DNA from: Bryobacterales bacterium
GTDB taxonomy: Bacteria > Acidobacteriota > Terriglobia > Bryobacterales > Bryobacteraceae
Assembly: GCA_003164035.1 (NCBI GenBank)
Contig: PLRS01000090.1
Coordinates: forward strand, 18,229-82,228
Direction: 5' to 3'
Length of the DNA stretch: 64,000 bases
In this document: in pieces, positions 1 to 64,000 of the stretch
How positions within the stretch are numbered: the first letter of the stretch is position 1
How the letters are laid out: every line of letters starts with the position of its first letter
Program-made: the position numbers and the translations under genes
Notes under the pieces: generated by a model
What the model was told of the DNA's origin: nothing
The model's database searches: none
The model's input: the letters and a program-made list of their open reading frames with translations, nothing else

Positions 1-1
1 G

Positions 2-733
2 CTCCTCTGGAGTGAATACCGGGCTGCCTTCCCGAAAACCGAAGAGCGTCCGGCGCTGGAGCCGGTCATCGAGCAGTTTCCGGAAAACCCAGCCGCTCGG
101 GTCGGTCTCAAGTTCCAGGCGCTGGAGAGTTTCCCTATACCGCGAATCTGGTTCGCCAACGATCAGGGGAGCGAGATGATCCAGGTTCAGAACGACAGAT
201 TCGTAAAGAACTGGCGCAAGGAAGGGGAGAGCCACCGGTATCCCCACTACGACGAGACCATTCGCCCGCACTTTGATCGGGACTACGAGATCTTTCTGGC
301 TTTCCTGGAGAAAAACCAACTCGGCACCCCGCACGTCAATCAATGTGAAGTGACGTATGTGAACCACATCCTCGCCGGCGAAGGGTGGGAGCACTACGGC
401 GACGTGGACAGAATCTTCACGTTCTGGCGCTCGACGGATCTCGTGCCTCCTGGACCAGCGGAGGATTTGCGCCTGCACACCCGGTTCGTCATTCCGGGTA
501 AGGACGGAAGACCGATCGGTCGGCTCCACGTCGACGTACAGCCAGCGATCAGAACCTCCGATAACCGTCCCATGTACTTGCTGCACCTGACTGCCAGGGG
601 GCAGGTTGGCGACGCGGTCGATTTTTTCGACATCGGTCGGGAGTGGATCGTAACAACGTTCAAAAGGTTGACCACCAATTCGATGCACAACATTTGGAGG
701 ATTAAGAACGATGCCAGCATTGGGAACCGCTGA
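2..733 (+). CDS. TIGR04255-family conserved hypothetical protein (5' end outside window)
   Basis: The frame of ORF 176..733 stays open back to the window edge. Motifs such as VQNDRFVKNWRK and CEVTYVNHI match my memory of the TIGR04255 family. Confidence 0.6.
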   Translation, partial: LLWSEYRAAFPKTEERPALEPVIEQFPENPAARVGLKFQALESFPIPRIWFANDQGSEMIQVQNDRFVKNWRKEGESHRYPHYDETIRPHFDRDYEIFLAFLEKNQLGTPHVNQCEVTYVNHILAGEGWEHYGDVDRIFTFWRSTDLVPPGPAEDLRLHTRFVIPGKDGRPIGRLHVDVQPAIRTSDNRPMYLLHLTARGQVGDAVDFFDIGREWIVTTFKRLTTNSMHNIWRIKNDASIGNR

Positions 734-1268
734 ACTCACGGTTCAAGATCGCGGGATTTTGGCGACCAGCGCTTCTGCCGCGTACCTGGACTATTTTTCC
801 AGTGGTGACCGCCTTTTGGTCAGCGTGTTTCAGCAACCGGTCCTGATACGCCGGCAACGCAAGTATTACTCTCGCGGCCAAGCGTACCGGATTGAATGGC
901 AGGATTACGGTCAGCCGCTTCCTGCCTGGTTCGACCCCCTCATGCAAGGCTTCGTCGATTTGTTTACCCTCGTGCACAATTGGGACAGCTATGGTGCGGG
1001 TCCGATTGACCCGAGGGTGGTTCATTATGCGATGAACCTCATCAACGGTCTCCTTGGCCCCACCAGTCCGGCTCCGCGTGTCGTGCCTTTATCCAGCGGC
1101 GGCCTCCAACTTGAGTGGCGCCGACAAGGCATCGATTTGGAAGTTGTGTTTGATCGAGACGGACAGCCGTTTTTCTACTATCGAAACCGCGTGAGCGGTG
1201 ACGAATCCGAGCACACACTGCCTCAAGATAACGCTCTACTCAGATCGATCATTGGGAACCTCGATTAA
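711..1268 (+). CDS. hypothetical protein
   Basis: 185-aa ORF with a GGAGGA Shine-Dalgarno about 8 nt upstream of the ATG. It overlaps the upstream gene by 23 nt, which suggests coupling. No family recognised. Confidence 0.5.
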   Translation: MPALGTAELTVQDRGILATSASAAYLDYFSSGDRLLVSVFQQPVLIRRQRKYYSRGQAYRIEWQDYGQPLPAWFDPLMQGFVDLFTLVHNWDSYGAGPIDPRVVHYAMNLINGLLGPTSPAPRVVPLSSGGLQLEWRRQGIDLEVVFDRDGQPFFYYRNRVSGDESEHTLPQDNALLRSIIGNLD

Positions 1269-1285
1269 CCATTCACGGGGATCGA

Positions 1286-1684
1286 ATGCCAGGTCGCGTC
1301 TTCGAAGATGACCCAAACATCCCGGCGGACGAACGGCTCTTTCGCCGCATTCCACGTACTTGGGTCGATTGGGACGAAGACGGCAACGCAGTCATATCTT
1401 CGGCTGCTTTTAAAGACGAAGAACTGTCGATCAGTTTGGAATCAGTCATGACGCGAGACGGACGACCGCCCGAGGATGCGATCCGCAATTATCCTGGTTA
1501 TGGTTTGGCTGCGATTACGGCCGCTCACGCCCGATCACTGAATCAGGCCGTGGCGCCCGATCCCTTGCCGGATGAGCCAGCGCATGGGGTAGTCTACGGC
1601 CAGAAGAAGCGCGGCGGCATCGGCGGCAAACTTCGCGATGGCGCACTCTGGGTGGTGAGGCCGGTCGAACTAGAGGTCAACTAA
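1286..1684 (+). CDS. hypothetical protein
   Basis: 132-aa ORF starting 17 nt after the previous stop, with coding-like composition. No family recognised. Confidence 0.5.
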   Translation: MPGRVFEDDPNIPADERLFRRIPRTWVDWDEDGNAVISSAAFKDEELSISLESVMTRDGRPPEDAIRNYPGYGLAAITAAHARSLNQAVAPDPLPDEPAHGVVYGQKKRGGIGGKLRDGALWVVRPVELEVN

Positions 1685-1751
1685 ACGGGGGCGGAGCCTT
1701 GCGCAGCACTGCCCCGCGCGGGGCGGAACGCCACGCCCTCGGCATCCCACA

Positions 1752-1841
1752 TGGGCATCATCCTTATATGAAAATCGATTGTTGTCTCCTTCGGCAGACA
1801 ACAAATAGAGCAGCCTGCAACCGCGCGCGAGAAAGCACGCC
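1752..1841 (+). repeat. Inverted-repeat element copy 1 (TGGGCATCATCCTTATATGAAAATCG... plus hairpin 1781-1802)
   Basis: Manual alignment to the reverse complement of 2196..2267. The conserved block is followed by a 7-bp-stem hairpin (gttgtct/agacaac). Confidence 0.6.
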
Positions 1842-1997
1842 ACATGCCAGCCCCGCGTGTGGAGTCCCGGAGTCCGCGTGGAGTCCAGACGCCCCAAAAC
1901 CGCCCCGTGGCGTCCACCGGAGTCCACGTCGCCTCGTGCTAAGTCTTTTGTTTCTGGTGAAACCGCCTGCAAGTGATTGATATTTATTAAATGGCAT

Positions 1998-2035
1998 GGA
2001 AGAGGTCGTGAGTTCGAATCTCACCAGGTCCACCA
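1998..2035 (+). other. Orphan tRNA 3' fragment (T-arm, acceptor 3' strand and CCA); possible att-site remnant
   Basis: The fragment reads GTGAG-TTCGAAT-CTCAC, then CAGGTCC-A-CCA. No matching 5' acceptor strand (GGACCTG) or anticodon arm lies upstream; the upstream sequence is AT-rich and not tRNA-like. Confidence 0.6.
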
Positions 2036-2195
2036 AAACGTTTCATAGAATTACCGTTTTCCCGCCCACCAGAACGTAGCCACCGGAGTCCAAACCCCAT
2101 TTTCAGCACGGGCAGCCATGGGCATCGTGTGGATTTCGATACCTGCCCACGATCAAGCCAACCGATTCAAGGCGGTAGCAAGTTTGGGCACCTTG

Positions 2196-2267
2196 GGCAC
2201 CGTTTTTCGCGCGTGTCGTCGTCTTCCCGAGACGACAACATTTCGTTTCCATATAAGGACGATGCCC
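2196..2267 (-). repeat. Inverted-repeat element copy 2 (hairpin 2218-2236)
   Basis: The reverse complement reads TGGGCATCGTCCTTATATGGAAACG..., followed by a gtcgtct/agacgac hairpin. The stem carries a compensatory t:a to c:g change relative to copy 1. Confidence 0.6.
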
Positions 2268-2368
2268 ACCGCGCCCAACGCCCGCCACTCCTCCTTGGTT
2301 CTGCCGGCAGCCCGACGTCGGTTTTCGGCCGAATGCGCTGCAGCGGCACGACGGATATACTGGAGGCA

Positions 2369-2752
2369 ATGCGCAAAGGACTTATGATCTGGATCGTGAT
2401 GGTCGCGACTTGCCTGGGAGCCGCTTTTCTAGCTTTCCCCCAGGTGGCGGATGACCCGCTCGATTCCCTGAAGGTCTGTGCCGCCACACAGCATTTAATT
2501 TTGGAGAACCGGTTCGTACGGGTAATAGACGATCAAATTCCGGTCGGCGTCAGCGAGCCGATGCATCGACACCCCCACGGCGTGGTCGTTTACCTGACTA
2601 CCTACACCAACGAACAGACCACGCAGGATGGCAAGACAACCGTCCAGGAGCGGAAAGGGGGCACGGCCTCCTGGTCCGAAGCAACGGTACATACGGTCAA
2701 GACCATCGGCACCACTCCGTCCCACGCGATCCGTATCGAATTGAAGTTCTGA
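2369..2752 (+). CDS. small secreted cupin-like protein
   Basis: An internal ATG of ORF 2129..2752 gives an N-terminal hydrophobic signal (MRKGLMIWIVMVATCLGAAFLA). An HRHPHG motif is cupin-like. Confidence 0.5.
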   Translation: MRKGLMIWIVMVATCLGAAFLAFPQVADDPLDSLKVCAATQHLILENRFVRVIDDQIPVGVSEPMHRHPHGVVVYLTTYTNEQTTQDGKTTVQERKGGTASWSEATVHTVKTIGTTPSHAIRIELKF

Positions 2753-2954
2753 TCGACAACCTTCCCGCCGCACGAAAAGAGCCTGGGAAAACGGGACAGC
2801 CTGATCTGCGTCGATTTTCCAGACCTCCGCGCCCGTGCCCGCGAAATCAACGCAAACCAGGCTGTCGCTGTCGCTTTCCCCGCTTTCCGCTTTCCCAGAT
2901 CGATGGCGTCGCTTTCGCGTATTATAAAGCCAGAAAATCCATGAGGGGGCAGAA

Positions 2955-4493
2955 ATGAACGCTTTGAGCCGCCGCGACCTCTTTCGTACGGGAGGAGCCA
3001 TGGCCGCCGGCCTCGCTTCGGCCGCATCGGCCGATAGTGCGCCCAGCGTGGCGTCCAGTCCCGAAGTCTACACCAGAATCGGCGTCCGGCCCTTCATCAA
3101 CTGCACCGCCACGCTCACCATCAATGGCGGCTCGCAGATGCTCGATGAAGTCATCGCTACGGTGGAGCAGGCCTCGCATTATCACGTCAACCTGGACGAG
3201 CTGATGGAGAAGGTGGGCGACTGCCTGGCCGGGTTGCTGCAGGTCGAGTGGGGCATCGTCACGTCTGGCGCTGCCGCCGCGCTGGTGCACGCCACCGCCG
3301 GTTGCATTGCCGGCGCCGACCCCGAAAAAATGCAACGCCTGCCGAACCTCGCCGGGCTCAAGGACGAAGTGATCATGCCACGCGAGTCGCGTGTCGTCTA
3401 CGACCATGCCGTCCGCACCCTGGGCGTCAAGATCGTTGAAGTGAATTCGCCCGCCGAGTTGCGGGCCGCCATCGGCTCCCATACCGCCATGATCGAAGTG
3501 TTGGGCAATTACTTCGGCAGCGCCCGGCTCGATCTCAAGGATGTCGCACCCATCGCACGCCAGGCCGGCATTCCTGTTCTGGTCGATGCCGCCGCCGACT
3601 ACCTTGTGGTGCCCAATCCATACCTCGCCTTGGGCGCGGACCTGGTGGCCTATAGCGGCGGCAAGGTCATTCGCGGCCCGCAAAACGCCGGCCTGCTGAT
3701 CGGCCGCCGCGACCTGGTCCGTGCCGCTTGGGCCAACAGCGCCCCTCATCACGCCTTCGGCCGCGGCCTCAAGGTGGGCAAGGAACAGGTGGTAGGCATG
3801 CTGCGCGCGGTGGAGGTTTGGCGTTCCGGGCGCGACCTGGAAGCCGATTTTCGCCAGTGGAAATCGTGGTACGCCGAGATCTCGGGCGAGATCGCGCGCG
3901 TCGCCGGCGTCGTCACCGAAGTCCACGGGCCGGTGCGCGGCGGCCCCTTCCCCACGCTCAACGTCTCCTGGGATCCGGCGAAGATCGGACTTACCGCGGG
4001 CGAGGTCGGACGCATGTTGCTCGATGGCGAGCCGCGCATTATGTCGCATGCCGAAGGCGAAGGGCACGCTTTCCTCATCCGCCCGGTCGCGATGCATCCG
4101 GGCGAGCACAAGCAGGTGGCGCGCCGCCTTTACGAGATCTTCAGCGCCGCCCCGCGCGGCGCCCGGCAGAAGCCGCGGCCGGGGCCGCCGGTGCAGGATA
4201 TCTCCGGCGTCTGGGAAGTGGAGGTCGCTTATGAAGTCGGCCAGTCGCAGCACAAGTTTTTTCTCAACGCCAGTGGCAACCGCGTCACCGGTTCACACCA
4301 AGGCTGGGCGTTCCAGGGCGACCTCGCCGGCGACATCGATGGCGACCGGGTCGAGCTGCGCAGCAGTCTGCCCGCCGGTGGCACACATCTTTCCTACACA
4401 TTCCGCGGCTCCCTCCAGGGAGAGGAAATTGCGGGCGGCGTGGACCTGGGCGAATACGGCCGCGCGAAGTGGCGCGCCCATCGGCACGCCTGA
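2955..4493 (+). CDS. SelA/DgaE-like PLP-dependent enzyme with twin-arginine signal
   Basis: The N-terminus SRRDLFRTGGAMAAGLASA is Tat-like. YSGGKVIRGPQNAGLL resembles the PLP-lysine region of the SelA-like family. Confidence 0.7.
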   Translation: MNALSRRDLFRTGGAMAAGLASAASADSAPSVASSPEVYTRIGVRPFINCTATLTINGGSQMLDEVIATVEQASHYHVNLDELMEKVGDCLAGLLQVEWGIVTSGAAAALVHATAGCIAGADPEKMQRLPNLAGLKDEVIMPRESRVVYDHAVRTLGVKIVEVNSPAELRAAIGSHTAMIEVLGNYFGSARLDLKDVAPIARQAGIPVLVDAAADYLVVPNPYLALGADLVAYSGGKVIRGPQNAGLLIGRRDLVRAAWANSAPHHAFGRGLKVGKEQVVGMLRAVEVWRSGRDLEADFRQWKSWYAEISGEIARVAGVVTEVHGPVRGGPFPTLNVSWDPAKIGLTAGEVGRMLLDGEPRIMSHAEGEGHAFLIRPVAMHPGEHKQVARRLYEIFSAAPRGARQKPRPGPPVQDISGVWEVEVAYEVGQSQHKFFLNASGNRVTGSHQGWAFQGDLAGDIDGDRVELRSSLPAGGTHLSYTFRGSLQGEEIAGGVDLGEYGRAKWRAHRHA

Positions 4494-6011
4494 CTACTTG
4501 AAATTGCTGTAAGGCCCGGCGCGGCTGACATCCGGGATGCTCAGCCCTTCGTCGTCGGTGACGATCCTGCCGCTGCGCACAGTCATGATGGTCCGGCCGG
4601 CGTCGAGCACGGCGACGTTGGCGGGGGCTCCTTCGGCCAATCCCGCGGGCGTTACTTGATAGCCTTCGGCTTCCACCAGCACCCTGGCGTGCGCGGCCTT
4701 GAGACCGTGCCCGATCCGCGCGATGCGGCCGCCGATAATACCAATGTCGGACTCCCCGTTGTTTCCGGCGATCCGCGCGTGCTTGAACAGCAGATCGTAG
4801 ATGGTGCTATCCTGGCTGGCCGTGGCCGGCGTGCCCCGCTCGTAGACGATCTTGCCGGCGCGGATGGTCATGACACTCTCGAGCCGTTTAGTGCCCAACC
4901 GCTTGGCCGGCCACGAATCCTTAAACACAAACACGCCGCTCTGCTGCTCGAGCACGGCGATGTCGGCCACGCGTCCCACCCCTAGCGTCCCCACTTCCGG
5001 ATACCTTCCGATCGCCTTGGCCGGGTTCACCGTGGACCGCGCCAGCACATCCTCCAGGCTCATCCCCAGCAGCATCAACTTGGACATTACGTTGGGCATG
5101 GTGGATTGCTGAATGGCGATCGACTCCGCATGCAGGTCGGTGCTGATGGTGTCCGGAACGAAGCCCTGCTCGAGCGCGCGCGTGGCCACGGGCCACAGAA
5201 AGCTGCCGCCTCCGTGACCCACGTCGAACAGCACGCCGCGGCGGCGGGCTTCGGTCATCCACGGCTGGACCCTGCCCGTGAAGCGGTCGATCAATTCCAC
5301 CTGCCGGTCGTTATACATGTGCGTATGGATATCGCCGGGCCGCAGATGCTCCAGCAACTCTTCGCGCATGGTCCGGCCGGAGTTGGTGTAGATTTTGTCG
5401 TCCACCATAACCGGTACGCCGGCTCCGCGCCCCGCGTCGACCGCCCGATCGATGGCGGTCCACCCCGGCTTGGCATAGTGCGCCGTCTTGATGCCCACGA
5501 TGACGTCCCGGTTGCGGAGTATCGTGTCGGCGGTTTTGACCGGGTCCATATCTTCGGTGTCGCTCTCGAAAGGCTCGCCGGCCATCCCCTGGCCCACGAT
5601 GTTCAGCAGCGCCAGCACGCGGGTCTTCGAGTGAGCGATCACGGTTTTGCGAAACTCGTCGAAGTTGCGCCAGCCGCTTCCACCGGCATCCACGACGGTG
5701 GTGGCTCCGGCCGGAAGCGAGGTGTCGTCGGGCGCCAGCGACCCGGAATAGCGGAACACGTGGACGTGCAGATCGACAAGACCGGGCACGACATAAAACC
5801 CCGACGCATCCACCAGGCGGCGCGCCTCCTCGGCGGGAATATTGGCCGCGATGGCGGCGATTCGATCGCCGCTGATCGCGACGTCCATTGGCGCGTCGAT
5901 GCCGTTGCCCGGGTCGACCACATGGCCGCCCCGCAACACGATTGTATACTGCTGCGCCAGGCCCGGCGCGACAAGAAATACAGTGAGGAGGAGGAACCGC
6001 ATAGCCTCCAC
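4494..6011 (-). CDS. amidohydrolase-family metallohydrolase (secreted)
   Basis: It has a signal peptide and PGLVDLHVHVF, a metal-binding HxH motif typical of amidohydrolases. It is convergent with, and directly abuts, the previous gene. Confidence 0.75.
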   Translation of the reverse strand: MEAMRFLLLTVFLVAPGLAQQYTIVLRGGHVVDPGNGIDAPMDVAISGDRIAAIAANIPAEEARRLVDASGFYVVPGLVDLHVHVFRYSGSLAPDDTSLPAGATTVVDAGGSGWRNFDEFRKTVIAHSKTRVLALLNIVGQGMAGEPFESDTEDMDPVKTADTILRNRDVIVGIKTAHYAKPGWTAIDRAVDAGRGAGVPVMVDDKIYTNSGRTMREELLEHLRPGDIHTHMYNDRQVELIDRFTGRVQPWMTEARRRGVLFDVGHGGGSFLWPVATRALEQGFVPDTISTDLHAESIAIQQSTMPNVMSKLMLLGMSLEDVLARSTVNPAKAIGRYPEVGTLGVGRVADIAVLEQQSGVFVFKDSWPAKRLGTKRLESVMTIRAGKIVYERGTPATASQDSTIYDLLFKHARIAGNNGESDIGIIGGRIARIGHGLKAAHARVLVEAEGYQVTPAGLAEGAPANVAVLDAGRTIMTVRSGRIVTDDEGLSIPDVSRAGPYSNFK

Positions 6012-6081
6012 ATATTACCGAACAAGGGGACCGACCGGGGGACGCACGCCCTTGTGGCTCCGGCGCCAAGCGTCGTCACTC

Positions 6082-7116
6082 TTAGCGGTATCGGTATAAA
6101 GTAACCCGCAGAATTCCGGGGTGACGGCCCGCATCCAGTGAAATGCTGTTTCCCTGGCCGGTGTCGTCTCCCGCCAGCGTCCGTCCGCGAACCCACTGTC
6201 CATCCACAAACCGGCCTTCCTCCACGGTGGCCAGCCCGGCAAGGGGCGGTCCGGGAGTATCGGGTGAGAAGGTGACGGTCAACCCGCTGCCAGCCATATA
6301 AAACTCGTCCGGTCCGGTCGTCTCAAGGCCCGGTCCGAATACCGTCTCCCAGTTCCCGGAGGCTTTGAATCCCGCCGCCTGCCACTTCGTTCGCAGGTCC
6401 GAATCGAGCGTATCCTTGTGACTTCGGAGATACTCCATCAAGTCGCCAGGCACCGGCTGACTATAAGCGGCATTCGCCTGCGCGGAGTAGTCGCGGGCGT
6501 CCGGAATGACGCCCACTTCATTTTCCACCTGGATCATGATCACTGTGTGCGCTTCCCCGTCAACTTCATGGATCCGCCGCATGAGCGCGGCAAACGCGCG
6601 TGCGTCGGCGTCGCAATTCGCCTGGCTGAACGGCGTCAGCCTCTCCGTTCCGGAACCGTTTCTGAGTTGCACGCGGGGAAATCGCTCGAAGTTCCGCTTC
6701 ACCCAGTCGGGCGCATAGCTGGACCAGGTGTTTTTCCAGCTTCCGAACCAGAGCAAAACCAGGCGCAGGTTGTGGACGCGGGCTTCCCGGATCAGGCCGT
6801 CCACCAGGGCGTAGTCGAATTTGCCCTCCGCGGGCTCGAGTTGGGCCCAGGAAACGGCCGCGAGGACCGTATTCAGATGCATCGAGGTCAGCCGCGGCCA
6901 GACTGCGTTCATGTACTCCAGGCTTGTGGCCGAGTTGTTGTACAACTCGCCGGCCAAGACCAGAAATGGTTTGCGGTCCACGATCAACTGGGTGGCGTCC
7001 CCGCGTCTTTCCAGGTGTGGGATTGGCGAGGGCGCTTGCGATTGAGGTTCCGCGGATAGGCCCGCAGCAGAAAGGAGTAGAGTCGGACAAATCCAAGCTC
7101 GGAACCGCATGCCCAT
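6082..7116 (-). CDS. GH35-like / DUF5597-type glycoside hydrolase, unusually short (possible internal deletion)
   Basis: Signal peptide, then LAGELYNNS...WAQLEPAEGKFDY...MIQVENEVG (clan GH-A acid/base region). A C-terminal beta-sandwich-like tail follows directly. At 344 aa it is much shorter than I remember for this family. Confidence 0.55.
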   Translation of the reverse strand: MGMRFRAWICPTLLLSAAGLSAEPQSQAPSPIPHLERRGDATQLIVDRKPFLVLAGELYNNSATSLEYMNAVWPRLTSMHLNTVLAAVSWAQLEPAEGKFDYALVDGLIREARVHNLRLVLLWFGSWKNTWSSYAPDWVKRNFERFPRVQLRNGSGTERLTPFSQANCDADARAFAALMRRIHEVDGEAHTVIMIQVENEVGVIPDARDYSAQANAAYSQPVPGDLMEYLRSHKDTLDSDLRTKWQAAGFKASGNWETVFGPGLETTGPDEFYMAGSGLTVTFSPDTPGPPLAGLATVEEGRFVDGQWVRGRTLAGDDTGQGNSISLDAGRHPGILRVTLYRYR

Positions 7117-7345
7117 GTGCCTCCCGGAAGACAGAGAGTATCATGCGGCCACCTGCGGAGCGTTTTTTTTTGGTCGCCGAAGACGTTGCTGGAGGAATCA
7201 GTCTCTCCCAGAACCTCCGCCGGGCTGTTGTGCAGCGGGCACACGCGAGTGCTCCGGTCTCCAGTCAAGCACCGGGGTGTTGCGATTTGGGCTACGCTGG
7301 TTCGTGTTGCGGACCACCGCACGCAAGCAGGAGGAAAGGATCTCA

Positions 7346-8230
7346 ATGAGCCGCTTATCTGGAGTGTTGGCATCGGTTGTGGGTGCAATGCTCACTTCGG
7401 CTGTTTGCCATGCGCAAATCTCATGCACACGCGATGGACTCAAAGCTGCAGCCGACCTGTATGTTACCGCGCAGTCCAAGGGCAATCCGGCTAGTCTGCC
7501 TCTGGCGCCGGGATTGGCCTACATCGAGAACTTCAAGGTGGTGAACATCAAAGATGGCCTGATCCGGAAGCCGATGGCGATCGATCACCATCGCAGTCTG
7601 CTCGATACGGCCACCTGCCAGACGTTCACTGAAACGATCGTCACTGACAACTCCAGGCCGTATGTATTGGGCACACGGCTGCGCGTCAATCACGGTCTGA
7701 TCGCCGAGATCGAGATTTTGTGGACCACCACGGGTTACTGGCTGTTTAACGCCGATAACTACCTGAAGTACTCATCCTCCGAGGATTGGAGCGTCATTCC
7801 CACCGCGAAGCGCGATACCCGGGCGATGCTGGTCGCCGCGGCCGGCGCCTACCTGGACGCGTTTCTCGAAAAGAAGACGGACCTGGTGCCATGGGGTTAC
7901 CCCTGCCACCGGACCGAAGGCGGGAAGCGCACGGGCAAAGAACTGCCCACGGACACCTGCGAGGAGGGAGTCCCGAGCGGCGTGAACATCACGAATCGGC
8001 ATTACGTGGTAGATGAGACCATTGGAGCGGTAGTAGCTTTTTGCACGTTCGGGGTCGGCTCGCCTGACGGCGCCGGTGGTGCACCCGACACCCATCTGTT
8101 TCGCCTGAATGAAGGCAAAATCCGGTATGTCCATACGCTCACGCACCTGCTGCAGGCGGATTTTCCGAAACGCCAGGAAGGCGCCGCCACCAATTCAGGC
8201 AGCGGAGCCAAGTCTCCGGAGGGGAAGTAA
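7346..8230 (+). CDS. secreted hypothetical protein
   Basis: ATG preceded by AGGAGGAAAGGA, and a signal peptide (MSRLSGVLASVVGAMLTSAVCHA). No family recognised. Confidence 0.6.
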   Translation: MSRLSGVLASVVGAMLTSAVCHAQISCTRDGLKAAADLYVTAQSKGNPASLPLAPGLAYIENFKVVNIKDGLIRKPMAIDHHRSLLDTATCQTFTETIVTDNSRPYVLGTRLRVNHGLIAEIEILWTTTGYWLFNADNYLKYSSSEDWSVIPTAKRDTRAMLVAAAGAYLDAFLEKKTDLVPWGYPCHRTEGGKRTGKELPTDTCEEGVPSGVNITNRHYVVDETIGAVVAFCTFGVGSPDGAGGAPDTHLFRLNEGKIRYVHTLTHLLQADFPKRQEGAATNSGSGAKSPEGK

Positions 8231-8391
8231 TCTTCTTCCATACGGAATGCGGACGAGCGGTTGGCGAGCCGGACACGGTTCCTTTCGATTGGTCCAGTTC
8301 CAGATGGCGCGTTTAATCCGGTACCCTGAAGGTACGCCATGTCCGATTGGATCTTTTCCCGATCCCGCGTCGGGCGACGCGACGGGCCACG

Positions 8392-9297
8392 ATGAAGGCC
8401 CCCGTCTCCGACCTGACCGCCATCCTCTTTGCCGTCTTCGGTTTCACCTGCTGGGTGCTGGGCGATAGTTGCATCAAGTGGATCGGGCAATCCGGCCTGC
8501 CGCCAGAGGAGATCGTCGCTTTCATGGGTTCCTTCATGGCGCTCACCCTCACGCTGCAAGCCGCGGTACGCCGCAGCTTCGGCAATCTGCGTCCGCGATC
8601 GGTGGTCCGCCAGGTGCTGCGCGCCCTGCTCGACATGACAAACAACGTCTGCGTGGTTATCGCCCTTCGCCATCTCTCGCTAACCATGTTCTACATCCTC
8701 GTCTTTACCTCACCGATGGTCATCTCTCTGCTCTCGGCCGTCCTTCTGGGCGAGCGCATCACCTCCCATAAGGCGGTGGCCCTGCTCGTCGGCTTCGGCG
8801 GTGTGGTCATCGCGGTCGCCCCTCTTAGCCACGCCCAGCGCATCGATCTTATCGGTCTCACGAGTTGCCTGGTGTGCGTCGCCTGTTTTTCGGTCAATAT
8901 GGTCTGGTCGCGCGTGCTCACGCGCACCGAGCCGCCCGAGAGCCTTGCCTTCTGCTCGGGCCTGGTCACGGCCATGGCCGGCCTGATGCTCACCAGCCTG
9001 CACCCCCGGCCGCTCACGCCCACGCTCTGGCTGGCACTGGGCATGATGGGGGTTTTCTGTGCGGCCGGCACACTTAGCTTCTATTTCGCTGTCAAGCACA
9101 CCTCAGCCGGCAACGTTTCACAGTACCACTACACCCAACTGCTCACCGGCGCCTTGATCTCCTATCTCGTCTGGCACGACAAGCCCGGCCTGCCCATGCT
9201 GGTGGGCGGATCGCTGATCGTCGGCTCGGGCCTCGCGATCGCTCTGGCCGCGCACAACGCCCAGCCCGCTCTGCGCCCCGGCGTCGCCAGCAGATAA
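8392..9297 (+). CDS. DMT (EamA-like) family transporter
   Basis: About 10 predicted hydrophobic helices in an EamA-like arrangement. I chose the ATG at 8392 over the TTG at 8347. Confidence 0.7.
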   Translation: MKAPVSDLTAILFAVFGFTCWVLGDSCIKWIGQSGLPPEEIVAFMGSFMALTLTLQAAVRRSFGNLRPRSVVRQVLRALLDMTNNVCVVIALRHLSLTMFYILVFTSPMVISLLSAVLLGERITSHKAVALLVGFGGVVIAVAPLSHAQRIDLIGLTSCLVCVACFSVNMVWSRVLTRTEPPESLAFCSGLVTAMAGLMLTSLHPRPLTPTLWLALGMMGVFCAAGTLSFYFAVKHTSAGNVSQYHYTQLLTGALISYLVWHDKPGLPMLVGGSLIVGSGLAIALAAHNAQPALRPGVASR

Positions 9298-9553
9298 GGT
9301 CCATGTACCCCGCTCGGCGACCTGCGCTCCCAGCCCCTCGTTCTGTGCTCACAAGGGCCAAGTTGCAATCCAAATCCGCGAATTCCGGGATCGGGTCTGT
9401 GATCCATGGTTGGCGCTGGGACGCGCGCTTTTGGTTCCAACCCTGAATGTTTCCCAGAACGCGGACCCCCGGCCAACCACTCCACGCGATTGCGCAATCG
9501 CAACGAGAACTCCGGCTCCCGGATTGCGGGTATGCACAATAAGTCCGGCATCT

Positions 9554-11945
9554 TCACCGCACAGCAATAGTGACTGTGTTTGAAGCGGTGCCTCCGATTG
9601 AAAGCACGACAGGAACTGCCGATCCGGGGCTTACGCCGGGCGGGACTCGTACGTTAACCTGATACTCGCCGACCGCACCGGGGGCCAGTCCCGCAAACAG
9701 CACAGGCGCATCGATGCCGCCGATCGTCACAGCGGGTGTGGTGATGGTTGGCGAAAGCACCGCCGTGGAAGCCGGGCTTCCAGTGGTTGGAGGATTCTGC
9801 ACCGCGCCCAGCCCCGTGCAGTAGATAACGATCACGCTGCCGGCCATCGTCGGATTCGACGTCGCCACCAACCGGGACAACGTATCTACGACAGCGCCCT
9901 GCCCCGAGCTGTCGGCGAAAATCCCAGGTGAGAATGAAGCCAACTGGAGGGTCTGGCTCGGTCCGCTTCTGCCGTCCAGCAGCACGCTCACGGGCACGGC
10001 GGACTGTCCCGACAACTCCCACGGAATCTGGATATTCACCTGCCCGGCAGAAGCGTAGAACAGCGGGGCGCTCTCTGCGGCGGTAGAGTCGAGCCGGATC
10101 GATAGTCCGGACAGGATCGTCGGAAGAGGTGAGCCCGCCGCCTGGTCCGCTGCATTGAGAGAGAAACTCCCGAACAGCGTGGCGATGCTGCCCGGAACCG
10201 CGGGGGCGGGCAAGAAGCTTGCGGCATTCCGCACACCGTCAGCGTTTATGGACAAAGCCGAGGCCCCACCGGAAAGCGATAATGCCCAAACCTCCTCCCA
10301 GCCCGCGTAGTATACAGTCCCCCCAGCGTCGAGATCTCCCAACTGGGAGAAATGCGCTGAAGTGGCGGGACCGCCGTCCCCGAGCGCTCCGCCTGTGCCC
10401 GTTCCCGCAATTCTGGAGAGCTGGTAGATGGTCTGCGTGCTGGTGGTGAACGACCATATCGAAGATGCCGCCGTCCCAGACACATTTCTCGCGATGATCT
10501 TCCAGTAATACGTCGTATTCAGACTCATGCTCGGCGAGCAGGATATTCCCGAGACGGTACCCCAAAACGGTGGCGTTGAGCTGGTTCCGAAATATACGTC
10601 GTAAGAAGCATAGCCGGCTGCCGGATTCCAACTCAGCAGCGCGGCGGGCGAGACATTTGTGGCAGCATAGGCGGGCGAAACCAGCCCAGGCGTTTGCGGT
10701 GCCTTCGGAATCACGAATACACCTACGGGCGCCGAAGCCGATCCGATGAACTTGGAGCCAGGCAGAGGGGGATACGTCGAATTGCTATATTGGGCTGAAA
10801 GAGAATGCGGACCGCCGAGTAAGGTAACCGCATGTGTGGCCTGCCCCGAAGCATCCAGAGTTCCTGTCCACACGTAGTTGCCGTCCGCGTAAATTGAAAC
10901 GGAACCCGTCGGAACACCCCCGCTGAATTTCCGAACGATCACGGTTAAATTGACCGGGGTGCCCTCGTTCACCTGTGATGCGGACACGTTTAGCGTCGTG
11001 GTCGTAGCAAAGCCAAACGAACTGACGAACACACCGCCATCGAGGGAACCTAATCCCGTCACCAAATCGTATCCGGGGCTGGCGTTATAACCAATTTGGC
11101 CGCTCGCGCAATCCGGCGTCCCCGGGCCGGATCTGGCACTTAGCGCGTCACCTGCACACGACCCTTACGTTGTGGTCGGCGGCCAGAAAACGTACGGGTA
11201 CGGTCCTGCTGCGCAAGATCTCTTGTCGCAGCGGCATCGCTGGGGGAAACGTCAGGCTCGCAAGCACCATAGCTCAAAGTGAGGATTGGTGCAAGGTTCT
11301 GGTCGATGGCCTGCTGGGCGGCCACCATAACGTCGTTGGAATAGACATATAGTGGATTGCATCTTCCGGGGACGCGGGCGGTGCCGTGGATTCCACCGCG
11401 AATCCTTGCGATCGCAGCCAATCCCGGATCCGGTTGAGGTCGGCTGCGCTGGCGCCGAATCGCTCTCCAAACCCTTCCGGCGTGAGCCATTTGTGATAAA
11501 CCGGCGATGATGGATCCTGCAATTCGCCCAGCAACTGATCGAGTGCTGCGTGTTGCTCAAGACTGCGCCTCAGCGTCAGCGTCATATGAGGCAACCTTTT
11601 GCCGCTGTCGACCGGACCGCGGTCGGCGTCCCGGCGAACTCTGGGACTAAGGTCCCCGCTCGATACGAGGCCTTTGGGTGCCGCGTCAACGAGAGTTTGC
11701 GCCCACAGGCTTGGTAGCGACACTAAGACGATAACCAAAAAAACAACCGCTTGCCCGTTGGAGGGGCGCGGTCCAAAGTGAATTCGCCCACCGGCAGGAC
11801 AAAAGGACTGGTGAGGCCACCACAACCGCCATTTCCGCGCGCCGGCGTCCACCACCGACCCACATTCGGTGCGCAACCGTTCAGTTTGACCAGAACGCAT
11901 CATACAAGAGTATCGGATCTGATTAGTAATATGCCAAATCGACAC
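9554..11945 (-). pseudogene. decayed S53 (sedolisin) peptidase fused to Ig-like and TIGR03437 'Solibacter C-terminal' domains
   Basis: Three consecutive minus-strand ORFs lie in different frames. 11274..11945 carries the pro-kumamolisin-type propeptide (DPSSPVYHKWLTPEGFGERFG). 11140..11490 carries a short catalytic fragment (ILTLSYGACE). 9554..11065 begins at the end of the S53 domain (GYDLVTGLGS) and continues into Ig-like and Soli_cterm domains. Most of the catalytic domain is missing. Confidence 0.6.
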
Positions 11946-12239
11946 ATCCGGCCGAACCAGTCCGATCTGGCAGTTTATCGATTACTCCCGGAAACGCCCT
12001 TGCCTCAGCCGACGCCGCTACGGGCGTGTGGTCGCTCACTCGGACAAAACTCAGATTGATCCCGCAGCCCCCAGCGACCTCGCAATTGGTCCCGAAACGC
12101 CGTTCTGGGAGATTGCGTAGAGTCCCGGGCGCGGAAGGCAGGGGCGCGCGTCCTCCGTGAGGCATCGCGTTCACCGACGACCCAGCTAGTCATGCGGTGT
12201 TTGTTGCGCTTTCAAACTAAATGTGTTTTCGTATTAGCC

Positions 12240-13691
12240 ATGAAGAGCGCAGCCAGATTCGTGCCCGCGATCCCGGTTCTTGCAACTCAAGCTCTTATGG
12301 CTGGATTGTATGCCCAGACCGCGATCGATACCAAGAACTGGACCGCTGCCGACGACCACCGGAACATGATGGAGCAGCTTGGCATCAAGGCCCTTCGTCC
12401 CGGACCGAGCGGAAACGAGAGCGCGCCGAACCATGCCAACTACGAGGAAGCTGCCGCCAATCCGTACCCGAACCTTCCCGACGCGCTTACGTTGAAGGAC
12501 GGTAAGAAGGTCGCGACGTCGGCGATGTGGTGGAATCGGCGCCGGCCGGAGATCGTTGAAGACTTCGGGCGCGAGGTGTACGGGCGCATCCCCAGCAGCG
12601 TGCCCAAGGTTATTTGGGAAGTTTCGAAGACAGCCGAAGCACGCGTCGGTTCGGACCCGGTGATTGGCAAGCAACTGATTGGCCACGTGGACAACGCTGT
12701 CTTTCCCGATATCCAGGTCGATATTCAGATGACCCTGGTGGTCCCGGCGGACAGGAAGGGTCCCGTGCCGGTGATGATGATGTTCGGCGGACGCACGATT
12801 CCGGAGCTTGCGTTTCCGGCCCCGGCATTTCCCGGCCGCGGCGGGCGTGGGCCCGTGCCTGCTCCGCCGAATGCCGACCCGCCCGCGCTGGAACAACTGA
12901 TTGCCGATGGCTGGGGAGTCGCTACCATCAATCCCAGCAGTATCCAGGCCGACAACGGCGCCGGTCTGACAAAGGGCATTATCGGGCTGGTGAACAAGGG
13001 TCAGCCGCGGAAGCCCGATGACTGGGGCGCGCTACGCGCCTGGGGATGGGGCGCTTCGCGCGGCCTCGACTACCTGGAAACCGAACCGGCCGTGAATCCG
13101 AAGCAGGTTGGGATCGAAGGGGTGTCGCGTTACGGTAAAGCCGCGCTCGTGATCATGGCGTTCGATACGCGCTTCGCGGTGGTGCTGATCGGTTCGTCCG
13201 GCGAAGGCGGAGCCAAGCTCCACCGCCGCAACTGGGGCGAAGCCGTCGAAAACCTCACAGGCACGGGCGAGTATCACTGGATGGCGGGGAACTTCCTGAA
13301 GTACGGTGCGTCGGAGGCAACTTTCGGCAGTAAAACCGCTGGCGACCTGCCGGTGGATGCCCACGAGTTGCTGGCCCTTTGCGCGCCCCGCCTCACCTTT
13401 GTGAGCTATGGCGTGCCGGAAAAGGGCGACGCGAAGTGGCTGGATCATCAGGGCAGCTTCATGGCCGCGGCGGCGGCCCAGCCGGTGTTCCGCCTTCTCG
13501 GCGCCAGAGACCTGGGCGTTCCGGACGACTACCATACGGCGAAAATGCCGCCGGTGAGCGCCGGGCTTTTGGACGGCCAGCTTGCGTGGCGTCAGCACGA
13601 CGGCGGACATACCGACGCTCCCAACTGGAAATTCTTCATTCCGTGGGCGGACAAGTTCCTGCGTCAGAGCGCCCAGGAGAAGGCTCGATGA
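12240..13691 (+). CDS. CE15-type glucuronoyl esterase (secreted)
   Basis: Signal peptide. GVSRYGKAAL matches the G-x-S-R-x-G-K nucleophile motif of CE15. Confidence 0.7.
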   Translation: MKSAARFVPAIPVLATQALMAGLYAQTAIDTKNWTAADDHRNMMEQLGIKALRPGPSGNESAPNHANYEEAAANPYPNLPDALTLKDGKKVATSAMWWNRRRPEIVEDFGREVYGRIPSSVPKVIWEVSKTAEARVGSDPVIGKQLIGHVDNAVFPDIQVDIQMTLVVPADRKGPVPVMMMFGGRTIPELAFPAPAFPGRGGRGPVPAPPNADPPALEQLIADGWGVATINPSSIQADNGAGLTKGIIGLVNKGQPRKPDDWGALRAWGWGASRGLDYLETEPAVNPKQVGIEGVSRYGKAALVIMAFDTRFAVVLIGSSGEGGAKLHRRNWGEAVENLTGTGEYHWMAGNFLKYGASEATFGSKTAGDLPVDAHELLALCAPRLTFVSYGVPEKGDAKWLDHQGSFMAAAAAQPVFRLLGARDLGVPDDYHTAKMPPVSAGLLDGQLAWRQHDGGHTDAPNWKFFIPWADKFLRQSAQEKAR

Positions 13692-14461
13692 GGCTTTTGT
13701 TGGCCGGCACCGTGGCGGCGTGGCTGCTGTCGGCCCAGGCCGACCGGCCCGTTCCAAGAGCGGACCGGAACTCCCGGCTTGCGCACGAACAACTTCTCGC
13801 CAAAGCCAAACAGGGCCGGATCGATGTGTACTTCGAAGGCGACTCCATCACGCGGCGGTGGGGAGCGACCGACTACCCACAACTTCTGGAAAACTGGAAA
13901 AAGAACTTCTTCGGTTGGAACGCGGCGGACTTTGGGTGGGGCGCGGACCGCATTGAGAACATTCTCTGGCGCCTGGACAACGGGGAGCTCGATGGGGTCG
14001 ACCCCAAGGCGATCGTGCTGCTGGCCGGGACAAACAATGTCGGGAATCAGGTTCCGGCGGCGGGCGCCGATTCGGTGGTGGAGGATGTGACGAAAGGCCT
14101 TCAAGCCGTGGTGCGCGTCATGCAGTCGAAGGCTCCGGACGCGGCGATCGTCCTGATGGGGATATTCCCGCGCAACGACAACATGGATGTCATGCCGGAG
14201 ATCGACAGAATTAACGCGAATCTGGCGCATCTGGCCGATGGTCGTAGGATTCGGTATCTGAACATCAACGACCGGCTCGCCGATGGCGATGGAAGGCTCC
14301 GGGAAGGCGTGATGAATGCCAACGACAAGCTCCATCCAACGGTGCGGGGATATCAACTCTGGGCCGACGCGCTGAAGCCGCTGCTGACCGAACTGCTAGG
14401 GCCGCCGTCAAAAGAGGATCGCGCACCGGCGCCTACCGGAGATCCCTCCGCCGGCCGGTAA
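13688..14461 (+). CDS. SGNH/GDSL-family hydrolase (secreted)
   Basis: ATGA start/stop overlap with the CE15 gene. GDSITRRWG, GTNN and DKLHPT blocks are present. Confidence 0.75.
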   Translation: MRLLLAGTVAAWLLSAQADRPVPRADRNSRLAHEQLLAKAKQGRIDVYFEGDSITRRWGATDYPQLLENWKKNFFGWNAADFGWGADRIENILWRLDNGELDGVDPKAIVLLAGTNNVGNQVPAAGADSVVEDVTKGLQAVVRVMQSKAPDAAIVLMGIFPRNDNMDVMPEIDRINANLAHLADGRRIRYLNINDRLADGDGRLREGVMNANDKLHPTVRGYQLWADALKPLLTELLGPPSKEDRAPAPTGDPSAGR

Positions 14462-14665
14462 TCCGGGGAGCCGATGGTTCTGTGAAATCGACTAGAATGT
14501 TCTATCGTGGAGTGGGACAGTGTCGCTGGCTGGAAGAGCCGCTTCGCGGCTACGACAGGCCGGGAGGCCTGTTCCACCAAATATAGGCCAGAGCATCTCG
14601 ATCGACGCCGACCGGATAGCGAGAAGTTTGCGATTCCTGCGCTAGTTGACGCACTAAGTCTTTGA

Positions 14666-15781
14666 ATGAAGAATATCCTGGTCATTTTGGGAACCCGGCC
14701 GGAAGCCATCAAGCTGAGCCCGGTGATTTTGGAGCTTGGCCGAACCGGCGGTTTCCAGGTGCGCTCATGTGCTACGGGCCAGCACCGGCGGATGCTCGAT
14801 CAAGCGCTGGAAGCCTTCGGTATCGTACCGGACCACGACCTGGACATCATGCGGCCGGACCAATCGCCGGCCGAAGCCGCCGCGCGCATTCTGGCGGCCC
14901 TCGATCCGGTTTTGGAGCGCGAGCGGCCGGATATGGTTCTGGTGCAAGGCGATACCATCACCACTCTGTGCGGCGCGCTGGCGGCGTTCTATCGCCGGGT
15001 TCCGGTTGGCCACGTAGAGGCCGGGCTGCGCACGGGCGACATGCGGCAGCCGTTTCCCGAAGAGATGAACCGGGTGGTGACCGGGCGGCTGGCCGCGCTC
15101 CACTTCGCCGCGACCGAGGGCGCCGCCGAAAACCTGCGGCGCGAAGGCCTTGACGCCGCCACGATTCATGTTACCGGCAATACCGGGATCGATGCCGTGC
15201 TGCACGTCAAGGCGGCACTGGAAACGGGAGCGCTGGCCAGCCGGGGCTTGCCGGTGATCGACCCGGCGATGAAGCTGATCGTGGCGACGACCCATCGCCG
15301 CGAGAGCTTCGGCGACGGTCTGGAGCACATCTGCCGCGCATTGGCGACGCTGGCGTGCCGCGAGGACGTGCGGATTGTGTTGCCCGTGCATCCCAACCCG
15401 AACGTCCGCGGTCCAGTGGAGCGGTGGCTGGGCAGTTCGCCGCGGGTGAGCCTGGTGGAACCGATGGATTACGTTTCGTTCGTGGACCTGATGAGGCGCG
15501 CCTACCTGATCGTCACCGATTCCGGCGGAATCCAGGAGGAGGCGCCATCGCTGGGCAAACCGGTGCTGGTGGTACGGGAAAAAACGGAGCGCCCCGAGGC
15601 GGTCCGGGCGGGAACGGTTAAGCTGGTGGGCACGGACTTCGACCGCATCGTGGGAGAAGCCACCCGGCTGCTGGATTTACCCGACGAATACCGGCGTATG
15701 GCGGGTATCCACAATCCGTACGGCGATGGCCAGGCGAGCCCGCGCATCGTCCGGGCGATGGAGGAGTTCCTGGCTCTCTGA
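14666..15781 (+). CDS. wecB: UDP-N-acetylglucosamine 2-epimerase (non-hydrolysing)
   Basis: The N-terminus MKNILVILGTRPEAIKLSPV and overall collinearity match the WecB/MnaA family. Confidence 0.9.
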   Translation: MKNILVILGTRPEAIKLSPVILELGRTGGFQVRSCATGQHRRMLDQALEAFGIVPDHDLDIMRPDQSPAEAAARILAALDPVLERERPDMVLVQGDTITTLCGALAAFYRRVPVGHVEAGLRTGDMRQPFPEEMNRVVTGRLAALHFAATEGAAENLRREGLDAATIHVTGNTGIDAVLHVKAALETGALASRGLPVIDPAMKLIVATTHRRESFGDGLEHICRALATLACREDVRIVLPVHPNPNVRGPVERWLGSSPRVSLVEPMDYVSFVDLMRRAYLIVTDSGGIQEEAPSLGKPVLVVREKTERPEAVRAGTVKLVGTDFDRIVGEATRLLDLPDEYRRMAGIHNPYGDGQASPRIVRAMEEFLAL

Positions 15782-15823
15782 CGCGCGCGACAGGCTGGTG
15801 TTCGGTCCAATGCGGAAAGGGGA

Positions 15824-16237
15824 TTAATGTACTTTGCAGAATGATGGCCCAGGAGGCCAATCGCTAAGGAGGAAAGTGCGTTTGGCTCCCGTCATGCCAA
15901 CGCTAAAGCCAGCCCGGAGAGCGTAGAAGCGGTATCGGGCGCGATGCCAAAATGGCGCGGGTCGTGGCACGAGACCGGCCGGATCTCCATTGAACGCCAC
16001 TTCCAGATAGCCCGTGATCGCATCCCTCAAGCTATGCAGGGCATCGTGTAGAGTTTTTCCATAAACTAATAAATCAAGGTCGATACACTCTGCCGAGTAT
16101 TCGTCCTGTTTATTCTTGAAAACTATACAGCGCAGCACCAAACCATTTGGTGGCAATTGCTTAGCGCCGTGCCTAAGGTTTGGATCTTTGCGCTCGGCAA
16201 CAGGGGACACCACGCACCTCTGCTTAACTGGTAGCAT
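15824..16237 (-). CDS. HicB-like (UPF0150) antitoxin-domain protein; start uncertain
   Basis: YSAECIDLDLLVYGKTLHDALHSLRDAITGYLE fits the HicB N-terminal domain pattern. In-frame TTG/GTG at 16141/16138 are alternative starts. The local sequence is visibly AT-richer than its surroundings. Confidence 0.45.
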   Translation of the reverse strand: MLPVKQRCVVSPVAERKDPNLRHGAKQLPPNGLVLRCIVFKNKQDEYSAECIDLDLLVYGKTLHDALHSLRDAITGYLEVAFNGDPAGLVPRPAPFWHRARYRFYALRAGFSVGMTGAKRTFLLSDWPPGPSFCKVH

Positions 16238-16496
16238 GGCTGAGAGCGCCAGCGCAAGTGGCTGTCCGGGGGTACTACTCCGGGTCGGTAGTCGGGGCGA
16301 GCTTCAAAAACTGAACTGAAGCCTTATACGCCCCTGGGAGCTGCGAAGTATTCGGTTTTGGGCCAATTTTGCACAGGACAAGTCATTGAAAACATGTGGC
16401 ACAAAAATTGGTTTTTGATGTTTTTTCACAGCTTTCTGGTCACGGGAGTCGGCGTTCCAGCGTAGGGCCCCAATATTGCGGGGTTCGAGGCTTCGA

Positions 16497-17234
16497 TCAG
16501 TGGTTGCCGGCTGCTGCAGTCGCGACATTCAGGAGCGCGGCGCCCCGGACCCGGCCGGGGCCAGAATCCTGTACGAAGGCGATGGCGCGGTATTCGAATT
16601 CGCCGCTGGTAAGAGGAACGTCCTTGGCGAAACCGGCACGGCTTTTTACCGAGCCGATCTGGCTCAGGCTTCGCACGATGGCGACGTGCCGCAGGCTGCG
16701 GCCTTGATTTTCGCCGCGCAGGACCTGAGAGGAAGCGGCCTTCTGCGCCACGGCCAGAAATACGTCGCCGCCGTGGCTGCCGGAATCGACCTCCACGCGA
16801 ACACCACCGGCAGAACGCAGTATTCTGACAGCCAACTTCTCCGCACGGGCCGCCGCGCCGATGGCGGAAACAGCGCCGCGGCTATCGCTGCCGTTAAGCT
16901 GGCGGAAGCCGTCCACCACCATTTGGGGGGTGTAAACGTCGGAGATGCCGAACTGCTCGCCGTAGCGTTCCTGGCGGCGGCTGAACTGGGCAGAGGAGAA
17001 AGGGTCGGTCCAACCATCGTGGTTCCAGTAATCGACGTGCTCTTCCAGGGCGACGATCTCAACGCCGGAAACGGGTTGGAACTGGTCCAGCCTCGCCAGG
17101 AGGGCGTCCGCCGGCGGGCAACTGGAGCAACCTTCCGAGGTGAACAGTTCAACCAGCACGGGTTTCACCACCGGCGCTTGTTGGGCAACGCCCGCCATGG
17201 CGATCGACAAAATCACGATTCCGGTCCGTTTCAT
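16497..17234 (-). CDS. DUF1223 domain protein (secreted)
   Basis: VELFTSEGCSSCPPAD...HVDYWNHDGWTDPF is the DUF1223 signature. I chose the ATG at 17234 because the longer ORF runs into a repeat element. Confidence 0.8.
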   Translation of the reverse strand: MKRTGIVILSIAMAGVAQQAPVVKPVLVELFTSEGCSSCPPADALLARLDQFQPVSGVEIVALEEHVDYWNHDGWTDPFSSAQFSRRQERYGEQFGISDVYTPQMVVDGFRQLNGSDSRGAVSAIGAAARAEKLAVRILRSAGGVRVEVDSGSHGGDVFLAVAQKAASSQVLRGENQGRSLRHVAIVRSLSQIGSVKSRAGFAKDVPLTSGEFEYRAIAFVQDSGPGRVRGAALLNVATAAAGNH

Positions 17235-17346
17235 GGCAGCCGCCGCGGGAGGGAACGCATTCACGAGTTTACCGCAAGCGATGGCGACGGCCAGCTTCGC
17301 CTCGGCAACAGGGGTGCTTAACAGATTTGGGGGAGTTAGTTCCCGA

Positions 17347-17432
17347 CAACCGCTCCCTGACGGTCGCGGCTCGGTAAGTGACTGCAAACACATGGTGTCC
17401 GTAACCGAGCCGCGACCATAAGGGAGCGGTTG
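17347..17432. repeat. Family A palindromic repeat (CAACCGCTCCCTGACGGTCGCGGCTCGG ... inverted arm)
   Basis: Two inverted roughly 28-nt arms seen directly. Related copies lie at 27026, 33879, 36119, 48498 and 51903. Confidence 0.85.
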
Positions 17433-17596
17433 CCGGACTCAACTGCGAAATCCCCAGACCGGTTAAGCACGTCGGCGACAGGGCGCGATCGCGTCGTAAT
17501 ATGATGGACGCTGAGGCGTTTGACCGCTCCGCCAAGAGCCTCGGGAGGTTACCGGCGACAATCTCTCCCTGGCACGGCAAGCGGAGCCGTCGGGAT

Positions 17597-18370
17597 ATGA
17601 ACAGCATCGCTATCGTCGCCTTCGGCTGCAGGATTTTAGTGGTTTCGGATTGCGGCCGGGCACTGGAGACGCTCGACCGCTTCCTGCTGCCGTCACTGCC
17701 CAGGGCTGCCCCGGACGAAGCCGGTTCCGAAATCCTTCTTCGTGTCCTGTGCGACGGCGATGGGTTCCAGCTTATTTGCAATGGCGCCGCGGAGCCGGCA
17801 CGCGACTTACGGGCGCTGACGGTTGGCGCCGTGAGGCTGATTGACGAAGCCATCGTGGCACGGCTGTCGAATCTATCCGCCGTTCATGCCGGCGCGGTTC
17901 AGTTTGGGGACAGGGCGCTGCTTTTGCCGGGCGGAACCCATGCCGGAAAATCGGCGCTGGTGGCCGAGCTTTTGCGCTGTGGCGCGGTCTATCTCTCGGA
18001 TGAATACGCTTTGATCGACGATCGGGGACGGGCGCAAGCCTATCCCCGGCCGCTCCTGCTACGCAACGGAGGAGCCGAGCAGGTTCCGCGGCTACCGGAG
18101 GAATTCCACGCCGCCGTGGCGAACGCTCCGGTACCGGTCGGCTGGATTCTCGCTCTCCAATACGACGCCGCGGCAGACTGGCGATTGGCCGCGACGGCGC
18201 AAAGCGAAGCGCTGCTGGCCCTGTTGCGGAACACTCCCCATGTGTTGGCCGAAACGCCGCGGGTATTGCCGGCCCTCACACGCGCCTCGGCCGGCTCCAA
18301 GTGTTACGCCGGCAAACGCGGCGATGCCGCCGATGCCGCCGGGCACATTCTGCGGCTGGTGGCGGAGTGA
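17597..18370 (+). CDS. HPr kinase-like P-loop kinase (HprK-related)
   Basis: VHAGAVQFGDRALLLPGGTHAGKSALVAELLRCGAVYLSDEYALI parallels the HprK C-terminal catalytic core, with Walker A GxxxxGKS. The ATG at 17597 is preferred; the ORF opens at 17501. Confidence 0.7.
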   Translation: MNSIAIVAFGCRILVVSDCGRALETLDRFLLPSLPRAAPDEAGSEILLRVLCDGDGFQLICNGAAEPARDLRALTVGAVRLIDEAIVARLSNLSAVHAGAVQFGDRALLLPGGTHAGKSALVAELLRCGAVYLSDEYALIDDRGRAQAYPRPLLLRNGGAEQVPRLPEEFHAAVANAPVPVGWILALQYDAAADWRLAATAQSEALLALLRNTPHVLAETPRVLPALTRASAGSKCYAGKRGDAADAAGHILRLVAE

Positions 18371-18374
18371 GGGC

Positions 18375-19481
18375 GTGAATCCGAAGCGAATCGATCCGGA
18401 ACGCCTGCTGCAGGCCTGCTTCGGGGACGCCGGGGAAAGCCAGCTCGCGTTCGAAAGCTGCGTTGCCGCCGATATTGCTTCTGGAGGCGCCGGGATCGAA
18501 CCTGCTGCCCGCCGCTTGCTGCCCTTTTTCTATCGGCGCTGGTGCGCGTCCTCTAGCGGCAGTCTGATCGAAACCGCCCACCGCGTTTACCTTGCTACGT
18601 GGCAACAGAACCGCGAACGCATGGCCTCGGCCGCATCGGTGCTCCGCCAACTGGAAAGCGCGGGCATCGAATGCATGCTGCTCAAGGGCGCGGCGCTAAC
18701 GCTCGGTCACTATCGCGACTACGGCCTGCGCTCCATGGGCGACTTCGACCTGCTGATTCATCACGCCGACGTCGAGCGCGCCGCCGGCCTGCTGCTTCAA
18801 GATGGATGGACCGCGGAAGAGGGCTGTTCGGCGGAGGCGATCCGGCGGCAATCCCGCGTGCGCCACGCCTGGCAATTCACCAGGGGCGACACCGAAAACT
18901 GCGATCTTCACTGGCGCCCCCTGGCCAGATGCTATTCTCCGCAAGTCGCCGGCATGTTCTGGGAAGGAGCCGAAGCCATCACGCTGGATGGCCAAGCCGC
19001 TCGGATTCCCTGCCCTACCGACCAGTTCTTTCATGTTTGCGTACATGCCATGCATTGGGAGTGGACCCGGAATCTGTACTGGATCGCCGATGCTCTGACC
19101 GTGGTTCGCGACGCCGAACCCAATTGGGACCGGGCCGCGGCCCTAGCCGCCAGTTCCGAAATGCAGACGCGCTTCACCGAGGCGCTACTGGTTCTCGCCT
19201 CGCACTTCCGTTTGGCCGTCCCCGAACAGGCCTTTGCCGCCGAGGCGCCCGCATGGGAGCGTCGCGAATACATGCTCATGCAGAAGCCGTGTCCGCTGGG
19301 GCCTTTGGACAGTATCGCCTGGCACCTGTACAATTTCCGGCGCTTGCGGCCGTTCGATTCCGAGTGGCGTGGGGCTCCCCGGTGGGTCGCCCTCCCGCAA
19401 TATCTGGCTGCTTTCCTGGATGCCCCAACCTGGGGTTCTCTGCTGGCGAGGTTGTGGACCGAGTTCAGGCTGCGCGTTTGA
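18375..19481 (+). CDS. PF14907-type (NTP_transf_5) uncharacterised nucleotidyltransferase family protein
   Basis: IECMLLKGAALTLGHYRDYGLRSMGDFDLLI ... CDLHWRP matches my memory of this family. The GTG at 18375 lies 4 nt after the kinase stop; an upstream ATG at 18321 is the alternative. Confidence 0.65.
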   Translation: MNPKRIDPERLLQACFGDAGESQLAFESCVAADIASGGAGIEPAARRLLPFFYRRWCASSSGSLIETAHRVYLATWQQNRERMASAASVLRQLESAGIECMLLKGAALTLGHYRDYGLRSMGDFDLLIHHADVERAAGLLLQDGWTAEEGCSAEAIRRQSRVRHAWQFTRGDTENCDLHWRPLARCYSPQVAGMFWEGAEAITLDGQAARIPCPTDQFFHVCVHAMHWEWTRNLYWIADALTVVRDAEPNWDRAAALAASSEMQTRFTEALLVLASHFRLAVPEQAFAAEAPAWERREYMLMQKPCPLGPLDSIAWHLYNFRRLRPFDSEWRGAPRWVALPQYLAAFLDAPTWGSLLARLWTEFRLRV

Positions 19482-19587
19482 AAGACGCAGTCTTTTCCCG
19501 GGGATTGAGGGAAGAGCCTGTCAAATCAAGCCCCGCCGGGCCTATCCCCTTTGTTCATCGGCTCGGCGCTTATCGGTGGTAAATAGG

Positions 19588-19725
19588 ACTACGACAACGA
19601 CTACCACAACGACGACGACCACCACCACAGCGGCGCCCGGGTCGATCGTCTCGGTAACCCCGACGTTCGTCTGCGAAACGTCCGCCCAGGTCACGTTCAC
19701 AATCACCGTTGAAGTGTACGGTTCT
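19588..19725 (+). other. Orphan partial paralogue of the poly-Thr / Ig-like module (14 Thr codons, AAP, then the start of a beta-domain)
   Basis: It translates to T14-AAPGSIVSVTPTFVCETSAQVTFTITVEVYGS. This aligns with T17-PAPPQIQGVSPSTSVCGQNFQSFVITG of the downstream gene. There is no credible start, and similarity is lost after about 19725. Confidence 0.55.
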
Positions 19726-19834
19726 CGACAAAGGCGAACGGCGGCGAACGGTAAGACCAGGACTTTTGTGATAGCATCTGTGGTTTCGAATATTCCCGGT
19801 GCAGGCTTCCCTTCCGCGGAGAACTGGAGAACGC

Positions 19835-20683
19835 ATGAATCGCGACGAATTCCGAGTGCGGCGAGTCGCCTCGGAAAACCTGGTGGTGGAGCAGTTGCCA
19901 GACGGCTCGACCGCGGTGTTCGATACCCGCACCGGGACTATCCATTCCCTGAACGCGAGCGCGGCCGCCGCGTTTGAGGCGTGTCGCGAAAGTTGCACCG
20001 TGGCCTGGGTGGCGCGGGGGATGAGCGAACTGTTGCATGAGGCTGTGACCGAAGAGGTCGCGCTTCGGGCCGTCTCCGAGTTGGAAGCGGCCGGTCTGGT
20101 GGTGTGTTCGGGTTCCGTGGAACTGGACGGCCAGGGCGCCTCGCGGAGGTCCATGCTGCAAGCGGTTTCCACCGTGGCGTTGCCGGTGGTTCTATCGCTC
20201 GGAGCGGCCGAACAGAAGGCTTTTGCGATTGGAGCCGGTTCCGGAACGACGACCAGCACGACTACCACAACGGCAGCTCCCACCACCACCACGACTACGA
20301 CAACAACGACAACAGCGGCCCCAACAACGACTACCACAACAACAACCACGACGACCACCACCACGACGACCACGCCGGCGCCCCCGCAGATTCAAGGTGT
20401 GTCCCCATCCACCTCCGTGTGCGGCCAGAATTTTCAGTCATTCGTAATCACGGGTCTGAACACGAACTGGACTGCATCCACGACCGTGTCGGCGGCTTTG
20501 CCCGGGATGAGCGTCACCTCCGTTACCTTCAACAGCGCTACCCAACTGACCGTGACCGTAGTGGGCTTCACTGGCTACACCTACTATCTCTACTGGGGCG
20601 CTGCCGTGGACCTGGTGGTGACCACCGGCGCCCAGAACCTCCCGACTGGCGGCACCCTCCTCTTCGGAACGTGCGCCGTCTGA
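19835..20683 (+). CDS. PqqD/RRE-like domain fused to Tat-like signal, poly-threonine tract and Ig-like C-terminal domain
   Basis: GGAGAA lies 4 nt before the ATG at 19835. The N-terminal roughly 95 aa (VVEQLPDGSTAVFDTRTGTIHSLNASAAAAFEAC...ELEAAGLV) look PqqD-like. They are followed by SRRSMLQAVSTVALPVVLSLGAAEQKAFA, then 43 residues with 36 Thr, then a beta-rich domain. Confidence 0.7.
   Translation: MNRDEFRVRRVASENLVVEQLPDGSTAVFDTRTGTIHSLNASAAAAFEACRESCTVAWVARGMSELLHEAVTEEVALRAVSELEAAGLVVCSGSVELDGQGASRRSMLQAVSTVALPVVLSLGAAEQKAFAIGAGSGTTTSTTTTTAAPTTTTTTTTTTTAAPTTTTTTTTTTTTTTTTTPAPPQIQGVSPSTSVCGQNFQSFVITGLNTNWTASTTVSAALPGMSVTSVTFNSATQLTVTVVGFTGYTYYLYWGAAVDLVVTTGAQNLPTGGTLLFGTCAV
20246..20374 (+). 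repeat. Poly-threonine coding tract (T3-S-T5-AAP-T11-AAP-T17)
   Basis: Read directly. Mixed ACG/ACC/ACA/ACT codons are used. The motif ACGACTACCACAAC recurs here and again at 19596..19609. Confidence 0.95.
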
Positions 20684-20815
20684 AATCGGGCTTTTCCCGC
20701 CGATACCCTAAAGCAATTGGGGGCCGGCCGCGGCCCCTTGACTTAACACATGATTTCCGAAATACACACCCGTTTCCCGAGGAGCTTGTGGGGCAGGCGA
20801 ATCGCCTAGCCCATA

Positions 20816-22261
20816 ATGTCCGATAACCCCTCCCCCGCAACCCGGCAACTCCCGCTTCCGCGGCTGCTGGAGATCCTTGCTCAGCTCCCACCGTCTTCGC
20901 CTCTCTTCAAACATGCGGCGGGGCTGCTCGATACCTGCCTGGTTCCGGGTTGGGACCAGGTCCCCCGCCAGCGCGCGTCCGGCCCCAAGCGTTTCCTGAC
21001 CATCGGGATGGCCACCTACGACGACTATGACGGCGTCTACTTTTCCGTCCAGGCCATCCGCCTATACCATCCCGAGATTACGCCGGACACGGAAATCCTG
21101 GTGCTCGACAACAACCCTGGGGGACCTTGCTCGGCGGCCTTGAAGAAGCTGGAAGGCCAGGTGCCCGGTTACCGTTACATCGCCTACGATCGATCGACCG
21201 GAACCGCGATTCGCGACCTGCTTTTTCGCGAGGCGAATTCCGATTACGTGCTGGCGATGGATGCGCACGTACTGTTCGCTCCCCATTCGCTGGCCCGGCT
21301 GGTTGCGTTTCTGAAGACACAGCCCGATTCGGTGGACCTTTGGCAAGGCCCACTGCTATACGACAACCAGACCAGCTTGTCCACGCATTTTGCTCCGGAG
21401 TGGTCGGGTGGCATGTACGGCGCCTGGCGGACCGACGAGCGCGGCACCGATCCGGACGCGCCGCCTTTTGAAATCCCCATGCAGGGACTGGGCGCGTTTG
21501 CCTGCCGCAGACAGGCCTGGCCCGGTTTCAATCCACGTTTGAGCGGATTCGGCGGCGAGGAAGGCTACCTTCACGAAAAGATCCGGCGCAATGGCGGCAA
21601 GGTGTTCTGCCTCCCGTTCCTGCGCTGGATGCACCGCTTCGACCGCCCGCAGGGTACCCGCTATCCCGTCTCCTGGAAAGACCGCATCCGCAATTACCTC
21701 ATCGAGTATGATGAGCTCGGTCTCGATCCGGCCCCCGTCGTGGCTCATTTCGAGAAACACCTGGCACCCGGCGAGGCACGCCCGCTGGTGGAAGCCGCCC
21801 AGCGCGAGATCGCGGGCCCCTTCCACATGTTCGACGGGATCTACCGCACCAATGCGCGCGGCCTTGACGACCCGCCCAATATCCGCCACTTCACGGCCGT
21901 GGCGAACCTCTTCGACCCGGATATCGGCCGCGCGCTGGCGCATCGATCGATTCTGGAAGAAGCTCGCCGCCAGTGCCTGACGAGCGTCTTGATCCTGGAC
22001 GACGACTTTGAATTCGGTCCTGAAGCGATCGAAAAGTTCGACGTTGCGCTCCGCGGTTTGCGCGGATGCGAGTGGCGGGGATGCCGCCTCCCCGGCGGGA
22101 TGGCGTTTGCCGGCGGGGTCTTCAGCCGCGCTCTGGCCGAGATTCCCACAACGCCTTCCGCGATCGCGTTGTGGCTGCGCGAGCGGAGCGGTCTGGATGA
22201 ATATTACACGCAAGCCTTCGCCAACGCTCCCGAGCAGGCCGATGCGAAACTTCGCCTATAG
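20816..22261 (+). CDS. two-domain glycosyltransferase (N-terminal GT-A/GT2-like with D-x-H, C-terminal GT25-like)
   Basis: The N-terminal half has EILVLDNNPGG, LAMDAHVLF and GFGGEEGYLHEKIRRNGG, which are GT-A features. The C-terminal IGRALAHRSILEEARRQCLTSVLILDDDFEF resembles the GT25 signature GCxLSH...ILEDD. Confidence 0.65.
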   Translation: MSDNPSPATRQLPLPRLLEILAQLPPSSPLFKHAAGLLDTCLVPGWDQVPRQRASGPKRFLTIGMATYDDYDGVYFSVQAIRLYHPEITPDTEILVLDNNPGGPCSAALKKLEGQVPGYRYIAYDRSTGTAIRDLLFREANSDYVLAMDAHVLFAPHSLARLVAFLKTQPDSVDLWQGPLLYDNQTSLSTHFAPEWSGGMYGAWRTDERGTDPDAPPFEIPMQGLGAFACRRQAWPGFNPRLSGFGGEEGYLHEKIRRNGGKVFCLPFLRWMHRFDRPQGTRYPVSWKDRIRNYLIEYDELGLDPAPVVAHFEKHLAPGEARPLVEAAQREIAGPFHMFDGIYRTNARGLDDPPNIRHFTAVANLFDPDIGRALAHRSILEEARRQCLTSVLILDDDFEFGPEAIEKFDVALRGLRGCEWRGCRLPGGMAFAGGVFSRALAEIPTTPSAIALWLRERSGLDEYYTQAFANAPEQADAKLRL

Positions 22262-22359
22262 ACAGTCGGGTCGAGGATAGCTTTCACTACCCTCCGCCCG
22301 CCTTGTCCCCGCTCTTGGCTCCCTCCTTGCCATCTGTTACACTCAGATCCGTAAGTCGA

Positions 22360-22515
22360 AATTTTCGCTGGTGCACGGGAAGCTGGTGAGAGTCCAGCAC
22401 GGCCCCGCCACTGTAAGCGTGGAGGTTCGGTCGCGGCAGTCCACTGTTCCTCGCGGAATGGGAAGGCAGATCGAACCGCTGAAGCGCAAGTCAGGAGACC
22501 GGCCGGCGAAATCGC
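22360..22515 (+). promoter_or_regulatory. cobalamin (B12) riboswitch
   Basis: GGTGCACGGGAAGCTGGTGAGAGTCCAGCACGGCCCCGCCACTGT core plus a B12-box-like AAGTCAGGAGACCGGCC. P1 pairs TTTCGCTGG with CCGGCGAAA. The RBS GAGGGAGGAG and the ATG of the receptor gene lie just downstream. Confidence 0.85.
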
Positions 22516-22545
22516 TACAAATCTGCTCTCGAGGGAGGAGCATAA

Positions 22546-24738
22546 ATGCAACGTTACGTTTCGGGCCTGGTTCGCGGTCTTCTTTTCTCGGCCGGTTTTG
22601 CGATCGCCGCTCCGGCCGCCACCCTTACAGGAACAGTGGCCGATCCATCCGGGTTGCCGGTTGCCGGAGCTCAGGTTTCGGTGGTCGATCGCGTCGGCGT
22701 GGAGGCACAAACGCCGGTCGGCATCAACGGATGGTTCGAACTGAAGACGCCGCCTGGGCTGGCCGCCGATGCCAAAGTCGTGATCACGGCGGCCGGGTTT
22801 CGCACCGTCGAAATCATGGCGGGCGCCATTAACGCGCCGCTGGCGGTGAGAATGCAGTTGGCGCCGGTGGTGGATTCGGTGCGCGTGGCCGGTTCGGCGC
22901 TGGACGTGCCCGTGAGCCAGCAGGGCGGCAGCGTCAGCCTGATTCCCCGCGACGAAATCGAAACCAGCGACCAGCCGTTGGCGCTCGATCTGCTGCGCAC
23001 GCTTCCCGGCATGGTCTTCAGCCAGACCGGCAACACCGGCGCCATCGCCCAATTGTACGCGCGCGGCGGCGATACCGATTACAACCTTGTCGAGATCGAT
23101 GGCGTACCGGTAAACGCTTTCGGCGGCAGCTTCGATTTCTCGCACATTCCCACCGAAGAGCTGGACCACGTGGAGGTGGCGACCGGCGCCCAATCGTCCG
23201 TGTACGGGGAATATGCCAACAGCAGCGTGGTGAACTTCGTGACCCGCGATCCCAACGCCCCGGCGAATGTGGACGTGGTGGCCGAAGGCGGCAGCTACGC
23301 TGAGCACCGTTTCGGAATCTCCGGCGGCGGCCAGGTGGCGGGTTTCGGCGTGGCCGCTTCGGCTTCGCGGATGGACGACGCGGGGCCGGTGCCCAACAGC
23401 GACTATCATAATGAAGGCGCGCTGCTCAACGTGACGCGCCGGATGGGCCGGCAGACTTTCAACCTCCACGCCGATTTCGATTCCTGGAACGTGGGCGAGC
23501 CCGGCCCGTACGGCTCCGATCCGCTCGGCGATTATACCGGCTACGACCTGATCAGCCGCTCCCGCAACAACTTCGGCGATTACCTGGCGCACTACGAAAT
23601 CGAAGCCGGCGAGCGCCTGCGCGAAGACGTATTCGCCAGCTTCTTTCTCGACAATGCCGGCTACACCAGCCCCTACGGATTTTCGTTCAACAAAGACCTG
23701 CGCGGCCAGGGCGAGGAACGCACCATTATCAGCGTCACGCGCCATTACACCATGGCGGTAGGCGCCAGCGAGACTCTGGAGGAAGTCCGCAACACCTATG
23801 TGACCGACGAGGCTTCCGATACCTTTCCCGTCCGCCGCAACGACACCGCCGTGTATTGGGAGAACCGCTTCCAGCTTGGCGGCCACTTTTTCTTCGATGC
23901 CGGCGTGCGCGGCGAATTCGTCCGCACCGGCGCGATTGCGACCGACGGCTACTCGCGGCCGTTTTTTCCGGCGCAGACCGTGGACGCGGCCGATCCCAAG
24001 CTTTCCGCCGCTTACGTGCACGGCGGCGCGCGCCTGCACGCGTCGTTCGGCACCGGCCTTCGGCCGCCCGATGTGTACGACATTGCCTTCACCGACAACC
24101 CGGCGCTGAAGCCCGAACGCACCCACAGCTTCGAAGCCGGTATCGAGCAGAAGTTCGCGGGAGACAAGCTGGTTCTGGACGGCACTTACTTTTATAACCG
24201 TTACTACGACCTGATCGTGATTCTGGGCGGATCGCTTTCGGTGCTGAGTCACTACGAGTCGGATAACATTGCCAATTCCGAAGCGCAGGGCGCCGAGTTC
24301 AGGGCGCAATACCGCCCGGCGCGGTGGCTGTTCGTCACCGGCTCTTATACCCACCTGGCTACCCAGATCCTGGCGTTGAACGGATCGGGTGACCTGGCGC
24401 CGGCGCCGTTCGCGGTGGGGCAGGAACTGTTGCGGCGCCCGGCGGATTCCGGTTCCGGCACGGCGTCGTTCCTGCGCGGCAGAGTGTCGGGCCATGTCAC
24501 CGGTTACTTTCGCGGCTCGGACCTGGACGTGGAGCCTACTTATGGCGCGACCGCGGGACTCTACCGCTGCCCCGGCTTTGTCAATCTGGGAATCAGCTTG
24601 AACATCCGGCTGGGTCACGGTCTGACGGCATATGGCAATCTGCGTAACGCGCTCGACCGGCGCTATGAAGACGCGTTCGGCTACCCCGCGCTGAGGCTGA
24701 ATTTTGTAAGTGGCGTGAGATGGACGATCGCGAAGTAG
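22546..24738 (+). CDS. TonB-dependent receptor with N-terminal carboxypeptidase-regulatory-like domain (likely corrinoid uptake)
   Basis: Signal peptide, a TLTGTVADPSGLPVAGAQVSV domain, a plug region (DLLRTLPGMVF) and a beta-barrel. It sits directly behind the B12 riboswitch. Confidence 0.85.
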   Translation: MQRYVSGLVRGLLFSAGFAIAAPAATLTGTVADPSGLPVAGAQVSVVDRVGVEAQTPVGINGWFELKTPPGLAADAKVVITAAGFRTVEIMAGAINAPLAVRMQLAPVVDSVRVAGSALDVPVSQQGGSVSLIPRDEIETSDQPLALDLLRTLPGMVFSQTGNTGAIAQLYARGGDTDYNLVEIDGVPVNAFGGSFDFSHIPTEELDHVEVATGAQSSVYGEYANSSVVNFVTRDPNAPANVDVVAEGGSYAEHRFGISGGGQVAGFGVAASASRMDDAGPVPNSDYHNEGALLNVTRRMGRQTFNLHADFDSWNVGEPGPYGSDPLGDYTGYDLISRSRNNFGDYLAHYEIEAGERLREDVFASFFLDNAGYTSPYGFSFNKDLRGQGEERTIISVTRHYTMAVGASETLEEVRNTYVTDEASDTFPVRRNDTAVYWENRFQLGGHFFFDAGVRGEFVRTGAIATDGYSRPFFPAQTVDAADPKLSAAYVHGGARLHASFGTGLRPPDVYDIAFTDNPALKPERTHSFEAGIEQKFAGDKLVLDGTYFYNRYYDLIVILGGSLSVLSHYESDNIANSEAQGAEFRAQYRPARWLFVTGSYTHLATQILALNGSGDLAPAPFAVGQELLRRPADSGSGTASFLRGRVSGHVTGYFRGSDLDVEPTYGATAGLYRCPGFVNLGISLNIRLGHGLTAYGNLRNALDRRYEDAFGYPALRLNFVSGVRWTIAK

Positions 24739-25007
24739 CTTTCAGCGTAGAACGGGACTTGACCGGCAAGTGGTCGCCCGCCGGGCCCGTTGCGTAGCGC
24801 GAACAACACCCGTCCGCCCGTCCCGCCCCCAATGCACCCCAGGGATGTGGCCACATACCTCTCCGCCCCATGCGCGAAGTGTTATCTACGCCTTCCCGTA
24901 TCCTCGCTTTTTCTTCGCCTCCGCCCCTCAGTTCCATCCCTGCTTCCAGCGGGTGCCTTTTTTTGTAAATCCTTTATTTTCTCCAGCCGGGTACGTTATC
25001 CTGGTAA

Positions 25008-25982
25008 TTGCGCCAAATTGTGCTAGTTTTGTTTTTGTTGGCGGGGTACGCGCCGGCTTGGGCCCAAACTGCGCTCAAGCTGGAGAAAAGCGGCGACGCC
25101 ATGGGGTCTACTTATACGGTGGTGCTCTACGGCACCGACCGGGTGGCCATGGAAGCCGCCGCCGACGCGGCGCTCGACGAGGCACGGCGCCTGGACGATC
25201 TGTTGTCGAATTATAAGCCCACCAGCGAATGGAGCCGCGTGAACCAGCGCGCCGCCGGGGGCCCGGTCCGGATTTCCGAAGAGCTGTTCCAGTTGTTCGC
25301 GGCCTGCCTCGAATACAGCCGCGAAAGTGAAGGGGCGTTTGATATTTCGGTGGGCCCGTTGATGAAGGTTTGGGGGTTTTACAAAGATACGGGACATCTG
25401 CCGCACCGCGCCGAAGTGATGACTGCGCTCGAAAAAACCGGCTACCGGCACGTGCATCTCGATGCGGCCGCTCAGACTGTGTGGTTCGACCGGGCGGGCG
25501 TGGAACTCGATCCCGGCGGCATCGGCAAAGGTTATGCCGTGGATCGCATGGTCGAAGTGCTGCGCCGGATGCACGTAGAAACGGCGCTGGTGGCCGGGTC
25601 GGGCAGCAGCATTTACGGGCTGGGCGCGCCGCCCGATTCGCCCGGCGGCTGGCCCATCGATATCCGCGATCCGTGGCATCCGAGACAGAAGGCCGCGGAT
25701 GTGTTTTTGAAGGATATGTCCCTGTCCACCTCCGGCAGTTACGAGAAGTTCTTCCGCGCGGAAGGACGCATCTATGCCCATATCATGGATCCGCGCACGG
25801 GATACCCGGCGCAGGGAAGCGTGGCGGTTTCGGTCGTGGCTCCGCGAACCATCGACAGCGAAGCTTGGGCCAAACCCTATTTCGTGAATGGCCGCCAGTG
25901 GGCGGCCCAGCATAAGGCAAAGGATTTTCGCGTTTTCTTTTGCCAGGACAGGACGGATCACCCATGCGCGTGGCTCCAATGA
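25008..25982 (+). CDS. apbE: FAD:protein FMN transferase (ApbE family)
   Basis: AFDISVGPLMKVWGF, GGIGKGYAVDRM and YAHIMDPRTGYP blocks. The start is TTG 25008 or GTG 25020. Confidence 0.85.
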   Translation: MRQIVLVLFLLAGYAPAWAQTALKLEKSGDAMGSTYTVVLYGTDRVAMEAAADAALDEARRLDDLLSNYKPTSEWSRVNQRAAGGPVRISEELFQLFAACLEYSRESEGAFDISVGPLMKVWGFYKDTGHLPHRAEVMTALEKTGYRHVHLDAAAQTVWFDRAGVELDPGGIGKGYAVDRMVEVLRRMHVETALVAGSGSSIYGLGAPPDSPGGWPIDIRDPWHPRQKAADVFLKDMSLSTSGSYEKFFRAEGRIYAHIMDPRTGYPAQGSVAVSVVAPRTIDSEAWAKPYFVNGRQWAAQHKAKDFRVFFCQDRTDHPCAWLQ

Positions 25983-27001
25983 CAAGCCGCTTCCTCGACG
26001 CCTGCCGCCGCCGGCCCACCGATGTCCGGCCGGTATGGTTCATGCGGCAGGCCGGCCGCTATCTCAAGCAGTACCGGCACATCCGCGAGCGGTATAGCAT
26101 CCTCGAAATGTGTAAACGGCCCGACCTGGCGTCCACCGTCACTCTCCAGCCGGTCGAATTGCTGGACGTCGACGCCGCCATCATCTTCGCCGATCTGCTG
26201 CTGCCGGTCGAGCCCATGGGCCTCAAGTTGCGCTATGTCACCGGCGAGGGTCCCGTCATCGATAATCCGGTGCGCACCACCGACGACGTGGATTCCCTCT
26301 CCACCGCCAATACCGACGACCTCGGCTACGTCGGCGAATCCATACAGCAGGTAGTCCGCGCCCTGGCCGGCCGCGTTCCCGTCATCGGTTTCGTGGGCGC
26401 GCCCTTCACCATGGCCAGTTACATGATCGAAGGCGGCGCCTCCCGCAATTTCGTCCGCACCAAGCGCCTGATGTATAGCGACGAGACCCTCTGGCGCCGT
26501 TTGATGGGGAAGATCGTCGACGTGCTGGCCCCCTTCGCCCACCTCCAGGTGGCTTCTGGCGCCCGCGCCATCCAGGTGTTCGATAGCTGGGTGGGCGCGC
26601 TCGGCTCGGACGATTACGTACGCTTTGCCGCCCCCTATTCCCGCGCCCTCATCGAACGCATCCGCTCCACGGGCGTGCCGGTCATCCATTTCGGTACCGG
26701 CGCCTCCGGCTTTTTCCGCGAGCTGCACGCCGCCGGAGGCGACGTCATGGGCGTCGACTGGCGCATGAATATCGATCAGGCCTGGGTGGATATCAGCTAC
26801 CGCTCCGCCATTCAGGGCAACCTCGACCCGGTGGCGCTGTTCGCTCCCTTGCACGAGCTGCGCACCAAGGTCCACGAACTGCTCAAGCGCACCGGTACCC
26901 GTCCCGGCCACATTTTCAATCTGGGCCACGGCATCCTGCCCGACACCCCTCCCGAACACGTCCGCGCCGTGGTGCAGATGGTGCGCGAGTTCAAACCGTA
27001 G
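25979..27001 (+). CDS. hemE: uroporphyrinogen decarboxylase
   Basis: RPVWFMRQAGRYLKQYR signature. ATGA overlap with the apbE stop. Confidence 0.9.
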   Translation: MTSRFLDACRRRPTDVRPVWFMRQAGRYLKQYRHIRERYSILEMCKRPDLASTVTLQPVELLDVDAAIIFADLLLPVEPMGLKLRYVTGEGPVIDNPVRTTDDVDSLSTANTDDLGYVGESIQQVVRALAGRVPVIGFVGAPFTMASYMIEGGASRNFVRTKRLMYSDETLWRRLMGKIVDVLAPFAHLQVASGARAIQVFDSWVGALGSDDYVRFAAPYSRALIERIRSTGVPVIHFGTGASGFFRELHAAGGDVMGVDWRMNIDQAWVDISYRSAIQGNLDPVALFAPLHELRTKVHELLKRTGTRPGHIFNLGHGILPDTPPEHVRAVVQMVREFKP

Positions 27002-27025
27002 GGGAGAGTTGGGGATGCCGCGAGT

Positions 27026-27054
27026 CAGAGCCGCGACCGTGAGGGAGCGGTTGC
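27026..27054. repeat. Family A repeat, single arm
   Basis: CAGAGCCGCGACCGTGAGGGAGCGGTTGC. Confidence 0.8.
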
Positions 27055-27089
27055 CGGAGCCGCTTCCATCGCTCCGGTCAGGCTCTCAG

Positions 27090-27175
27090 GTGGGACAGAC
27101 GATCGTTTTTCGTCGTCTGTCACTTGGCCGCTCGAGCGGGGCCGACAGACGACAGAAAACGATCGTCTGTCCCAC
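27090..27175. repeat. Family B double-hairpin repeat (GTGGGACAGACGATCGTTTTTCGTCGTCTGTC ... inverted copy)
   Basis: Two inverted hairpin units seen directly. Related copies lie at 52021, 58520 and, in degenerate form, 63346. Confidence 0.85.
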
Positions 27176-27187
27176 CGTGGCTCCCCC

Positions 27188-28564
27188 ATGCGCGTAGCCA
27201 TCATTGGCGGCGGCATCTCCGGGCTCTCCACCGCCTACTACCTGGCCCGCGGCGGCATCGCCTCCACCATCGTCGAATCGCGGCCCCGCCTGGGCGGCGT
27301 CATCCAAACCGAACGCGTCGACGGCTGCACTGTCGAAGCCGGCCCCGATAGCTTCCTCTCCGCCAAACCCGCCGCTCTCGATCTCATCGGCGAGCTGGGC
27401 CTCGGGAGTGAAGTCATCGGCTCCAACGACCGCCTGCGCCGCACCTACATCCGCCGCCGCGGCCGTCTGGTGCCGCTGCCTGATGGCCTCATGATGATGG
27501 TGCCCACCCGCATCCTGCCCATGCTTGCCAGCCCGCTGGTCGGCGCCGGCACCAAGCTGCGCATGGGCCTGGAGCTGTTTCGCGCGCCGAAGCCCAGGGC
27601 CGCCGACCAATCCGTGGCCGAATTCATCCGCGAGCACTACGGCCGGGAAGCCGTCGATTATCTGGCCGAACCGCTGCTGTCCGGCGTCTATGGCGGCGAT
27701 CCCGCCCAGCTCAGCGTGCGCAGCGTTCTAGGCCGATTCGTCGAACTCGCCGAGCGCTACGGCAGCCTGTCCCGCGGGATGCTGGCCGAACGCTCGAAAG
27801 CCGCCCGCGCCCATGCCGAGCCCGCCCCTCTTTTCCGCACCCTTAAAGGCGGCCTGCAGCAAATGACCGACGCGGTTGCCGCCGCCATCGCCGGCAAGGC
27901 CGTGGTTCGCCACGCGCGCGTCGAAACCGTGGAGCGCACCGCCGCCGGTTTTCGCTTGCGCCTCAGTGGCGATTGGCTCGATGCCGACCGCCTCGTCGTC
28001 GCCACCGAAGCACATACCGCCGCCCGTTATTTGGCGCCCGTCGATGGCCGTCTCGCCGAACTGCTCGGCGCCGTCCCGTACAGCTCGTCCATGACCGTGG
28101 CCCTCGGGTTCGACGCCGCCGATTTCGCCGGCCCCTTGCCCGATGGATTCGGCTTTCTCGTCCCCCGCGTCGAGCGCCGCCGCCTGGTGGCCTGCACCTG
28201 GGTGGGCACCAAGTTCCCTTACCGGGCTCCCGTCAGCAAGCTGGTGGCGCGCTGCTTTCTGGGCGGCTGGCAGGATCCCGCCATCCTCGACCAGAGCGAC
28301 GAAGCCGTGCTCGCCATCGTCCGCGAGGAACTGCGCGACATCGCCGGCGTCGCCGCCCAGCCCCGTTTTCATCGCATCTTCCGCTGGCCCCGTTCCATGG
28401 CTCAGTACACCGTCGGCCACGCCGCCCGCCTGGCCGAAATTGAGTCCCGCGCCTCCGCCATCCCCGGCCTGTACCTGGCCGGCAACGCTTATCAAGGCAT
28501 CGGCATCCCCGATTGCATCCGTATGGGCAAAGCCGCCGCCGAAGCCATCCGCGCCGCCAGCTAG
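27188..28564 (+). CDS. hemY: protoporphyrinogen/coproporphyrinogen oxidase (HemY-type, FAD)
   Basis: MRVAIIGGGISGLSTAYYL dinucleotide fold, EAGPDSFL, and the C-terminal LAGNAYQGIGIPDCI. Confidence 0.9.
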   Translation: MRVAIIGGGISGLSTAYYLARGGIASTIVESRPRLGGVIQTERVDGCTVEAGPDSFLSAKPAALDLIGELGLGSEVIGSNDRLRRTYIRRRGRLVPLPDGLMMMVPTRILPMLASPLVGAGTKLRMGLELFRAPKPRAADQSVAEFIREHYGREAVDYLAEPLLSGVYGGDPAQLSVRSVLGRFVELAERYGSLSRGMLAERSKAARAHAEPAPLFRTLKGGLQQMTDAVAAAIAGKAVVRHARVETVERTAAGFRLRLSGDWLDADRLVVATEAHTAARYLAPVDGRLAELLGAVPYSSSMTVALGFDAADFAGPLPDGFGFLVPRVERRRLVACTWVGTKFPYRAPVSKLVARCFLGGWQDPAILDQSDEAVLAIVREELRDIAGVAAQPRFHRIFRWPRSMAQYTVGHAARLAEIESRASAIPGLYLAGNAYQGIGIPDCIRMGKAAAEAIRAAS

Positions 28565-28569
28565 CGCCG
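28459..28569 (+). repeat. Direct repeat copy A (functional hemY 3' end)
   Basis: It aligns by eye to 29589..29695 with about 8 substitutions and one 3-nt indel. Confidence 0.85.
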
Positions 28570-28703
28570 CTGCGAGAGCCCGCCCTTCCCAAGAATAAAG
28601 GGACTTTGTCGCGCGTGAAGACGATGTTCGCGTGTATACTCTTTTACACCCGGAGTGGAGGTAGGGGAACTCCGGCCCGATCCCGACACTTGGAGGGGAT
28701 TAC

Positions 28704-29498
28704 ATGTTTCGAAACGTAACCCGCCTGTTTTTCACCGCAGCCGGCTGTCTCGCCCTAGCCGCGGCACAAGATCAACCAGCCTATGTCCGCGATACTTGCG
28801 TCAAGGTGGCGCCGGGCAAAGCCGCCGAAGCTGCAGCCTGGCTGCACGACACAATAGCGAAATTGATGCGTGTCCGCATCGATGACGGCCGTGTCGCATG
28901 GTGGCTGGCCTTGAGTGCAGTTGTGCCGGTGGGCACGTCGGCCCGGTGCGACTACCACAGCGTGATCGGCTACACCGGCTTTCCGCCGGAAGCTCCCACT
29001 GCCGACCAGACCACGGCCGACCTGAAGAAGGCCGGCCTCAATATGACCAGTGCCGAATATAGCGCCAAGCTATCTTCGCTTACGACTCTTGTGAATGTCG
29101 ATATCTGGCGTGCGCGGGCGGATGCCGGCCCGCCGCTTCAGAACGGGCAGTATGTGCGTCTCAACTACTATCACATCAAGCCGGGCCAGGGGGCGGCATG
29201 GCTCAAGCTCGAAACCACCGGTTGGAAGCCGTTTGTGGAGTCGCTGAAGGACTCGGGGCTTGGCTGGCGCCTGAACACGCTCGCCATGCCGGGCGGCGAG
29301 TATCTTCACTACGACGCTCTGACAGTGGACACGTTCCCAAGCTGGGCCGCTCTGGGACAGGGCGTCCCCGTGAATACGGCGTGGCCAAAGGTGCATCCGG
29401 ATTTGCCGTTTGCGGACTATATCAGCCTGACCGCCAACACCGTGGAGCGCTACCGCATAGACGTTCTTCGGGCTGTGGAAGTCGTGGCGCCGAAGTAA
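28704..29498 (+). CDS. secreted hypothetical protein
   Basis: 264-aa ORF with a signal peptide (LFFTAAGCLALAAAQ). No family recognised. It is flanked by the two hemY-tail repeats. Confidence 0.6.
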   Translation: MFRNVTRLFFTAAGCLALAAAQDQPAYVRDTCVKVAPGKAAEAAAWLHDTIAKLMRVRIDDGRVAWWLALSAVVPVGTSARCDYHSVIGYTGFPPEAPTADQTTADLKKAGLNMTSAEYSAKLSSLTTLVNVDIWRARADAGPPLQNGQYVRLNYYHIKPGQGAAWLKLETTGWKPFVESLKDSGLGWRLNTLAMPGGEYLHYDALTVDTFPSWAALGQGVPVNTAWPKVHPDLPFADYISLTANTVERYRIDVLRAVEVVAPK

Positions 29499-29588
29499 CG
29501 TTATTCTGCCGCCTGAGTGCATCCGGCGGGCGACCTCTCTCGCCCCGCCCTCGAAGCCCTTACTCTGCGCTGCTGCGCGCGCACAACC

Positions 29589-29695
29589 CATCCCCGGCCC
29601 GCACCTGGCCGGCAACGCCTATCAAGGCATCGGCATTCCCGATTGCATCCGCATGGGCAAAGCCGCCGCCGAAACCATAGCCGCCAGCTAACGCC
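29589..29695 (+). repeat. Direct repeat copy B (non-functional duplicate of the hemY 3' end including a stop codon)
   Basis: It would encode IPGPHLAGNAYQGIGIPDCIRMGKAAAETIAAS-stop but has no upstream ORF. A 45-nt fragment of the downstream antitoxin gene (29514..29560) precedes it. Confidence 0.85.
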
Positions 29696-29751
29696 CGCGC
29701 TGTTTTGGCCCTGGTTGACCGGGTTCCAGGGATGGGGTAGGGTGAAGGAGG

Positions 29752-30015
29752 ATGGAACTCACCGTCGAAATCCCCGACGATCTCGCCGACCGCATGAGCG
29801 CATCCGGCGGCGACCTGTCGCGCCGCGCCCTCGAAGCCCTGGCGCTCGAAGAGTTCAAGGCGGGCCGCATCACCAAGCCCGAGTTGCGGCGGTTGCTCGG
29901 TTTTGGAACTCGATACCGGCTGGACGGGTTTCTGAAGTCTCATGACTTGTATGAAGAGTACACCCTGGAAGATTTTGAGCGGGATCGTGACGCTCTCAAG
30001 CAATTAGGATTTTAG
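29752..30015 (+). CDS. UPF0175-family antitoxin
   Basis: LSRRALEALALEEFKAGRITKPELRRLLG pattern. It lies 3 nt upstream of a PIN-like gene. Confidence 0.7.
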   Translation: MELTVEIPDDLADRMSASGGDLSRRALEALALEEFKAGRITKPELRRLLGFGTRYRLDGFLKSHDLYEEYTLEDFERDRDALKQLGF

Positions 30016-30018
30016 TCG

Positions 30019-30519
30019 GTGCGGCTCGTCATCGCCGATACCGGGCCGATCAACTACCTGATACTGATTGGAAACATCGATCTTCTTCCAGTTCTTTTTG
30101 AGAAAGTGATCCTCCCATCTGCCGTGCGAGCGGAGCTGACTGACCCCGATGCTCCGCCTTCAGTACGAGGCTGGATTGCCGATCCCCCGGCCTGGCTTGA
30201 GGTCCACGAAACGCCACGCTCCCAGTTCGACCAGGTTTCCGTGGAGGGACTCGATGAAGGGGAGACAGCCGCAATCGCCTTGGCCATTTCCCTCGACGCC
30301 GATCTATTGCTCATAGACGAACGGAAGGGCGTATCTGTAGCTCGCGGCAAGGGACTCCGTGTGACCGGCACGCTGGGCGTCCTCGATGTTGCCGCCCAGC
30401 ATGGCCTGGTTAACTTTGCTCGGGCGATTGACCGACTTCGAAGGACAACCTTTAGGACCCCGGAAGCGCTTCTCGATTCGCTGATGAAAAAGCACGTGTC
30501 GCCACGTGACAACGGCTAA
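30019..30519 (+). CDS. DUF3368-type PIN-like nuclease (toxin)
   Basis: VIADTGPINYLILIG ... DEGETAAIALA ... LLLIDERKG. GTG start. Confidence 0.7.
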   Translation: MRLVIADTGPINYLILIGNIDLLPVLFEKVILPSAVRAELTDPDAPPSVRGWIADPPAWLEVHETPRSQFDQVSVEGLDEGETAAIALAISLDADLLLIDERKGVSVARGKGLRVTGTLGVLDVAAQHGLVNFARAIDRLRRTTFRTPEALLDSLMKKHVSPRDNG

Positions 30520-30637
30520 ACTCGTTGCGGGCAACCTTGGCGCTGGCCTTCCTTTCGGGGTATCGTGTCCCCCGTTCCACCAGTTCCACTCCTGCGCGAT
30601 CCGTCCCGCGCGGCGGCGCCTCCGAATTGCCCCATCA

Positions 30638-31846
30638 CTACGATGCCGGAAGGATCCAGTCGATCAGCGGCGCTGTCATCAGGGTGGTGGCAAGGGCCAT
30701 GATCACCATCATGGAGAACAGCGTCGGCGAGAGAATGTGCAAGTCGAGTCCCACATTGAGGATGACAAGCTCTACCAGTCCCCTGGTATTCACCAGAACT
30801 CCGACCGCCAGCGACTCGCGCCACCTCATCCCGCTGGCGTGAACGATCAGCCCGCTTACCAGGAGCTTGCTACCCACGGCAACCAACACGATGAGGCCGC
30901 AGAGCAACCAGAGTCCGACGCTGTTGAGCAGCCCGATGCTGGTGCGGAGGCCGGTATAGGCGAAGAAGAGCGGCAGCAGCAGGACCACGGTTACCGATTC
31001 GAGCTTGTCCCGTAGTCCCTCTTCCAGCTTGCCGCCTTTGGGCATCACGATTCCAGCCAGAAAGGCGCCAAACAAGGCGTGCACGGCCAGTGCTTCGGTA
31101 GCCCAAACGGAGAGTAGGAGAAAGATCATGGCCGCCCCAAAACGGCCGAGACCCGGCGCCGCGTCCGCCGGAAGCAAACGGCGTAATGCCGGGCGAACCA
31201 GCAGAACCATCGCGAGAATGTACCCGATGAGCGCGGCGAAGCGCCAGGGCAGCGGATTTTGATTCGCCTCCGGACGCGCGATCACGGTGATGACGGCGAG
31301 CAGGCACCACGCCGTGAGGTCGTCAACCGCCGCACAGGAGATGGCAAACACTCCCACCCGCGTGCGCATCAGTTTGCGATCGGCCAGGATGCGCGCCAGA
31401 ACGGGGAACGCGGTAATACCCATGGCCGCGCCCAGAAACAGCACGAACGGCAGCCTGGGAGCGCCGCCGCCCAGATGTGGATAGAGTCCCCACGCCAGAG
31501 CTCCACCCAGCAGGAAAGGCGCCAGGATGCTCGCCTGGCTGGCTGCCACTACCGATTTCGCGGACCCCCGCAGGGAGCCCGGCCGAACCTCGAGGCCGAC
31601 CAGGAACATGAACAGGACCAGGCCCAACTGGCTGAGTGCATACAGCGGCCCGATGCCGCCCGCGGGGAACAGGCCGTTCATCATGGTGGGGAAGAATCTG
31701 CCCAGTAAAGATGGACCCAGCAGGATACCGGCGGCCATCTCGCCGATCACTTCGGGCTGGCCGATCGACCGGAACGCGGCGGCCATCAGCCGCGCGGCCG
31801 TCAGGATCACGGCCATCTGCAAAAACAGGAGCTTCAGTTCAGGCAT
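30638..31846 (-). CDS. cation:proton antiporter (CPA2/Kef-like membrane domain)
   Basis: QPEVIGEMAAGILLGPSLLG signature and about 12 hydrophobic helices. Confidence 0.85.
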   Translation of the reverse strand: MPELKLLFLQMAVILTAARLMAAAFRSIGQPEVIGEMAAGILLGPSLLGRFFPTMMNGLFPAGGIGPLYALSQLGLVLFMFLVGLEVRPGSLRGSAKSVVAASQASILAPFLLGGALAWGLYPHLGGGAPRLPFVLFLGAAMGITAFPVLARILADRKLMRTRVGVFAISCAAVDDLTAWCLLAVITVIARPEANQNPLPWRFAALIGYILAMVLLVRPALRRLLPADAAPGLGRFGAAMIFLLLSVWATEALAVHALFGAFLAGIVMPKGGKLEEGLRDKLESVTVVLLLPLFFAYTGLRTSIGLLNSVGLWLLCGLIVLVAVGSKLLVSGLIVHASGMRWRESLAVGVLVNTRGLVELVILNVGLDLHILSPTLFSMMVIMALATTLMTAPLIDWILPAS

Positions 31847-31899
31847 CGCCCCGCTCCAGGTTGCGATGCGCTTCCAGGCGCTTCCGCCTCCCCTGTTCC

Positions 31900-32205
31900 T
31901 TATGTTTCAATCCAGCATCCCAATAAGGAAACGGAGCGCGACAAAGATGGAATTGATTTTTCACACCGAACATGCGGCATGGCTTGGACCTTCGCTTCAC
32001 AGAACCGCCGCGCCGCGTCCAGGCGGTCGAACACGATGCACGTGGCGTCGGCCGGCGTTGAATACGGCTGGCCATCCGGCGCCAGCGAAGCGGAAATCGT
32101 CTGGTGCTTCAGAAAGACGGCGCAATCGGTGGGACGAATCAGGTCGCTCCAATCGCACGGGTCGCGCCGCGGGTCAAACAGCCGGATCTCGGTGCCGCCG
32201 TCCAC
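31900..32205 (-). CDS. hypothetical protein
   Basis: 101-aa ORF with no family recognised. Coding status is uncertain. Confidence 0.3.
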   Translation of the reverse strand: MDGGTEIRLFDPRRDPCDWSDLIRPTDCAVFLKHQTISASLAPDGQPYSTPADATCIVFDRLDAARRFCEAKVQAMPHVRCEKSIPSLSRSVSLLGCWIET

Positions 32206-32382
32206 ATCCTAATGGTAATGCGGAGGTACGGGCGCTCCGCCTGTCGCGATGGCCCGCGGTTGATGGCCGCGTAACCTCGGGACGAGTAGCTGTTGCCGAA
32301 GCCGGCTGGGCGGTTACCTTGCCGGACGCATACTTTCACGTAGCAGGTGGGCGCGAGAACCCTTGTCGCGCTGCCGCAGGCT

Positions 32383-32655
32383 TCACCCGGTGGCGATTAG
32401 CCGGTTGTAGACGGCGTGCGGCCCCACCCAGAACCACACGACATTGTTTTCGCGCTCTACCGCAAGTGCGCGGTAATGCAGCCCGATCCGAACTGACCAG
32501 AAACGCCCAGACTTCTTAAGGTGTAGGGACGGGTGACGTGGATCCCGCCGCAACAGCCGGTAGGACTCGTCGGCCAGGCGACGTACGTCTTCAGGAAGCT
32601 CGTGATAACATTGCCAGAATCGAGGATTGGCGCGGTGCTTCACCGCTCCATGCAT
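32383..32655 (-). CDS. RelE/ParE-superfamily toxin
   Basis: PRFWQCYHELP ... DPRHPSLHLKK ... WSVRIGLHYRAL ... VWFWVGPHAVY pattern. An alternative GTG start at 32643 gives a GTGA overlap with the antitoxin stop. Confidence 0.65.
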   Translation of the reverse strand: MHGAVKHRANPRFWQCYHELPEDVRRLADESYRLLRRDPRHPSLHLKKSGRFWSVRIGLHYRALAVERENNVVWFWVGPHAVYNRLIATG

Positions 32656-32849
32656 CGGCCCGCGCGCAGATCCTCGAGAGCTTCGTCCGCCAGCGCATCC
32701 AGGCGTCCCGCCCTGACGTCCGCTTCAATCCGGCGGTCCCACGCTTCAGCGTCGAATTCGGCAAACCACGCCCGGAACATGGCAAGTTCGGCCTCCGAAA
32801 GCAACCGTACAGCCTGCTCTATTTCGTTCACACTACCCATCGTTTCCAA
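32640..32849 (-). CDS. cognate antitoxin (small acidic helical protein)
   Basis: 69-aa ORF overlapping the toxin start. EIEQAVRLLSEAELAMFRAWFAEFD is typical of the partners of this toxin type. Confidence 0.6.
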   Translation of the reverse strand: METMGSVNEIEQAVRLLSEAELAMFRAWFAEFDAEAWDRRIEADVRAGRLDALADEALEDLRAGRCMER

Positions 32850-32986
32850 GCTTACTCTCCGCGATTGCGTGCCCGCAACCCCACACCGGCAAGTGTGTGC
32901 GCCTTCCGAAAGCGGTTGATTCGGAAGAACTTCGGCACTCGGTATAAACCGCTAAAATCCGATCCTGGTGACGGGCCGACAAAGCC

Positions 32987-33838
32987 TTATTTCAAGTATT
33001 TCACGAACAATACAGCGTTACGCTTCTCGTTATAGACCAATTCATCCACCATATTGCGAGCCATCAGGATGCCGAAGCCGCCGGGGCGGTTGCCTTGCCG
33101 GACGCGCACCTCCACGTGGCGGGTGGGCGAATCTTCCGGGTTGGCAATGGCGGCGTGGGGCAGGTGTTCGAGCGAGAAACCCTTGCCGGGGTCCTCGATC
33201 TCGACCACCACCGAGCGGGCTGTGCGGATCAGCGAGGCGCGCACTCGCTTGCGGGGGTCCGAACCGGCGCCGTGCTCGATGCCGTTGATCAGCAATTCGC
33301 GGAAGGCGCTGGCGATGTCCTCGCGCGGGCCGCCGGGCGCATCGGCAGTCATTTCCCGCACCAGTTGGGTGGCTCGCTCAGCGGCTTCGAGCTTGGAGCG
33401 GACGTCCAGCGTACACCAATCCGGCCGGGCGGAGACAACCCGCAAGTCGTCGCGCCAGGCAGAAGCATCGAGCGCCTGCTGCACCATATCCGCTAGCTGG
33501 CTGGCTGGAAGAGGTTTGTGAAAGTAACAATATGCCCGATCCCGGATGGCGGCCAGGGCGTGCGCCGGGTTGGCTTCGCCGGTCAGAATCACGCGCGCTT
33601 CCGGACGAAGCGACCGAACCCGCCGCAGCAGTGCCCGGCCATCCCCACCGCCGCCCGACTCCGGTCCGGCCACGACCACTTCGTAAGGCAGCCGGCGCAA
33701 CAAATCCAGGGCCTGATCCGAATCGTAGGCGTCTTCAATGGCGCGGTCTTCGCGGCGCAAAAGTCCTTCCAGAGCCTGGTGAACCGCGGGATCGGCATCC
33801 AAGACCAACAGAAGGCGTGGCGGCAAATTTCCCCTCAC
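32987..33838 (-). CDS. response-regulator receiver domain fused to a SpoIIAB-like HATPase domain
   Basis: REC-like N-terminus (LLLVLDADP...VVVAG...VILTG). The C-terminal LINGIEHG...IEDPGKGF...GGFGILM gives N, G1 and G2-like boxes. Confidence 0.7.
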   Translation of the reverse strand: MRGNLPPRLLLVLDADPAVHQALEGLLRREDRAIEDAYDSDQALDLLRRLPYEVVVAGPESGGGGDGRALLRRVRSLRPEARVILTGEANPAHALAAIRDRAYCYFHKPLPASQLADMVQQALDASAWRDDLRVVSARPDWCTLDVRSKLEAAERATQLVREMTADAPGGPREDIASAFRELLINGIEHGAGSDPRKRVRASLIRTARSVVVEIEDPGKGFSLEHLPHAAIANPEDSPTRHVEVRVRQGNRPGGFGILMARNMVDELVYNEKRNAVLFVKYLK

Positions 33839-33878
33839 CCTTACTCTAGCAGCCCATAGCGAAAGTCGCGCCGCGCGG

Positions 33879-33945
33879 CCGCTCCCTTGCGGTCGCGGCT
33901 CGGAAATGCGCGACTACCGAGCCGCGACCGCAAGGGAGTGGTTGC
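33879..33945. repeat. Family A palindromic repeat
   Basis: CCGCTCCCTTGCGGTCGCGGCTCGG ... CCGAGCCGCGACCGCAAGGGAGTGGTTGC. Confidence 0.85.
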
Positions 33946-34085
33946 CGGGCGTGTGCTCGTAGTTCCGAGATGGAGTGCTAAGCCTTTGCGGAACAGGCCT
34001 TTAGCCCGCGGCGACATTCCCGGCAGCTCCGCCTGGGGCGAGGCCGCGCGTAACCTTTGGGCGACGCCGCGCATCTCATGTGACG

Positions 34086-35597
34086 ATGCGTCACACTGAG
34101 CCTGCCCGTAGTGTCGGCCTGGCCGGCGGATTCCCCCGCGCAAGGCTGCTGTCGCTCGCGCTTCTCGCGGCTGGCCTCGCCGCCGCGCAGGTTTACCCTC
34201 CCTATGGCTACCCCGGCGGGTATCCGGGCGGTTACCCCGGCGGCTACCCGGGCGGCACTGGAATTCCCATGCCACGCGGCAAGAAACAGCCGGATTCCAC
34301 CAAAGGCCAGCCCATGCCCAACTTCCGCGGCAAGCTGAAACAGCAGATGGATGCCAAGTCGATTGTGCTGTCGCTCGACGACGACCGCGTGGTTGTTTTC
34401 CGGCGCACCGATAAGACCAAGTTTTTCAAGGCGGGCGACGAAATCAAGAATCCCCAGTTCCAGGTTGGCGACCAGCTTTCCGTGGAAGGACCCGAGGAGA
34501 TGGACGGTAGCATGACGGCGGCCAACGTCTATTGGGAGAAGGCCGGGGCGGGATCCACCAGTACCTCTACCGGTGCCGGTAAGAAAGACGATAGCGGCGC
34601 CGTCGACACCTGGAAAGACGCTCCCAAGCAGGATACCGCTACTACCATAGCTCCGCCGCCAGCCAAGCCGGATGCCGACGATCCGGGTCCGCCGACTTTG
34701 CAGCGCGGCAAGGTAGCCGATGCCAACCGGGAGCACGCCTCCGGCGTTCAGCCGGCGCCGAATGCCCAACCCCCAGCCGGGGCACCGCCGGTGGAGACCG
34801 CCGCTAACACCATTCCCCCCGCGCCGCCGCAATCGACCGGTTCGCTTGCTTCCACCGACGACGAGCTTTCCGTTTCTCGTCCCAACGGCGACGATCTGAT
34901 CCGCAAGGCCACCGATGCGGCATTCGATTTTACCCAAAACCTGCCCAATTACGTTTGCCTGGAATTGATCAACCGCTACCAAAGCGACAGCAAGCCGGTC
35001 AACTGGCAGGCCATCGACCGCGTCCAGACCAACGTGGTGTACGAAAACGGCAAGGAAGACTACCGCAACCTGACGATCAACGGACGCGCGGTGAATAAGA
35101 CCATGGAGCAAATGGACGGAGCCTGGTCGACCGGCGAGTTCGGTACCATGCTGGTCAACCTGTTTTCCCCCGCTACTGCCGCCGATTTCCGCTATAGCCA
35201 TGTGTCGCGCGCCGGCGGCATCGGTTCCAAGGTGTACGATTTCACCGTCGACCACCAGCATTCCCACTGGGACGTGAAAATGGGGTCGCAGGAATACTCG
35301 CCCGCATTTCGCGGCTCGGTGTGGATCGATCCTCAAACGGCGCGGGTGATGCGGATCGAAATGGAAGCCTTCGGTTTCCCCGGGAGTTTCCCCACCGACC
35401 ACGTGGAATCGGCCACCGACTACGAATATGTCCGCCTGGGCGACGCGCAGCAGTACCTGCTGCCGGTGCATTCGGAAACCCTGAGCTGCGAGCGCGGCAC
35501 CCCGCTGTGCAGCCGCAACGTGATCGACTTCCGCAATTACCACAAATACACCGGCGAATCGACCGTCACTTTCGGCGATCCGAAGAACCCGAAGTAG
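34086..35597 (+). CDS. secreted hypothetical protein with (YPGG)n repeat
   Basis: Signal peptide, then YPPYGYPGGYPGGYPGGYPGG, a Pro/Ala-rich linker, and a roughly 250-aa C-terminal globular region. No family recognised. Confidence 0.65.
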   Translation: MRHTEPARSVGLAGGFPRARLLSLALLAAGLAAAQVYPPYGYPGGYPGGYPGGYPGGTGIPMPRGKKQPDSTKGQPMPNFRGKLKQQMDAKSIVLSLDDDRVVVFRRTDKTKFFKAGDEIKNPQFQVGDQLSVEGPEEMDGSMTAANVYWEKAGAGSTSTSTGAGKKDDSGAVDTWKDAPKQDTATTIAPPPAKPDADDPGPPTLQRGKVADANREHASGVQPAPNAQPPAGAPPVETAANTIPPAPPQSTGSLASTDDELSVSRPNGDDLIRKATDAAFDFTQNLPNYVCLELINRYQSDSKPVNWQAIDRVQTNVVYENGKEDYRNLTINGRAVNKTMEQMDGAWSTGEFGTMLVNLFSPATAADFRYSHVSRAGGIGSKVYDFTVDHQHSHWDVKMGSQEYSPAFRGSVWIDPQTARVMRIEMEAFGFPGSFPTDHVESATDYEYVRLGDAQQYLLPVHSETLSCERGTPLCSRNVIDFRNYHKYTGESTVTFGDPKNPK

Positions 35598-36076
35598 TTG
35601 GCGGCGGCGTCAGTCCTGATCCGCGTACCAGCGCCAGTAGCGCCGCCATGCTTCGACCGGATCGCCGGCAATGGGGCATGCCATGGTCAAACCTCCTCAC
35701 CCATGCGGATCTCGCAGAGCGGATATCTCGGTTTAGGCGCCGGCACAGGTACGATTCGTTCGTCTAACATGAGTTGTCTCCCAATTGCAAGGTACGATGC
35801 CGACAGACCGCAACTGAGCGGGAGAGTTTGTAAGTGATTGCAATAATTGAGCGAAATATATTTGAAAATCTGTGACCCATTCCGGCGCGCTGGCGCGCGC
35901 CTACCAGGATGGATGAAAAAGCGCTGGGTGTTCCTGGCGGAACTCATTGATATGGCGTGGCTTACAGGCTGATATTCGTAGGACCCACTACACGGCCCCC
36001 GCGGGGCCATCACCGGGACGGATGAAAAGCGCTCCGCGCCGGGCGATTTGTTTGCTCCGCAAGGGGCGCTAGCTGA

Positions 36077-36220
36077 CTAAGTACACAACTTCATAAGTTC
36101 GCCAACGTATTTCCGGGTAACCGCTCCCTGACGGTCGCGGCTCGGAAACGCGTTAAACCGAAGCCGCGACCGTCAGGGAGCGGTTGCTTAATATGTGGCC
36201 GTAATTCCGAAATGGAGTAC
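36077..36220 (+). mobile_element. Composite MITE-like element built on a family A palindrome (core 36119..36187)
   Basis: The whole roughly 144 nt, flanks plus palindrome, recurs in inverted orientation at 51869..52011. Confidence 0.65.
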
Positions 36221-36294
36221 AAAGTCACTGAGCAGAATGGGGATTTCGGGCAGTATCTTTCGTAGGACCCAGTTACACGGATCCTACAGGGCCG

Positions 36295-36441
36295 TTACCG
36301 TTCCGGCTCGGCTGCCGCGCTGCGATACGGGGGGCGGGGCTTCTTAGGAGCGCCCACATAGGCGTAGGGATCTTCGGGAGGCTCCGGCTGCTGGCGCTTG
36401 AAAAAACGCCGAATCCCGTCTTTGATTTGCCGCGCGGTCAT
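36295..36441 (-). CDS. small basic Pro-rich hypothetical protein
   Basis: 48-aa ORF just downstream of dnaE2 on the same strand. Coding status is uncertain. Confidence 0.3.
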   Translation of the reverse strand: MTARQIKDGIRRFFKRQQPEPPEDPYAYVGAPKKPRPPYRSAAAEPER

Positions 36442-36505
36442 GTCGAAATCATACTCCTTCGGCCGGCCGGACGAAAGGCCGTGCACAAGAATGCACAACA
36501 CCGGC

Positions 36506-39500
36506 TCAATGGAAATTGTGCGCTTCGGCCGCCGCCCCGGCGCCCAAGGCCGCTACCCGTCCCACTTTGATCGAAATCGCGCCGTCCTGGTTTTGCAGAA
36601 TGCCGTCGAGAAGCAGGAAGCGCTCCCCGAGCACGGTGAGCTTATAGCGGTCGAAAACCGCCGGTTCGAGGATGGCGTTGGCGATTCCGGTTTCGTCTTC
36701 CAGGCTGAGAAAGACGAAGCCCTTGGCGGTGCCGGGCCGCTGGCGCACGATGATGGCGCCGGCCACGCGCACCACCCGGCCGTTGGGAATTTGCGCCAGG
36801 TCGGCGGCGCGGGCAACCCCGATTTGGTCCATGGCGGCGCGGCGGTGCGCCATGGGATGGCGGCCGATATTTACCCCAGTGCCGCGGTAATCGGCCCACA
36901 ATCGCTCCTCCGTGCTCATGGCGGCGAGCGGCGATGGCGCGCATTCTTCCAGTTGCTCCAGCAAGGGGCCAACCGGCAGCACGGCCCGCTGGGTCTGCCA
37001 GAGAGCATCGCGGCGATGCTCGCGGCCGAGCGAGTTGAGCGCGCCGATTTCCGCCAGCCGGTTGATTTCGTCCCTGCGCAACTCGCGAACCCGCAAGGCC
37101 AGGTCGTCGACGCTCGAAAACGGGCGCTCTCGCAGAATGGCGCGGGCCGATTCCTCGCGCAGTCCGCGCGCGTAGCGCAAGCCCAGCCGCAGGGTATGGC
37201 GGTCCACCGCGTTGCAATCCCAGTCCGAAGCCGACACGTCCACCGGCAGCACCCGCAGGCCGTGGCGCTGCGCGTCCTTGATCAGAATGGCCGGCGAGTA
37301 GAACCCCATGGGCTGGTTGTTGAGCAGGGCGCAGGTGAAGGCGGCCAGATGGTGGCATTTCAGATAGGCGCTGGCATAAGCCAGCAGGGCGAAGCTGGCG
37401 GCGTGCGATTCGGGAAAGCCGTAGAGCGCAAACGCGGTGATGGAGCGTACGATGGCTTCCTGCGTATCGCCTGTAATTCCCTGGCGATTCATCCCTTCGC
37501 GCAGCTTGATTTCGATCTCGCCCATGCGCTTTTCCGAGCGTTTGAACCCCATGGCGCGGCGCAATTCCTCTGCCTGGCCGCCGGTAAAACCGGCCGCGAT
37601 CATCGCCATCCGCAGCAATTGCTCCTGAAATAGCGGCACGCCCAGGGTGCGGCGCAGCACCGGCTCCAGCGAGGGATGGAGGCAATCCGGCGGCTCCCTT
37701 CCCTGGCGGCGATTCAAATAAGGATGCACCATTTTGCCCACAATCGGGCCGGGGCGGATGATCGCCACCTGCACCACCAGGTCGTAAAAGCAGAGGGGTT
37801 TCATGCGCGGCAGCGAGGACATCTGGGCCCGGCTTTCCACCTGAAACATGCCGATGGTATCGGCCTTCTGCAGGGCTTCGAAAACCGCCGGGTCGTCCTG
37901 CGGCAGGTGGGCCAGGTCGACCGCCTCGCCATAGATCGCCGGGATGCGCTGCAAGGTTTCTTCGATGACGGCCATCATGCCCAGGCCGAGCAGGTCGACT
38001 TTGATAATCCCCATATCGGCGCAATCTTCCTTGTCCCACTGCACGACGACGCGGCCGGGCATGGTGGCCGGCTCTAGCGGCACCACCGAATCGAGCGCAT
38101 CCTGGCAGATCACCATGCCGCCGGAATGCTGGCCGAGATGGCGCGGCAGATCCTGCGCCATTTCATACAGCTCGAAAAATTTGCGCACGCGCGGATGGGT
38201 CAGGTCGAGGCCCGCGTCGCGAAAGCGCAGTTCGGTGGTATCTTTGGGGTCCTTCCATTCCCACACGTGCGCCAGCGAGGAGAGCCGGTCAAGCGAAGTC
38301 ACATCGAACCCCAGCGCTTTGCCCACTTCGCGCGCCGCCGAGCGGCCGCGATAGGTGATGACGTTGGCCGTCATGGCGGCGCCCAATTGCCCGAAGCGCT
38401 GGTAGACGTACTGGATGGCGCGCTCGCGCTGGGCGCCGCTGGGCAGGTCGATATCGATGTCCGGCCATTCGCCGCGTTCCTCGGAAAGGAAGCGCTCGAA
38501 CAGCAGGTCCATGCCGACCGGATCGACGGCGGTGATTTCCAGAGCGTAGCAGACGGCGCTATTGGCGGCCGAGCCGCGGCCCTGTGCCAGAATACGATTT
38601 TCCCGGCAGAAGCGCACGATGTCCCACACGATCAGGAAATAGCCTTCAAGGCCGAGTTTTTCGATGAGCGCCAGTTCACGCTCGATCTGGGCGCGTGCGC
38701 GCGCATGGTACGGGCGGTAACGGCGGCGCGCGCCTTCGTCCGTCAGGCGGCGCAAGTAACTCGCCATGCTTTCGTTTTCGGGAACCGGGTAGCGCGGGAA
38801 GCGATAGCCCAGATCGTTCAAGGTGAATTCCAGGCGCGAGGATATTTCCTGTGTGTTGGCGATCGCTTCCGGAAGGTCGGCGAATAAGCGCTCCATTTCC
38901 GCCGGCGTTTTGACGTGCCGCTCGGAATTGGCTTCCAGTCTTCGGCCGGCCGTGGCTAGAGTGACTTTCTGGCGAACGCAGGTGAAGACGTCCAGCAACC
39001 GGCGGCGGTCGGGCGCGGCGTAAGCGGGGGCGTTGGTGGCCACCAGCGGCATGCCCAGGCCGCGCGCCGTTGCCGCGATGCGTTGGTTCAAAGCTTCCTG
39101 GCCGCGATGGTAGTGGCGTTCCAGCCGCGCGTAGACATTGTGCCTGCCGAAAATCTCAACCAGAAGATGGGAAGGATGGCGAGTGAGGCAGACGAGGCCG
39201 CGCGCGAACTCGGCCAGCTCTTCCGGCGTGGCTGCGCCTTCGCCTTTCGGAGCGCGCAGTTTCATGCGCGTAATGAGCCGGCAGAGGTTGCGGTAGCCTT
39301 CGCGAGTGGCCGCCAGCAGTACGTAGCAGGCGCCGTCGGTGCAGGTGATTTCCGAGCCGATGTGGGCGCGCACCCCGGCTTTTTTTGCCGCCATGTGAAA
39401 GCGCGGCGCGCCATAGACGCCGTTGCGGTCCGCCAGCCCCATTGCCGGCATGCCGTAGCTGGCGCAGGCGGCGATCAGGTCTTCCGGAAGAGAAGCACCC

Positions 39501-39544
39501 TCGAGGAAGCTGAAAGCGGAGCGGGCGTAGAGTTCGGTGTACAT
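36506..39544 (-). CDS. dnaE2: error-prone DNA polymerase III alpha-like subunit
   Basis: MYTELYARSAFSFLEGAS PHP-domain start, about 1010 aa, positioned downstream of imuA and imuB. Confidence 0.9.
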   Translation of the reverse strand: MYTELYARSAFSFLEGASLPEDLIAACASYGMPAMGLADRNGVYGAPRFHMAAKKAGVRAHIGSEITCTDGACYVLLAATREGYRNLCRLITRMKLRAPKGEGAATPEELAEFARGLVCLTRHPSHLLVEIFGRHNVYARLERHYHRGQEALNQRIAATARGLGMPLVATNAPAYAAPDRRRLLDVFTCVRQKVTLATAGRRLEANSERHVKTPAEMERLFADLPEAIANTQEISSRLEFTLNDLGYRFPRYPVPENESMASYLRRLTDEGARRRYRPYHARARAQIERELALIEKLGLEGYFLIVWDIVRFCRENRILAQGRGSAANSAVCYALEITAVDPVGMDLLFERFLSEERGEWPDIDIDLPSGAQRERAIQYVYQRFGQLGAAMTANVITYRGRSAAREVGKALGFDVTSLDRLSSLAHVWEWKDPKDTTELRFRDAGLDLTHPRVRKFFELYEMAQDLPRHLGQHSGGMVICQDALDSVVPLEPATMPGRVVVQWDKEDCADMGIIKVDLLGLGMMAVIEETLQRIPAIYGEAVDLAHLPQDDPAVFEALQKADTIGMFQVESRAQMSSLPRMKPLCFYDLVVQVAIIRPGPIVGKMVHPYLNRRQGREPPDCLHPSLEPVLRRTLGVPLFQEQLLRMAMIAAGFTGGQAEELRRAMGFKRSEKRMGEIEIKLREGMNRQGITGDTQEAIVRSITAFALYGFPESHAASFALLAYASAYLKCHHLAAFTCALLNNQPMGFYSPAILIKDAQRHGLRVLPVDVSASDWDCNAVDRHTLRLGLRYARGLREESARAILRERPFSSVDDLALRVRELRRDEINRLAEIGALNSLGREHRRDALWQTQRAVLPVGPLLEQLEECAPSPLAAMSTEERLWADYRGTGVNIGRHPMAHRRAAMDQIGVARAADLAQIPNGRVVRVAGAIIVRQRPGTAKGFVFLSLEDETGIANAILEPAVFDRYKLTVLGERFLLLDGILQNQDGAISIKVGRVAALGAGAAAEAHNFH

Positions 39545-39558
39545 GGAGCGGTCAGCAT

Positions 39559-39605
39559 TCAGCAATCAGCCGTCAGCTAGCTGAAAGCTGAGCGCTGATT
39601 GCTGA
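39559..39605 (-). other. 47-nt hairpin in the 69-nt imuB-dnaE2 spacer
   Basis: TCAGCAATCAGC (39559-39570) pairs with GCTGATTGCTGA (39594-39605), with further inner AGCT-rich pairing. Confidence 0.6.
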
Positions 39606-39613
39606 TAGCTCCC

Positions 39614-40978
39614 TCAGTCATAACTCCCCTCCACGAACCAGCCGGCCGGATCGCAATAGAGCCGATAGAGGCCGCCGTCGGAAAGGGCGATGTCCCATTC
39701 GTCGCGCGACCAGGGGTCGGGAGTCCACCAATCGCCCGAGCTTCGCCAGGGGCCGGCCAGATCGACCACTTTGCCGCGGACGCCTTCGGCCGCGATCGCT
39801 CCGGGCTGGCTCCGCACCAGCGTCACGCGCGCGGCGCGGGCGGGGCGGAAGCGGCGCAGAACCAGTGTGGGACTGCCAACCGCGGGGTTCGCCACCCAAG
39901 CGCGGCCCCATCCGCTGCGGTTGGAAAAGGCGTCCGGCCGATGGGTATCGAGCACTTGCGGCGTGCCCACGTTTTGGTCGCCAACGATGGCCCGCACCCG
40001 CGCCAGGGTGATTTCAAATTTTACCGGCTCCGGCGCGGCCGGCAGGAACAGCCCGCTCTGCGCGGCCTGCGGCTTTGCCGGGTGCAGTCCGAGCCACACC
40101 GAGACCACCGGCGCGGCCGGAGGATGAGCCGCCAGGTCGAGCTGCCAAAGCTTCAGGAACGCTTTGGTATCGAGCGACGGCACGGGCAGACGCAAAACGC
40201 GCTCGTGGATGGCGCCGGGTTCCAACTTCAACCGCAGGCGCAATTCGTCGGTCGCCAGCGCGCGCGTGGCCAAACGCGTGGCCAACCCATTGAGCAGCCG
40301 CGCCAGCAGGAACGCCAGCGGCTCCAGCAGATCCACCGCGTACTCCGGTTCGAACTCTTCTTCGAAGCGTTCCGGATCGGCGATGGGGTTGAGCTTGCGA
40401 TCGGCTTCGCCGCGCGCCAGTTCGCGCAGGCGGAGGCCCTCCGGCCCCAGGCGCTCGGCGATGCCCAGCGGCGGCAGCGCGGCCAGATCCTGAAAACGGC
40501 GGATGCCCCAGCGGTCGAGCGTCTGGGCCAGTTCGGGGGAAGGCGCCAGTTGCGCCAGCGGCAGCGGCCCCAGAAACTTAGCCTCGTCGCCATAGGGAAC
40601 GATGCTGAGTCCCGCGAAACCGCGCGCGGCGCAGATGGCGGCATCGGGGTTGGAAGCCAGCGCCAGGTGGAGCAAATTGTGGGGCGGACCCCCTGGTCCG
40701 CGCGGGTCCCCCTGGACCCGCTCTTTTGCCGAACAATCCAGAGCTTGCCACTCCCGACAAGCCGGCCAGGGGGCCGGCCGCGGACCAGGGGGTCCGCCCC
40801 ACAGACGTTCCCCGGCGCGCCGCAAAATGGCGGCGGCGATCTCCTGCGGCAGGCCGAAGAGGCGATCGAGGCCGGAAATATCGAATGTCACCGTGTCGGC
40901 CGCGGTCAGCTCCACGATGGGCGAAAATTCGGCCGCCAGCGCCTTCAGATTACCCGGGCCGTGAAGACAGGCGAACAT
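39614..40978 (-). CDS. imuB: ImuB (Y-family polymerase-like) carrying an in-frame repeat insertion
   Basis: MFACLHGPG...FSPIVE...FDISGLDRLFG N-terminus. The ATG at 40978 overlaps the imuA end. Confidence 0.8.
   Translation of the reverse strand: MFACLHGPGNLKALAAEFSPIVELTAADTVTFDISGLDRLFGLPQEIAAAILRRAGERLWGGPPGPRPAPWPACREWQALDCSAKERVQGDPRGPGGPPHNLLHLALASNPDAAICAARGFAGLSIVPYGDEAKFLGPLPLAQLAPSPELAQTLDRWGIRRFQDLAALPPLGIAERLGPEGLRLRELARGEADRKLNPIADPERFEEEFEPEYAVDLLEPLAFLLARLLNGLATRLATRALATDELRLRLKLEPGAIHERVLRLPVPSLDTKAFLKLWQLDLAAHPPAAPVVSVWLGLHPAKPQAAQSGLFLPAAPEPVKFEITLARVRAIVGDQNVGTPQVLDTHRPDAFSNRSGWGRAWVANPAVGSPTLVLRRFRPARAARVTLVRSQPGAIAAEGVRGKVVDLAGPWRSSGDWWTPDPWSRDEWDIALSDGGLYRLYCDPAGWFVEGSYD
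40677..40803. mobile_element. Family C palindromic element inside imuB (25-nt perfect terminal inverted repeats TGTGGGGCGGACCCCCTGGTCCGCG)
   Basis: Read directly. In the imuB frame it translates as ...RLWGGPPGPRPAPWPACREWQALDCSAKERVQGDPRGPGGPPHN... Confidence 0.8.
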
Positions 40979-41613
40979 AGTTTGCTCCGTGAAGTGGAAG
41001 CGCGCACGCGCACGCCGCGCAACAGGCGGCCGGGCGGCGAGCCCGACCATGCCGTCCGCTCGCGCGCGCACTCCAGTTGCAGCGTGGCGCAGGGTTTGGC
41101 GTTCGATTGCCGTGAGATGGCGACCAGCACGGTGGGGGTGTGCTCCACCGCGCGGCGCAGGCGAAACCAGGAAGTCAGCGAGATGCGGCGGGCGCTGGCC
41201 GCGGCGGTATCGCCCAGATCGAGCGCCACCACGCCGAAACCGCCGCTCTGAATCAACAGATCTGCCGCCCGCAGCGCGTGCTCGGCGTTGTGGCCGCAGC
41301 GCACCCAGAGCAGCCGCGCCAGGCAAACTCCGGCGCTTTCAGCCGAGGCGGGATCGAAGGCGTCTTCCGCGTCCACCAGGGCGCAGAATTCCTGCCGCGC
41401 CGTGGCCTGAGCCAGAATTGCGGTCATTAAAGTAGCCCGGCCGGACGAGCCGGCGCCGAAAATTTCGGTCAGACAACCGCGCGGCAATCCCCCGGAATCG
41501 GCATCGATTTCGGCAATCCCGAAGGGCACGGTTTCCGGAGCCGGCCGGCATCGCCAATCCAGTTGGCCGCCAAGTACAGATGCGAATTGGGGTAGGAGAG
41601 CAACCGCTGACAT
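40945..41613 (-). CDS. imuA: ImuA (RecA/SulA-like cell-division-inhibitor-type protein)
   Basis: GGLPRGCLTEIFGAGSSGRATL P-loop-like segment, 222 aa, first gene of the imuA-imuB-dnaE2 array. Confidence 0.75.
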   Translation of the reverse strand: MSAVALLPQFASVLGGQLDWRCRPAPETVPFGIAEIDADSGGLPRGCLTEIFGAGSSGRATLMTAILAQATARQEFCALVDAEDAFDPASAESAGVCLARLLWVRCGHNAEHALRAADLLIQSGGFGVVALDLGDTAAASARRISLTSWFRLRRAVEHTPTVLVAISRQSNAKPCATLQLECARERTAWSGSPPGRLLRGVRVRASTSRSKLCSPVFTARVI

Positions 41614-41628
41614 TCGCTTTTTATTCGC

Positions 41629-41647
41629 CTGTACTCTATTTTTACAG
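41629..41647. promoter_or_regulatory. candidate operator palindrome CTGTA-N9-TACAG upstream of imuA
   Basis: It lies 16-34 nt upstream of the imuA ATG. It resembles the CTGT..ACAG SOS-box style, but the spacing differs from E. coli. Confidence 0.25.
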
Positions 41648-41711
41648 CGCGGGTGGGGCGAATGTCAAGGGAGATTGCGCGCGACGCCGTCAGGCCTTTC
41701 CGTGTCTGACC

Positions 41712-41726
41712 CGGAACCAGGTTCCG
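41712..41726. promoter_or_regulatory. candidate operator palindrome CGGAACC-A-GGTTCCG upstream of imuA
   Basis: 15-nt palindrome with GAAC/GTTC half-sites about 100 nt upstream of imuA. Confidence 0.2.
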
Positions 41727-41903
41727 TCCTGCACATTCGCGGCTACACTTCCCGAGGCCACCCACCCAAGAATAAGTTTCTCTATGTCCTTGGCGCCGAT
41801 ACTACTGCTCGAAGCAGGAGACGCGCTCGCTGCCAGATGGCTTCTAGACAAAGTGTTGCGCTAGCGGCGTCCTATAAGTTTATAGTGGACCTTGGTAAAC
41901 CCC

Positions 41904-42764
41904 TTACCTATTTACCAGCTTGACCAGGTTCCGGCCGCAAATGATGCTGGCCTGGTGTTTATCGCCGCCGGGGCCGGGCCAGTGAGTTTCCAGGCTGATC
42001 CAGCCGCGGTAGCCGTCGCGCTCCAGCGCCGCGATTTGGCCGGGCCAATCCACGCTGCCTTTGCCCAGTTCCAGCCATTCGGCTTTGTGATCGTGGACGC
42101 GGCAATCCTTGGCGTGAACGTGGACAATGCGTCCGGCCGGAATTTTCGCGTAGCCTTCGGGGAAGGGGTTCTCTCCCGACACCAGGGCATTGGCGGGATC
42201 CCAGACCACTTTCAAGGCGGGATGGTCCAACGCCGCCAGCACGCGCGCGGTCTCTTCGCCGGTCGCGATATTGCAGGCGTGCTCGTTTTCAATGCCGATG
42301 GTCACGCCCTGGGCCGCCGCCTGTTCCGCCAGCCCGCCCAACGCGTCCACAATCCGCGAGAAGCATTCGGCGGGACGCACTGTGCGCCAGTAAGTGAAGA
42401 CCCGGATGATGCGGGCTCCGGCGATGGCGGCAATTTCGAACGTGCGGGCCGCCAGGCGCGGCTGGTCGGCGAAAGTGTGGCGCGCGGCGAAGACGTCCTG
42501 CTGGAAACGGGCATCCACCGCGGGCGCATCCGGCAGCACGCATTTGAGCAGCGGCGAAGCGATGGAAACCACTTCCAGACCGTAACTTCTCGCCAGGGCT
42601 ACGGCTTGATCCACTTCCTTGTCGGTGAGATCGACGATGTTCTTGCCGGATAACATGCGGAATTCCGCGCCGGCCATGCCGATGGCGGACATGGAGCGGG
42701 CGGCGCGATCGAGGTCGGGCGAAAATTCGTCGGTGATGGCGGCAATCGGAAATCGAACTGGCAT
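41904..42764 (-). CDS. sugar phosphate isomerase/epimerase (xylose isomerase-like TIM barrel)
   Basis: IAAITDEFSPDL..., IGIENEH and VHVHAKD blocks. I chose the ATG at 42764 over the long upstream-extended ORF. Confidence 0.8.
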   Translation of the reverse strand: MPVRFPIAAITDEFSPDLDRAARSMSAIGMAGAEFRMLSGKNIVDLTDKEVDQAVALARSYGLEVVSIASPLLKCVLPDAPAVDARFQQDVFAARHTFADQPRLAARTFEIAAIAGARIIRVFTYWRTVRPAECFSRIVDALGGLAEQAAAQGVTIGIENEHACNIATGEETARVLAALDHPALKVVWDPANALVSGENPFPEGYAKIPAGRIVHVHAKDCRVHDHKAEWLELGKGSVDWPGQIAALERDGYRGWISLETHWPGPGGDKHQASIICGRNLVKLVNR

Positions 42765-42796
42765 GGAAAACCTATTGTAGTCCGGTATGCGGTAGG

Positions 42797-43261
42797 TCAC
42801 CTGACGTGCTGTTTCGGGGGAGAGAAAATTGCAACTTTCGGAAAATAGGTGCGATAGCGGGCCGCGTCGCGCGTGAGCAGGGCCAGGCGTGCGATGGCGG
42901 CGTGCGCCCCGATATAGAAGTCCGGCAGCGGCGAGTTTCGTGAACCGCCGCGCCGCCGGTACACCAGAAAACACTTGCCGGCCAGAAATCCCGCTTCCCA
43001 GGGCAAAGGCTCGCGCCGATACACAGTTGAGGGCAGAGCCGCGTCGAGCGCTTCGATGGTTCGGTAGCCGATCGATACCTCCGCGTACACGATCGGATTG
43101 ACGATGAGCGTCGTCCGCTCGGCGCACTCCGCAAGAGCCCTGCCGGACCAGCCGCTCCAATGCGGATCGTTGGTGGCAACGTCCAGGAGCACGTTGCTGT
43201 CCACCAGCACCCCGTGGCAACCCTCCAGCCGGGCGGGCAAATCCGCAACCGCGGGCGTCAT
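42797..43261 (-). CDS. vapC: PIN-domain toxin
   Basis: VLVDSNVLLDV ... PDFYIGAHAAI ... LLTRD pattern. ATGA overlap with the upstream antitoxin. Confidence 0.8.
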   Translation of the reverse strand: MTPAVADLPARLEGCHGVLVDSNVLLDVATNDPHWSGWSGRALAECAERTTLIVNPIVYAEVSIGYRTIEALDAALPSTVYRREPLPWEAGFLAGKCFLVYRRRGGSRNSPLPDFYIGAHAAIARLALLTRDAARYRTYFPKVAIFSPPKQHVR

Positions 43262-43506
43262 TTGCGGCGCTTTCGTGGCTGCGTTTCGGCCCGCGTCATG
43301 GCCATGATCTCGTCGGTCGTCATGCGAACGTCGGCGCTGCCGCGGAGAGTCTCGACGATCCTCCGGCCGCGGCTGTCATCGCCGGCCTTGCGTATGCGAG
43401 CGTGGTCTTTGCCCAACTCGAACTCGACTTTTGTATGCGGCAAAAGGCCCAGGCGAATACGGATTTCTTGTGGAATCGTGACCTGCCCTTTGCTGGTGAT
43501 CTGCAT
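43258..43506 (-). CDS. vapB: AbrB/SpoVT-type antitoxin
   Basis: MQITSKGQVTIPQEIRIRLGL swapped-hairpin motif. Confidence 0.8.
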   Translation of the reverse strand: MQITSKGQVTIPQEIRIRLGLLPHTKVEFELGKDHARIRKAGDDSRGRRIVETLRGSADVRMTTDEIMAMTRAETQPRKRRK

Positions 43507-43590
43507 GGTAATACTCCTACTGGTAAGAGTAACGCCGCGGATGAGAGGGGCGCAACATCGCGGCCGAAGGCGCCGAAGGCGCTTAATGTT

Positions 43591-43648
43591 GTGGGGCGGG
43601 CAATCCTGCCTGCAGCCGCCTTTCAGGCGGCTCTTTCGACCGCCGAAG
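43591..43648. repeat. Family C repeat, partial (left end only)
   Basis: GTGGGGCGGGCAATCCTGCC... with an internal CAGCCGCCTTTCAGGCGGCT hairpin. Confidence 0.7.
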
Positions 43649-43726
43649 ATGAAAAGTATGCAACTTGGGCCGGCGCGACGGGGCTCACTTCCCCAGAAGG
43701 TGTAAACTTCAGTTTGCGAGGCGCCG

Positions 43727-44005
43727 TTGGCGCGAGAAATGAGCGGGTCGATGCCAGAAGAATGGAGATTGCTGCTGCGATTTGTGCTTGCCCAGCGGCT
43801 GGAAATCAATGCGATCGAGAGCGCTCTGAAGAATTCCAAAATTCTGACGGACGCGCAGATCAAAGAGATTCGCAAGCAAGCATTGCAGACCGCCAAAGCG
43901 TGGTCTTCCGAGGAGGGGGACGACGTGTTGAAGCTGATTGGAATTCACTCCTCGCCGGATGCCGTCATGCTGGTGCCGGCGGGGGAAGACAAGGAACCGT
44001 TATGA
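43727..44005 (+). CDS. hypothetical protein
   Basis: 92-aa ORF whose stop overlaps the next ATG (ATGA). No family recognised. Confidence 0.4.
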   Translation: MAREMSGSMPEEWRLLLRFVLAQRLEINAIESALKNSKILTDAQIKEIRKQALQTAKAWSSEEGDDVLKLIGIHSSPDAVMLVPAGEDKEPL

Positions 44006-44171
44006 GCAAACACTGGCTGAATGCGCGCTGACGCCGGCGCGCAAACGGAAACTCACCGCGCTTGCGGGGCGGCCGGATTCGGAGATCGATTTTTCCGACA
44101 TTCCGCCTCTTACCGAGAGCTTCTGGAACAACGCCGCCGTCCGCAATCCCTTCTACCGGAAAAGCGCGTGA
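44002..44171 (+). pseudogene. BrnA/DUF4415-like antitoxin, apparently frameshifted near its start
   Basis: The coupled ATG at 44002 opens a frame that stops after 9 codons. The conserved-looking part (LTPARKRKL...DSEIDFSDIPPLTESFW) lies in the -1 frame, which has no nearby start codon. Confidence 0.4.
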
Positions 44172-44232
44172 ATTGCCACGGTGTCGCTTTTCATCTACCC
44201 GTTGACGTACTCTGAAAGCAGGAGATTGAGCA

Positions 44233-44472
44233 ATGGCGACTCTGGACTGGTCACAGTGCCCCGATGTGGAAAGCGTTCCTGGAAGGGTTAGCGGCGCGTG
44301 GGTTTTGAAGGGTACGCGGATGCCGGTAGCTGCCATCTTCGACAATCTGGCGGCCGGGGCCAATATCGACGACATCATGGAATGGTTCGACGGACTGGAC
44401 CGCGAACAGGTCGAGGCGGTTATCGAGTTCGCTGTCCGCAGTCTGGATAAAGCGCCGGCTTACGCGCCGTAG
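44233..44472 (+). CDS. DUF433-family antitoxin-like protein
   Basis: PGRVSGAWVLKGTRMPVAAIFDNL...IDDIMEWF pattern. Confidence 0.75.
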   Translation: MATLDWSQCPDVESVPGRVSGAWVLKGTRMPVAAIFDNLAAGANIDDIMEWFDGLDREQVEAVIEFAVRSLDKAPAYAP

Positions 44473-44799
44473 ATGCGGATTATTTTCGATCAGGCAACGC
44501 CGGTACCGATCCGTCCGTATCTCGACGGCCATACGGTGCGTACAGCAGCACAGCAAGGTTGGGACAAACTGAGGAATGGCGATTTGCTGACCGCCGCGGA
44601 AGAGGCGGGGTTCGACATTTTGCTCACAACCGACAAGAATATGCGCTATCAACAAAATCTTGCGGGCCGTAAAATCGCGATTGTTGTTCTCGGCCAGCAG
44701 CAATGGCCGAAACTCCGGCCTCACGTTCAACGCGTCGTTGAAGCTGTCAATGCGGCCACGCCAGGCAGCTATGCCGAAGTGGACATCCCTTACGAGTGA
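44473..44799 (+). CDS. DUF5615-family PIN-like (Mut7-C-like) protein
   Basis: It follows the DUF433 gene with no gap. DILLTTDKNMRYQQNL pattern. Confidence 0.7.
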   Translation: MRIIFDQATPVPIRPYLDGHTVRTAAQQGWDKLRNGDLLTAAEEAGFDILLTTDKNMRYQQNLAGRKIAIVVLGQQQWPKLRPHVQRVVEAVNAATPGSYAEVDIPYE

Positions 44800-44810
44800 G
44801 TCATGGAACC

Positions 44811-45293
44811 TCAGAAAGCTATTGGTTTTCGAACGCTCTGAGCAGCTTGCACTAACTCAAGCATTTGCTGCTCGAAGTGGCGAATCAGGTTCTCATTATC
44901 TTTCTGGTGACTATGTACACTCTTCAGCAACTCGACTTCGACGGCGAGATGGTTAACCTCATCCAGGGCGAGATGGTCTCCGGCGTGCCCGCCGTCATAG
45001 AGGACTTTTGTCAGCAGGACTGGGAAGCGTTCGGGCGTATCTGCCAGGAGTTCGCGTAAGAAGCCAATCAGCGCGAAGTTCCCCGGCCGGTGCGAAACCA
45101 GCTCGCCCATCGGCCCATGGTCGCAGGCGTTGGCGAGCCAATCGTAGAAGCTGTGCTGATCCGCCTGAGGCGCGTCCCATTTCAGTGACAATTGGCCGGA
45201 TGGTTCTATGTACACGAGCTTGGGTTGAGGCGGCGGCTTGCGCATTCGGCCCCTCTCGAAGCAATCGCAATATACGGTTGCATCCAATCCCAT
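44811..45293 (-). CDS. hypothetical protein
   Basis: About 160-aa ORF. I preferred the ATG at 45293 over the TTG at 45317. No family recognised. Confidence 0.45.
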   Translation of the reverse strand: MGLDATVYCDCFERGRMRKPPPQPKLVYIEPSGQLSLKWDAPQADQHSFYDWLANACDHGPMGELVSHRPGNFALIGFLRELLADTPERFPVLLTKVLYDGGHAGDHLALDEVNHLAVEVELLKSVHSHQKDNENLIRHFEQQMLELVQAAQSVRKPIAF

Positions 45294-45431
45294 ACGGAGG
45301 TCCGCTCCCGCTACCAATGTTCACACAGAAACGTCCTGGTGTCGTGAAGCTCGGCGCAAAAAGATACCGGTGACAAAATCGCTAGGCGCAAACAAACGGT
45401 GGTGACGCGATCTGTGTGAAAATTGCCCTTT

Positions 45432-46604
45432 ATGGCTCATATTGCTTCCTCGGTGGAACGGGTTCCGCATTCGCGCATTCGGGAACTGGCGGAGATCGCC
45501 ATGCGGATGGATGGAGTGCTGCGGCTGTACTTCGGCGAATCGAACCAACCCACGCCGGAGTACATCAAGCAGGCGGCTTGGCGCGCCATGGAGGAGGGGT
45601 ACACGTTTTACACCGAAAACGCGGGGTTGCCTTCGCTGCGGCGCGCGATTGCCACTCATCACCGGTTGCGGCAGAACGTGGAGCTCGATCCGGAAACCGA
45701 GATCGTGGTGACGGCATCGGGAGTGCAGGCGCTGCACATGGGCATTCGCACGGTGCTCGACCCGGGCGACGAGGCGCTGGTGCTGACGCCGGCGTGGCCC
45801 AACGGAGCTTCCATTGTGGCCATGGCAAACGCGCGCGCGGTGGAGGTGCCGCAGCCGCTCAATGGCCGTTATTCCATCGATTTCCCGGCGCTTGAAGCCG
45901 CCGTCAACCCGCGCACGCGGCTGTTGGTATACATTTCGCCTTCGAATCCGCTGGGCTGGGTGGCTACCGAAGAGGAACAGCGGCAACTGCTCGATTTCGC
46001 GCGCCGCCACGATCTGTGGCTGCTGGCCGATGAAGTGTACGACCGGCTCTACTGGAAGGGAGCCGAAGCGCTCCAGCCCGCTCCGTCGATTCTGCGTCTG
46101 GCCACGCGCCAGGACGCGGTGATGGTGGTGCAATCCTTTTCGAAGAGTTACTGCATGACCGGTTGGCGGCTGGGGTACCTGGTGAGCCGGCGCGACGCGA
46201 TCTCGAAGGCCACCCAGTTGAACGAATTCGTGGTTTCGCACGCCCCCAGCTTCACCCAAAAGGCGGGCGAAACCGCCCTGGCGGAAGGGGAAGCGCCGCT
46301 GCGGGAAATGCTCGCGCGGCTGCGTCAAAATCGCGATCTCTGTCTGGAGGCGCTGGGCGCGGTGCCCGGCGTCACCGTGCCGGCGCCAGAAGGGGCTTTC
46401 TACGTGTTCCCGCGCATCGATGGAGCGTCCGATTCGTTCGCGCTGGCCAAACGGCTGTTGCTCGAAACCCGCGTGGGCGTGGCGCCGGGCGTGGCGTTCG
46501 GCGCGGGCGGGGAAGGCTCGCTGCGCATCTGCTACGCCGCCAGCCTGGAAGTCCTGGAGCCGGCCCTGGAGCGGATTCAAAAGTTCTTGCGCGCCGGGGC
46601 GTAG
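45432..46604 (+). CDS. class I/II PLP-dependent (aspartate-type) aminotransferase
   Basis: SPSNPLGW, and the SFSKSYCMTGWRLGY PLP-lysine region. Confidence 0.85.
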   Translation: MAHIASSVERVPHSRIRELAEIAMRMDGVLRLYFGESNQPTPEYIKQAAWRAMEEGYTFYTENAGLPSLRRAIATHHRLRQNVELDPETEIVVTASGVQALHMGIRTVLDPGDEALVLTPAWPNGASIVAMANARAVEVPQPLNGRYSIDFPALEAAVNPRTRLLVYISPSNPLGWVATEEEQRQLLDFARRHDLWLLADEVYDRLYWKGAEALQPAPSILRLATRQDAVMVVQSFSKSYCMTGWRLGYLVSRRDAISKATQLNEFVVSHAPSFTQKAGETALAEGEAPLREMLARLRQNRDLCLEALGAVPGVTVPAPEGAFYVFPRIDGASDSFALAKRLLLETRVGVAPGVAFGAGGEGSLRICYAASLEVLEPALERIQKFLRAGA

Positions 46605-46648
46605 TTCGTTCATGATAAACAGGATCTAGATCGGTGAAAGGAACGGGC

Positions 46649-47053
46649 ATGTTTAAAGGCTTCAAAGACTTCCTGATGCGCGGCAACGTGGTGGACCTGG
46701 CGGTCGCCGTGATCATCGGCGGCGCATTCGGCAAAGTGGTGACGGCGCTCACCACGGATTTTCTGACGCCCTTAATCGGGATATTCGGCGGTACGCCGGA
46801 TTTCAAGGGCGTTGTCTTTACCCTGAATGGCAGCAAGTTCTTGGCCGGCGATTTTGTGGACGCGGTGATCGCTTTTATCATGGTGGCGGCAACCATTTAC
46901 TTCTTCATCGTGGCGCCCATGAACGCCCTCGCGGCGCGGCGCAAGCGCGGTGAAGTGCCGCCGGATCCGACGACCAAGAAATGCCCCGAGTGCTTGAGCG
47001 AGATCCCCCTGGCGGCGCGCCGCTGCGCTTTCTGCACCAGCACGGTGAGCTAG
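46649..47053 (+). CDS. mscL: large-conductance mechanosensitive channel with C-terminal CxxC...CxxC tail
   Basis: MFKGFKDFLMRGNVVDLAVAVIIGGAFG signature. The tail reads KKCPECLSEIPLAARRCAFC. Confidence 0.9.
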   Translation: MFKGFKDFLMRGNVVDLAVAVIIGGAFGKVVTALTTDFLTPLIGIFGGTPDFKGVVFTLNGSKFLAGDFVDAVIAFIMVAATIYFFIVAPMNALAARRKRGEVPPDPTTKKCPECLSEIPLAARRCAFCTSTVS

Positions 47054-47056
47054 CCG

Positions 47057-48454
47057 ATGAGAACCGGCGGGCGGTGGTTGGCGGTTCTGATTCCAGGGCT
47101 CGTCCTATACTTCATTCCGGTGCTGGGCCTGAACCCGGTGCAGGCTCATTTACTGGCGATTTTTGTCGCCACCATCGTGGCGCTGGTGGCGCAGCCGGTT
47201 CCCATGGGCGTGTCGGTGCTGATTGCGCTTACCTTGCTGGATTTCACCGGCACGCTCGCGCCGGGCAAGATTTTCTCCGGATTTTCGAACGTCACGGTCT
47301 GGCTGATTTTCACCGCATTCCTGTTTGCGCGCGCCGTAACCGGCACGGGTTTCGGGGCGCGGGTCGGTTACCTGTTTGTCAGCCGGTTCGGGCGTAGTTC
47401 GCTTTCGCTCGGGTATTCGGTGGCCGCGTCCGACCTGGTGCTGGCGCCGTTCGTTCCTTCCGATACGGCCCGCGGCGGCGGCATCGTCTTCCCCATCGCG
47501 CGCAGCATCGCCACCGAGTTCGGCTCCGAGCCTGGACCGACCGCCGGCCGCATGGGCACGTTTCTGATGCTGTCTTCATTTCACACAACGTATACGGCGT
47601 CGGCCATGTTTCTAACCAGCATGGCGGCCAATCCCCTGATCGCCGACTTTGCGCGCCGTATCGGCCACGTGGAACTGACCTGGGTGCGCTGGTTTTCCGG
47701 TTCGGTGGTGCCGGGTTTCCTGAGTCTGGCCATTGTTCCCTGGGTGATTCACAAGTTCTTTCCCCCGGAGATTCGCGACATGGCTCCGGCGCGGGAACTG
47801 GCGCGGCGGGAACTGGAGAGGATGGGGCCGATGCGCCGCCCCGAAAAGTCTCTGCTGGTGGTGATCGTCGGGGTCATGGCCGGCTGGGTGACCTCTCCCT
47901 GGCACAGTATTCCCAATACGTTCGTGGCGCTAGCCGGGGTGTGCGCACTACTGCTTCTGCGGGTGCTCACCTGGGAAGAACTGTTGGGGGAAAAGCGCGC
48001 CTGGGACGCGCTGGTGTGGTTCGCGGCCATGCTCATGATGTCCGACCAACTCAATGAAACCGGTGTGATCAAGATTTTCTCCGCCCGCCTGTTCAGCCAC
48101 CTGGCGGGTTGGCCGTGGATCCTATCGCTGGTCGTGCTGGTGGCCGCCTATAACTACATCCATTACGGTTTCGCCAGCATGACGGCCCAAGTGACGGCGC
48201 TTTACCCGGGCTTTCTGGCCGCGGCCCTGGCGGCCGGCGTTCCGCCGCTTCTGGCCGCGCTGCCGTTGGGCTATTTCTCGAGTCTGAACGCCGCCATGAC
48301 GCACTATGGCACCGGTTCGGCGCCGGTATTCTTTGCCGGCGGCTACGTGAAGCAAGCCGCGTGGTGGCGGATCGGGCTGGTGATCTCGCTGGTGAATATG
48401 GCGATCTGGATGGGCGTCGGGATGTGGTGGTGGAAGCTGATCGGGTTGTGGTGA
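47057..48454 (+). CDS. DASS-family anion:sodium symporter
   Basis: 465 aa, polytopic. The SDTARGGGIVFPI and HYGTGSAPVFF hairpin-loop-like motifs are typical of DASS/SLC13. Confidence 0.75.
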   Translation: MRTGGRWLAVLIPGLVLYFIPVLGLNPVQAHLLAIFVATIVALVAQPVPMGVSVLIALTLLDFTGTLAPGKIFSGFSNVTVWLIFTAFLFARAVTGTGFGARVGYLFVSRFGRSSLSLGYSVAASDLVLAPFVPSDTARGGGIVFPIARSIATEFGSEPGPTAGRMGTFLMLSSFHTTYTASAMFLTSMAANPLIADFARRIGHVELTWVRWFSGSVVPGFLSLAIVPWVIHKFFPPEIRDMAPARELARRELERMGPMRRPEKSLLVVIVGVMAGWVTSPWHSIPNTFVALAGVCALLLLRVLTWEELLGEKRAWDALVWFAAMLMMSDQLNETGVIKIFSARLFSHLAGWPWILSLVVLVAAYNYIHYGFASMTAQVTALYPGFLAAALAAGVPPLLAALPLGYFSSLNAAMTHYGTGSAPVFFAGGYVKQAAWWRIGLVISLVNMAIWMGVGMWWWKLIGLW

Positions 48455-48486
48455 AGGATATAGCTTCCCGTCGGGAAATCACCGTT

Positions 48487-48924
48487 CTATTCAGCGGCAA
48501 CCGCTCCCTTACAGTCGCGGTTCCGGCTCGTGGCCTCACGCTCGTATTCGATCGGATCGCCGAAACCGACGTCGTCCACGCCCAGGCCTCGCAGAACGGC
48601 CGCGGCGGTGAGCCGCCGGTAGGAGTTGAACGTGATCAGGTGCGCCAGCATGCCGCCGAAGGTAAAGCTCTCGGGCGGCTGGCACAATTCGTCGACGAAG
48701 GTATCGTCCCAGCCGCCGCGCGAGCGCACCGTCGACAACACGCGCTGGAATTGGGAATCGGCTTGCTCGTAACGGGCCAGCATCTCCGCCGGGCTGAGCC
48801 GCCGCTTCCTCTCGGGCACCGGGCTGGCGGCGATGGCCGCCGTCCACACCTCGCCGACCGTATCGGGCGATTCCGCCACCACCTGCCGCAGCCGTTCCGC
48901 CTCGCGTTGTCTCTTCACCCTCAA
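48487..48924 (-). CDS. DinB-family-like protein (possibly N-truncated; C-terminus encoded by a repeat arm)
   Basis: GGMLAHLITFNSYRRLTAAAVLRGLG resembles the DinB helical bundle. The last roughly 12 codons lie in the family A arm at 48498..48523. Confidence 0.45.
   Translation of the reverse strand: MRVKRQREAERLRQVVAESPDTVGEVWTAAIAASPVPERKRRLSPAEMLARYEQADSQFQRVLSTVRSRGGWDDTFVDELCQPPESFTFGGMLAHLITFNSYRRLTAAAVLRGLGVDDVGFGDPIEYEREATSRNRDCKGAVAAE
48498..48523. repeat. Family A repeat, single arm
   Basis: CAACCGCTCCCTTACAGTCGCGGTTC. Confidence 0.75.
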
Positions 48925-49005
48925 TTGGCTTCCTGGCAGAATCGTATCACCACCAGCGTGGAACGCGCCTGATCTTTCGTCCCAAAATTGTCGGCCGGCG
49001 ATGGT

Positions 49006-49109
49006 GCCCTAAGTTGTGGGGCGGGCAATTTGCCCGCGGCTCTTTCGGGGCGCGGCCGAGTCTTCCTGCCATGCGAGTGCCGGCTAAGAGCCGGCTGCCG
49101 CCAGGATTG
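49006..49109. repeat. Family C palindromic element (GTGGGGCGGGCAAT ... ATTGGCCGCCCCAC)
   Basis: Terminal inverted repeats with one mismatch, read directly. Confidence 0.8.
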
Positions 49110-49177
49110 GCCGCCCCACAATTTGTGCCCAATGCCGCCGGGACGAAGAGTGCCGCCTGAGGTATCATGTCACCTAT

Positions 49178-49516
49178 ATGCGTATACTGCTGCTTTCGCT
49201 GTTGTGTTTGATTCCGATTTGCGCCGCGCCTCCGCAAGGCGGTGGCGGGCCCAAAAACCTGAAGCTGTTGAAGCCCGAGGACCTGCGCGCCGGGATTATG
49301 CACGTCTATACCGTCTCGCTGGGTGTACACTGCGATTTCTGCCACGTACAGGATCGTGCCAGCGACGAGAATCCACATAAGAACGTTGCGCGCCATATGA
49401 TCGAGATCACCCGCGACATCAATAGCAAGTTCTCGGATGGCAAGGAGCACGTGACCTGCTTCACCTGTCACCGCGGAGCGCAAGAGCCGCTAACGGCGCC
49501 TCCCGCGGCCCAGTAA
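49178..49516 (+). CDS. small secreted c-type cytochrome (reaction-centre cytochrome c-like)
   Basis: Signal peptide and two CxxCH motifs (CDFCH, CFTCH). Confidence 0.75.
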   Translation: MRILLLSLLCLIPICAAPPQGGGGPKNLKLLKPEDLRAGIMHVYTVSLGVHCDFCHVQDRASDENPHKNVARHMIEITRDINSKFSDGKEHVTCFTCHRGAQEPLTAPPAAQ

Positions 49517-49900
49517 TAGCGTTCGAGGATGGATACGCTGGAATAGCCGCCGCTGAACCTATAGCGGCAACTGCTCGCTGTCGCGGCGGAGCCGGAATTG
49601 ACCGGGAGGCTCTGGAACGGCGCCGGCAACGGCTCCCTCAGAAGCAGACGTACGCTTTGGCGGCCCTAAGGAGCCGTGAAAAAACAAATCGCAGGCTGTT
49701 CCACGGGGTAGCATAGCCTCGAACAAAGACACCGGTGACAAAGATCGCCGGCGCTACGGAAGACAAGAACGTCGGCTTGAAAGGCCGACGCCGCGGACTT
49801 GGCAGTCCGCGCCACGAAGATTCGTGCAAGGAACAGGGCGCTTTGACGTTCTATGTTGGTTTTTGGACAACCAATTGCCAACTCGAACGTATAAACCAAC

Positions 49901-51166
49901 ATGACCAGAGCCGTGCTTTTACTGTTCTTGCCGGTGTTCGCCTGGGCGGCGGATGTGACGGGCCAATGGAATGCGCACTTTATCCGCTTCGGAGACGAGT
50001 TCGCGGCGGCGCGGGTGGAGCTGAAAGCCGACGGCGGGAAGCTGATGGGGGGCCTGAACGAGCTGAAACTGGAGGGGACCATTGAGGGCGATCGGCTGAC
50101 GATCACCGCGACCCGCCCGGATCACACGGAATGGGGCAAGCTGGACGGCCAGGTGCAGGGGGACGACATTACCGGCACGGGCACCCAGGGGCAGGATGAG
50201 TTCACCTGGAAAGCGCACCGGGCCGCGGAAATTCATGCCGCGCCGGAAATCCACACGTTTGAGCCCAGCGCTTTCCACCGCGCATTTTCCGGCGCCATTC
50301 CGCCGGTGCTGCACATCAACCCGGGCGATACCGTTAAGACCACCACGGTGGACGCCGGCGGCCGCGATGCCAATGGCGTCAGGCGCTCGATGGGCGGCAA
50401 TCCGGAAACCGGGCCGTTTTTCGTGGAAGGGGCGATGCCGGGGGACACGCTGGCGATCCACTTCGGCCGCATCCGCCTGAATCGCGATTCGGCCGGCAGC
50501 GGCGACCGCATCGTTGCCAGCGCCGTCGAGGCGGGTTACTATCGCGATGCCAAGTTCGACGAGAAGTTCAGCAGCGATTGGGCGCTCGACCGGACGGCGG
50601 GGGTCGCCACGCTGGCGAAGCCGACCGAACGGCTGAAGAACTTCAAGGTGAACCTGCAGCCCATGCTCGGGTGTGTGGGCGTGGCGCCCCCGGCCAATCA
50701 ATCTTTTCGCTCCGGCTGGCTGGGATCGTGGGGCGGCAACATGGATTACAGCGGGCTGCGCGAGGGAGTGACGGTGTACCTGCCGGTCTATCGGGAGGGC
50801 GCGCTGCTGTTCGTCGGCGATGGGCACGCGGTCGAAGGCGACGGGGAGTTGAACGGAGACGCGCTGGAAACTTCGATGGAGGTGGAGTTCACCGTCGACC
50901 TGGTTCGCGGCAAGAGCAGCCAGGGGCCGCGGTTTGAAGACGCGGAATACCTGATGGCATCGGGCATTGCCGGGTCGCTGACGGACGCTTTGCAGCAAGC
51001 CACCACCGAACTGGCGCGCTGGCTCGAACGCGACTATAAGCTCTCGGCGAACGAATCGAACATCGTGCTGGGGACCTCGATCCGCTACGACATTGCCGAG
51101 GTGGTGGATCCGCAGGTTCACGTAGTGGCGAAAGTGAGCAAGGCGGTGCTGGCAACGCTCCAGTAG
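49901..51166 (+). CDS. acetamidase/formamidase-family protein (secreted)
   Basis: HINPGDTVKTTTVDA and GPFFVEGAMPGDTLAIH blocks. N-terminal signal. Confidence 0.8.
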   Translation: MTRAVLLLFLPVFAWAADVTGQWNAHFIRFGDEFAAARVELKADGGKLMGGLNELKLEGTIEGDRLTITATRPDHTEWGKLDGQVQGDDITGTGTQGQDEFTWKAHRAAEIHAAPEIHTFEPSAFHRAFSGAIPPVLHINPGDTVKTTTVDAGGRDANGVRRSMGGNPETGPFFVEGAMPGDTLAIHFGRIRLNRDSAGSGDRIVASAVEAGYYRDAKFDEKFSSDWALDRTAGVATLAKPTERLKNFKVNLQPMLGCVGVAPPANQSFRSGWLGSWGGNMDYSGLREGVTVYLPVYREGALLFVGDGHAVEGDGELNGDALETSMEVEFTVDLVRGKSSQGPRFEDAEYLMASGIAGSLTDALQQATTELARWLERDYKLSANESNIVLGTSIRYDIAEVVDPQVHVVAKVSKAVLATLQ

Positions 51167-51215
51167 CGCACCCTTCTAAAATTCAAAAGGTGCGAACATA
51201 GCCTCAGGAGAACTG

Positions 51216-51797
51216 ATGGCTACCAAGAAACTACTGATGCTGGTCGGCGATTACGTGGAAGATTACGAAGCGATGGTTCCGTTCCAGGCGCTTCTGATGG
51301 TGGGGCACGTTGTGCATGCGGTCTGTCCGAACAAGCGGGCGGGCGATTCGGTGCGGACCGCCATCCACGATTTCGAGGGCGACCAGACCTACAGCGAGAA
51401 ACGCGGTCACAACTTCGCTCTGAACGCCACGTTCGACGAAGTTCGCCCCGAGGATTACGACGGGCTGGTGATTCCCGGCGGGCGGGCGCCGGAGTACCTG
51501 CGGCTCAATCCGCGCGTGCTTGAAATCGTGCGCCACTTCGCGGATTCCGGCAAACCGATTGCCGCCATCTGTCACGCGGCGCAGATACTCGCCGCGGCGG
51601 GTGTGCTGCGGGGCAAATCGTGCAGTTGCTATCCGGCCGTGGGCCCGGAGGTCGTCGCCGCCGGCGGTACATATGCGGATATCGCGATCGATCAGGCGTA
51701 CACCAGCGGGACGCTGGTTACGGCACCGGCATGGCCGGCGCATCCGGCCTGGATCGCTCAATTTCTGAAGGTTCTGGGGACACGGATCGAGCCGTAG
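51216..51797 (+). CDS. DJ-1/PfpI-family protein
   Basis: [11 protein letters not shown] and the nucleophile elbow [11 protein letters not shown]. Confidence 0.85.
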
Positions 51798-51806
51798 ACC
51801 GGTTTG

Positions 51807-51824
51807 GTGGGGCGGACGCCCCAC
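51807..51824. repeat. Minimal family C palindrome GTGGGGCG-GA-CGCCCCAC (possible terminator or footprint)
   Basis: 18-nt palindrome 10 nt after the DJ-1 stop, followed by TGTTATT. Confidence 0.6.
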
Positions 51825-51868
51825 TGTTATTGCGGCGTCTTCCGAAATTGGACGAAGGCGGCGGCTAA

Positions 51869-52011
51869 GTACTCCATTTCGGAATTACGGCCACATAATG
51901 AGCAACCGCTCCCTAGCGGTCGCGGCTCGGTTTCGCGCGTTACCGAGCCGCGACCGCCAGGGAGCGGTTGCCCGGAAATACGTTAGCGAACTTATGAAGT
52001 CGTGTACTTAG
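51869..52011 (-). mobile_element. Composite MITE-like family A element, inverted copy of 36077..36220
   Basis: Both flanks and the palindromic core align by eye to the other copy in reverse complement. Confidence 0.65.
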
Positions 52012-52020
52012 TTTAGTGCA

Positions 52021-52053
52021 GGGCAGACCACAAAGGACGATGGTCTGCCCCAC
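52021..52053. repeat. Family B repeat, single hairpin unit
   Basis: GGGCAGACCACAAAGGACGATGGTCTGCCCCAC. Confidence 0.75.
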
Positions 52054-52077
52054 GAGAAGTGGGGAACGGGAGTCTCA

Positions 52078-53178
52078 ATGAATCGTCGGAGTTTTGTGAA
52101 AGCGGCGGCATCGGCGACAGCGGCCGCTTCCGCGGAAGCCTTAGCGGCGCCGCCGGCGGCGGCCACTCTGGAAACCAGGATTGTCCGTCTGAACCTGCAG
52201 CACGTCTGGACCACCACCATGTCGTCCAGCCAGTACCGCGACACGCTGTACACCAGCTTCACCCGCGACGGCATCACCGGGCACGGCGAAGGCGCCCCCA
52301 TCGTGCGCTATCACGAAGACGCGGTCTCGGCGCAGAAGGCGGCGGAAAGCGTGCGCGAGGTGCTGCTCGCGGCCGACCCCATGCAGTTCACCAAGACGAT
52401 GGCGGAGATCTTCCGGCGCGTTTCCGGCGCGTGGGCCGCGAAGGCGGCGCTCGATATCGCGCTGATGGATTGGGTTGGGCAGAAACTCGGCATCCCGCTG
52501 TACTCCTACTTCGGCCTGGACCCGCGGGACGCGCCTATAACCACATTTTCCATCGGCATCGACACTCCCGAAATCACCAGGCAGAAGACCAGGGAAGCGG
52601 CCGATTTTCCGGTGTTGAAAGTGAAGGTGGGCTTGGCGACCGACGAGCCGACCATCGAGGCCGTCCGCAGTGTGACCGACAAGCCGTTGCGGGTGGATGC
52701 CAACGAAGGCTGGAAAGACAAAGAAGAAGCCGTCCGCAAGATCAACTGGCTGGAGAAGCACGGGGTGGAGTTCATCGAACAGCCCATGCCGGCCGAGATG
52801 CTGGAAGAGACGCGGTGGGTGAGGAGCCGGGTACACATCCCGATCATGGCCGACGAAGCCTGCCAGCGGGCCTCGGACATTCCGAAGCTGAAGGAGTGCT
52901 TCGACGGGGTCAACGTCAAGCTGGACAAGAGCGGAGGCGTGCTGGAGGCGTATCGGATGATTGCCATGGCCAAATCGCTGGGCATGCGCACGATGCTCGG
53001 ATGCATGGTTTCGAGTTCGGTAAGCGTGACGGCGGCGGCGCACCTTTCGCCGCTGGTGGACTACGCCGATCTGGACGGCAACCTGCTGATCGCCAACGAC
53101 CCGTTCCGGGGGGTCTTAGTGGAGAAGGGGAAACTGATACTGCCGCGGGGGGCGGGACTAGGGCTGACGGCGGCGTAG
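52078..53178 (+). CDS. dipeptide (L-Ala-D/L-Glu-type) epimerase, enolase superfamily, with twin-arginine signal
   Basis: MNRRSFVKAAASATAAA Tat motif. KVKVG, RVDANEGW, IEQP and MADE blocks belong to the MR/MLE subgroup. Confidence 0.8.
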   Translation: MNRRSFVKAAASATAAASAEALAAPPAAATLETRIVRLNLQHVWTTTMSSSQYRDTLYTSFTRDGITGHGEGAPIVRYHEDAVSAQKAAESVREVLLAADPMQFTKTMAEIFRRVSGAWAAKAALDIALMDWVGQKLGIPLYSYFGLDPRDAPITTFSIGIDTPEITRQKTREAADFPVLKVKVGLATDEPTIEAVRSVTDKPLRVDANEGWKDKEEAVRKINWLEKHGVEFIEQPMPAEMLEETRWVRSRVHIPIMADEACQRASDIPKLKECFDGVNVKLDKSGGVLEAYRMIAMAKSLGMRTMLGCMVSSSVSVTAAAHLSPLVDYADLDGNLLIANDPFRGVLVEKGKLILPRGAGLGLTAA

Positions 53179-53479
53179 GGGCAAGCGCGGGCGGGGCATA
53201 AGCGTCAAAAATAACGCGATTTGCCAAAATAACCTCCGCTGCGGGATCCAGTCGCAGCCCCGTTTGGTTGCCATCTTCCAGGACGGCGTTTGAGACCACT
53301 TTCCGAGTAGCCGACGATCCACCCGGAAGGCTCGCCGGAGGCGACTCTGCCGGTTCGGCTTGTGTCGGCTGTACAAGCTGAGTGGAAAGTAGAATTGCAC
53401 GCCGATAAGTTGCCTGGTCGGCTCAGGCCACCCGTAGTGTCTGGCAAAATAACTAGACAGGTCCGTCGCGGTGCGAGGG

Positions 53480-53863
53480 TCAGGCCACTCGATAGATGTA
53501 GGCGTCTTCGCCTGCAACGTTCCGGCCCGGCCCGCCAGTGACGAGCAATCCCGCCCCCGCGCCTAGCGCCGCTAGGCGCACCTGCTGATAGCGAATGTCA
53601 TGCGGACTGAGAAGAAAGATTCTTTCCAGCGGGATTGAAATCGGCGCGCCCGAAGGGTTCATTAACATGACATCGAGCAGGGCGTAAAGCTGCCTCGGCC
53701 CGAGCGTTTCGACGGAGGGAGACACGATCACGAGCCGCCATTCGGTGGCGTCGTCGGCATATAGCCAGAACGCCGCTGTCACCGGGATCTTGGCGAGGTC
53801 CAGCTGCTCCAGAAGGCGCTCCCCGGACCGAATTTCAGTTTCTACCAAAACTTTCCGATACAT
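53480..53863 (-). CDS. hypothetical protein (partner of the HEPN gene)
   Basis: 127-aa ORF overlapping the upstream HEPN gene by 22 nt. No nucleotidyltransferase motif seen. Confidence 0.5.
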   Translation of the reverse strand: MYRKVLVETEIRSGERLLEQLDLAKIPVTAAFWLYADDATEWRLVIVSPSVETLGPRQLYALLDVMLMNPSGAPISIPLERIFLLSPHDIRYQQVRLAALGAGAGLLVTGGPGRNVAGEDAYIYRVA

Positions 53864-54285
53864 TTGAGGACTCCATGATTCGTGTCGGCAACGGCTGAAT
53901 AATAGTCTTGAGCCTCTTGTGCGCTGCGGGCCAACTGGTAGCGGCTCTCGGGCGTCCAGTTCTTCGCGATATTCCAGTTCTCCTTCAAGGCATCGTCCGC
54001 ATCCAGTTCATTGGCCCAGTCCAGCGAGAGCCCAGCAACCTTAACAAGGAATGGTAGGTCGCGACTGTAGAGATCGAGCCCTCCTCTTCCTACCCCCCGC
54101 TTTTCTGACCCCGGAAACTCAAAATCCGCCGTGTAGCGAAACAACTTGGCGACCGCCGCCTTCAATCCACACTCAACAGCATACCCGGAAATGTAGTAGG
54201 CGCCAGCGAACAACTGAGCGTTAAGCAGTGCCTCCCCATGCCTCAAATGGAGATTCGCCAAAGCCTGGAAATCAGCGCGATTCAT
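53842..54285 (-). CDS. HEPN-domain protein
   Basis: GAYYISGYAVECGLKAAV and NWTPESRY resemble PF05168-type HEPN helices. Confidence 0.6.
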   Translation of the reverse strand: MNRADFQALANLHLRHGEALLNAQLFAGAYYISGYAVECGLKAAVAKLFRYTADFEFPGSEKRGVGRGGLDLYSRDLPFLVKVAGLSLDWANELDADDALKENWNIAKNWTPESRYQLARSAQEAQDYYSAVADTNHGVLKCIGKFW

Positions 54286-54394
54286 AGGACAAACCGGTCA
54301 GCGTCCTTACGCCTCCATTATGCGGCAAATCGGCCAATCGTGCTTCCCATGGGGCATGTCGGTCCTTCCAGTCCCCGGGCGCCAGTACTACCCG

Positions 54395-55414
54395 TTACGT
54401 GCCTACGTAGCGGGCGTAGAGGCTGCGGGCTACGCCGATATCGCCGGTGCCTTTGACGATGGCGCGGCCGTCGGGGAAGATGGTCAGCTCGTAGGGCGCG
54501 GGGAAGAAGCGCAGGGCGAATTCATTGGCGCGCACCTCGCCGAGCGGCTCCAGGCGGGCGCGCAAGTTGGCGAGATCGAGCGGGCGCTCGCGTTCATTGA
54601 TCTGCACGGCGTTGCGGCCGCACAGGACGGCGGGCGGGCGGGGCGAAGGCTTGAGGAACGGAAACCGGCCGAGGGCGCAGGCGGGGCATTCGCTATCGCG
54701 CACGACTTCGACCTGGCGAATGGCGCCGCTCCACACATCCGCGGTGGTGATGACGGCGCGCACCTGGGCGCTGTTGCCGGAGAGGATCTTGAGGGCGTCG
54801 GCCACCTGCAGCGATGCAACGAGGGAAACGACGGCGTTGAGGATGCCGCTGGTTTCGCAGGTGGGCTGGGCGCCCGAGGGTGGATCGGGATAGACGCAGC
54901 GCAGGCATGGTGTGCGGCCGGGGATCACGGGCATGGTCAATCCATAGCTGCCCACGGCGGCGCCATAAAGCCAGGGGATTCCGCGGCTAACGGCGAAATC
55001 GTTGATCAGATAGCGGGTGTCGAAGTTGTCGGTGCCATCGAGGATCAGGTCCACGCCGGCCACTAGTTCGGCGATATTGGAGGCGGTGAGGTCGGCAATG
55101 ATGCCGCGTACCTCGATGGAGGAATTGATGCGGCCGAGGGCGCGGGCGGCGGCGGCGGCTTTGGGGAGGGACTCGGCGGCATCGGCTTCTTCGAACAGCC
55201 ACTGGCGCTGCAGGTTGCCGGGTTCGACGTAATCGCGGTCGATCACGGTGAGGCGCCCGACTCCGGCGCGGGCCAGGGCGGCGGCGTGGAAGCTGCCCAG
55301 GGCACCGGCGCCGACGATGGCGACGTGTGCGTGGAGGAGGGCGTCCTGGCCGTTTTCACCGATGCCGGCGAACAGGATTTGGCGGGAATAGCGCAGCCTT
55401 TCGGCGGGGGTCAT
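54395..55414 (-). CDS. moeB: ThiF/MoeB-family adenylyltransferase (molybdopterin-synthase adenylyltransferase-like)
   Basis: RYSRQILFAGIGENGQ, VGAGALGS, CLRC...CPAC zinc motifs, and the Bacillus-MoeB-like C-terminal domain. Confidence 0.8.
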   Translation of the reverse strand: MTPAERLRYSRQILFAGIGENGQDALLHAHVAIVGAGALGSFHAAALARAGVGRLTVIDRDYVEPGNLQRQWLFEEADAAESLPKAAAAARALGRINSSIEVRGIIADLTASNIAELVAGVDLILDGTDNFDTRYLINDFAVSRGIPWLYGAAVGSYGLTMPVIPGRTPCLRCVYPDPPSGAQPTCETSGILNAVVSLVASLQVADALKILSGNSAQVRAVITTADVWSGAIRQVEVVRDSECPACALGRFPFLKPSPRPPAVLCGRNAVQINERERPLDLANLRARLEPLGEVRANEFALRFFPAPYELTIFPDGRAIVKGTGDIGVARSLYARYVGT

Positions 55415-55529
55415 GTGCCGATGGTAACAAGTGCCGGGAAGATCTTACGCCCCTCGGGCGCAACAGGGTAAAGCATGCCCCACCGGGCAGGCGATGGTAA
55501 CAAAGTTGCTTTGAATCGCTTACGCTATT

Positions 55530-58502
55530 ATGAGTTTGGTGCGCCGCCTGCTTGGGTCGATGCTTCTCGGGTTGTCTTTTATAGTGGTCGCGGTGCCGGC
55601 TGCCGCGCAGATGGCGGCGTTCGAGGGAAAACGGATCGTCACGATCCAGTTCGACCCGGTGAAGCAGCCGCTGGAGGGGTCGGATATCGAGCGGATCCTG
55701 CCACTCAAGAGCGGGCAGCCGCTGACGGCGGAAAATGTTCGCGCCAGCATCGAAAGGCTGTTCGCTACCGGGTGCTACGCCGATATCCAGGTGGACGCGG
55801 AAGCTCATGGCGACGGTGTGGTGGTGCGCTTCCTGACCAAGAACAGTTGGTTTATCGGCCATGTCTTCGTCACCGGCGCGGTCTCCAGCCCGCCCAACGC
55901 GGCGCAGTTGGCCAACGCGGCGCAACTCGAACTGGGACAGCCCTACACCCGGAAGAACCTGGACGAGGCGCTGGCGAATCAGCGCCGGCTGCTGGAATCG
56001 AACGGTTTGTACGACGCCACGATTCAGCCGGTCATTCGCTGGAACGACGACTATCAACAGGTCGAGGTGCATTTCGAGATTTCGAGCGGGCGCCGGGCGC
56101 GCTTCACGACACCGGTGCTGAATGGCGACCTCGAGATGCCGGCCGCGCGTATTATGAAGGCTGCCAAGTTTCGGCGATGGATCATCCATACCTGGAAGCC
56201 GGTGACGGATGCGCGGGTGCGAGACGCGCTCGAGACGATTCGCTCGCTGTACCAAAAGCAGCGGCGTCTGGAGGCCAAGGTATCGATGGAATCGGCGGCG
56301 CACAACGCCGAAGACAACACGGTGAGGCCGACGCTCCAAATCGACGCGGGACCGCGCATCCAGATCCAAACCACGGGCGCCAAGGTTTCGAACGGGAAGT
56401 TATCGGAGTACATACCTGTGTTCGAGGAGCACAGCATCGACAACGACCTGCTGGCGGAAGGAGCGCACAACCTGCAGGATTACTTTCAGTCGGCGGGCTA
56501 TTTCGACGCGGCGGTGAAGGTTCAGCCGGAGACCGTTGCCGATGGGGTGGCGACGATCGACTACGACATTACGCGCGGGCCGGCCCACAAGCTGGTGCGG
56601 ATCGACATTACGGGGAATCGTTATTTCGATACGGAAACCATCCGCGAGCGCCTGTTTCTGCGCACGGCGACGTTTCTGCAGTTCCCGCACGGGCGCTACA
56701 GCCGCAACCTGCTGAGCCGAGACGAGGAGGCGATCTCGAATCTGTACCAGTCCAACGGGTTTCGGGACGTGAAAGTGTCTCACGAAATCCGCGACGGCGA
56801 TGGGGGCAAGGCGGGCAACATGGCGATTACGATCGCGATCGAGGAGGGTCCGCAGTACTTCATCGGCGACCTGGCAGTGGAGGGAATCGAGCACCTCGAC
56901 AAGACCAGGGTGACCGCGCAGCTCAGCTCCATCGCCGGCCAGCCGTTCAGCGAATTCAGCGTGGCGGTGGACCGCGACGCGATTCTGGCTCAATATTTCG
57001 AGAAGGGCTTTCCCAACGCGACCTTCGAGTGGAGTTCCAAACCAGCGGCCAAGCCGCATACCATCGACTTGCAATACGTAGTTCACGAAGGCAGCCAGCA
57101 GTTCGTTCGTCAGGTGCTGTTCAATCCGGACGGACTGCGCCACACCCGGCCCAGCCTCGTGTACCGCAACCTGCAATTGAATCCGGGCGATCCGCTTTCG
57201 CCCACCGCGGTTACCGACACGCAACGCAAGCTGTACGATTTGGGAATTTTCGCGCGCGTGGATACGGCGATCCAGGATCCGGACGGGGAGATCGACGACA
57301 AATACGTGCTGTACGAGCTGGAGGAAGCCAGACGATACTCGTTTTCGTGGGGGGTGGGCGCGGAGTTCGCCCGCATCGGCGGCTGCGAGTATTGCCTGGA
57401 TGCGCCGGCCGGGCAGACCGGCTTTTCGCCGCGGTTTTCGTTCGGCGTCACACGCGAAAACCTGTGGGGCGAGGCCCACACCATCAGCCTGCGCACGCGC
57501 ATTTCGACGCTCGAACAGTTGGGCCTGTTGACTTATAACTGGCCGCGCTTCGACGGCAACCGCAACCTGACGGTTTCCTTCACCGCGCTTTATGAAGCGT
57601 CGCGCGACGTGCGCACCTTCGATTACAAGCGCGAAGAGGGCTCGATGCAGTTGCAGCAGCGGGTGGGCAAATCGCTGCTGTTTCACTATCGTTACACCAA
57701 CCGGCGGGTGAGCGTGAGCAACCTGAAGATCACCCCGGACATCGTGCCGCTCTTATCGCAGCCGGTGCGGCTGGGGCTGCTCGAAGGCGATATGATTCAG
57801 GACCGGCGCGACGATCCGGTGGACCCGCACCGCGGCATCTACAACACGGTGAGCCTGGGAATGGCGGAGCACTTCCTGGGCTCGCAGCGCGACTACGTGA
57901 AGCTGTTGGTCCGCAATTCGACGTACCATCCGCTGGGCAAGCGCTTCGTGCTGGCGCGGAGCACGCAGTTCGGGGAAATCTACTCGTTCGACAACGGGGT
58001 GAACACCGCCGAGGCCATCCCGCTGCCGGAGCGCTTTTTCAGCGGAGGCGACAGTTCGGACCGGGGATTTCCGGAATACCAGGCCGGGCCGCGCGACCCC
58101 GAAACCGGGTTCCCGATCGGCGGTACGGCGCTATTCTTCAATCAGACCGAACTGAGGTTCCCGCTGATCGGCGAGAATATAGGGCTGGTGCTGTTTCACG
58201 ATTTTGGCAACACGTTCAGCAGCCTGGGCGACTTCTCTTTTCGGGTAAGGCAGCACGGCGAGCAGGATTTCGACTACATGGTACACGCGGTGGGTTTCGG
58301 GATTCGCTACCGTACGCCGGTGGGTCCGTTGCGAGCGGATTTCGCCTACAGCATCAACCCGCCGAAATTTTATGGATTCAGCGGCACCGAGCAGGACCTG
58401 GTAAACGCGGGCGTGAATCCCTGCTCGTCGGTGCCGAACTACTGCAACACGCAAAGTGTGAGCCATTTCCAATTCTTTTTCTCGATAGGACAGACGTTTT
58501 GA
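55530..58502 (+). CDS. bamA: Omp85-family outer membrane protein assembly factor
   Basis: Signal peptide, multiple POTRA-like repeats, and a C-terminal barrel ending FFFSIGQTF. Confidence 0.85.
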   Translation: MSLVRRLLGSMLLGLSFIVVAVPAAAQMAAFEGKRIVTIQFDPVKQPLEGSDIERILPLKSGQPLTAENVRASIERLFATGCYADIQVDAEAHGDGVVVRFLTKNSWFIGHVFVTGAVSSPPNAAQLANAAQLELGQPYTRKNLDEALANQRRLLESNGLYDATIQPVIRWNDDYQQVEVHFEISSGRRARFTTPVLNGDLEMPAARIMKAAKFRRWIIHTWKPVTDARVRDALETIRSLYQKQRRLEAKVSMESAAHNAEDNTVRPTLQIDAGPRIQIQTTGAKVSNGKLSEYIPVFEEHSIDNDLLAEGAHNLQDYFQSAGYFDAAVKVQPETVADGVATIDYDITRGPAHKLVRIDITGNRYFDTETIRERLFLRTATFLQFPHGRYSRNLLSRDEEAISNLYQSNGFRDVKVSHEIRDGDGGKAGNMAITIAIEEGPQYFIGDLAVEGIEHLDKTRVTAQLSSIAGQPFSEFSVAVDRDAILAQYFEKGFPNATFEWSSKPAAKPHTIDLQYVVHEGSQQFVRQVLFNPDGLRHTRPSLVYRNLQLNPGDPLSPTAVTDTQRKLYDLGIFARVDTAIQDPDGEIDDKYVLYELEEARRYSFSWGVGAEFARIGGCEYCLDAPAGQTGFSPRFSFGVTRENLWGEAHTISLRTRISTLEQLGLLTYNWPRFDGNRNLTVSFTALYEASRDVRTFDYKREEGSMQLQQRVGKSLLFHYRYTNRRVSVSNLKITPDIVPLLSQPVRLGLLEGDMIQDRRDDPVDPHRGIYNTVSLGMAEHFLGSQRDYVKLLVRNSTYHPLGKRFVLARSTQFGEIYSFDNGVNTAEAIPLPERFFSGGDSSDRGFPEYQAGPRDPETGFPIGGTALFFNQTELRFPLIGENIGLVLFHDFGNTFSSLGDFSFRVRQHGEQDFDYMVHAVGFGIRYRTPVGPLRADFAYSINPPKFYGFSGTEQDLVNAGVNPCSSVPNYCNTQSVSHFQFFFSIGQTF

Positions 58503-58519
58503 AAGAGCGGGGACAAACC

Positions 58520-58610
58520 GTGGGGCAGACCATCGTTCTTTGTGGTCTGCCCTACACCCGTCCTCGCCTTTGCCCGGTGGCAGACCACGAAAAACGATGG
58601 TCTGTCCCAC
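58520..58610. repeat. Family B double-hairpin repeat between bamA and the SurA-like gene
   Basis: GTGGGGCAGACCATCGTTCTTTGTGGTCTGCC ... GGCAGACCACGAAAAACGATGGTCTGTCCCAC. Confidence 0.85.
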
Positions 58611-58612
58611 AA

Positions 58613-59251
58613 TTGCTCCTGGCTCTGCTCGCGCTATTGCCCCTGGCTGCCTCGGCGGCGATTATCGACCGCATTGCGGTTTCGGTTGGGAACCGGGTAG
58701 TGACCACGCTTGACGTGGATCGCGAAATCCGGGTTACGGCGTTTCTCGACGGGCGGAAGCCGGATTTTGGAAAGGCATCGAAGAAGGCCACGGCGGATCG
58801 GCTGGTAGACCAGCAGTTGATCCGCAGCGAACTGGAATACAGCCGTTATCCGGCGCCATCGGCGGCGGAAATCGCGCCGCTGCTGGACGAGTTCAAGAGC
58901 AAGTACTTCGCATCGGACGCGGCCTATCGCCAGGCGCTGGCCGATGCCGGCATTACTGAACAGGCCTTGAAAGACGAGCTGGTTTGGCAGCGCACGCTGC
59001 TTTCCTACATCGAAGTCCGGTTTCAACCCAACATTCAAGTGACCGACGAGGACGTCCGGGATTATTTCGATAAAGTCGTGGCCCCGGCGGCGCGGGTGGC
59101 GCATCCGGACCAAACGCCGTCGATCAATCAATACCGCGGCCAGATGGAACGCACTCTGACCGGGCAGCGCGAGGATGAGCAATTGGACGTCTGGCTAAAG
59201 GACGCGCGCAAACGGACCGCGATCGTCTATCATCCGGAGGCGCTGGAATGA
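58613..59251 (+). CDS. SurA N-terminal-domain-like periplasmic chaperone; start uncertain
   Basis: Signal-like LLLALLALLPLAASAA, then IIDRIAVSVGNRVVTTLDVDREI. There is no in-frame ATG. The TTG at 58613 lies immediately after the repeat. Confidence 0.6.
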   Translation: MLLALLALLPLAASAAIIDRIAVSVGNRVVTTLDVDREIRVTAFLDGRKPDFGKASKKATADRLVDQQLIRSELEYSRYPAPSAAEIAPLLDEFKSKYFASDAAYRQALADAGITEQALKDELVWQRTLLSYIEVRFQPNIQVTDEDVRDYFDKVVAPAARVAHPDQTPSINQYRGQMERTLTGQREDEQLDVWLKDARKRTAIVYHPEALE

Positions 59252-62200
59252 AGCGATTCCGATGGGTGTTTTGGGTGCTGGGCGGCGCGGCGGCGCTATT
59301 GCTGCTGGCGGCGGGCGGCGGGCTGGTGGTGCTGCGCAGCGCGTGGTTCCGGGAAAAGGTCCGGGCACGCATGGTGGAAGCGGTGGAGACGGCTACCGGA
59401 GGGCGTGCCGAGATCGGCCGGTTCGATTTCGATTGGAGCCGGCTCCGCGCCCAGGTGCGCAATTTCACATTGCACGGAACCGAGCCGGCCGACCGGCCGC
59501 CGCTATTCCATGCCGGGTCGGTTTCGGTCGGCCTGCGGCTGGTTTCGATTTGGAACCGCGACGTGGATATCCGCTACCTGGAGGTTGCCGAGCCGCGGAT
59601 TTACCTGATGATTCTGCCCGGCGGACGGACCAACATTCCAGAGCCGAAGGTGAAAAGCCCCGTCAAAAAGGACACCATCGAAACCATACTGGCGCTGGCC
59701 ATCGGCCGCTTCGATCTGACTGGTGGCGAGATCCGGATCGAGAATCGCGGTGCGATGCCGTTCGAGCTCCACGGCGCGAACCTGACCTCCACGCTGCAAT
59801 TCGAGGCAGGCGGGCCGCGCTATCGGGGAACTCTGGCGATCCACCCACTGCTCGTCCAGGCTCCGGGCATAGCCGACACGCCGGTCGCTTTCGATGCAGC
59901 CGTGGCTATGGAGCGGGACCGCATCGCGGTGGAATCGGCGACGCTCGCAACTGGCACGGCGCAGGCGCGGATATCCGGTTCGCTCATCCATCTGGGGGCG
60001 CCGGAGGCCAGTTTCCGCTATGAGGCCCGCATTGCCAACCAGGACGCCGAGCGCATTTTGCGGACTCATTTGCTCGATCGCGGCACGGTGGAGCTTGCCG
60101 GCCAGGGTTCCTGGAGCGATGCGGCCGGGTTTCGGTCCGAAGCCGATCTGAAGGGCTACGGCCTGGAGTATCGCGATTCCACCGTGCGGCTGCGCAACAT
60201 CGAAGTGGCGGGCAAATTACGTGCCGGCGGCGGGCAGGTGGAGTTGAGCGGACTGCGCCTGGCTGGCGGCCTGGCGACGCCGTCCGGCATCGCGCCGGTC
60301 ACCGCGACGGTTGGCTCGGCAACCGTGCGGGGTAGCGACCTGGAGTTGGGCGGGATCGATCTCGCGCTCGCGGGTGGGGAGTTTCAGGGCGACGCCGGTT
60401 TGCGCGGCCTCGACCGCTTCGCGGTTTCCGGAACGCTGGCCGGGTTCGGTGCGCGCCGTGTGGTGGCTCTCTACAGCAAGGCGCCGCTTCCCTGGGATGG
60501 CGTGGCGTCGGGCCAACTGGAAGGCCAGGGCTCGCTGCGGCGCCACACGGACGTGCACGCATCCGCTCAACTCGCCATCGCCCCTGCGCCAGGGAGCGCT
60601 CCGGTTCACGGCACGATTGCGGCGCGCTACGACGCGGCTGGCGGGGTTCTCGACCTGGGCCATTCGACGATCGCGCTGCCAGGTTCGCGAGTCGAATTTT
60701 CCGGCGCACTGGGGCGGGAACTGCGAGTCCACGCCGAAACGCGCGATCTGGCCGATATTCTGCCCGCGCTGGGGGAGAGCCCGGACGATTTTCCGGTGAA
60801 GCTCAACGGCGGGGCGGTCCGGTTCGACGGGGTAGTGCGGGGCAAGCTGTCCAGCCCGCAGTTTTCGGGACACGCCACGGTGGGAGGGTTTTCCTGGAGC
60901 GGCCGGCCGTTCGATTCGTTGACGGCCGACGTGGCTGCATCCGGGGACAACGTCAGCGCGCGGCAGGTGGTGCTGGCCGGCGGCGGCTGGCGCGCCCAGG
61001 GGGATATTGCGTTGGCGCTGAGCGATTGGAAAACCGCCGGTTCCAGCGCGGTGTTCGGCAATCTGGCGCTGCATTCCATGACGCTCTCTGACGCTGCCCG
61101 GCTGCTGGCGCTGGACCAGTTTCCGGTGAGCGGCAGCCTGGACGCCACGGCGCAGATCACCGGAACGATGGGCAACCCGCAGTTGCGCGCCGACGTGGCG
61201 CTGGGCGGCGGCCGTTTCCGCGACGAGCCTTTCGACCTCGTCACCGGCCGGGTGGTCTACACGGCCGGCGCCATCGAATTCGAGGACGGGCGGATCGTCG
61301 CCGGCGCGAAAGAGGTGAAGCTGACGGGCTCCTACGCTTACCCCGCCGGCAAGTGGGATACCGGCACGCTGCGGTTTGCCGCCAGCACCAACGCCATGCC
61401 GGTGGAGCAGATTCAAACCGTCGCCGCGGGGCGGCCCGGGGCGAAAGGCGTGGTTCAGGGTTCGCTTCACGGCGCGGTCGAAATTACCGCGAGGCGAGCC
61501 GGCGAACTGCCGTTTCGCATTCGCGACTTGCACCTGGATTGCGAGATTTCCGGCCTGACCATGGGCGAACAGCGCTTCGGAGACACCCACCTGAAGGCCG
61601 ATTCCATCGACGGCAAACTGACGGCTCACCTGGACTCCGATTTCGCCGGCTCGGTGATCTCGGGCGATGGCTCCTGGCAGCTAGACGGTGAATATCCGGG
61701 CAGCGCTACCATCCGGTTTTCCAAGTTCGATTTCGAACAGCTCAGAAAGTGGACTTTCGAACCCGGTTCGGCCACCGAGAATCTGCAAGGTTCGGCCGAA
61801 GGCTCGCTGCAGGTTACCGGCAACGCTCTCCAGCCGCGGACCGAGCGGGCGCGGCTGGAAGTGCCGCAACTGGCGTTGACGCCCACCGCGAAGTCGGGTT
61901 TGGGCGAGTCGGCGGCGATGCATAACGCCGGGCCCATCGTGGTGACCTACGCCAATTCGGTGGCCACCATCGAGAGCTTCCGCCTGATCGGGAAGAACAC
62001 CGATTTCCGCATCGGCGGCCGTTATGCATTTGACCAGGCAAGCCCGCTGGACTTGCGCGCCGAAGGCCGGGTCGACCTGTCCATCTTACGGGAATTGAAC
62101 CAGGATTTCACCGCCGCCGGGGCCATCACCGCCGCCGCCGCGGTTCGCGGCACGTTAGCCAGTCCGCAAATCGCCGGCCGGGTCGAGTTTCAGAACGCTT

Positions 62201-63336
62201 CGTTCAATGTCGCCGGCGTTCCCAACGGCATTTCGAACGCCAACGGGGCGATCGGATTTTCCGCCGGCCGCGCCTCCATTCAGAGCTTTTCCGGGGAAAC
62301 CGGCGGCGGCAAAATCCGTCTCTCCGGTTTTGCCGCTTACGAAAACGGGCAGCCGATCTTCCGCCTCCACGCCAACCTGGAACAGGTGCGCCTGCGTTAT
62401 CCCGAGGGTGTCAGCACGGTGGCCGACGCCAGCCTGAACCTGACCGGCACCGAGGCGCGCAGCATGCTGTCGGGAACGGTGACGGTGTTGCGCAGCGGCT
62501 TCAATCCGCAGTCCGACTTCAGCTCGGTGATCGCGCAATCCGCCGAGCCGGTGGAGACTCCGGCGGCGCGCACCGGATTTCTTGGCGGCCTCAATTTCGA
62601 CGTGGCGATCAACACCTCGCCCAACGTACAGGTGCGCAGTTCGCTGACCCAGGACCTGGAGGTGACGGGCAACCTGCATCTGCGCGGCACCGCCAGCAAT
62701 CCGGCTCTGCTGGGGCGAATCAACGTATCGCAGGGGCAGGTGGTATTTTTCGGAACCAAGTACAACGTCAGCCAGGGATCGATTTCTTTTTTCAATCCGC
62801 TCAGCGTCGAGCCGATTTTGGATATCGACCTGGATACCAGGGCGCGCGGGATCGATGTCACCTTGAACATCTCCGGTCCGGTCAATAAACTGACGTTGGC
62901 GCCGCGCTCGGATCCGCCGCTGGAATTCAACGAAATCGTGGCGCTGCTGGCCACCGGCCGCACTCCCACCAGCGATCCGGCCTTGCTCTCGCAGCAAAGC
63001 ATCGCGCCGCAGTCGTGGCAGCAGACGGGCGCCTCAGCGCTGCTCGGCCAGGCGATTTCGAGCCCCGTCACGGGCAGGTTGCAGCGTTTCTTCGGGGTCA
63101 GCCAGTTGCGTATCGATCCCAGCCTGCCGGGCCTGGAATATAACCCGCAGGCGCGGCTTACGCTGGAGCAGCAGGTGACGTCGGATATTACCTTCACCTA
63201 CATCACCGACGTCACCAGCAGCAACCCGGAGATCGTCAGCGTGGAATGGGCCTTCAGCAAGAAATGGTCGGCGGTGGCGCAGCGTGAGGAAAACGGCATG
63301 ATCGGCATGGATATATTCTTTAAGAAGCGGTTTTGA
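59248..63336 (+). CDS. tamB: translocation and assembly module protein TamB (AsmA-like, DUF490 C-terminus)
   Basis: N-terminal anchor helix, 1362 aa of beta-rich repeats, and a C-terminal TamB-type end. ATGA overlap with the previous gene. Confidence 0.8.
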   Translation: MKRFRWVFWVLGGAAALLLLAAGGGLVVLRSAWFREKVRARMVEAVETATGGRAEIGRFDFDWSRLRAQVRNFTLHGTEPADRPPLFHAGSVSVGLRLVSIWNRDVDIRYLEVAEPRIYLMILPGGRTNIPEPKVKSPVKKDTIETILALAIGRFDLTGGEIRIENRGAMPFELHGANLTSTLQFEAGGPRYRGTLAIHPLLVQAPGIADTPVAFDAAVAMERDRIAVESATLATGTAQARISGSLIHLGAPEASFRYEARIANQDAERILRTHLLDRGTVELAGQGSWSDAAGFRSEADLKGYGLEYRDSTVRLRNIEVAGKLRAGGGQVELSGLRLAGGLATPSGIAPVTATVGSATVRGSDLELGGIDLALAGGEFQGDAGLRGLDRFAVSGTLAGFGARRVVALYSKAPLPWDGVASGQLEGQGSLRRHTDVHASAQLAIAPAPGSAPVHGTIAARYDAAGGVLDLGHSTIALPGSRVEFSGALGRELRVHAETRDLADILPALGESPDDFPVKLNGGAVRFDGVVRGKLSSPQFSGHATVGGFSWSGRPFDSLTADVAASGDNVSARQVVLAGGGWRAQGDIALALSDWKTAGSSAVFGNLALHSMTLSDAARLLALDQFPVSGSLDATAQITGTMGNPQLRADVALGGGRFRDEPFDLVTGRVVYTAGAIEFEDGRIVAGAKEVKLTGSYAYPAGKWDTGTLRFAASTNAMPVEQIQTVAAGRPGAKGVVQGSLHGAVEITARRAGELPFRIRDLHLDCEISGLTMGEQRFGDTHLKADSIDGKLTAHLDSDFAGSVISGDGSWQLDGEYPGSATIRFSKFDFEQLRKWTFEPGSATENLQGSAEGSLQVTGNALQPRTERARLEVPQLALTPTAKSGLGESAAMHNAGPIVVTYANSVATIESFRLIGKNTDFRIGGRYAFDQASPLDLRAEGRVDLSILRELNQDFTAAGAITAAAAVRGTLASPQIAGRVEFQNASFNVAGVPNGISNANGAIGFSAGRASIQSFSGETGGGKIRLSGFAAYENGQPIFRLHANLEQVRLRYPEGVSTVADASLNLTGTEARSMLSGTVTVLRSGFNPQSDFSSVIAQSAEPVETPAARTGFLGGLNFDVAINTSPNVQVRSSLTQDLEVTGNLHLRGTASNPALLGRINVSQGQVVFFGTKYNVSQGSISFFNPLSVEPILDIDLDTRARGIDVTLNISGPVNKLTLAPRSDPPLEFNEIVALLATGRTPTSDPALLSQQSIAPQSWQQTGASALLGQAISSPVTGRLQRFFGVSQLRIDPSLPGLEYNPQARLTLEQQVTSDITFTYITDVTSSNPEIVSVEWAFSKKWSAVAQREENGMIGMDIFFKKRF

Positions 63337-63385
63337 ATGCAGAGTAAGACCATTGTTTTCCGTGGAGCGGACTCTCAGTCTGCCA

Positions 63386-63412
63386 CGCCGGGACTCGTCC
63401 CGGCGCGTTTTT
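63386..63412 (+). terminator. rho-independent terminator candidate after tamB
   Basis: 8-bp stem CGCCGGGA/TCCCGGCG with loop CTCG, followed by CG then TTTTT. Confidence 0.55.
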
Positions 63413-63544
63413 CGACCCTGCCCCGCAACTCCTCTCAAGTAGGCCCTTGGCCTGCAACGTCCTCCACTCAAACCCCGGGAGGAACCCACTAATCTGTCGT
63501 TCGAAATTGAGCTAACGGCGGCGGGCGCCGCGTGGGTCGCGGGG

Positions 63545-64000
63545 ATGGCCTGGGCGGTGCGCGGGCGGTCGTCTTCGGTATTCGCGCCTTCGGTCTGGCG
63601 CGGCCCGCGCGACCGGCCCATGGTCGCCCTCACCTTCGACGACGGCCCCAGCGAATCCACGCCGCGTATTCTCGACATCCTGGCGCGGCACGGCGTGAAG
63701 GCCACTTTTTTTCAGTGCGGAGCAAACGTGGATCGGCTGCCCGCGGCGGCTCGCGAGGTCCACGCCGCCGGCCACGAGATCGGCAATCACAGTTACAGTC
63801 ATCCGCTGCTTTGTTTTCACGGCCACGAATTTCTGCGCGACGACCTGGCCCGAGCCCAGGCTGCTATCGCGCAACAGACCGGAACCCTGCCCGCCTGGTT
63901 TCGCGCGCCGTACGGAGTCCGCTGGTTCGGGATGCGCGCCGTTCAGCGCCACCTGAACCTGCGCGGCGTCATGTGGAGTGCAATCGGCTATGATTGGAAG
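63545..64000 (+). CDS. polysaccharide deacetylase (NodB homology domain), 3' end outside window
   Basis: This open frame is absent from the ORF track because it has no stop in the window. VALTFDDGP and HEIGNHSYSHP motifs are present. The start is ATG 63545 or an upstream CTG. Confidence 0.75.
   Translation, partial: MAWAVRGRSSSVFAPSVWRGPRDRPMVALTFDDGPSESTPRILDILARHGVKATFFQCGANVDRLPAAAREVHAAGHEIGNHSYSHPLLCFHGHEFLRDDLARAQAAIAQQTGTLPAWFRAPYGVRWFGMRAVQRHLNLRGVMWSAIGYDWK

Follow-up and report, generated by a model that had tools for sequence, protein, structure and literature searches.

Four forward-strand ORFs lie between positions 17597 and 22261 of a 64,000-nt stretch of DNA (the window) from a soil Bryobacterales bacterium (Acidobacteriota; GCA_003164035.1, contig PLRS01000090.1). 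They encode, in order, a kinase, a nucleotidyltransferase, a protein with an N-terminal PqqD domain (PqqD-X) and a glycosyltransferase (GT; Table 1). An ORF check bore out the initial annotation, which had placed four same-strand genes at these coordinates. The kinase start is backed by the alignment of homologues, the nucleotidyltransferase opens with GTG 4 nt past the kinase stop, as had been noted, and the third ORF spans 19799–20683, its likely ATG at 19835 giving the 282-aa protein. Within the window's 353-bp gap lies nothing but the remnant of a second cargo gene: 14 Thr and then the opening ~28 aa of an Ig-like domain, which resemble the way the domains of P0001 and P0251 begin. The translated remnant has neither a start nor an RRE or signal part. 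It would fit the decay of a tandem paralogue; 1–4 tandem copies of PqqD-X are present in other genomes.

Table 1. Coordinates of the genes and features of the locus within the window.
Feature	Position	Strand	Basis
HprK-like P-loop kinase, 257 aa	17597..18370	+	TIGR04352 core match, PF07475, invariant H/K/D/D
PF14907 (NTP_transf_5) nucleotidyltransferase, 368 aa	18375..19481	+	PF14907 E 2e-37
Second cargo gene, putative remnant	19576..19710	+	Direct reading and translation
PqqD-X pre-protein, 282 aa: RRE, Tat-like signal, Ser, poly-Thr stalk, Ig-like domain	19835..20683	+	
PqqD/RRE domain, aa 1–95	19835..20119	+	PF05402, AF2, Foldseek
Twin-arginine signal-like segment, aa 103–131, SRRSMLQAVSTVALPVVLSLGAAEQKAFA, ends AxA	20141..20227	+	
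Codon for Ser136, 5 residues past AxA; candidate site of phosphorylation or phospho-glycosylation	20240..20242	+	Conservation
Poly-Thr stalk, aa 138–180, proposed O-glycosylation substrate of GT	20246..20374	+	Direct reading
Ig-like cargo domain, aa 185–282	20387..20680	+	AF2, Foldseek
Two-domain glycosyltransferase (GT), 481 aa	20816..22261	+	PF00535, PF01755, AF2, Foldseek

The kinase, described initially as HprK-like, matches TIGR04352 (HprK_rel_A) over its core only (E 1.4e-11; 44 bits, where the cut-off is 200), and PF07475 (Hpr_kinase_C) matches 24 of 29 members of its family at E ≤ 1 (best 3.5e-5). Residues H97, K118, D135 and D141 are invariant among homologues, and the core can be aligned, over only ~50 residues, with both HprK (1ko7) and BsfK, a kinase of lasso precursors; the invariant set matches the H-K-D-D motif reported to be essential in lasso kinases (PMC9266682). 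The nucleotidyltransferase was correctly assigned to PF14907 (129 bits, cut-off 31), and its K104-G105, G122-D123-x-D125 and D172, invariant or nearly so in 72 homologues, fit an intact Pol-beta-type active site. For the third protein, the window RRE alone gives a weak PqqD signal (PF05402 E 0.004; TIGR04353 E 5e-5, 24 bits against a cut-off of 35); the PqqD-like N terminus proposed for it is upheld by the family, in which PF05402 matches 26 of 26 aligned members (best 2.5e-8) and TIGR04353 22 of 26, and by the AF2 model (pLDDT >90 for residues 11–90), which superposes on the lasso RRE TbiB1 (5v1v_A) with a target-normalised TM of 0.70 and has TigE as its top Foldseek match. Neither the window kinase nor the PqqD domain reaches the curated thresholds (TIGR04352 for the kinase, TIGR04353 and PF05402 for the PqqD domain); judged by these, the two are relatives of TIGR04352 and TIGR04353 rather than members.

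This uncharacterised cassette is present in more than 80 acidobacterial species-level genomes. Among 85 related acidobacterial loci, the kinase occurs in all 85, PqqD-X in 83 and the nucleotidyltransferase in 74, in line with the co-localisation that had been anticipated; these three are the sole conserved neighbours, and the same loci yielded no fourth conserved partner adjoining the cassette, no conserved dedicated exporter or protease near it and no conserved association with wecB. Five of five GT homologues picked by GT similarity alone sit inside the same cassette, and one orthologous locus (L094) has a four-gene order identical to that of the window. Since the same genes occur together in dozens of independent genomes, chance adjacency is excluded, and the view that the four genes make up one functional unit is supported.

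The joining in cis of a PqqD domain to its putative substrate had been taken for a novelty of this locus; it is instead standard in a large acidobacterial family, found in 83/85 loci as 1–4 tandem genes adjoining the kinase. Each PqqD-X consists of an RRE domain, a twin-arginine signal-like segment that runs to AxA, a Ser 5 residues on and a hypervariable tail of 2–257 residues. The conserved N-terminal module, the hypervariable tails, the tandem copies (as in RiPP precursor families) and the failure to find a conserved small ORF near the cassette together support the fusion in cis of a recognition domain and its probable substrate. An unlikely alternative is that PqqD-X is a membrane-anchored (N-in) RRE scaffold, its hydrophobic segment serving as a transmembrane anchor and its tails as extracytoplasmic decoration, which presents to kinase and nucleotidyltransferase a substrate other than itself, whether peptide or protein. 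RRE proteins do normally work in trans, NCBIfam names TIGR04353 a 'peptide chaperone', ~20 hydrophobic residues could cross a membrane, and the tails of merely 2–8 residues in some members are difficult to account for as cargo and look pointless as products; however, neither a small ORF nor a fourth partner is conserved beside the cassette, tandem copies, hypervariable C-termini and a boundary Ser are the mark of precursors rather than of chaperones, and the GT co-varies with the composition of PqqD-X's own tail (see below).

The signal-like segment, the 36-Thr tract and the Ig-like domain described initially are all present in the third ORF. Within the segment, RR occurs in every retained member because the matching pattern demanded it; [ST] precedes it in 85% of members, x-[VFLM]-[LI] follows, and a ~20-residue hydrophobic stretch (mean Kyte-Doolittle 1.57) leads to E-Q-[RK]-A-x-A. 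The segment is better conserved than the RRE domain and, on its sequence, appears to be a twin-arginine (Tat)-type motif specifically. The [ST]-R-R-x-[FVLM]-[LI] motif, the h-region, the basic c-region residue, the AxA and the two-Cys bias of the tails (exactly two Cys in 66 of 81 Cys-bearing tails) point to export. A folded domain of ~100 aa ahead of a Tat or Sec signal is nevertheless unusual, and plain signal peptides do not typically have an E/Q-bearing c-region or so strongly conserved an h-region. The segment might instead be a leader-like sequence bound by the RRE in cis, with an unlinked protease freeing the tail as a RiPP that stays in the cytoplasm or leaves by another route, as its conservation far beyond that of ordinary signal peptides, its atypical internal position and the strand at which AF2 hints for VVLS (pLDDT just 64–71), like that of RRE-bound leader peptides, would allow. 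This is improbable given the very good fit to the Tat consensus and AxA end (the RR being pattern-required), the lack of any protease or exporter linked to the cassette, and the paired Cys, Ig-like, SpaA-like and tailspike-chaperone cargos and mucin-like stalks, which are typical of extracytoplasmic proteins.

Ser occupies position +5 after AxA in nearly all complete members (107 of 110 in one set, 84 of 91 in another), and the exceptions that were checked are mis-registered regex matches. Information content drops sharply right after this position, and beyond the signal-like segment no other hydroxyl residue is invariant, which makes Ser136 a candidate modification site. Gly24 and Ser25 of the RRE domain (LPDGS motif) are also invariant in the PqqD-X family, and Ser25 could be the kinase target in place of Ser136. 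The kinase might then be regulatory, phosphorylating Ser25 or another protein to switch binding or export, with Ser136 part of a cleavage or recognition motif and the GT making the only lasting modification; HprK/P indeed acts on a folded protein (HPr), and HprK-type enzymes can run backwards as phosphorylases. That role is doubtful, because characterised HprK-like kinases that occur together with RRE and PF14907 genes modify an unstructured precursor Ser (PMC9266682, PMC10368454), the nucleotidyltransferase partner has precedent on peptide phospho-Ser, and conservation falls steeply exactly past Ser136.

The stalk behind Ser136 contains exactly 36 Thr, one S and two AAP breaks, is encoded by mixed Thr codons, and has a Tn-AAP pattern also seen in the independent homologues P0155 and P0156. 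It leads to an Ig-like domain (AF2 beta-sandwich, pLDDT 75–91, with Ig-fold Foldseek matches) that has one Cys at its start and another close to its C-terminus and that repeats 5–26 times within giant proteins. Poly-Thr is not conserved: it is lacking in ~85% of PqqD-X tails, most of which are Pro-rich, Cys-loop or of other types and share, the invariant Ser aside, no hydroxyl-rich feature. The proposal that poly-Thr is the conserved target of kinase and nucleotidyltransferase therefore finds no support, since both enzymes are widespread in the family; the invariant residue is Ser136. It could still be argued that kinase, nucleotidyltransferase and GT all act on poly-Thr, its Thr being phosphorylated, nucleotidylylated or phospho-glycosylated, and that the Ser is merely a processing or structural residue, as 36 hydroxyls stand right behind the recognition module, GT-kinase fusions in relatives would let both act on one stretch, and polyphosphorylation is possible for lasso kinases (PMC9266682). 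There is little to recommend this when the kinase is present in 85/85 loci and the nucleotidyltransferase in 74/85, Thr-rich tails are almost confined to GT loci and most tails have only the invariant Ser in common.

The suggested link between GT and Thr tract, in contrast, is strengthened. Of the tails encoded at GT-bearing loci 12 of 15 are Thr-rich, versus 2 of 91 elsewhere, both of the latter just 3 residues long; within the clade of the window, loci with and without the GT are intermixed (~7 inferred GT gains or losses), and in an out-of-sample test on four loci picked only by GT similarity three were positive and one marginal. A single ORF encodes GT and kinase in L010, L015, L016 and L073, as it does for many 700–800-aa proteins in the databases. 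As had been proposed, the GT combines an N-terminal GT-A domain (GT2/GT27-like, DxH; PF00535 E 1e-10) with a C-terminal GT25-like domain, also GT-A; PF01755 (GT25) gives a weak signal for the window GT (E 0.003) and is recorded for many homologues, which combine it with PF00535. D149-x-H151 and G-G-E-E-G are invariant among homologues. In its AF2 model (pLDDT 88, pTM 0.85), the best predicted structural neighbours are GT27 ppGalNAc-transferases (E ~1e-12) and the GT25 enzyme COLGALT1 (E ~1e-11), which make up the entire Foldseek top 50, and ppGalNAc-T10 is the only phmmer match in the PDB, a likeness that the over-representation of GalNAc-transferases among PDB GT-A folds may inflate. Those enzymes share the DxH metal motif and GGE(E) motif with the window GT and take protein hydroxyls as acceptors, Thr/Ser-rich tracts in the case of ppGalNAc-transferases, and COLGALT1 has the same layout of two GT-A domains. 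The window GT differs in its low identity (just 13–18%), its bacterial origin and its lack of a ricin-type lectin domain, and its GT25-like domain is truncated in several homologues; it has no membrane or signal domain detected by Pfam and no hydrophobic segment obvious by eye. The tracking of Thr-rich tails with GT, the GT-kinase fusions and a fold nearest to mucin-type polypeptide GalNAc-transferases thus support a tie between GT and Thr tract. It is very improbable that the GT serves ordinary LPS or exopolysaccharide synthesis and is a mere neighbour of the cassette: GT2 and GT25 enzymes are mostly annotated with such roles, JGI labels some homologues 'GR25 family glycosyltransferase involved in LPS biosynthesis' and wecB lies 1.8 kb upstream, but wecB is not conserved as a neighbour, all five sampled GT homologues lie within the cassette, many genomes encode GT and kinase as one ORF, GT presence predicts Thr-rich tails and the structural neighbours are protein O-glycosyltransferases.

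With the domain assignments, gene linkage, fusions, invariant Ser and GT/Thr-rich-tail correlation established, the locus is best read, at a probability of about 0.5, as a self-guided, RiPP-like protein-tailoring and export cassette with PqqD-X as its own substrate, for which we infer the chemistry in full. The PqqD/RRE domain would stay cytoplasmic and dock the tailoring enzymes in cis, and may also hold the adjacent conserved signal segment. The kinase would phosphorylate Ser136, where the disordered region begins, and the nucleotidyltransferase would add a hexosyl or nucleotidyl group to phospho-Ser136, as PsmN adds hexose to the phospho-Ser of pseudomycoidin (PMC9266682). In the GT-bearing subfamily only, which includes the window, the GT27-like/GT25-like enzyme would O-glycosylate the poly-Thr stalk in the cytoplasm to give a mucin-like linker. 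The modified PqqD-X would leave via Tat (or Sec), with signal peptidase I cleaving after A129-F130-A131 to yield a product of ~151 aa in which a modified N-terminus is followed by the glycosylated stalk and an Ig-like domain with a disulfide bond.

The cassette would thereby be a variant of RRE-guided tailoring in which the substrate brings its own docking domain and export signal and is probably decorated before secretion. The same three families co-occur in the lasso-peptide tailoring set (B1 RRE; kinases PadeK, ThcoK, SyanK and BsfK; PF14907 proteins PsmN and BsfN), with which the window shares the H-K-D-D kinase core; there, the RRE BsfB1 greatly boosted phosphorylation by BsfK of the BsfA core Ser3, near the leader/core junction (PMC10368454), and PsmN acts on phospho-Ser (PMC9266682). 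Neither in the window nor in related loci was a lasso cyclase, a B2 protease or an ABC exporter found. Unlike the lasso set, the window RRE is joined in cis to the substrate, which bears a twin-arginine signal-like segment, and folded domains reaching ~250 aa can serve as cargo, suggestive of the tailoring of a protein rather than a peptide. The 'HPr-rel-A system' of TIGRFAMs/NCBIfam, a bioinformatic definition only, pairs HprK-related kinase A (TIGR04352) with a PqqD-family peptide chaperone (TIGR04353); these are the best NCBIfam matches of the window kinase and PqqD domain, and JGI names the homologue P0012 accordingly, but the window proteins are far under the equivalog cut-offs given above, and the 74 positions of the TIGR04353 model take in neither the signal-like segment nor the invariant Ser nor the variable tail. 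No paper using the term was found in the literature searched.

In the serine-rich repeat proteins (GtfA/B, accessory Sec), which have an unusually long N-terminal export signal, and with the autotransporter heptosyltransferases, a cytoplasmic GT decorates a hydroxyl-rich adhesin before export. Like the window, these systems have a dedicated GT for a long Ser/Thr tract in an exported surface protein encoded nearby; they differ in enzyme families and export route and have no RRE domain, kinase or nucleotidyltransferase. NHLP and Nif11 are long-leader RiPP precursor families, and bufferin precursors bear Sec signals, a precedent for export of a ribosomal product by a general signal. Such families resemble PqqD-X in their large conserved N-terminal module and hypervariable C-terminal part, often in tandem, whereas the leader module of PqqD-X is itself an RRE fold, its signal is internal, behind that fold, and tailoring falls to a kinase, a nucleotidyltransferase and a GT in place of cyclodehydratases, radical SAM or MNIO enzymes.

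The initial annotation described a tandem array of an HprK-like kinase, a PF14907 nucleotidyltransferase, a PqqD fusion protein (here PqqD-X) and a two-domain glycosyltransferase (here GT). It is confirmed, since the four ORFs are present on the forward strand at 17597-22261 and their family assignments are supported (ORFs, profiles, models).

Coordinates of the cassette genes and of nearby features in the window
Feature	Position	Strand	Remark
wecB-type UDP-GlcNAc 2-epimerase	14666-15781	+	1.8 kb upstream of the cassette
137-aa ORF	15824-16237	-	no match in Pfam or NCBIfam
HprK-like kinase	17597-18370	+	start set by homologue alignment
PF14907 nucleotidyltransferase	18375-19481	+	GTG start, 4 nt past the kinase stop
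Decayed cargo fragment	19576-19710	+	14 Thr, then AAPGSIVSVTPTFVCETSAQVTFTITVE; without start codon, RRE or signal part
PqqD-X	19799 or 19835 to 20683	+	ORF listed from GTG 19799; ATG 19835, after GGAGAA, gives 282 aa
GT	20816-22261	+	from the ORF listing
hemE/hemY-type ORF	25940-27001		named from its translation alone
hemE/hemY-type ORF	27188-28564		named from its translation alone

The chromosomal context is ordinary: the flanking genes (wecB, a small ORF, DUF1223, a TonB-dependent receptor, ApbE and hemE/hemY-type genes, with DnaE, BamA and TamB farther off) look unrelated to the cassette, and base composition is flat over the whole window. The wecB-type gene was considered as a member of the system and set aside, as it is not a conserved cassette neighbour among related loci. 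A scan of the locus for promoters and terminators gave matches at chance level. An anti-phage defense system was rejected because none of the four proteins has a PADLOC match. Between the genes for the nucleotidyltransferase and PqqD-X, 353 bp (19482-19834) hold no separate small precursor ORF, their sole content being the decayed cargo fragment; AAPGSIVSVTPTFVCETSAQVTFTITVE corresponds to the start of an Ig-like cargo domain that resembles those of two database proteins (P0001 and P0251) more closely than it does the window's own. The fragment probably derives from a tandem PqqD-X paralogue that has been lost.

Scanning one genome per species with the kinase alignment returned 79 loci, all in Acidobacteriota; the window proteins were then searched against the ORFs of these loci and of contigs found via the other proteins. 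A three-gene core emerged, comprising the kinase (85/85 loci), the PqqD-like protein (83/85) and the PF14907 enzyme (74/85), with no further conserved neighbor genes in the 85 loci; the additional 'clusters' were antisense shadow ORFs or variable genes. The kinase, nucleotidyltransferase, PqqD-X and GT genes of the window almost certainly form one functional cassette.

The kinase carries the motifs of the HPr kinase/phosphorylase superfamily (AVHAG...PGGTHAGKS...SDEYALID), with a P-loop (GxxGxGKS/T), a conserved His before it and acidic residues after it; H97, K118, D135, and D141 are invariant in an alignment of 29 homologues. The window protein has no Pfam match at E ≤ 1; PF07475 (Hpr_kinase_C) matches 24 of the 29 family members, with a best E of 3.5e-5. 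TIGR04352 (HprK-related kinase A) matches over the P-loop core (E 1.4e-11, profile positions 91-164 of 280) at 44 bits against an equivalog cut-off of 200, and by this comparison the kinase is a relative of that family and not a member. Its core aligns with HprK 1ko7, for which the profile search of the PDB was weak (E 0.3) but at the correct motif, and, at 25 bits, with BsfK (sequence translated from PMC10368454), an experimentally characterized Ser kinase of a lasso precursor (PMC10368454). The nucleotidyltransferase is an unambiguous member of PF14907 (NTP_transf_5; 129.5 bits, gathering threshold 31.2), in which Pol-beta-type residues K104-G105, G122-D123-x-D125, and D172 are conserved across 72 homologues.

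Taken as a single sequence, the window PqqD-X gives a weak PqqD signal that falls below both curated cut-offs (TIGR04353, 24.3 vs. 35 bits; PF05402, 17.9 vs. 23.4 bits); its relatives match PF05402 in 26/26 cases and TIGR04353 in 22/26 at E ≤ 0.01. In the AF2 model, residues 11-90 have pLDDT >90 and form a beta-sheet (strands 7-10, 16-20, 26-30, and 35-39) followed by three helices (41-49, 56-67, and 73-85). This is the fold of a RiPP recognition element (RRE), and Foldseek superposes it on the leader-bound lasso RRE TbiB1 (5v1v_A; target-normalized TM 0.70, rmsd 2.9). Leader peptides bind RREs as a beta-strand; the prediction of VVLS 119-122 as a strand (pLDDT 64-71) is the only hint, from the model, of leader-peptide binding by this putative RRE. 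The RRE domain also contains an invariant Ser at residue 25 (Gly24-Ser25 in an LPDGS motif, alignment A2), a second candidate modification site judging from its conservation; the equivalent position of BsfB1, the single lasso RRE compared by eye, is not Ser.

Beyond the RRE domain, members of the family share a layout in which [ST]-R-R-x-[VFLM]-[LI] leads into a hydrophobic stretch of ~20 residues, with a near-invariant core A-L-P-[LV]-V-[LV]-S-L-T, and then E-Q-[RK]-A-x-A. Four variable residues, a Ser, and an unconserved tail of 2-257 residues follow. The Ser, which was left out of the search pattern, is found in 107/110 and 84/91 matched sequences, and the exceptions that were checked are mis-registered regex matches; directly past it, the information content drops from 2-4 bits to <1 bit. 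The corresponding residue of the window protein is Ser136 (codon 20240-20242). Loci encode one to four tandem PqqD-X copies, the window having one copy and the remnant. Searched with the family profile, 1.8 billion cluster representatives yielded 4106 matches at E ≤ 0.001 (1022 at E ≤ 1e-10); among the best 150 of the 4106, PqqD-X-type proteins are mixed with giant proteins that match only via Ig-like repeats.

An N-terminal module that is conserved up to a sharp boundary and followed by hypervariable C-termini, in tandem copies next to tailoring enzymes, is the signature of a precursor family, not of a stand-alone chaperone. The proposal that recognition domain and substrate are fused in cis is thereby supported; the fusion is the family norm, not a peculiarity of this locus. 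An assembly artefact, in the fusion or in the poly-Thr tract, is rejected by the occurrence of the architecture in 207 distinct sequences, by Tn-AAP in independent metagenomic homologues and by the mixed Thr codons. PqqD-X is likely to be the substrate in cis. A rival is that it serves as a membrane-anchored scaffold for a separate substrate, which the conserved hydrophobic stretch would suit; the hypervariability past the Ser argues for a substrate.

A conserved leader, a hypervariable core and tandem copies beside tailoring enzymes are also the features of a RiPP precursor, and a competing reading makes the product a non-exported RiPP-like peptide. The window cargo is not a small peptide: it comprises ~151 aa, and the C-terminal 98 residues of PqqD-X form an Ig-like sandwich (AF2, Foldseek). 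Across the family, cargos are of Ig-like or SpaA-like type or carry a tailspike-chaperone-like motif. The segment between RRE and cargo is signal-like and agrees well with the twin-arginine (Tat) consensus, with a Tat motif, a moderately hydrophobic h-region, and a c-region that has a basic residue and ends in AxA (SRRSML...ALPVVLSLGAAEQKAFA in the window). In the family profile, [ST] stands at 85%, followed by [VFLM] and then [LI] at 83%, and A-x-A at 81-94%; the RR of every retained member was demanded by the matching pattern. The segment is not at the extreme N-terminus, a folded RRE domain of ~100 aa lying upstream, and its h-region exceeds the RRE domain in conservation; both features are unusual for a signal. 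Of the tails containing Cys, 66/81 have exactly two, and the conserved neighbors in the 85 loci include neither an exporter nor a protease. The putative signal, the paired Cys, the surface-type cargos and the lack of a linked exporter or protease would fit export by a general pathway with cleavage after AFA131; export with cleavage is about as likely as not.

The Thr tract of the window protein (exactly 36 Thr in residues 138-180) had been proposed as the target of the kinase, the nucleotidyltransferase and the glycosyltransferase alike. The family does not conserve poly-Thr, its tails being mostly Pro-rich, Cys-loop, His-rich or hydrophobic, and this rival competes for the first two enzymes with the candidate site at the invariant Ser. 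The part of the proposal that tied GT to the Thr tract is well supported by comparison. In the first locus set, tails average a Thr fraction of 0.34 where GT is present and 0.06 where it is absent (Mann-Whitney p = 4e-5), and a run of at least four Thr occurs in 1/90 tails from loci without GT. In an out-of-sample test, five GT homologues were picked by GT similarity alone; all five sit in the same cassette, and the post-Ser region is Thr-rich in the four such loci with DNA, reaching 68-73% Thr in the three copies of L097 and being weakest in L098. The contingency table of Thr-rich tail against GT has the counts 12, 3, 2, and 89, the two exceptions being tails of three residues. Phylogenetic inertia is rejected as the source of the correlation, since GT-positive and GT-negative loci interleave in the window's clade of the N-terminal-module tree, with ~7 parsimony changes.

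The orthologous locus L094 has the gene order of the window, and in four other loci GT and kinase form a single ORF (L010:6312-8771, L015:6657-8777, L016:4534-6627, and L073:6556-8646). Such fusions of ~700-820 aa occur in many Bryobacterales-type genomes (proteins P0298-P0308); P0303 has PF07475 on record and others have PF27840 (ScmC), which we take to be the HprK-like protein of the SynChlorMet cassette. The rival that GT is an unrelated neighbor of the cassette has these fusions and the linkage of all five out-of-sample homologues against it.

At the sequence level, the only significant Pfam match of GT is GT2 (PF00535); its C-terminal half scores 17.8 bits for PF01755 (GT25; gathering threshold 24), and many homologues have both families on record. 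Loci L009, L015, L016, and L073 have lost part of the GT25-like domain. D149-x-H151 and GFGGEEG, which correspond to the DxH and Gal/GalNAc-T (WGGE) motifs of GT27, are invariant. The AF2 model, with a GT-A fold (pLDDT 88, pTM 0.85), has as its best 50 PDB matches in Foldseek only polypeptide GalNAc-transferases (GT27; E ~1e-12 to GalNAc-T2, T4, T7, and T10) or COLGALT1 (GT25), the latter being a weak match in sequence and a clear one in structure. A phmmer search of the PDB gave one match, ppGalNAc-T10 (E 0.045, over the GGE motif); GT lacks the ricin-type lectin domain, has a GT25-like second domain and does not qualify as GT27 at the sequence level. Since Thr-rich tails track GT, GT-kinase fusions occur and the fold resembles that of GalNAc-transferases, O-glycosylation of the Thr stalk is the probable role of GT.

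We infer a chain of steps to which, as a whole, we assign a probability of about 0.5. The RRE domain would recruit the kinase in cis, as suggested by the great enhancement by BsfB1 of BsfK phosphorylation of Ser3 in the BsfA core (PMC10368454), and the kinase would phosphorylate Ser136. The PF14907 enzyme would elaborate the phospho-Ser, a step proposed because PsmN installs hexoses on the phospho-Ser of pseudomycoidin (PMC9266682); GT would glycosylate the Thr stalk, and PqqD-X would be exported and cleaved after AFA131. Ser136 is slightly more likely than not to be the kinase target. A rival makes the kinase regulatory, with the invariant Ser25 of the RRE domain as its target; both residues are conserved, and Ser136 marks the boundary at which conservation ends.

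A more ambitious composite, which we consider unlikely to hold in all its parts, makes the PqqD-X proteins secretory pre-proteins of a self-guided kind not described before. The RRE, placed before an internal twin-arginine signal, would recruit kinase and nucleotidyltransferase; a phospho-linked sugar or nucleotide would be put on the invariant Ser, five residues past the signal-peptidase site, to tag the N-terminus for maturation or anchoring with a logic like that of the lipobox Cys of lipoproteins; and in one branch a bacterial GT27-like enzyme would build true mucin-type O-glycans on poly-Thr in the cytoplasm, before the protein is exported folded and modified. The RRE might in addition be an inbuilt chaperone with a proofreading role, retaining the signal until tailoring has finished.

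Among systems studied by experiment, the nearest is the set that tailors lasso peptides with a B1 RRE, an HprK-like kinase and a PF14907 nucleotidyltransferase. Unlike that set, the window locus lacks all of the lasso-defining genes, its RRE is fused to the proposed substrate, it has a Tat-like signal and the substrates would be whole proteins. A lasso-peptide cluster was rejected as the identity of the locus, the annotated window ORFs including no Asn-synthetase-like cyclase, B2 transglutaminase-like protease or ABC exporter, and there being no other conserved neighbor. In the databases, the nearest concept is the 'HPr-rel-A system' (TIGR04352 + TIGR04353), both of whose curated cut-offs the window proteins miss. 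In the library searched, no paper names that system, and nothing relevant appears on PqqD or RiPPs with twin-arginine signals or on 'HprK-related kinase' and ScmC, alone or with PqqD. The locus is best read as a known principle in a distinct architecture, with a kinase and a nucleotidyltransferase carrying out tailoring under RRE guidance.

On this reading, RRE-guided tailoring would reach whole secreted proteins that have the recognition element built in, and the triad of HprK-like kinase, PF14907 enzyme and PqqD, so far known only as database models and from a small number of lasso clusters, gains a function that can be tested, the invariant Ser being its one precise candidate site. GT is a possible bacterial mucin-type O-glycosyltransferase, its structure being closest to that class and its presence predicting Thr-rich stalks, and it could serve glyco-engineering. 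Acidobacteriota, a soil phylum both dominant and poorly understood, commonly carry the cassette, and cultured carriers (Tunturiibacter psychrotolerans X4BP1, T. gelidiferens M8UP28, and Edaphobacter aggregans) exist, so the hypothesis is directly testable.

The hypervariable tails, with their Cys loops and their poly-Pro, His-rich and hydrophobic types, may represent a store of secreted peptides or surface proteins. Recurring tail classes among the PqqD-X ORFs of the Acidobacteriaceae loci (L011-L085, ORFs immediately upstream of position 8000) include paired-Cys loops (KPCATAVPCK), hydrophobic GGxLGWLLGLLGL ends, NVPKNHKRNF-type ends and poly-Pro runs of up to ~45 residues. His-rich tails, which might bind metal, occur in L054 (HDHHHHHHRHDH), L069, and P0218. 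The richest cassette, L097:1558-8641, has three tandem PqqD-X genes with tails of 68-73% Thr, two GT2/GT25 genes, the kinase and the nucleotidyltransferase. Other cargo behind the PqqD-X module includes an SDxRLKE motif, by eye like the intramolecular chaperone motif of phage tailspikes, and a SpaA/prealbumin-like domain; carriers of non-Ig cargo are P0186, P0194, P0219, P0164, P0168, L096:4174-4914, and L098:4060-4815. Giant proteins of 670-5600 aa (P0161, P0165, P0170, P0171, P0287, and others), which look like adhesins, contain 5-26 tandem copies of the window's own Ig-like cargo domain.

Follow-up and report, generated by a model that had tools for sequence, protein, structure and literature searches.

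On sequence grounds, the 282-aa ORF described here belongs to a large and undescribed family in which a PqqD/RRE domain, a twin-arginine signal and a variable tail follow each other in one chain. It lies in a 64,000-nucleotide stretch of Bryobacterales DNA (the window, i.e., the whole stretch that was analyzed), and our search of curated families and papers found none describing this PqqD-Tat-tail architecture. Comparison of the relatives confirmed that the Tat-like segment is more than a chance motif. The hallmarks of a RiPP precursor are present, namely a conserved leader, a variable core, adjacent candidate modifying genes and an RRE. Our preferred reading, whose chances we put at about even, is that the ORF encodes a substrate with built-in RRE and targeting, which is modified by a small RiPP-like cassette, exported by Tat and cleaved at the AxA site. 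In this regard, the adjacent genes for a cytoplasmic kinase, a nucleotidyltransferase and a glycosyltransferase suggest that the product is modified inside and then exported. A first, sequence-only reading of this DNA had already proposed that the RRE acts as a cleavable leader, which holds the substrate while it is modified in the cytoplasm, ahead of export by Tat; we infer the same from the Tat sequence features, all of which were found except the N-terminal position, from the cytoplasmic enzymes encoded alongside and from tails of extracytoplasmic appearance.

The fusion gene and its PqqD/RRE-like domain

The fusion ORF (19835-20683, plus strand) has an ATG start with GGAG 5 nt upstream, and its homologues begin at the same Met. 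The exact translation of 20138-20227 on the same strand is ASRRSMLQAVSTVALPVVLSLGAAEQKAFA, which corresponds to residues 102-131 of the protein, with the twin arginine at R104-R105 (the median RR position in the family is residue 101). The sequence-only reading had described here an S-R-R-x-M-L-Q motif, a hydrophobic core and an A-x-A end, about 100 residues into the ORF and behind a PqqD-like domain. The description of the motif was borne out by its conservation in 169 relatives, and that of its position by AF2 and Foldseek. The organization of the locus is provided in Table 1.

Table 1. Organization of the fusion gene and its surroundings (window positions; + denotes the forward strand).
Feature	Position	Strand	Basis
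HprK-related P-loop kinase-like gene, 289 aa	17501..18370	+	TIGR04352 HprK_rel_A
NTP_transf_5 nucleotidyltransferase-fold gene	18240..19481	+	Pfam PF14907 E=3e-37; GDFDLL motif
Orphan fragment: Thr13 run, AAP and ~30 residues from the start of an Ig-like cargo domain	19575..19730	+	Translation NRTTTTTTTTTTTTTAAPGSIVSVTPTFVCETSAQVTFTITVEVYG
PqqD/RRE-like winged-helix domain, residues 1-92	19835..20110	+	Pfam/NCBIfam, AF2, Foldseek
Variable linker, residues 93-102, holding the in-frame GTG 20117	20111..20140	+	Poorly conserved columns
Twin-arginine motif S103-R-R-S-M-L-Q109	20141..20161	+	RR invariance, TatP regex
h-region AVSTVALPVVLSLGAA, 16 residues, with conserved P117 and VVLSL motif	20162..20209	+	Insertion energy
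c-region EQKAFA, basic residue and AxA	20210..20227	+	Column counts
Conserved start of the predicted mature part, IGAGSG	20228..20245	+	Ser +5, Ala +3 and Gly +4 counts
Thr-rich linker, 47 residues, 38 of them Thr	20246..20386	+	Translation; AF2 disordered
C-terminal beta-sandwich (Ig-like) cargo domain and stop codon	20387..20683	+	AF2, Foldseek
Perfect GC palindrome GGGGCCGGCCGCGGCCCC between the fusion and GT2 genes	20720..20737		Sequence scan
GT2-family glycosyltransferase, 481 aa, with GT25-like C-terminal part	20816..22261	+	PF00535 E=1.4e-10

According to the structure models, the region upstream of the Tat-like segment is a real PqqD/RRE fold. AF2 placed strands and helices across residues 7-92, with pLDDT above 90 over about residues 11-90, and a Foldseek search with this domain retrieved the lasso RRE TbiB1 (5v1v_A; TMt 0.70, rmsd 2.9) and also TigE. 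The profile PF05402 (PqqD) scored 17.9 bits (E=0.004) on the domain, below its gathering score of 23.4, and TIGR04353 scored 24.3 (E=4.5e-5), below its curated cut-off of 35; the latter profile matched 22 of 26 relatives at E<=0.01. The models gave no confident conformation for the Tat-like segment. The linker residues 98-102 had pLDDT below 50, and a short strand at residues 119-122 of the full-length model (pLDDT about 64-71) was gone when the N-terminal 140 residues were modeled alone, with pLDDT below 50 over residues 96-128. Docking of the segment in cis onto the PqqD sheet was considered and rejected, as AF2 gave no stable docking and the strand was lost in the N-terminal-only model. At the other end of the protein, the strands of the cargo domain, which contains Cys196 and Cys280, were modeled with pLDDT 75-91 and their Foldseek matches were Ig-like; no family was found for this domain in Pfam or NCBIfam.

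Variable tails and adjacent enzyme genes

While the first 137 residues are conserved in the family, the region after AxA is highly variable and ranges from 4 to 262 aa. The tails comprise Thr runs, Ig-like and SpaA-like domains, Cys-rich mini-proteins (six-Cys, knottin-like) and 23-aa basic peptides. Among the tails that bear Cys, 43 had an even number of these residues and 8 an odd one. The mostly even Cys counts, together with the Ig-like, SpaA-like and knottin-like domains, make the tails look extracytoplasmic, as in exported cargo. Homologous domains of GxNTHF type were found in 25 relatives, usually with one early and one C-terminal Cys. It must be noted that some tails consist of just 4-25 residues, which makes them odd cargo for Tat.

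The kinase-like gene adjoins the fusion gene in most related loci. In the window its product matched TIGR04352 with E=1.4e-11 and a score of 44, below the curated cut-off of 200, and it contains the conserved motifs VHAG.V, LLPG.S..GKS, Y.SDEYA and HPYPR. The NTP_transf_5 gene probably starts at GTG 18375, 5 nt past the kinase stop codon, and the alignments of its homologues begin at residues 42-56 of the ORF. This gene also co-occurs with the fusion gene, so that both are linked to it in most loci, and it was found even beside a distant member of the family (L017). In 12 loci, all with Thr in the tail, the GT2 gene comes immediately after the fusion gene. Thr-rich tails were present in 11 of the 12 loci with GT2 and in 0 of the 13 without it (Fisher p=2.7e-6, a test that treats the loci as independent and ignores their kinship). 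None of the three enzymes has a membrane segment or a signal peptide; therefore, they must act before export. Sequence searches for solved structures of the kinase, the nucleotidyltransferase and the GT2 enzyme gave nothing useful, and a scan for promoters and terminators between 17300 and 22500 yielded nothing exceeding the shuffled expectation.

Conservation of the twin-arginine segment and its possible roles

The profile search yielded 377 cluster representatives at E<=1e-10, most of which span the PqqD domain and the segment together; the profile itself includes the segment, and the scores (69-200 bits) come mainly from the PqqD part of about 90 residues. In the 169 relatives that were aligned, R104 was present in 159 of 159 and R105 in 157 of 158, so the RR motif of the sequence-only reading is retained in the relatives. 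S or T occupied position 103 in 133/158 and Pro position 117 in 142/148. In the c-region, E126 was found in 99/130, Q127 in 123/130 and a basic residue at 128 (position -4) in 109/130. The residue at -3 was Ala (A129) in 95/129 and Ala, Val, Gly or Thr in 113/129, while A131 at -1 was present in 127/128. Cleavage is predicted after A131 (20227|20228). Beyond this site, S136 (20240-20242), at +5 after AxA, was conserved in 118 of 120 relatives and is a candidate modification site; Ala at +3 and Gly at +4 were present in 80 and 71, respectively, of about 126.

The criteria for Tat signals were taken from the literature (PMC7317946; PMC1182353). The default TatP regex RR.[FGAVML][LITMVF] fitted 132 of 147 relatives (90%), and in 140 of them at least 13 uncharged residues were present within 24 aa downstream of RR. 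AxA was found in 113 of the 147, and the c-region of 88 of these 113 included a basic residue; on average, the predicted cleavage site lay 28.7 aa from RR. The family therefore shows the motif, the h-region and the c-region with AxA of Tat signals, and departs from them in its lack of an N-terminal position. Distant members keep these features with a changed sequence, for example ...SRREFFLKAGAAAAVMVPMVLAITAPTPAYA|QS, in which APTPAxA stands in place of AAEQRAYA and the RR, the hydrophobic stretch and AxA are retained. Among all six-frame ORFs of at least 100 aa in the window, only two fitted a pattern of xRRx followed by two hydrophobic residues and at least 13 uncharged ones. One was the segment itself. 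The other belongs to a PLP enzyme (2955-4493) with an ordinary Tat signal at its N-terminus, which indicates that the organism uses ordinary Tat signals. Additionally, when segments of ten relatives were excised and compared with the NCBIfam model TIGR01409 (TAT_signal_seq), four scored 17.6-22.0, above the cut-off of 16.7, and a fifth scored 16.2; the segment of the window itself had no match to this model and that of the relative P0019 scored 13.3 bits. The other matches of the excised segments were mostly to the N-termini of Tat-related entries (formate_TAT, MelC1, TatB-type), with a few weak unrelated ones. A 43-residue profile of the segment alone, too weak as a query, gave 2 matches among 5.8 billion sequences.

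The strength of the hydrophobic stretch bears on whether the segment is a plain membrane anchor, an alternative already raised in the sequence-only reading. The insertion energy summed over 19 residues was +4.4 kcal/mol for the segment, with a family median of +4.3 and a negative value in only 1 of 151 relatives; E. coli Tat signals gave +4.7 to +7.5 and real anchors about -2 to -3 (controls, -2.3 to -3.2), all of them approximate values. The family median falls among the Tat signals of E. coli and some 7 kcal/mol from real anchors. Between K/Q109 and E126, the core has 16 uncharged residues, including the helix-breaking P117. Judged by this calculation, the hydrophobicity of the stretch falls short of what a membrane anchor would need. 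An uncleaved anchor would be a single N-in/C-out helix, inserted by Sec/YidC or by Tat, with the PqqD domain inside and the tail displayed outside. In its favor, the arginines do lie on the cytoplasmic side of the stretch, the domains of the tails have an extracytoplasmic look, helix-helix contacts could account for the conserved Pro and polar residues, and Tat-inserted uncleaved N-terminal anchors exist, as in Rieske proteins. We nevertheless consider this arrangement unlikely. The almost invariant Ala at -1 and the mostly small residue at -3 argue for cleavage by signal peptidase, tails of 4-25 residues would make poor displayed domains, and topology does not need a strict RR. In this respect, strict RR conservation favors Tat, because a simple positive-inside flank would permit the exchange of K and R.

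The conservation of P117, V119, VVLSL, E126 and Q127 goes beyond that of generic signal peptides, and points to an additional or alternative role of the segment as a recognition motif. In its extreme form, RR...PVVLSL...EQ+A[YF]A would be a cytoplasmic leader motif read by the PqqD/RRE domain, the kinase or the nucleotidyltransferase, with no export and a coincidental likeness to Tat signals. A leader bound by an RRE domain forms an additional beta-strand, such as the one at residues 119-122 of the full-length model might be, and lasso tailoring kinases act on leader-bearing precursors (PMC9266682). We regard this reading as rather unlikely, in view of the disappearance of that strand from the N-terminal model, the replacement of AAEQRAYA in distant members that keep the RR, the hydrophobic stretch and AxA, the excised segments that pass a curated Tat-signal model, and tails whose even Cys counts and domain types point to an oxidizing extracytoplasmic destination. 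The roles of leader motif and export signal are not mutually exclusive.

Positive values on the same crude energy scale were also obtained for the signals of OmpA, MalE and PhoA. Moreover, Sec and Tat signals overlap in hydrophobicity and many of them use both pathways (PMC7317946), so the segment might be conceived as a cleavable internal Sec signal used post-translationally through SecA/SecYEG. The invariant RR, the conserved SRRxhhK context and the basic 'Sec-avoidance' residue of the c-region (109/130) make this very unlikely, and a pre-folded domain of 92 residues upstream, with glycosylation or folding of the cargo in the cytoplasm, would suit Tat better than the narrow Sec channel.

The remaining proposal of the sequence-only reading, that internal initiation at or near GTG 20117 yields a classical Tat pre-protein beside the full-length protein, found no support and is extremely improbable: the in-frame GTG (V95) does exist 9 codons before RR, and L008 has an ATG 7 codons before it and L013 an ATG and a GTG 9 and 4 codons before, yet GTG 20117 has no SD-like sequence, which the N-terminal starts do have, no start is conserved in the linker, 5 of 11 loci (L001, L004, L006, L012, and L015) have no in-frame ATG, GTG or TTG within 12 codons of RR, and the conserved TTG and GTG codons upstream correspond to conserved Leu and Val of the last PqqD helix. 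Nor were orthologues found with the PqqD domain and the exported part as clearly separate genes; the domain and the Tat-like segment are fused in essentially all of the best 150 of the 377 representatives. Four candidates for a split gene were discarded: P0137 is a frameshifted fusion, P0012 a truncated orphan beside ruvB, P0171 a contig-edge fragment, and P0172, a 57-aa stand-alone Tat-like leader, a lone weak match (E=0.59).

Proposed route and relation to known systems

In the preferred reading of modification followed by Tat export, the PqqD/RRE domain (residues 1-92) would remain in the cytoplasm as a docking handle for the neighboring enzymes. The HprK-like kinase and the NTP_transf_5 enzyme would act on the invariant Ser at +5, possibly by phosphorylation of the Ser and then transfer of a hexose onto the phosphate, by analogy with the lasso-peptide pair PsmK/PsmN, and the GT2 enzyme would glycosylate the tail where a Thr run is present. 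Residues 103-131 would then work as a Tat-type signal, with SRRxhhK, a weak h-region of 16 residues, a basic c-region and AxA, inserting as a hairpin into TatBC and leaving the PqqD domain on the cytoplasmic side. The modified or folded C-terminal part would cross the membrane, and signal peptidase I would cut after AFA and release a Thr-rich stalk with a disulfide-stapled Ig-like domain; elsewhere in the family, what is released would be a basic peptide of 23 aa, a mini-protein rich in Cys or some other cargo.

A bolder version, which we put forward tentatively and regard as doubtful, is that these proteins are a new class of self-targeting substrates whose own RRE both recruits the kinase, NTP_transf_5 and GT2 enzymes and masks the internal Tat signal until modification is complete. 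A phospho-glycan on Ser +5 and O-glycans on the Thr run would be installed in the cytoplasm, the masking in cis would amount to a built-in Tat proofreading, and Tat export and release by signal peptidase would follow, with a glycoprotein of mucin type, a basic peptide of 23 residues or a mini-protein resembling knottins as the cargo. Tat proofreading chaperones such as TorD, DmsD and NapD are separate proteins that bind the signal in trans until maturation is complete. The likeness to them is that of a cytoplasmic domain dedicated to a Tat substrate until it is mature; their folds are unrelated and they act in trans, whereas binding by the PqqD domain in cis would be hypothetical and lacks support from AF2.

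A Tat signal behind a folded soluble domain is, to our knowledge, without precedent, the N-terminal position being a defining feature of these signals. The segment shares with them the motif, the length and hydrophobicity of the h-region, the Pro, the basic c-region and AxA, and differs in lying about 100 residues into the protein behind such a domain, in its family-specific P117, VVLSL, E126 and Q127, and in the invariant Ser at +5. The NHLP and Nif11 leaders have about 100 residues and GG motifs cut by transporter-associated peptidases, carry no export signal and are not RREs; the resemblance to them lies in a conserved leader of about 100 residues and a fixed cleavage motif ahead of a highly variable core. 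A precedent for a functional twin-arginine element away from the N-terminus is found in actinobacterial Rieske proteins, in which internal Tat signals work in dual Sec-Tat membrane proteins (PMC3471235; PMC5449189). Their element is preceded by Sec-inserted helices and stays as the last membrane helix, while here a soluble RRE domain precedes it and the AxA site is conserved.

An HprK-like kinase, a PqqD-like domain and a nucleotidyltransferase also stand side by side in the HPr-rel-A system (kinase A, TIGR04352, and PqqD chaperone, TIGR04353) and in the PsmK/PsmN system, in which PsmK phosphorylates a Ser of the lasso precursor and PsmN adds a hexose to the phosphate (PMC6993621), and B1 RRE proteins are known to assist tailoring enzymes (PMC9266682). 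PsmN and the NTP_transf_5 enzyme of the window are likened by protein type and not by shared membership of PF14907. Unlike the lasso loci, the window locus has no lasso cyclase or B2 protease, its PqqD domain and presumed substrate form one protein, and its conserved Ser is internal instead of C-terminal. With respect to HPr-rel-A, both scores are below the equivalog cut-offs (24.3 vs. 35 and 44 vs. 200) and the PqqD domain carries an extension of 190 residues. From these scores and this extension, the cassette of the window looks related to HPr-rel-A and distinct from it. Bufferins are RiPP precursors that cytoplasmic, RRE-assisted enzymes modify before export through a general Sec signal peptide (PMC11626156). 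The route proposed here would have in common with them the cytoplasmic modification, the housekeeping export and the cut by signal peptidase; their signal is of Sec type and N-terminal, with the RRE on a separate partner, whereas here it would be of Tat type and internal, with the RRE in the substrate. Literature searches found no paper on an RRE combined with a Tat signal (the matches for PqqD and twin-arginine were irrelevant), none on HPr-rel-A or the HprK-related kinase, and nothing relevant on PF14907.

If the preferred reading is true, this would be the first Tat signal working behind a folded soluble domain, and thus a natural test of the hairpin or loop insertion model, as well as the first case in which the substrate itself contains a RiPP recognition element. 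The reading would also offer a candidate substrate and target residue for the widespread and uncharacterized pairing of HprK-like kinase, PqqD and NTP_transf_5. The export of products already phospho-glycosylated or O-glycosylated in the cytoplasm suggests a possible reason for the use of Tat, and the conserved 137-residue "leader" with its exchangeable cargo could serve as a tag for secretion and modification. Soil Acidobacteriota (Bryobacterales, Solibacteraceae) carry many members of the family, and hardly any work has been done on the glycoproteins that these bacteria secrete or bear on their surface.

Some minor features of the locus complete the description. The palindrome downstream of the fusion gene may form an mRNA hairpin after the substrate gene. 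In L001 and L006, the fusion gene is preceded by ORFs of 79 aa that are unrelated to one another. The orphan fragment ahead of the fusion gene lacks both the PqqD and the RR part, as well as a proper end. Its pattern, Tn-AAP-..I.SV.P...C....I.IT, fits the cargo starts of P0031, P0128, and L009, and the DNA of its Thr run is 80-86% identical to that of the fusion gene; it is probably a decayed second copy of the cargo.

Architecture of the fusion protein

The fusion gene starts at an ATG with GGAG 5 nt upstream, and its close homologues share the MNRDE... start. Translation returned exactly the segment that the sequence-only reading had described as a Tat-like signal, with the twin arginine at R104-R105, and both the residue numbering and the modelled fold confirmed that it lies about 100 residues into the ORF, behind a PqqD-like domain. 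The assignment of this domain is weak by sequence, with 17.9 bits for PF05402 (PqqD, gathering score 23.4) and 24.3 for TIGR04353 (cut-off 35), but firm by predicted fold: residues 11-90 of the AF2 model had pLDDT >90, and Foldseek matched them to the lasso RRE TbiB1 with bound leader (TMt 0.70, rmsd 2.9 Å) and, further, to the RRE-containing TigE. The Thr run is disordered in the AF2 model, in which the C-terminal domain is an Ig-like sandwich (pLDDT 75-91).

Features of the fusion gene, its product and other regions of the window
Feature	Window position	Strand	Residues	Remarks
PLP-dependent enzyme, aminotransferase class V / SelA-like	2955-4493	+		512 aa; textbook N-terminal Tat signal MNALSRRDLFRTGGAMAAGLASAASA
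HprK-related P-loop kinase-like gene	17501-18370	+		TIGR04352, E=1.4e-11, below cut-off
NTP_transf_5 gene (NTase)	18240-19481	+		PF14907, E=3e-37
Antisense ORF, Val runs	19570-20373	-		267 aa; not a gene
Orphan Thr-run/Ig-start fragment	19575-19730	+		between NTase stop (19481) and fusion start (19835); reads NRT(13)AAPGSIVSVTPTFVCETSAQVTFTITVEVYG
Fusion gene	19835-20683	+		282 aa; same strand as neighbours
PqqD-like domain			1-92	
Variable linker			93-102	
In-frame GTG	20117	+	V95	
Twin-arginine segment	20138-20227	+	102-131	ASRRSMLQAVSTVALPVVLSLGAAEQKAFA
SRRSMLQ, uncharged stretch, EQKAFA			103-131	uncharged stretch of 16 residues, AVSTVALPVVLSLGAA
IGAGSG			132-137	
Thr run			138-184	47 residues
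Beta-rich domain			185-282	two Cys
Perfect GC palindrome	20720-20737			18 nt, GGGGCCGGCCGCGGCCCC; in the 133-nt fusion-GT2 gap
GT2 glycosyltransferase	20816-22261	+

No Pfam or NCBIfam model covers the PqqD domain, the Tat-like signal and the tail as one architecture. PqqD-type matches were below the curated cut-offs in the window protein, 26 close relatives and 10 distant ones alike, and the family proteins are annotated as 'hypothetical protein' in their sources. The full-text literature, with incomplete coverage of subscription papers, returned nothing on HPr-rel-A and nothing relevant on PF14907 or on a link between PqqD/RRE domains and Tat signals; this silence on the family is no more than absence of evidence. 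The individual parts are known; the way they are arranged is not, with an RRE lying within the substrate and followed by a Tat-type signal in an internal position, then by a fixed Ser and an exchangeable cargo.

Conservation of the segment and diversity of the tails

In the six-frame translation of the window, xRRx followed by two hydrophobic and at least 13 uncharged residues occurs in only two places. The first is the segment of the fusion gene and the second is the ordinary N-terminal Tat signal of the PLP-dependent enzyme, which serves as an in-genome reference for the use of Tat by this organism. A word-indexed search with residues 1-137 returned 25 relatives, while a profile of the PqqD domain plus the segment, searched against 1.84 billion cluster representatives, gave 3594 matches at E<=1e-3, of which 377 reached E<=1e-10 and 55 reached E<=1e-30. 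The best 150 matches mostly cover the full profile, from its first position to position 136 or so, and the segment is conserved jointly with the PqqD domain. The relatives were gathered with a profile that itself includes the segment; the selection bias is small, since the relatives score 69-200 bits and the two arginines account for only a few of these. Genome matches were MAGs of Bryobacterales, Bryobacteraceae, Solibacteraceae and Terriglobia.

Conservation was counted per column in an hmmalign alignment of 169 sequences. The arginines were present in 159/159 (R104) and 157/158 (R105) sequences, preceded by S/T103 (133/158) and followed by L108 (116/155), P117 (142/148), V119 (131/146), E126 (99/130), Q127 (123/130), R/K128 (109/130), A131 (127/128) and S136 (118/120), the latter being the Ser at +5 of the predicted cleavage site. 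In distant members the sequence differs and the features are kept, as in LSRREMLKTMGVAVALLPVVTSIVAPTPAQA followed by QT and HSRREFFLKAGAAAAVMVPMVLAITAPTPAYA followed by QS.

The first six residues past the AxA are conserved as x-x-A-G-S-G, beyond which nothing is common to the tails. These measure 4-262 residues (median 54), with 20% Thr, 11% Gly, 10% Pro and 9.5% Ser, and comprise pure Thr runs, a Thr run plus a GxNTHF-type Ig-like domain as in the window protein (25 members), SpaA/CarboxypepD_reg-like domains (P0037), His/Asp-rich and Pro-rich tails, six-Cys knottin-like mini-proteins (e.g. P0148, ...SCIPKDGACTSGAQCCSGFCRPSGVCA) and a conserved basic peptide of 23-29 residues, Q.A.S.DYR.PRANVPK.HKR.F (sub-family of loci L037-L047 and L051). 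The tails of 43 members contain an even number of Cys and those of 8 an odd number, and the Ig-like type has one Cys near the domain start and one at the extreme C-terminus; judged from sequence, this is the look of disulfide-bonded, exported proteins. Cys-rich knottin-like tails (C..C..CC..C..C) were seen in the distant members P0148 (L017, 5001-5480), P0161, P0163, P0164, P0167 and P0139. The basic-peptide tail of L037-L047 and L051, which are metagenome loci, is also present in L022 and P0171 and has the appearance of a small peptide that is secreted and possibly phosphorylated. Loci of this sub-family have the kinase gene downstream and the NTase gene upstream in the opposite orientation, and carry no GT2.

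Gene neighbourhood

Across 51 related loci (tblastn), the usual gene order is fusion, GT2 if present, kinase and NTase, from which the order in the window departs (compare L008, L009, L011, L012, L013 and L024). This difference and the orphan fragment suggest a local rearrangement or duplication at 17501-22261. The fragment resembles a Thr linker joined to the opening strands of the Ig-like cargo domain. It lacks a PqqD/RR part, continues into the next gene in another frame and seems to be what is left of a second cargo cassette after decay or recombination. Decayed cassettes were also seen in L016 (8001-8981) and L050 (7001-7138 onward), where the PqqD frame is lost some 26 conserved residues in and gives way to GT2 C-terminal and kinase fragments. 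The antisense ORF was rejected as the reverse complement of ACN Thr codons.

The long NTase ORF shares 130 nt with the kinase gene, and homologues align only from residues 42-56 of the ORF. The NTase start is probably GTG 18375, with GGAG ahead and 5 nt past the kinase stop, which would mean translational coupling with the kinase gene. The kinase-like proteins keep VHAG.V, LLPG.S..GKS, Y.SDEYA and HPYPR, which correspond to the His, P-loop Lys and acidic pair of the HprK type (motif described in PMC9266682). No hydrophobic segment is present in the kinase, the NTase or the GT2, whose best windows all give +6.8 kcal/mol or more, and the three enzymes therefore act in the cytoplasm. Among distinct loci, a Thr-rich tail was found in 11/12 of those bearing GT2, the twelfth having TTTT directly after GSG, and in 0/13 of those without it (Fisher p=2.7e-6, phylogeny ignored); GT2 adjacency tracks tail type. 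The palindrome between the fusion gene and the GT2 gene may be an mRNA hairpin setting the substrate:enzyme ratio.

A kinase-like gene and an NTP_transf_5 gene still adjoin the distant Cys-rich member in L017, along with a gene for a 1110-aa Peptidase_C25 (gingipain-type). In addition, the PqqD domain of one close relative matches 'actinodefensin-associated protein B', the kinase-like gene of L020 (3275-4060) weakly matches Pfam ScmC (SynChlorMet cassette) and distant family members match ScmD. These links to other RiPP cassettes defined by bioinformatics are weak, and the HprK-like plus PqqD-like pairing seems to recur in several uncharacterised systems.

Proposed export route and its alternatives

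We give about an even chance to a route, drawn from precedents and sequence, in which the fusion protein is docked, modified, exported by Tat and cleaved. Cytoplasmic enzymes would dock on the PqqD domain, the invariant +5 Ser would be phosphorylated and then decorated further, and the GT2, where present, would glycosylate the Thr runs. The RR segment would then enter TatBC as a hairpin with the PqqD domain remaining cytoplasmic, the modified or folded cargo would pass the membrane and signal peptidase I would cleave after A131. Tat would be a sensible route for cargo already folded or carrying bulky adducts. As proposed for the segment, the twin-arginine element of actinobacterial Rieske proteins works although it is not N-terminal. 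One characterised precedent for the kinase and 'nucleotidyltransferase' pair is found in the lasso peptide pseudomycoidin, where PsmK, a kinase of the HprK type, first puts a phosphate on a Ser of the linear precursor and the further addition of one or two hexoses to this phosphate needs PsmN, an uncharacterised NTP transferase (PMC6993621). PqqD-like B1 proteins are known or suspected aids of such tailoring enzymes (PMC9266682), and bufferins are RiPPs whose precursor is modified in the cytoplasm and exits via a housekeeping signal peptide (PMC11626156).

Tat signals are recognized by an SRRxFLK motif, an h-region of at least 12 residues less hydrophobic than in Sec signals, helix-breaking G/S/P, a basic c-region residue and AxA (PMC7317946), the default TatP regex being RR.[FGAVML][LITMVF] (PMC1182353). 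Among 147 relatives with at least 35 residues C-terminal of RR, 132 matched the regex, 140 had at least 13 uncharged residues within 24 residues of RR and 113 had AxA 16-42 residues past RR, with a basic residue just ahead of the cleavage site in 88 of these 113; the RR-to-cleavage-site distance averaged 28.7 residues. The Tat features first noticed are thus borne out by motif, h-region, c-region and AxA; the segment departs from the defining N-terminal position.

Hydrophobicity was estimated as a crude Hessa biological-scale sum over the best 19-residue window, and all numbers are approximate. The window protein gave +4.4 kcal/mol and the family a median of +4.3 (below 0 in only 1/151). In the same calculation six E. 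coli Tat signals came to +4.7 to +7.5 and three true anchors to -2.3 to -3.2, a large gap despite the approximate values. With so short and weakly hydrophobic a core, an invariant AxA and some very short tails, it is unlikely that the segment is an uncleaved membrane anchor.

That P117, VVLSL, E126 and Q127 are conserved to this extra degree suggests a second role for the segment as a recognition element, leader as well as signal; AF2 gave no confident docking of it, and a strand at 119-122 in the full-length model only. That it is purely a cytoplasmic leader motif is rather improbable, given that distant members conserve features rather than sequence, that the tails have an extracytoplasmic look and that some members match a Tat-signal model. 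With TIGR01409, the curated NCBIfam Tat-signal model (cut-off 16.7 bits), the window's own segment gave no match and P0019 scored 13.3 bits, while 4/10 excised segments of other members exceeded the cut-off (17.6, 17.9, 18.4 and 22.0) and a fifth reached 16.2. Other weak matches of these segments were mostly N-terminal regions of Tat-related entries (formate_TAT, MelC1), with a few unrelated ones. The invariant RR and the basic c-region make a Sec-type signal, in place of the Tat-type one, quite improbable.

Two products from an internal start at GTG 20117, which is in frame as had been proposed, are highly improbable, since no SD-like sequence precedes this codon whereas the N-terminal starts have one, no in-frame ATG/GTG/TTG lies within 12 codons of RR in L001, L004, L006, L012 and L015, and no solid case of PqqD and exported part as separate genes was found among the related loci. 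Recurring upstream TTG/GTG codons are the conserved Leu/Val of the last PqqD helix. As to apparent split genes, P0137 ('PqqD only') was a frameshifted fusion with the RR piece and the ...SLTVGEQKAHAERAAS piece in the other two frames, P0012 was a truncated orphan and P0171 was cut by a contig end. P0172, a 57-aa peptide (E=0.59), is the only candidate that might be a stand-alone leader.

Follow-up and report, generated by a model that had tools for sequence, protein, structure and literature searches.

The window, by which we mean the whole 64,000-nucleotide stretch of DNA that was analysed, carries an imuA-imuB-dnaE2 cassette, and a palindromic repeat lies in frame within its imuB gene. The genes of the cassette are as follows.

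36506 to 39565, minus strand: dnaE2 (1019 aa), intact, which follows imuB
39614 to 40978, minus strand: imuB coding sequence from the list of open reading frames, 454 aa with the insert, Y-family-polymerase-like
40945 to 41613, minus strand: imuA (RecA-like, 222 aa), which overlaps the start of imuB by 34 nt

The assignment of ImuB as a protein with a Y-family polymerase fold, encoded between imuA and dnaE2, is based on gene order, on the domains of DnaE2, on the RecA-like ImuA and on a Foldseek search, in which the ImuB model matched the Y-family polymerases MsDpo4, Dbh and DinB with E values down to 1.6e-13. A Pfam search of ImuB found no domain, and NCBIfam gave weak Pol IV matches only. 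In the NCBIfam alignment, residues 14-54 and 123 onward of ImuB correspond to residues ∼92-132 and 160 onward of Pol IV, with ∼40 extra ImuB residues between the two aligned blocks. ImuB orthologues (58 sequences) have MFAC(L)HG at the start. Upstream of imuA we noted two further features: a palindrome, CTGTA-N9-TACAG, just upstream of the imuA start (window 41629-41647), which is a possible operator of the cassette, and a segment of ∼190 nt (window ∼41715-41905) that is present in the source genome (G000), is missing at the orthologous locus of the congener G001 and has no REP-like features that we could see.

The repeat within imuB is a palindrome, and its parts are listed here.

40678 to 40803, minus strand: type-1 element, very probably a REPIN, 126 nt or 42 codons, inside imuB and starting in codon 59; encodes LWGGPPGPRPAPWPACREWQALDCSAKERVQGDPRGPGGPPHN
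40678 to 40702, plus strand: left terminal inverted repeat, consisting of the head TGTGGGGC and the REP hairpin GCGGACC-CCCT-GGTCCGC (40684-40701)
40702 to 40721, plus strand: second REP hairpin, GCGGGTCC-CCCT-GGACCCGC, followed by TCTTTTG; terminator-like only on the strand antisense to imuB
40761 to 40779, plus strand: third hairpin, GCCGGCC-AGGGG-GCCGGC(C), an imperfect mirror partner of 40702-40721 that has compensatory variants in the family alignment
40779 to 40803, minus strand: right terminal inverted repeat, identical to the left repeat on the opposite strand

The window contains exactly two copies of the 25-mer TGTGGGGCGGACCCCCTGGTCCGCG, at 40678-40702 (plus strand) and at 40779-40803 (minus strand), when no occurrence is expected by chance, and a search of the window that allowed up to three mismatches found no copies beyond these two arms. 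The perfect 25-nt terminal inverted repeats reported in an earlier note on this DNA are thus as described, while the length of the element is 126 nt rather than the ∼127 nt given there. The arms, perfect over 25 nt, can be followed out to 38 nt with 89% complementarity and enclose a 50-nt spacer; each arm is composed of a GTGGGGC head and two small hairpins, such that the element has four small hairpins in all. There is no stop codon in any of the six frames of the element, and the imuB frame passes through it to give the 454-residue open reading frame, as the earlier note had stated. The region is predicted to fold very stably, both as sense RNA (-109.5 kcal/mol, z = -8.6) and as DNA (-56.1 kcal/mol, z = -8.4). 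A terminator scan found none on the imuB sense strand; its sole match, the hairpin at 40702-40721 with its TCTTTTG tail, is antisense. Two other identities for the segment were set aside. The only Rfam match, to a plant miRNA precursor, was below threshold and reflects the long hairpin, so that we do not consider it meaningful; an intein or a programmed-bypass segment does not fit a protein with no Pfam domain and a 42-residue segment that lacks an internal stop and is a genomic repeat.

The source genome is a Bryobacteraceae metagenome-assembled draft from peat soil (8.0 Mb, 62.8% G+C, 169 contigs), in which we found 45 loci of the type-1 family, 22 of them full length. We defined the family with blastn and iterated nhmmer because counts of the head GTGGGGCGG are not enriched genome-wide. 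The family alignment contains compensatory stem variants, for instance GGACCCCCTGGTCC versus GGACGCCCTCGTCC; the heads read GGT(G/A)GGGCGG, with GTGG in most copies and GTAG in several, and a conserved AAATG/CATTT lies just outside them. Based on a codon-score survey, nearly all type-1 copies are found between genes, at gene ends or just upstream of genes. The family is present in all five congeners, with 14-34 or more copies each, and in G005, G026 and G028, and it was absent from the 22 other relatives searched.

Within the window, nhmmer found no other type-1 members. The three sites that the earlier note had placed in the same family, near 43591, 49006 and 51807, share only the ∼10-nt head GTGGGGCGG with the imuB element, and that assignment does not hold. 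Instead, window 49014-49122 is a full element and 43590-43640 a single arm of a fourth family (GTGGGGCGGGCAAT...) that has at least 50 loci in the genome, while 51807 is a 19-nt mini-palindrome only. A simple head search found no flanked RAYT for the GTGGGGCGGGCAAT... family.

A candidate enzyme for the type-1 family is encoded elsewhere in the genome. Among 12 matches to PF01797 (Y1_Tnp), the gene at C166:14651-15316 scores 31.9 bits (cut-off 23 bits), has visible NHVHLL and ESYDH motifs, and has as its best NCBIfam match NF047646, ‘REP-associated tyrosine transposase’, with an E value of 4.5e-20 and 72 bits against a cut-off of 80 bits. This gene is bracketed by inverted type-1 arms, GTGGGGCGGACCTCCTGGTCTGC-GGCCGACC... 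on one side and ...GGCCGCAGACCAGGAGGTCCGCCCCAC on the other, in the layout GTGGGGCGGACCTCCTGGTCTGC... [Y1_Tnp ORF] ...GCAGACCAGGAGGTCCGCCCCAC; therefore, the transposase gene occupies the place of the spacer of the 126-nt element. We infer from this flanking arrangement that the C166 RAYT acts on type-1 arms, and the imuB element was probably copied by this RAYT-type HUH/Y1 transposase (C166:14.65-15.32 kb). Two other RAYT-like genes are accompanied by arms that differ from type-1 but have the same GTGG(A/G)GCGG head: a type-2 arm, GTGGAGCGGGCAC..., lies within 700 nt of the gene at C13:4828-5692 and was seen on one side only, and arms GTGGAGCGGACTC... lie on both sides of the gene at C81:∼41000-41700. 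With several RAYT-like genes that have their own REP arms, the genome holds multiple REPIN-RAYT systems.

Based on its arms, its family and the RAYT-flanking evidence, the imuB element corresponds both to a REPIN (Bertels & Rainey 2011, who described REPIN-RAYT systems; PMC3116915) and to a dimer of the GTAG-tagged REPs described by Di Nocera et al. 2013 (PMC3733652). We consider it very probable that the element is a REPIN, in which REP hairpins, placed behind a GT(G/A)GGGCGG head, form two inverted pairs; this is a joint judgement, which covers the REPIN identity together with copying by a RAYT, the history of the site and the tolerated in-frame insertion in imuB. Like the known systems, the elements described here are inverted REP doublets with a spacer and a GT(A/G)G head, exist in tens of mostly extragenic copies and in several families per genome, lack target-site duplications and persist vertically within the genus. 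Moreover, three of the families adjoin a Y1 transposase gene, two on both sides and one on one side. They differ from the known systems in their Acidobacteriota host, in having two hairpins per arm, in a head that is mostly GTGG rather than GTAG, and in the gene involved, imuB, one codon position of which has been used by two families, in two orientations, in five species.

Classical MITEs (Correia/NEMIS, ERIC, Nezha) are similarly short and non-autonomous, with terminal inverted repeats, and are sometimes intragenic with in-frame fusions. They originate from DDE insertion sequences, and their insertion duplicates the target site. We found no target-site duplication at imuB, where the sense-strand flanks GAACGTC and ATTTGCT contain no direct repeat, or at the two other intragenic sites (in ybeY and in an ASPIC/TPR gene, described below), and the putative partner enzyme is an HUH/Y1 transposase. 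Thus, of the description ‘MITE/REP-like’ in the earlier note, we retain the REP part, with a candidate cognate RAYT, and reject a classical DDE-derived MITE.

To place the insert in the protein family, we examined 58 aligned ImuB sequences from Bryobacterales, with the site bounded by ...RRAxE and (L/I)ALA(S/A)NPDAA. In 53 of the 58, the site holds only 2-6 residues, with nearly all of these sequences having five or six (as in TRVKAN), and a longer insert occurs only in the five species of the source genus. The earlier note had named such an alignment beforehand as the test of a native origin; the 53 orthologues without the segment exclude a native segment, and they bear out its description of a mobile palindromic repeat in frame between two conserved N-terminal blocks of ImuB. 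Judged from this alignment, the insert is a derived state and is not native. The five species carry different inserts.

G000 (source genome): 126-nt type-1 element
G001: type-1 element in the same orientation as in G000, with an 18-nt internal deletion
G002: 81-nt type-2 palindrome, CGTGGAGCGGGCACTCGTGCCTGCCA...TGGCAGGCACGAGTGCCCGCTCCAC
G003: type-2 element, 93 nt
G004: left type-2 end GTGGAGCGG, 15 nt, type-1 in the opposite orientation, 88 nt unique

Two short sequences that flank the type-1 element in the window match the ends of the type-2 inserts.

40667 to 40673, plus strand: GTGGAGC (GCTCCAC in the imuB sense), which aligns with the right end of the 81/93-nt element of G002/G003, the putative kept terminus of an older type-2 REPIN
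40805 to 40807, minus strand: CGT on the sense strand, which matches the left edge of the type-2 insert (GAA CGT GGAGCGG...) in G002 and G004

Indeed, both G000 and G001 keep the outer type-2 ends, CGT on the 5′ side and GCTCCAC on the 3′ side. The reading frame is open in all five insert-bearing imuB genes, and later indels within the inserts are all multiples of 3. The simplest history would have three steps, in an order that rests on the 3- and 7-nt remnants and on distances from imuB only, which place G004 outside the other four species and separate those four from one another by almost equal amounts. First, in the genus ancestor, a type-2 REPIN would have entered imuB at the codons that specify a turn, located between a helix of the palm domain and the strand that follows it; second, type-1 would have taken over most of the type-2 interior in the G000/G001 lineage; third, G004 would represent either a separate type-1 event in the opposite orientation or an in-situ inversion. 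A single simple insertion does not account for this locus, in which the type-2 ends CGT...GCTCCAC of the probable first occupant still flank the element. In G004, the 88-nt segment that follows type-1 (L023; G004:C17:25144-25231) is non-palindromic and is read in frame, and we found no other copy of it in the five genomes.

Outside the insert, pairwise dN/dS of imuB among the five insert-bearing species is 0.15-0.22 at dS 0.20-0.47; comparisons that involve two insert-free orthologues (each congener versus them, and both versus each other) give 0.16-0.23. In an AlphaFold2 model of ImuB based on 44 sequences (mean pLDDT 74), residues 63-98 have pLDDT <50 and no secondary structure, while the helix at 44-60 and the strand at 104-108 that flank the insert are both confident, with pLDDT 82-94 on either side. 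Mapping the insertion on a predicted structure, one of the checks proposed in the earlier note, thereby places it in a disordered segment, and the 42 insert residues are predicted to form a disordered surface loop in the turn between two palm-domain elements. Because dN/dS matches that of insert-free lineages and the insert is located in a disordered loop, the insertion is best read as tolerated rather than inactivating, and the gene appears functional; of the two outcomes that the earlier note had offered, this is the one we favour.

The frame would survive because the element is 126 nt long and free of stop codons in every frame, so that ribosomes would read through it and add 42 Pro/Gly/Arg-rich residues to ImuB. 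Selection would act as a filter, such that only in-frame copies located in loops survive and the insert is a tolerated ‘decoration’. The word ‘tolerated’ may nonetheless cover a quantitative cost or an effect on regulation, given that the mRNA hairpin predicted from the sequence, which is very stable (-109.5 kcal/mol), could lower expression of imuB and dnaE2.

The inserts themselves change slowly. Inserts in G000 (window 40678-40803) and at L024 and L022 change 3-5 times slower than the 4-fold degenerate sites of imuB: the type-1 insert differs between G000 and G001 at 5 of 113 nt when 14.4 differences are expected from 4-fold sites (P = 0.003), and the type-2 insert differs between G002 and G003 at 2 of 81 nt when 9.9 are expected (P = 0.002). 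Such slow change is not predicted for a purely neutral passenger. Other copies could have supplied sequence by gene conversion, repair could have used the hairpin as a template, or selection could act on the hairpin or on recognition by the RAYT.

Alternatively, the hairpin or the encoded loop may have gained a function and be kept by selection, which we regard as unlikely. It might serve as an internal RNA structure by which translation or processing is adjusted between imuA and imuB-dnaE2, as a binding site for RAYT or another protein, or as a new surface loop of ImuB. The slow evolution of the inserts, the presence of an intact palindrome at the site in all five species despite turnover and the very stable RNA fold are all in keeping with such a function, and Di Nocera et al. 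(PMC3733652) speculated that it is not by chance that REPs occur in repair genes. However, the two families at the site have unrelated stems and occur in both orientations, and the peptides that they encode are wholly different (WGGPPGPR... versus GAGTRACHVPTH...). In-frame internal indels of 18 and 12 nt have been tolerated, the segment is predicted to be disordered, and the sense strand has no terminator-like site, while the slow change could be explained by gene conversion with other copies or by hairpin-templated repair.

A related idea, which we likewise regard as unlikely, is that the imuB loop was not hit by chance and is a long-lived landing site for REPINs, where RAYT-type elements would be attracted by head-like motifs (GTGAAGGCC, GTGGAAGCGG) or by REPs already resident in coding DNA and where the hairpin would be actively maintained, for example as a structure, in RNA or in DNA, that governs the output of imuA-imuB-dnaE2. 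If this were true, a REPIN-RAYT system would be linked to the control of induced mutagenesis.

Inactivation of ImuB with preservation of the frame, in which function has been lost and only the length and G+C of the element happen to keep the frame open, is very unlikely. Since all six frames of the element lack stops and its length is divisible by 3, the open frame alone proves little, and the insert does lie within a Y-family palm-like region, both of which are compatible with a loss of function. Nevertheless, five species keep a full-length imuB with dN/dS (0.15-0.22) indistinguishable from that of insert-free lineages, the lengths of later indels in the inserts are all divisible by 3, the neighbouring imuA and dnaE2 genes are intact, and the structure that flanks the insert is confidently predicted; neither dN/dS nor structure supports this alternative from the earlier note. 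Finally, although the genome is a metagenome-assembled draft of 169 contigs, it is extremely improbable that the segment is native to ImuB or an assembly artefact: 53 orthologues lack it, its sequence family is repeated ∼45 times, mostly between genes, and an artefact is unlikely because four other, separately assembled congener MAGs, with names that point to at least three projects, have an insert at the same codon as the source genome.

We return, then, to a REPIN that is tolerated in frame within imuB. In-frame intragenic palindromic repeats are already established in other bacteria; what is new here is the host phylum, the gene (imuB) and the serial occupation of one site. Di Nocera et al. 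reported REPs inside genes, with dnaE2 and other replication and repair genes accounting for many of them, and argued that intragenic REPs sit in flexible loops (PMC3733652). The Rickettsia RPEs (Ogata et al. 2000; reviewed in PMC10969869) are palindromic repeats of ∼100-150 nt that lie in frame in conserved genes, and the segment that they add to the host protein has been judged compatible with the fold of that protein and with its function. We liken the imuB element to RPEs by behaviour only, as in-frame and tolerated, and expect no sequence relation. The two differ in that RPE-1 has no known dedicated transposase, whereas a candidate cognate RAYT is present for the family of the imuB element, and in that intragenic copies are rare here (3 of ∼45 loci).

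With this case, Acidobacteriota gain a well-documented instance in which a conserved repair gene tolerates a REPIN. The five-species series, with two-family turnover at one codon, frame-preserving decay and unchanged purifying selection, is missing from earlier surveys. It also singles out the turn of ImuB that joins helix 44-60 to strand 104-108 as one that accepts insertions of 27-79 residues, a property of use in tagging the protein. Leads that can be tested, on how RAYTs choose targets and why REPINs persist, come from the slow evolution of the inserts and from the likeness of the targets to the REP head.

Besides imuB, two genes of the source genome contain type-1 sequence in frame.

C74:202285-202368 (G000): ybeY (PF02130, E = 1e-26), with 28 element-derived residues between DVLSFP and LGDI
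C135:40146-40197 (G000): gene for an FG-GAP/ASPIC-UnbV/TPR protein of 1174 aa, with one REPIN arm, VGRTPRSAADPLVGLSS, in frame

At the ybeY site, G002 has a full REPIN, G000 and G001 have a copy trimmed in frame, and G003, G004 and other genera have no element. At the ASPIC/TPR site, only G000 has the insertion; 21 native nt have been swapped there for 60 nt, and the G001 and G003 orthologues lack the arm. Presence in some relatives and absence from others at these two sites indicates, at the level of sequence, that the REPINs are mobile. Twelve type-1 copies that lie in long open frames of the congeners were checked by codon score, and all were extragenic or upstream of genes, with none intragenic.

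We also noted a likeness to the REP head in the native sequence at each of the three intragenic insertions (GTGAAGGCC, AAGAAGGCGGCG, GTGGAAGCGGCC), on the basis of these three sites only; the 21 native nt displaced in the ASPIC/TPR gene likewise resemble the REP head. Three further REPIN copies in G000 (C77:74060-74159, C125:116238-116361 and C130:63512-63634) lie immediately upstream of the coding starts of lipoprotein or signal-peptide genes and are open in the same frame as these genes, and they may be 5′ leaders or even suppliers of start codons.
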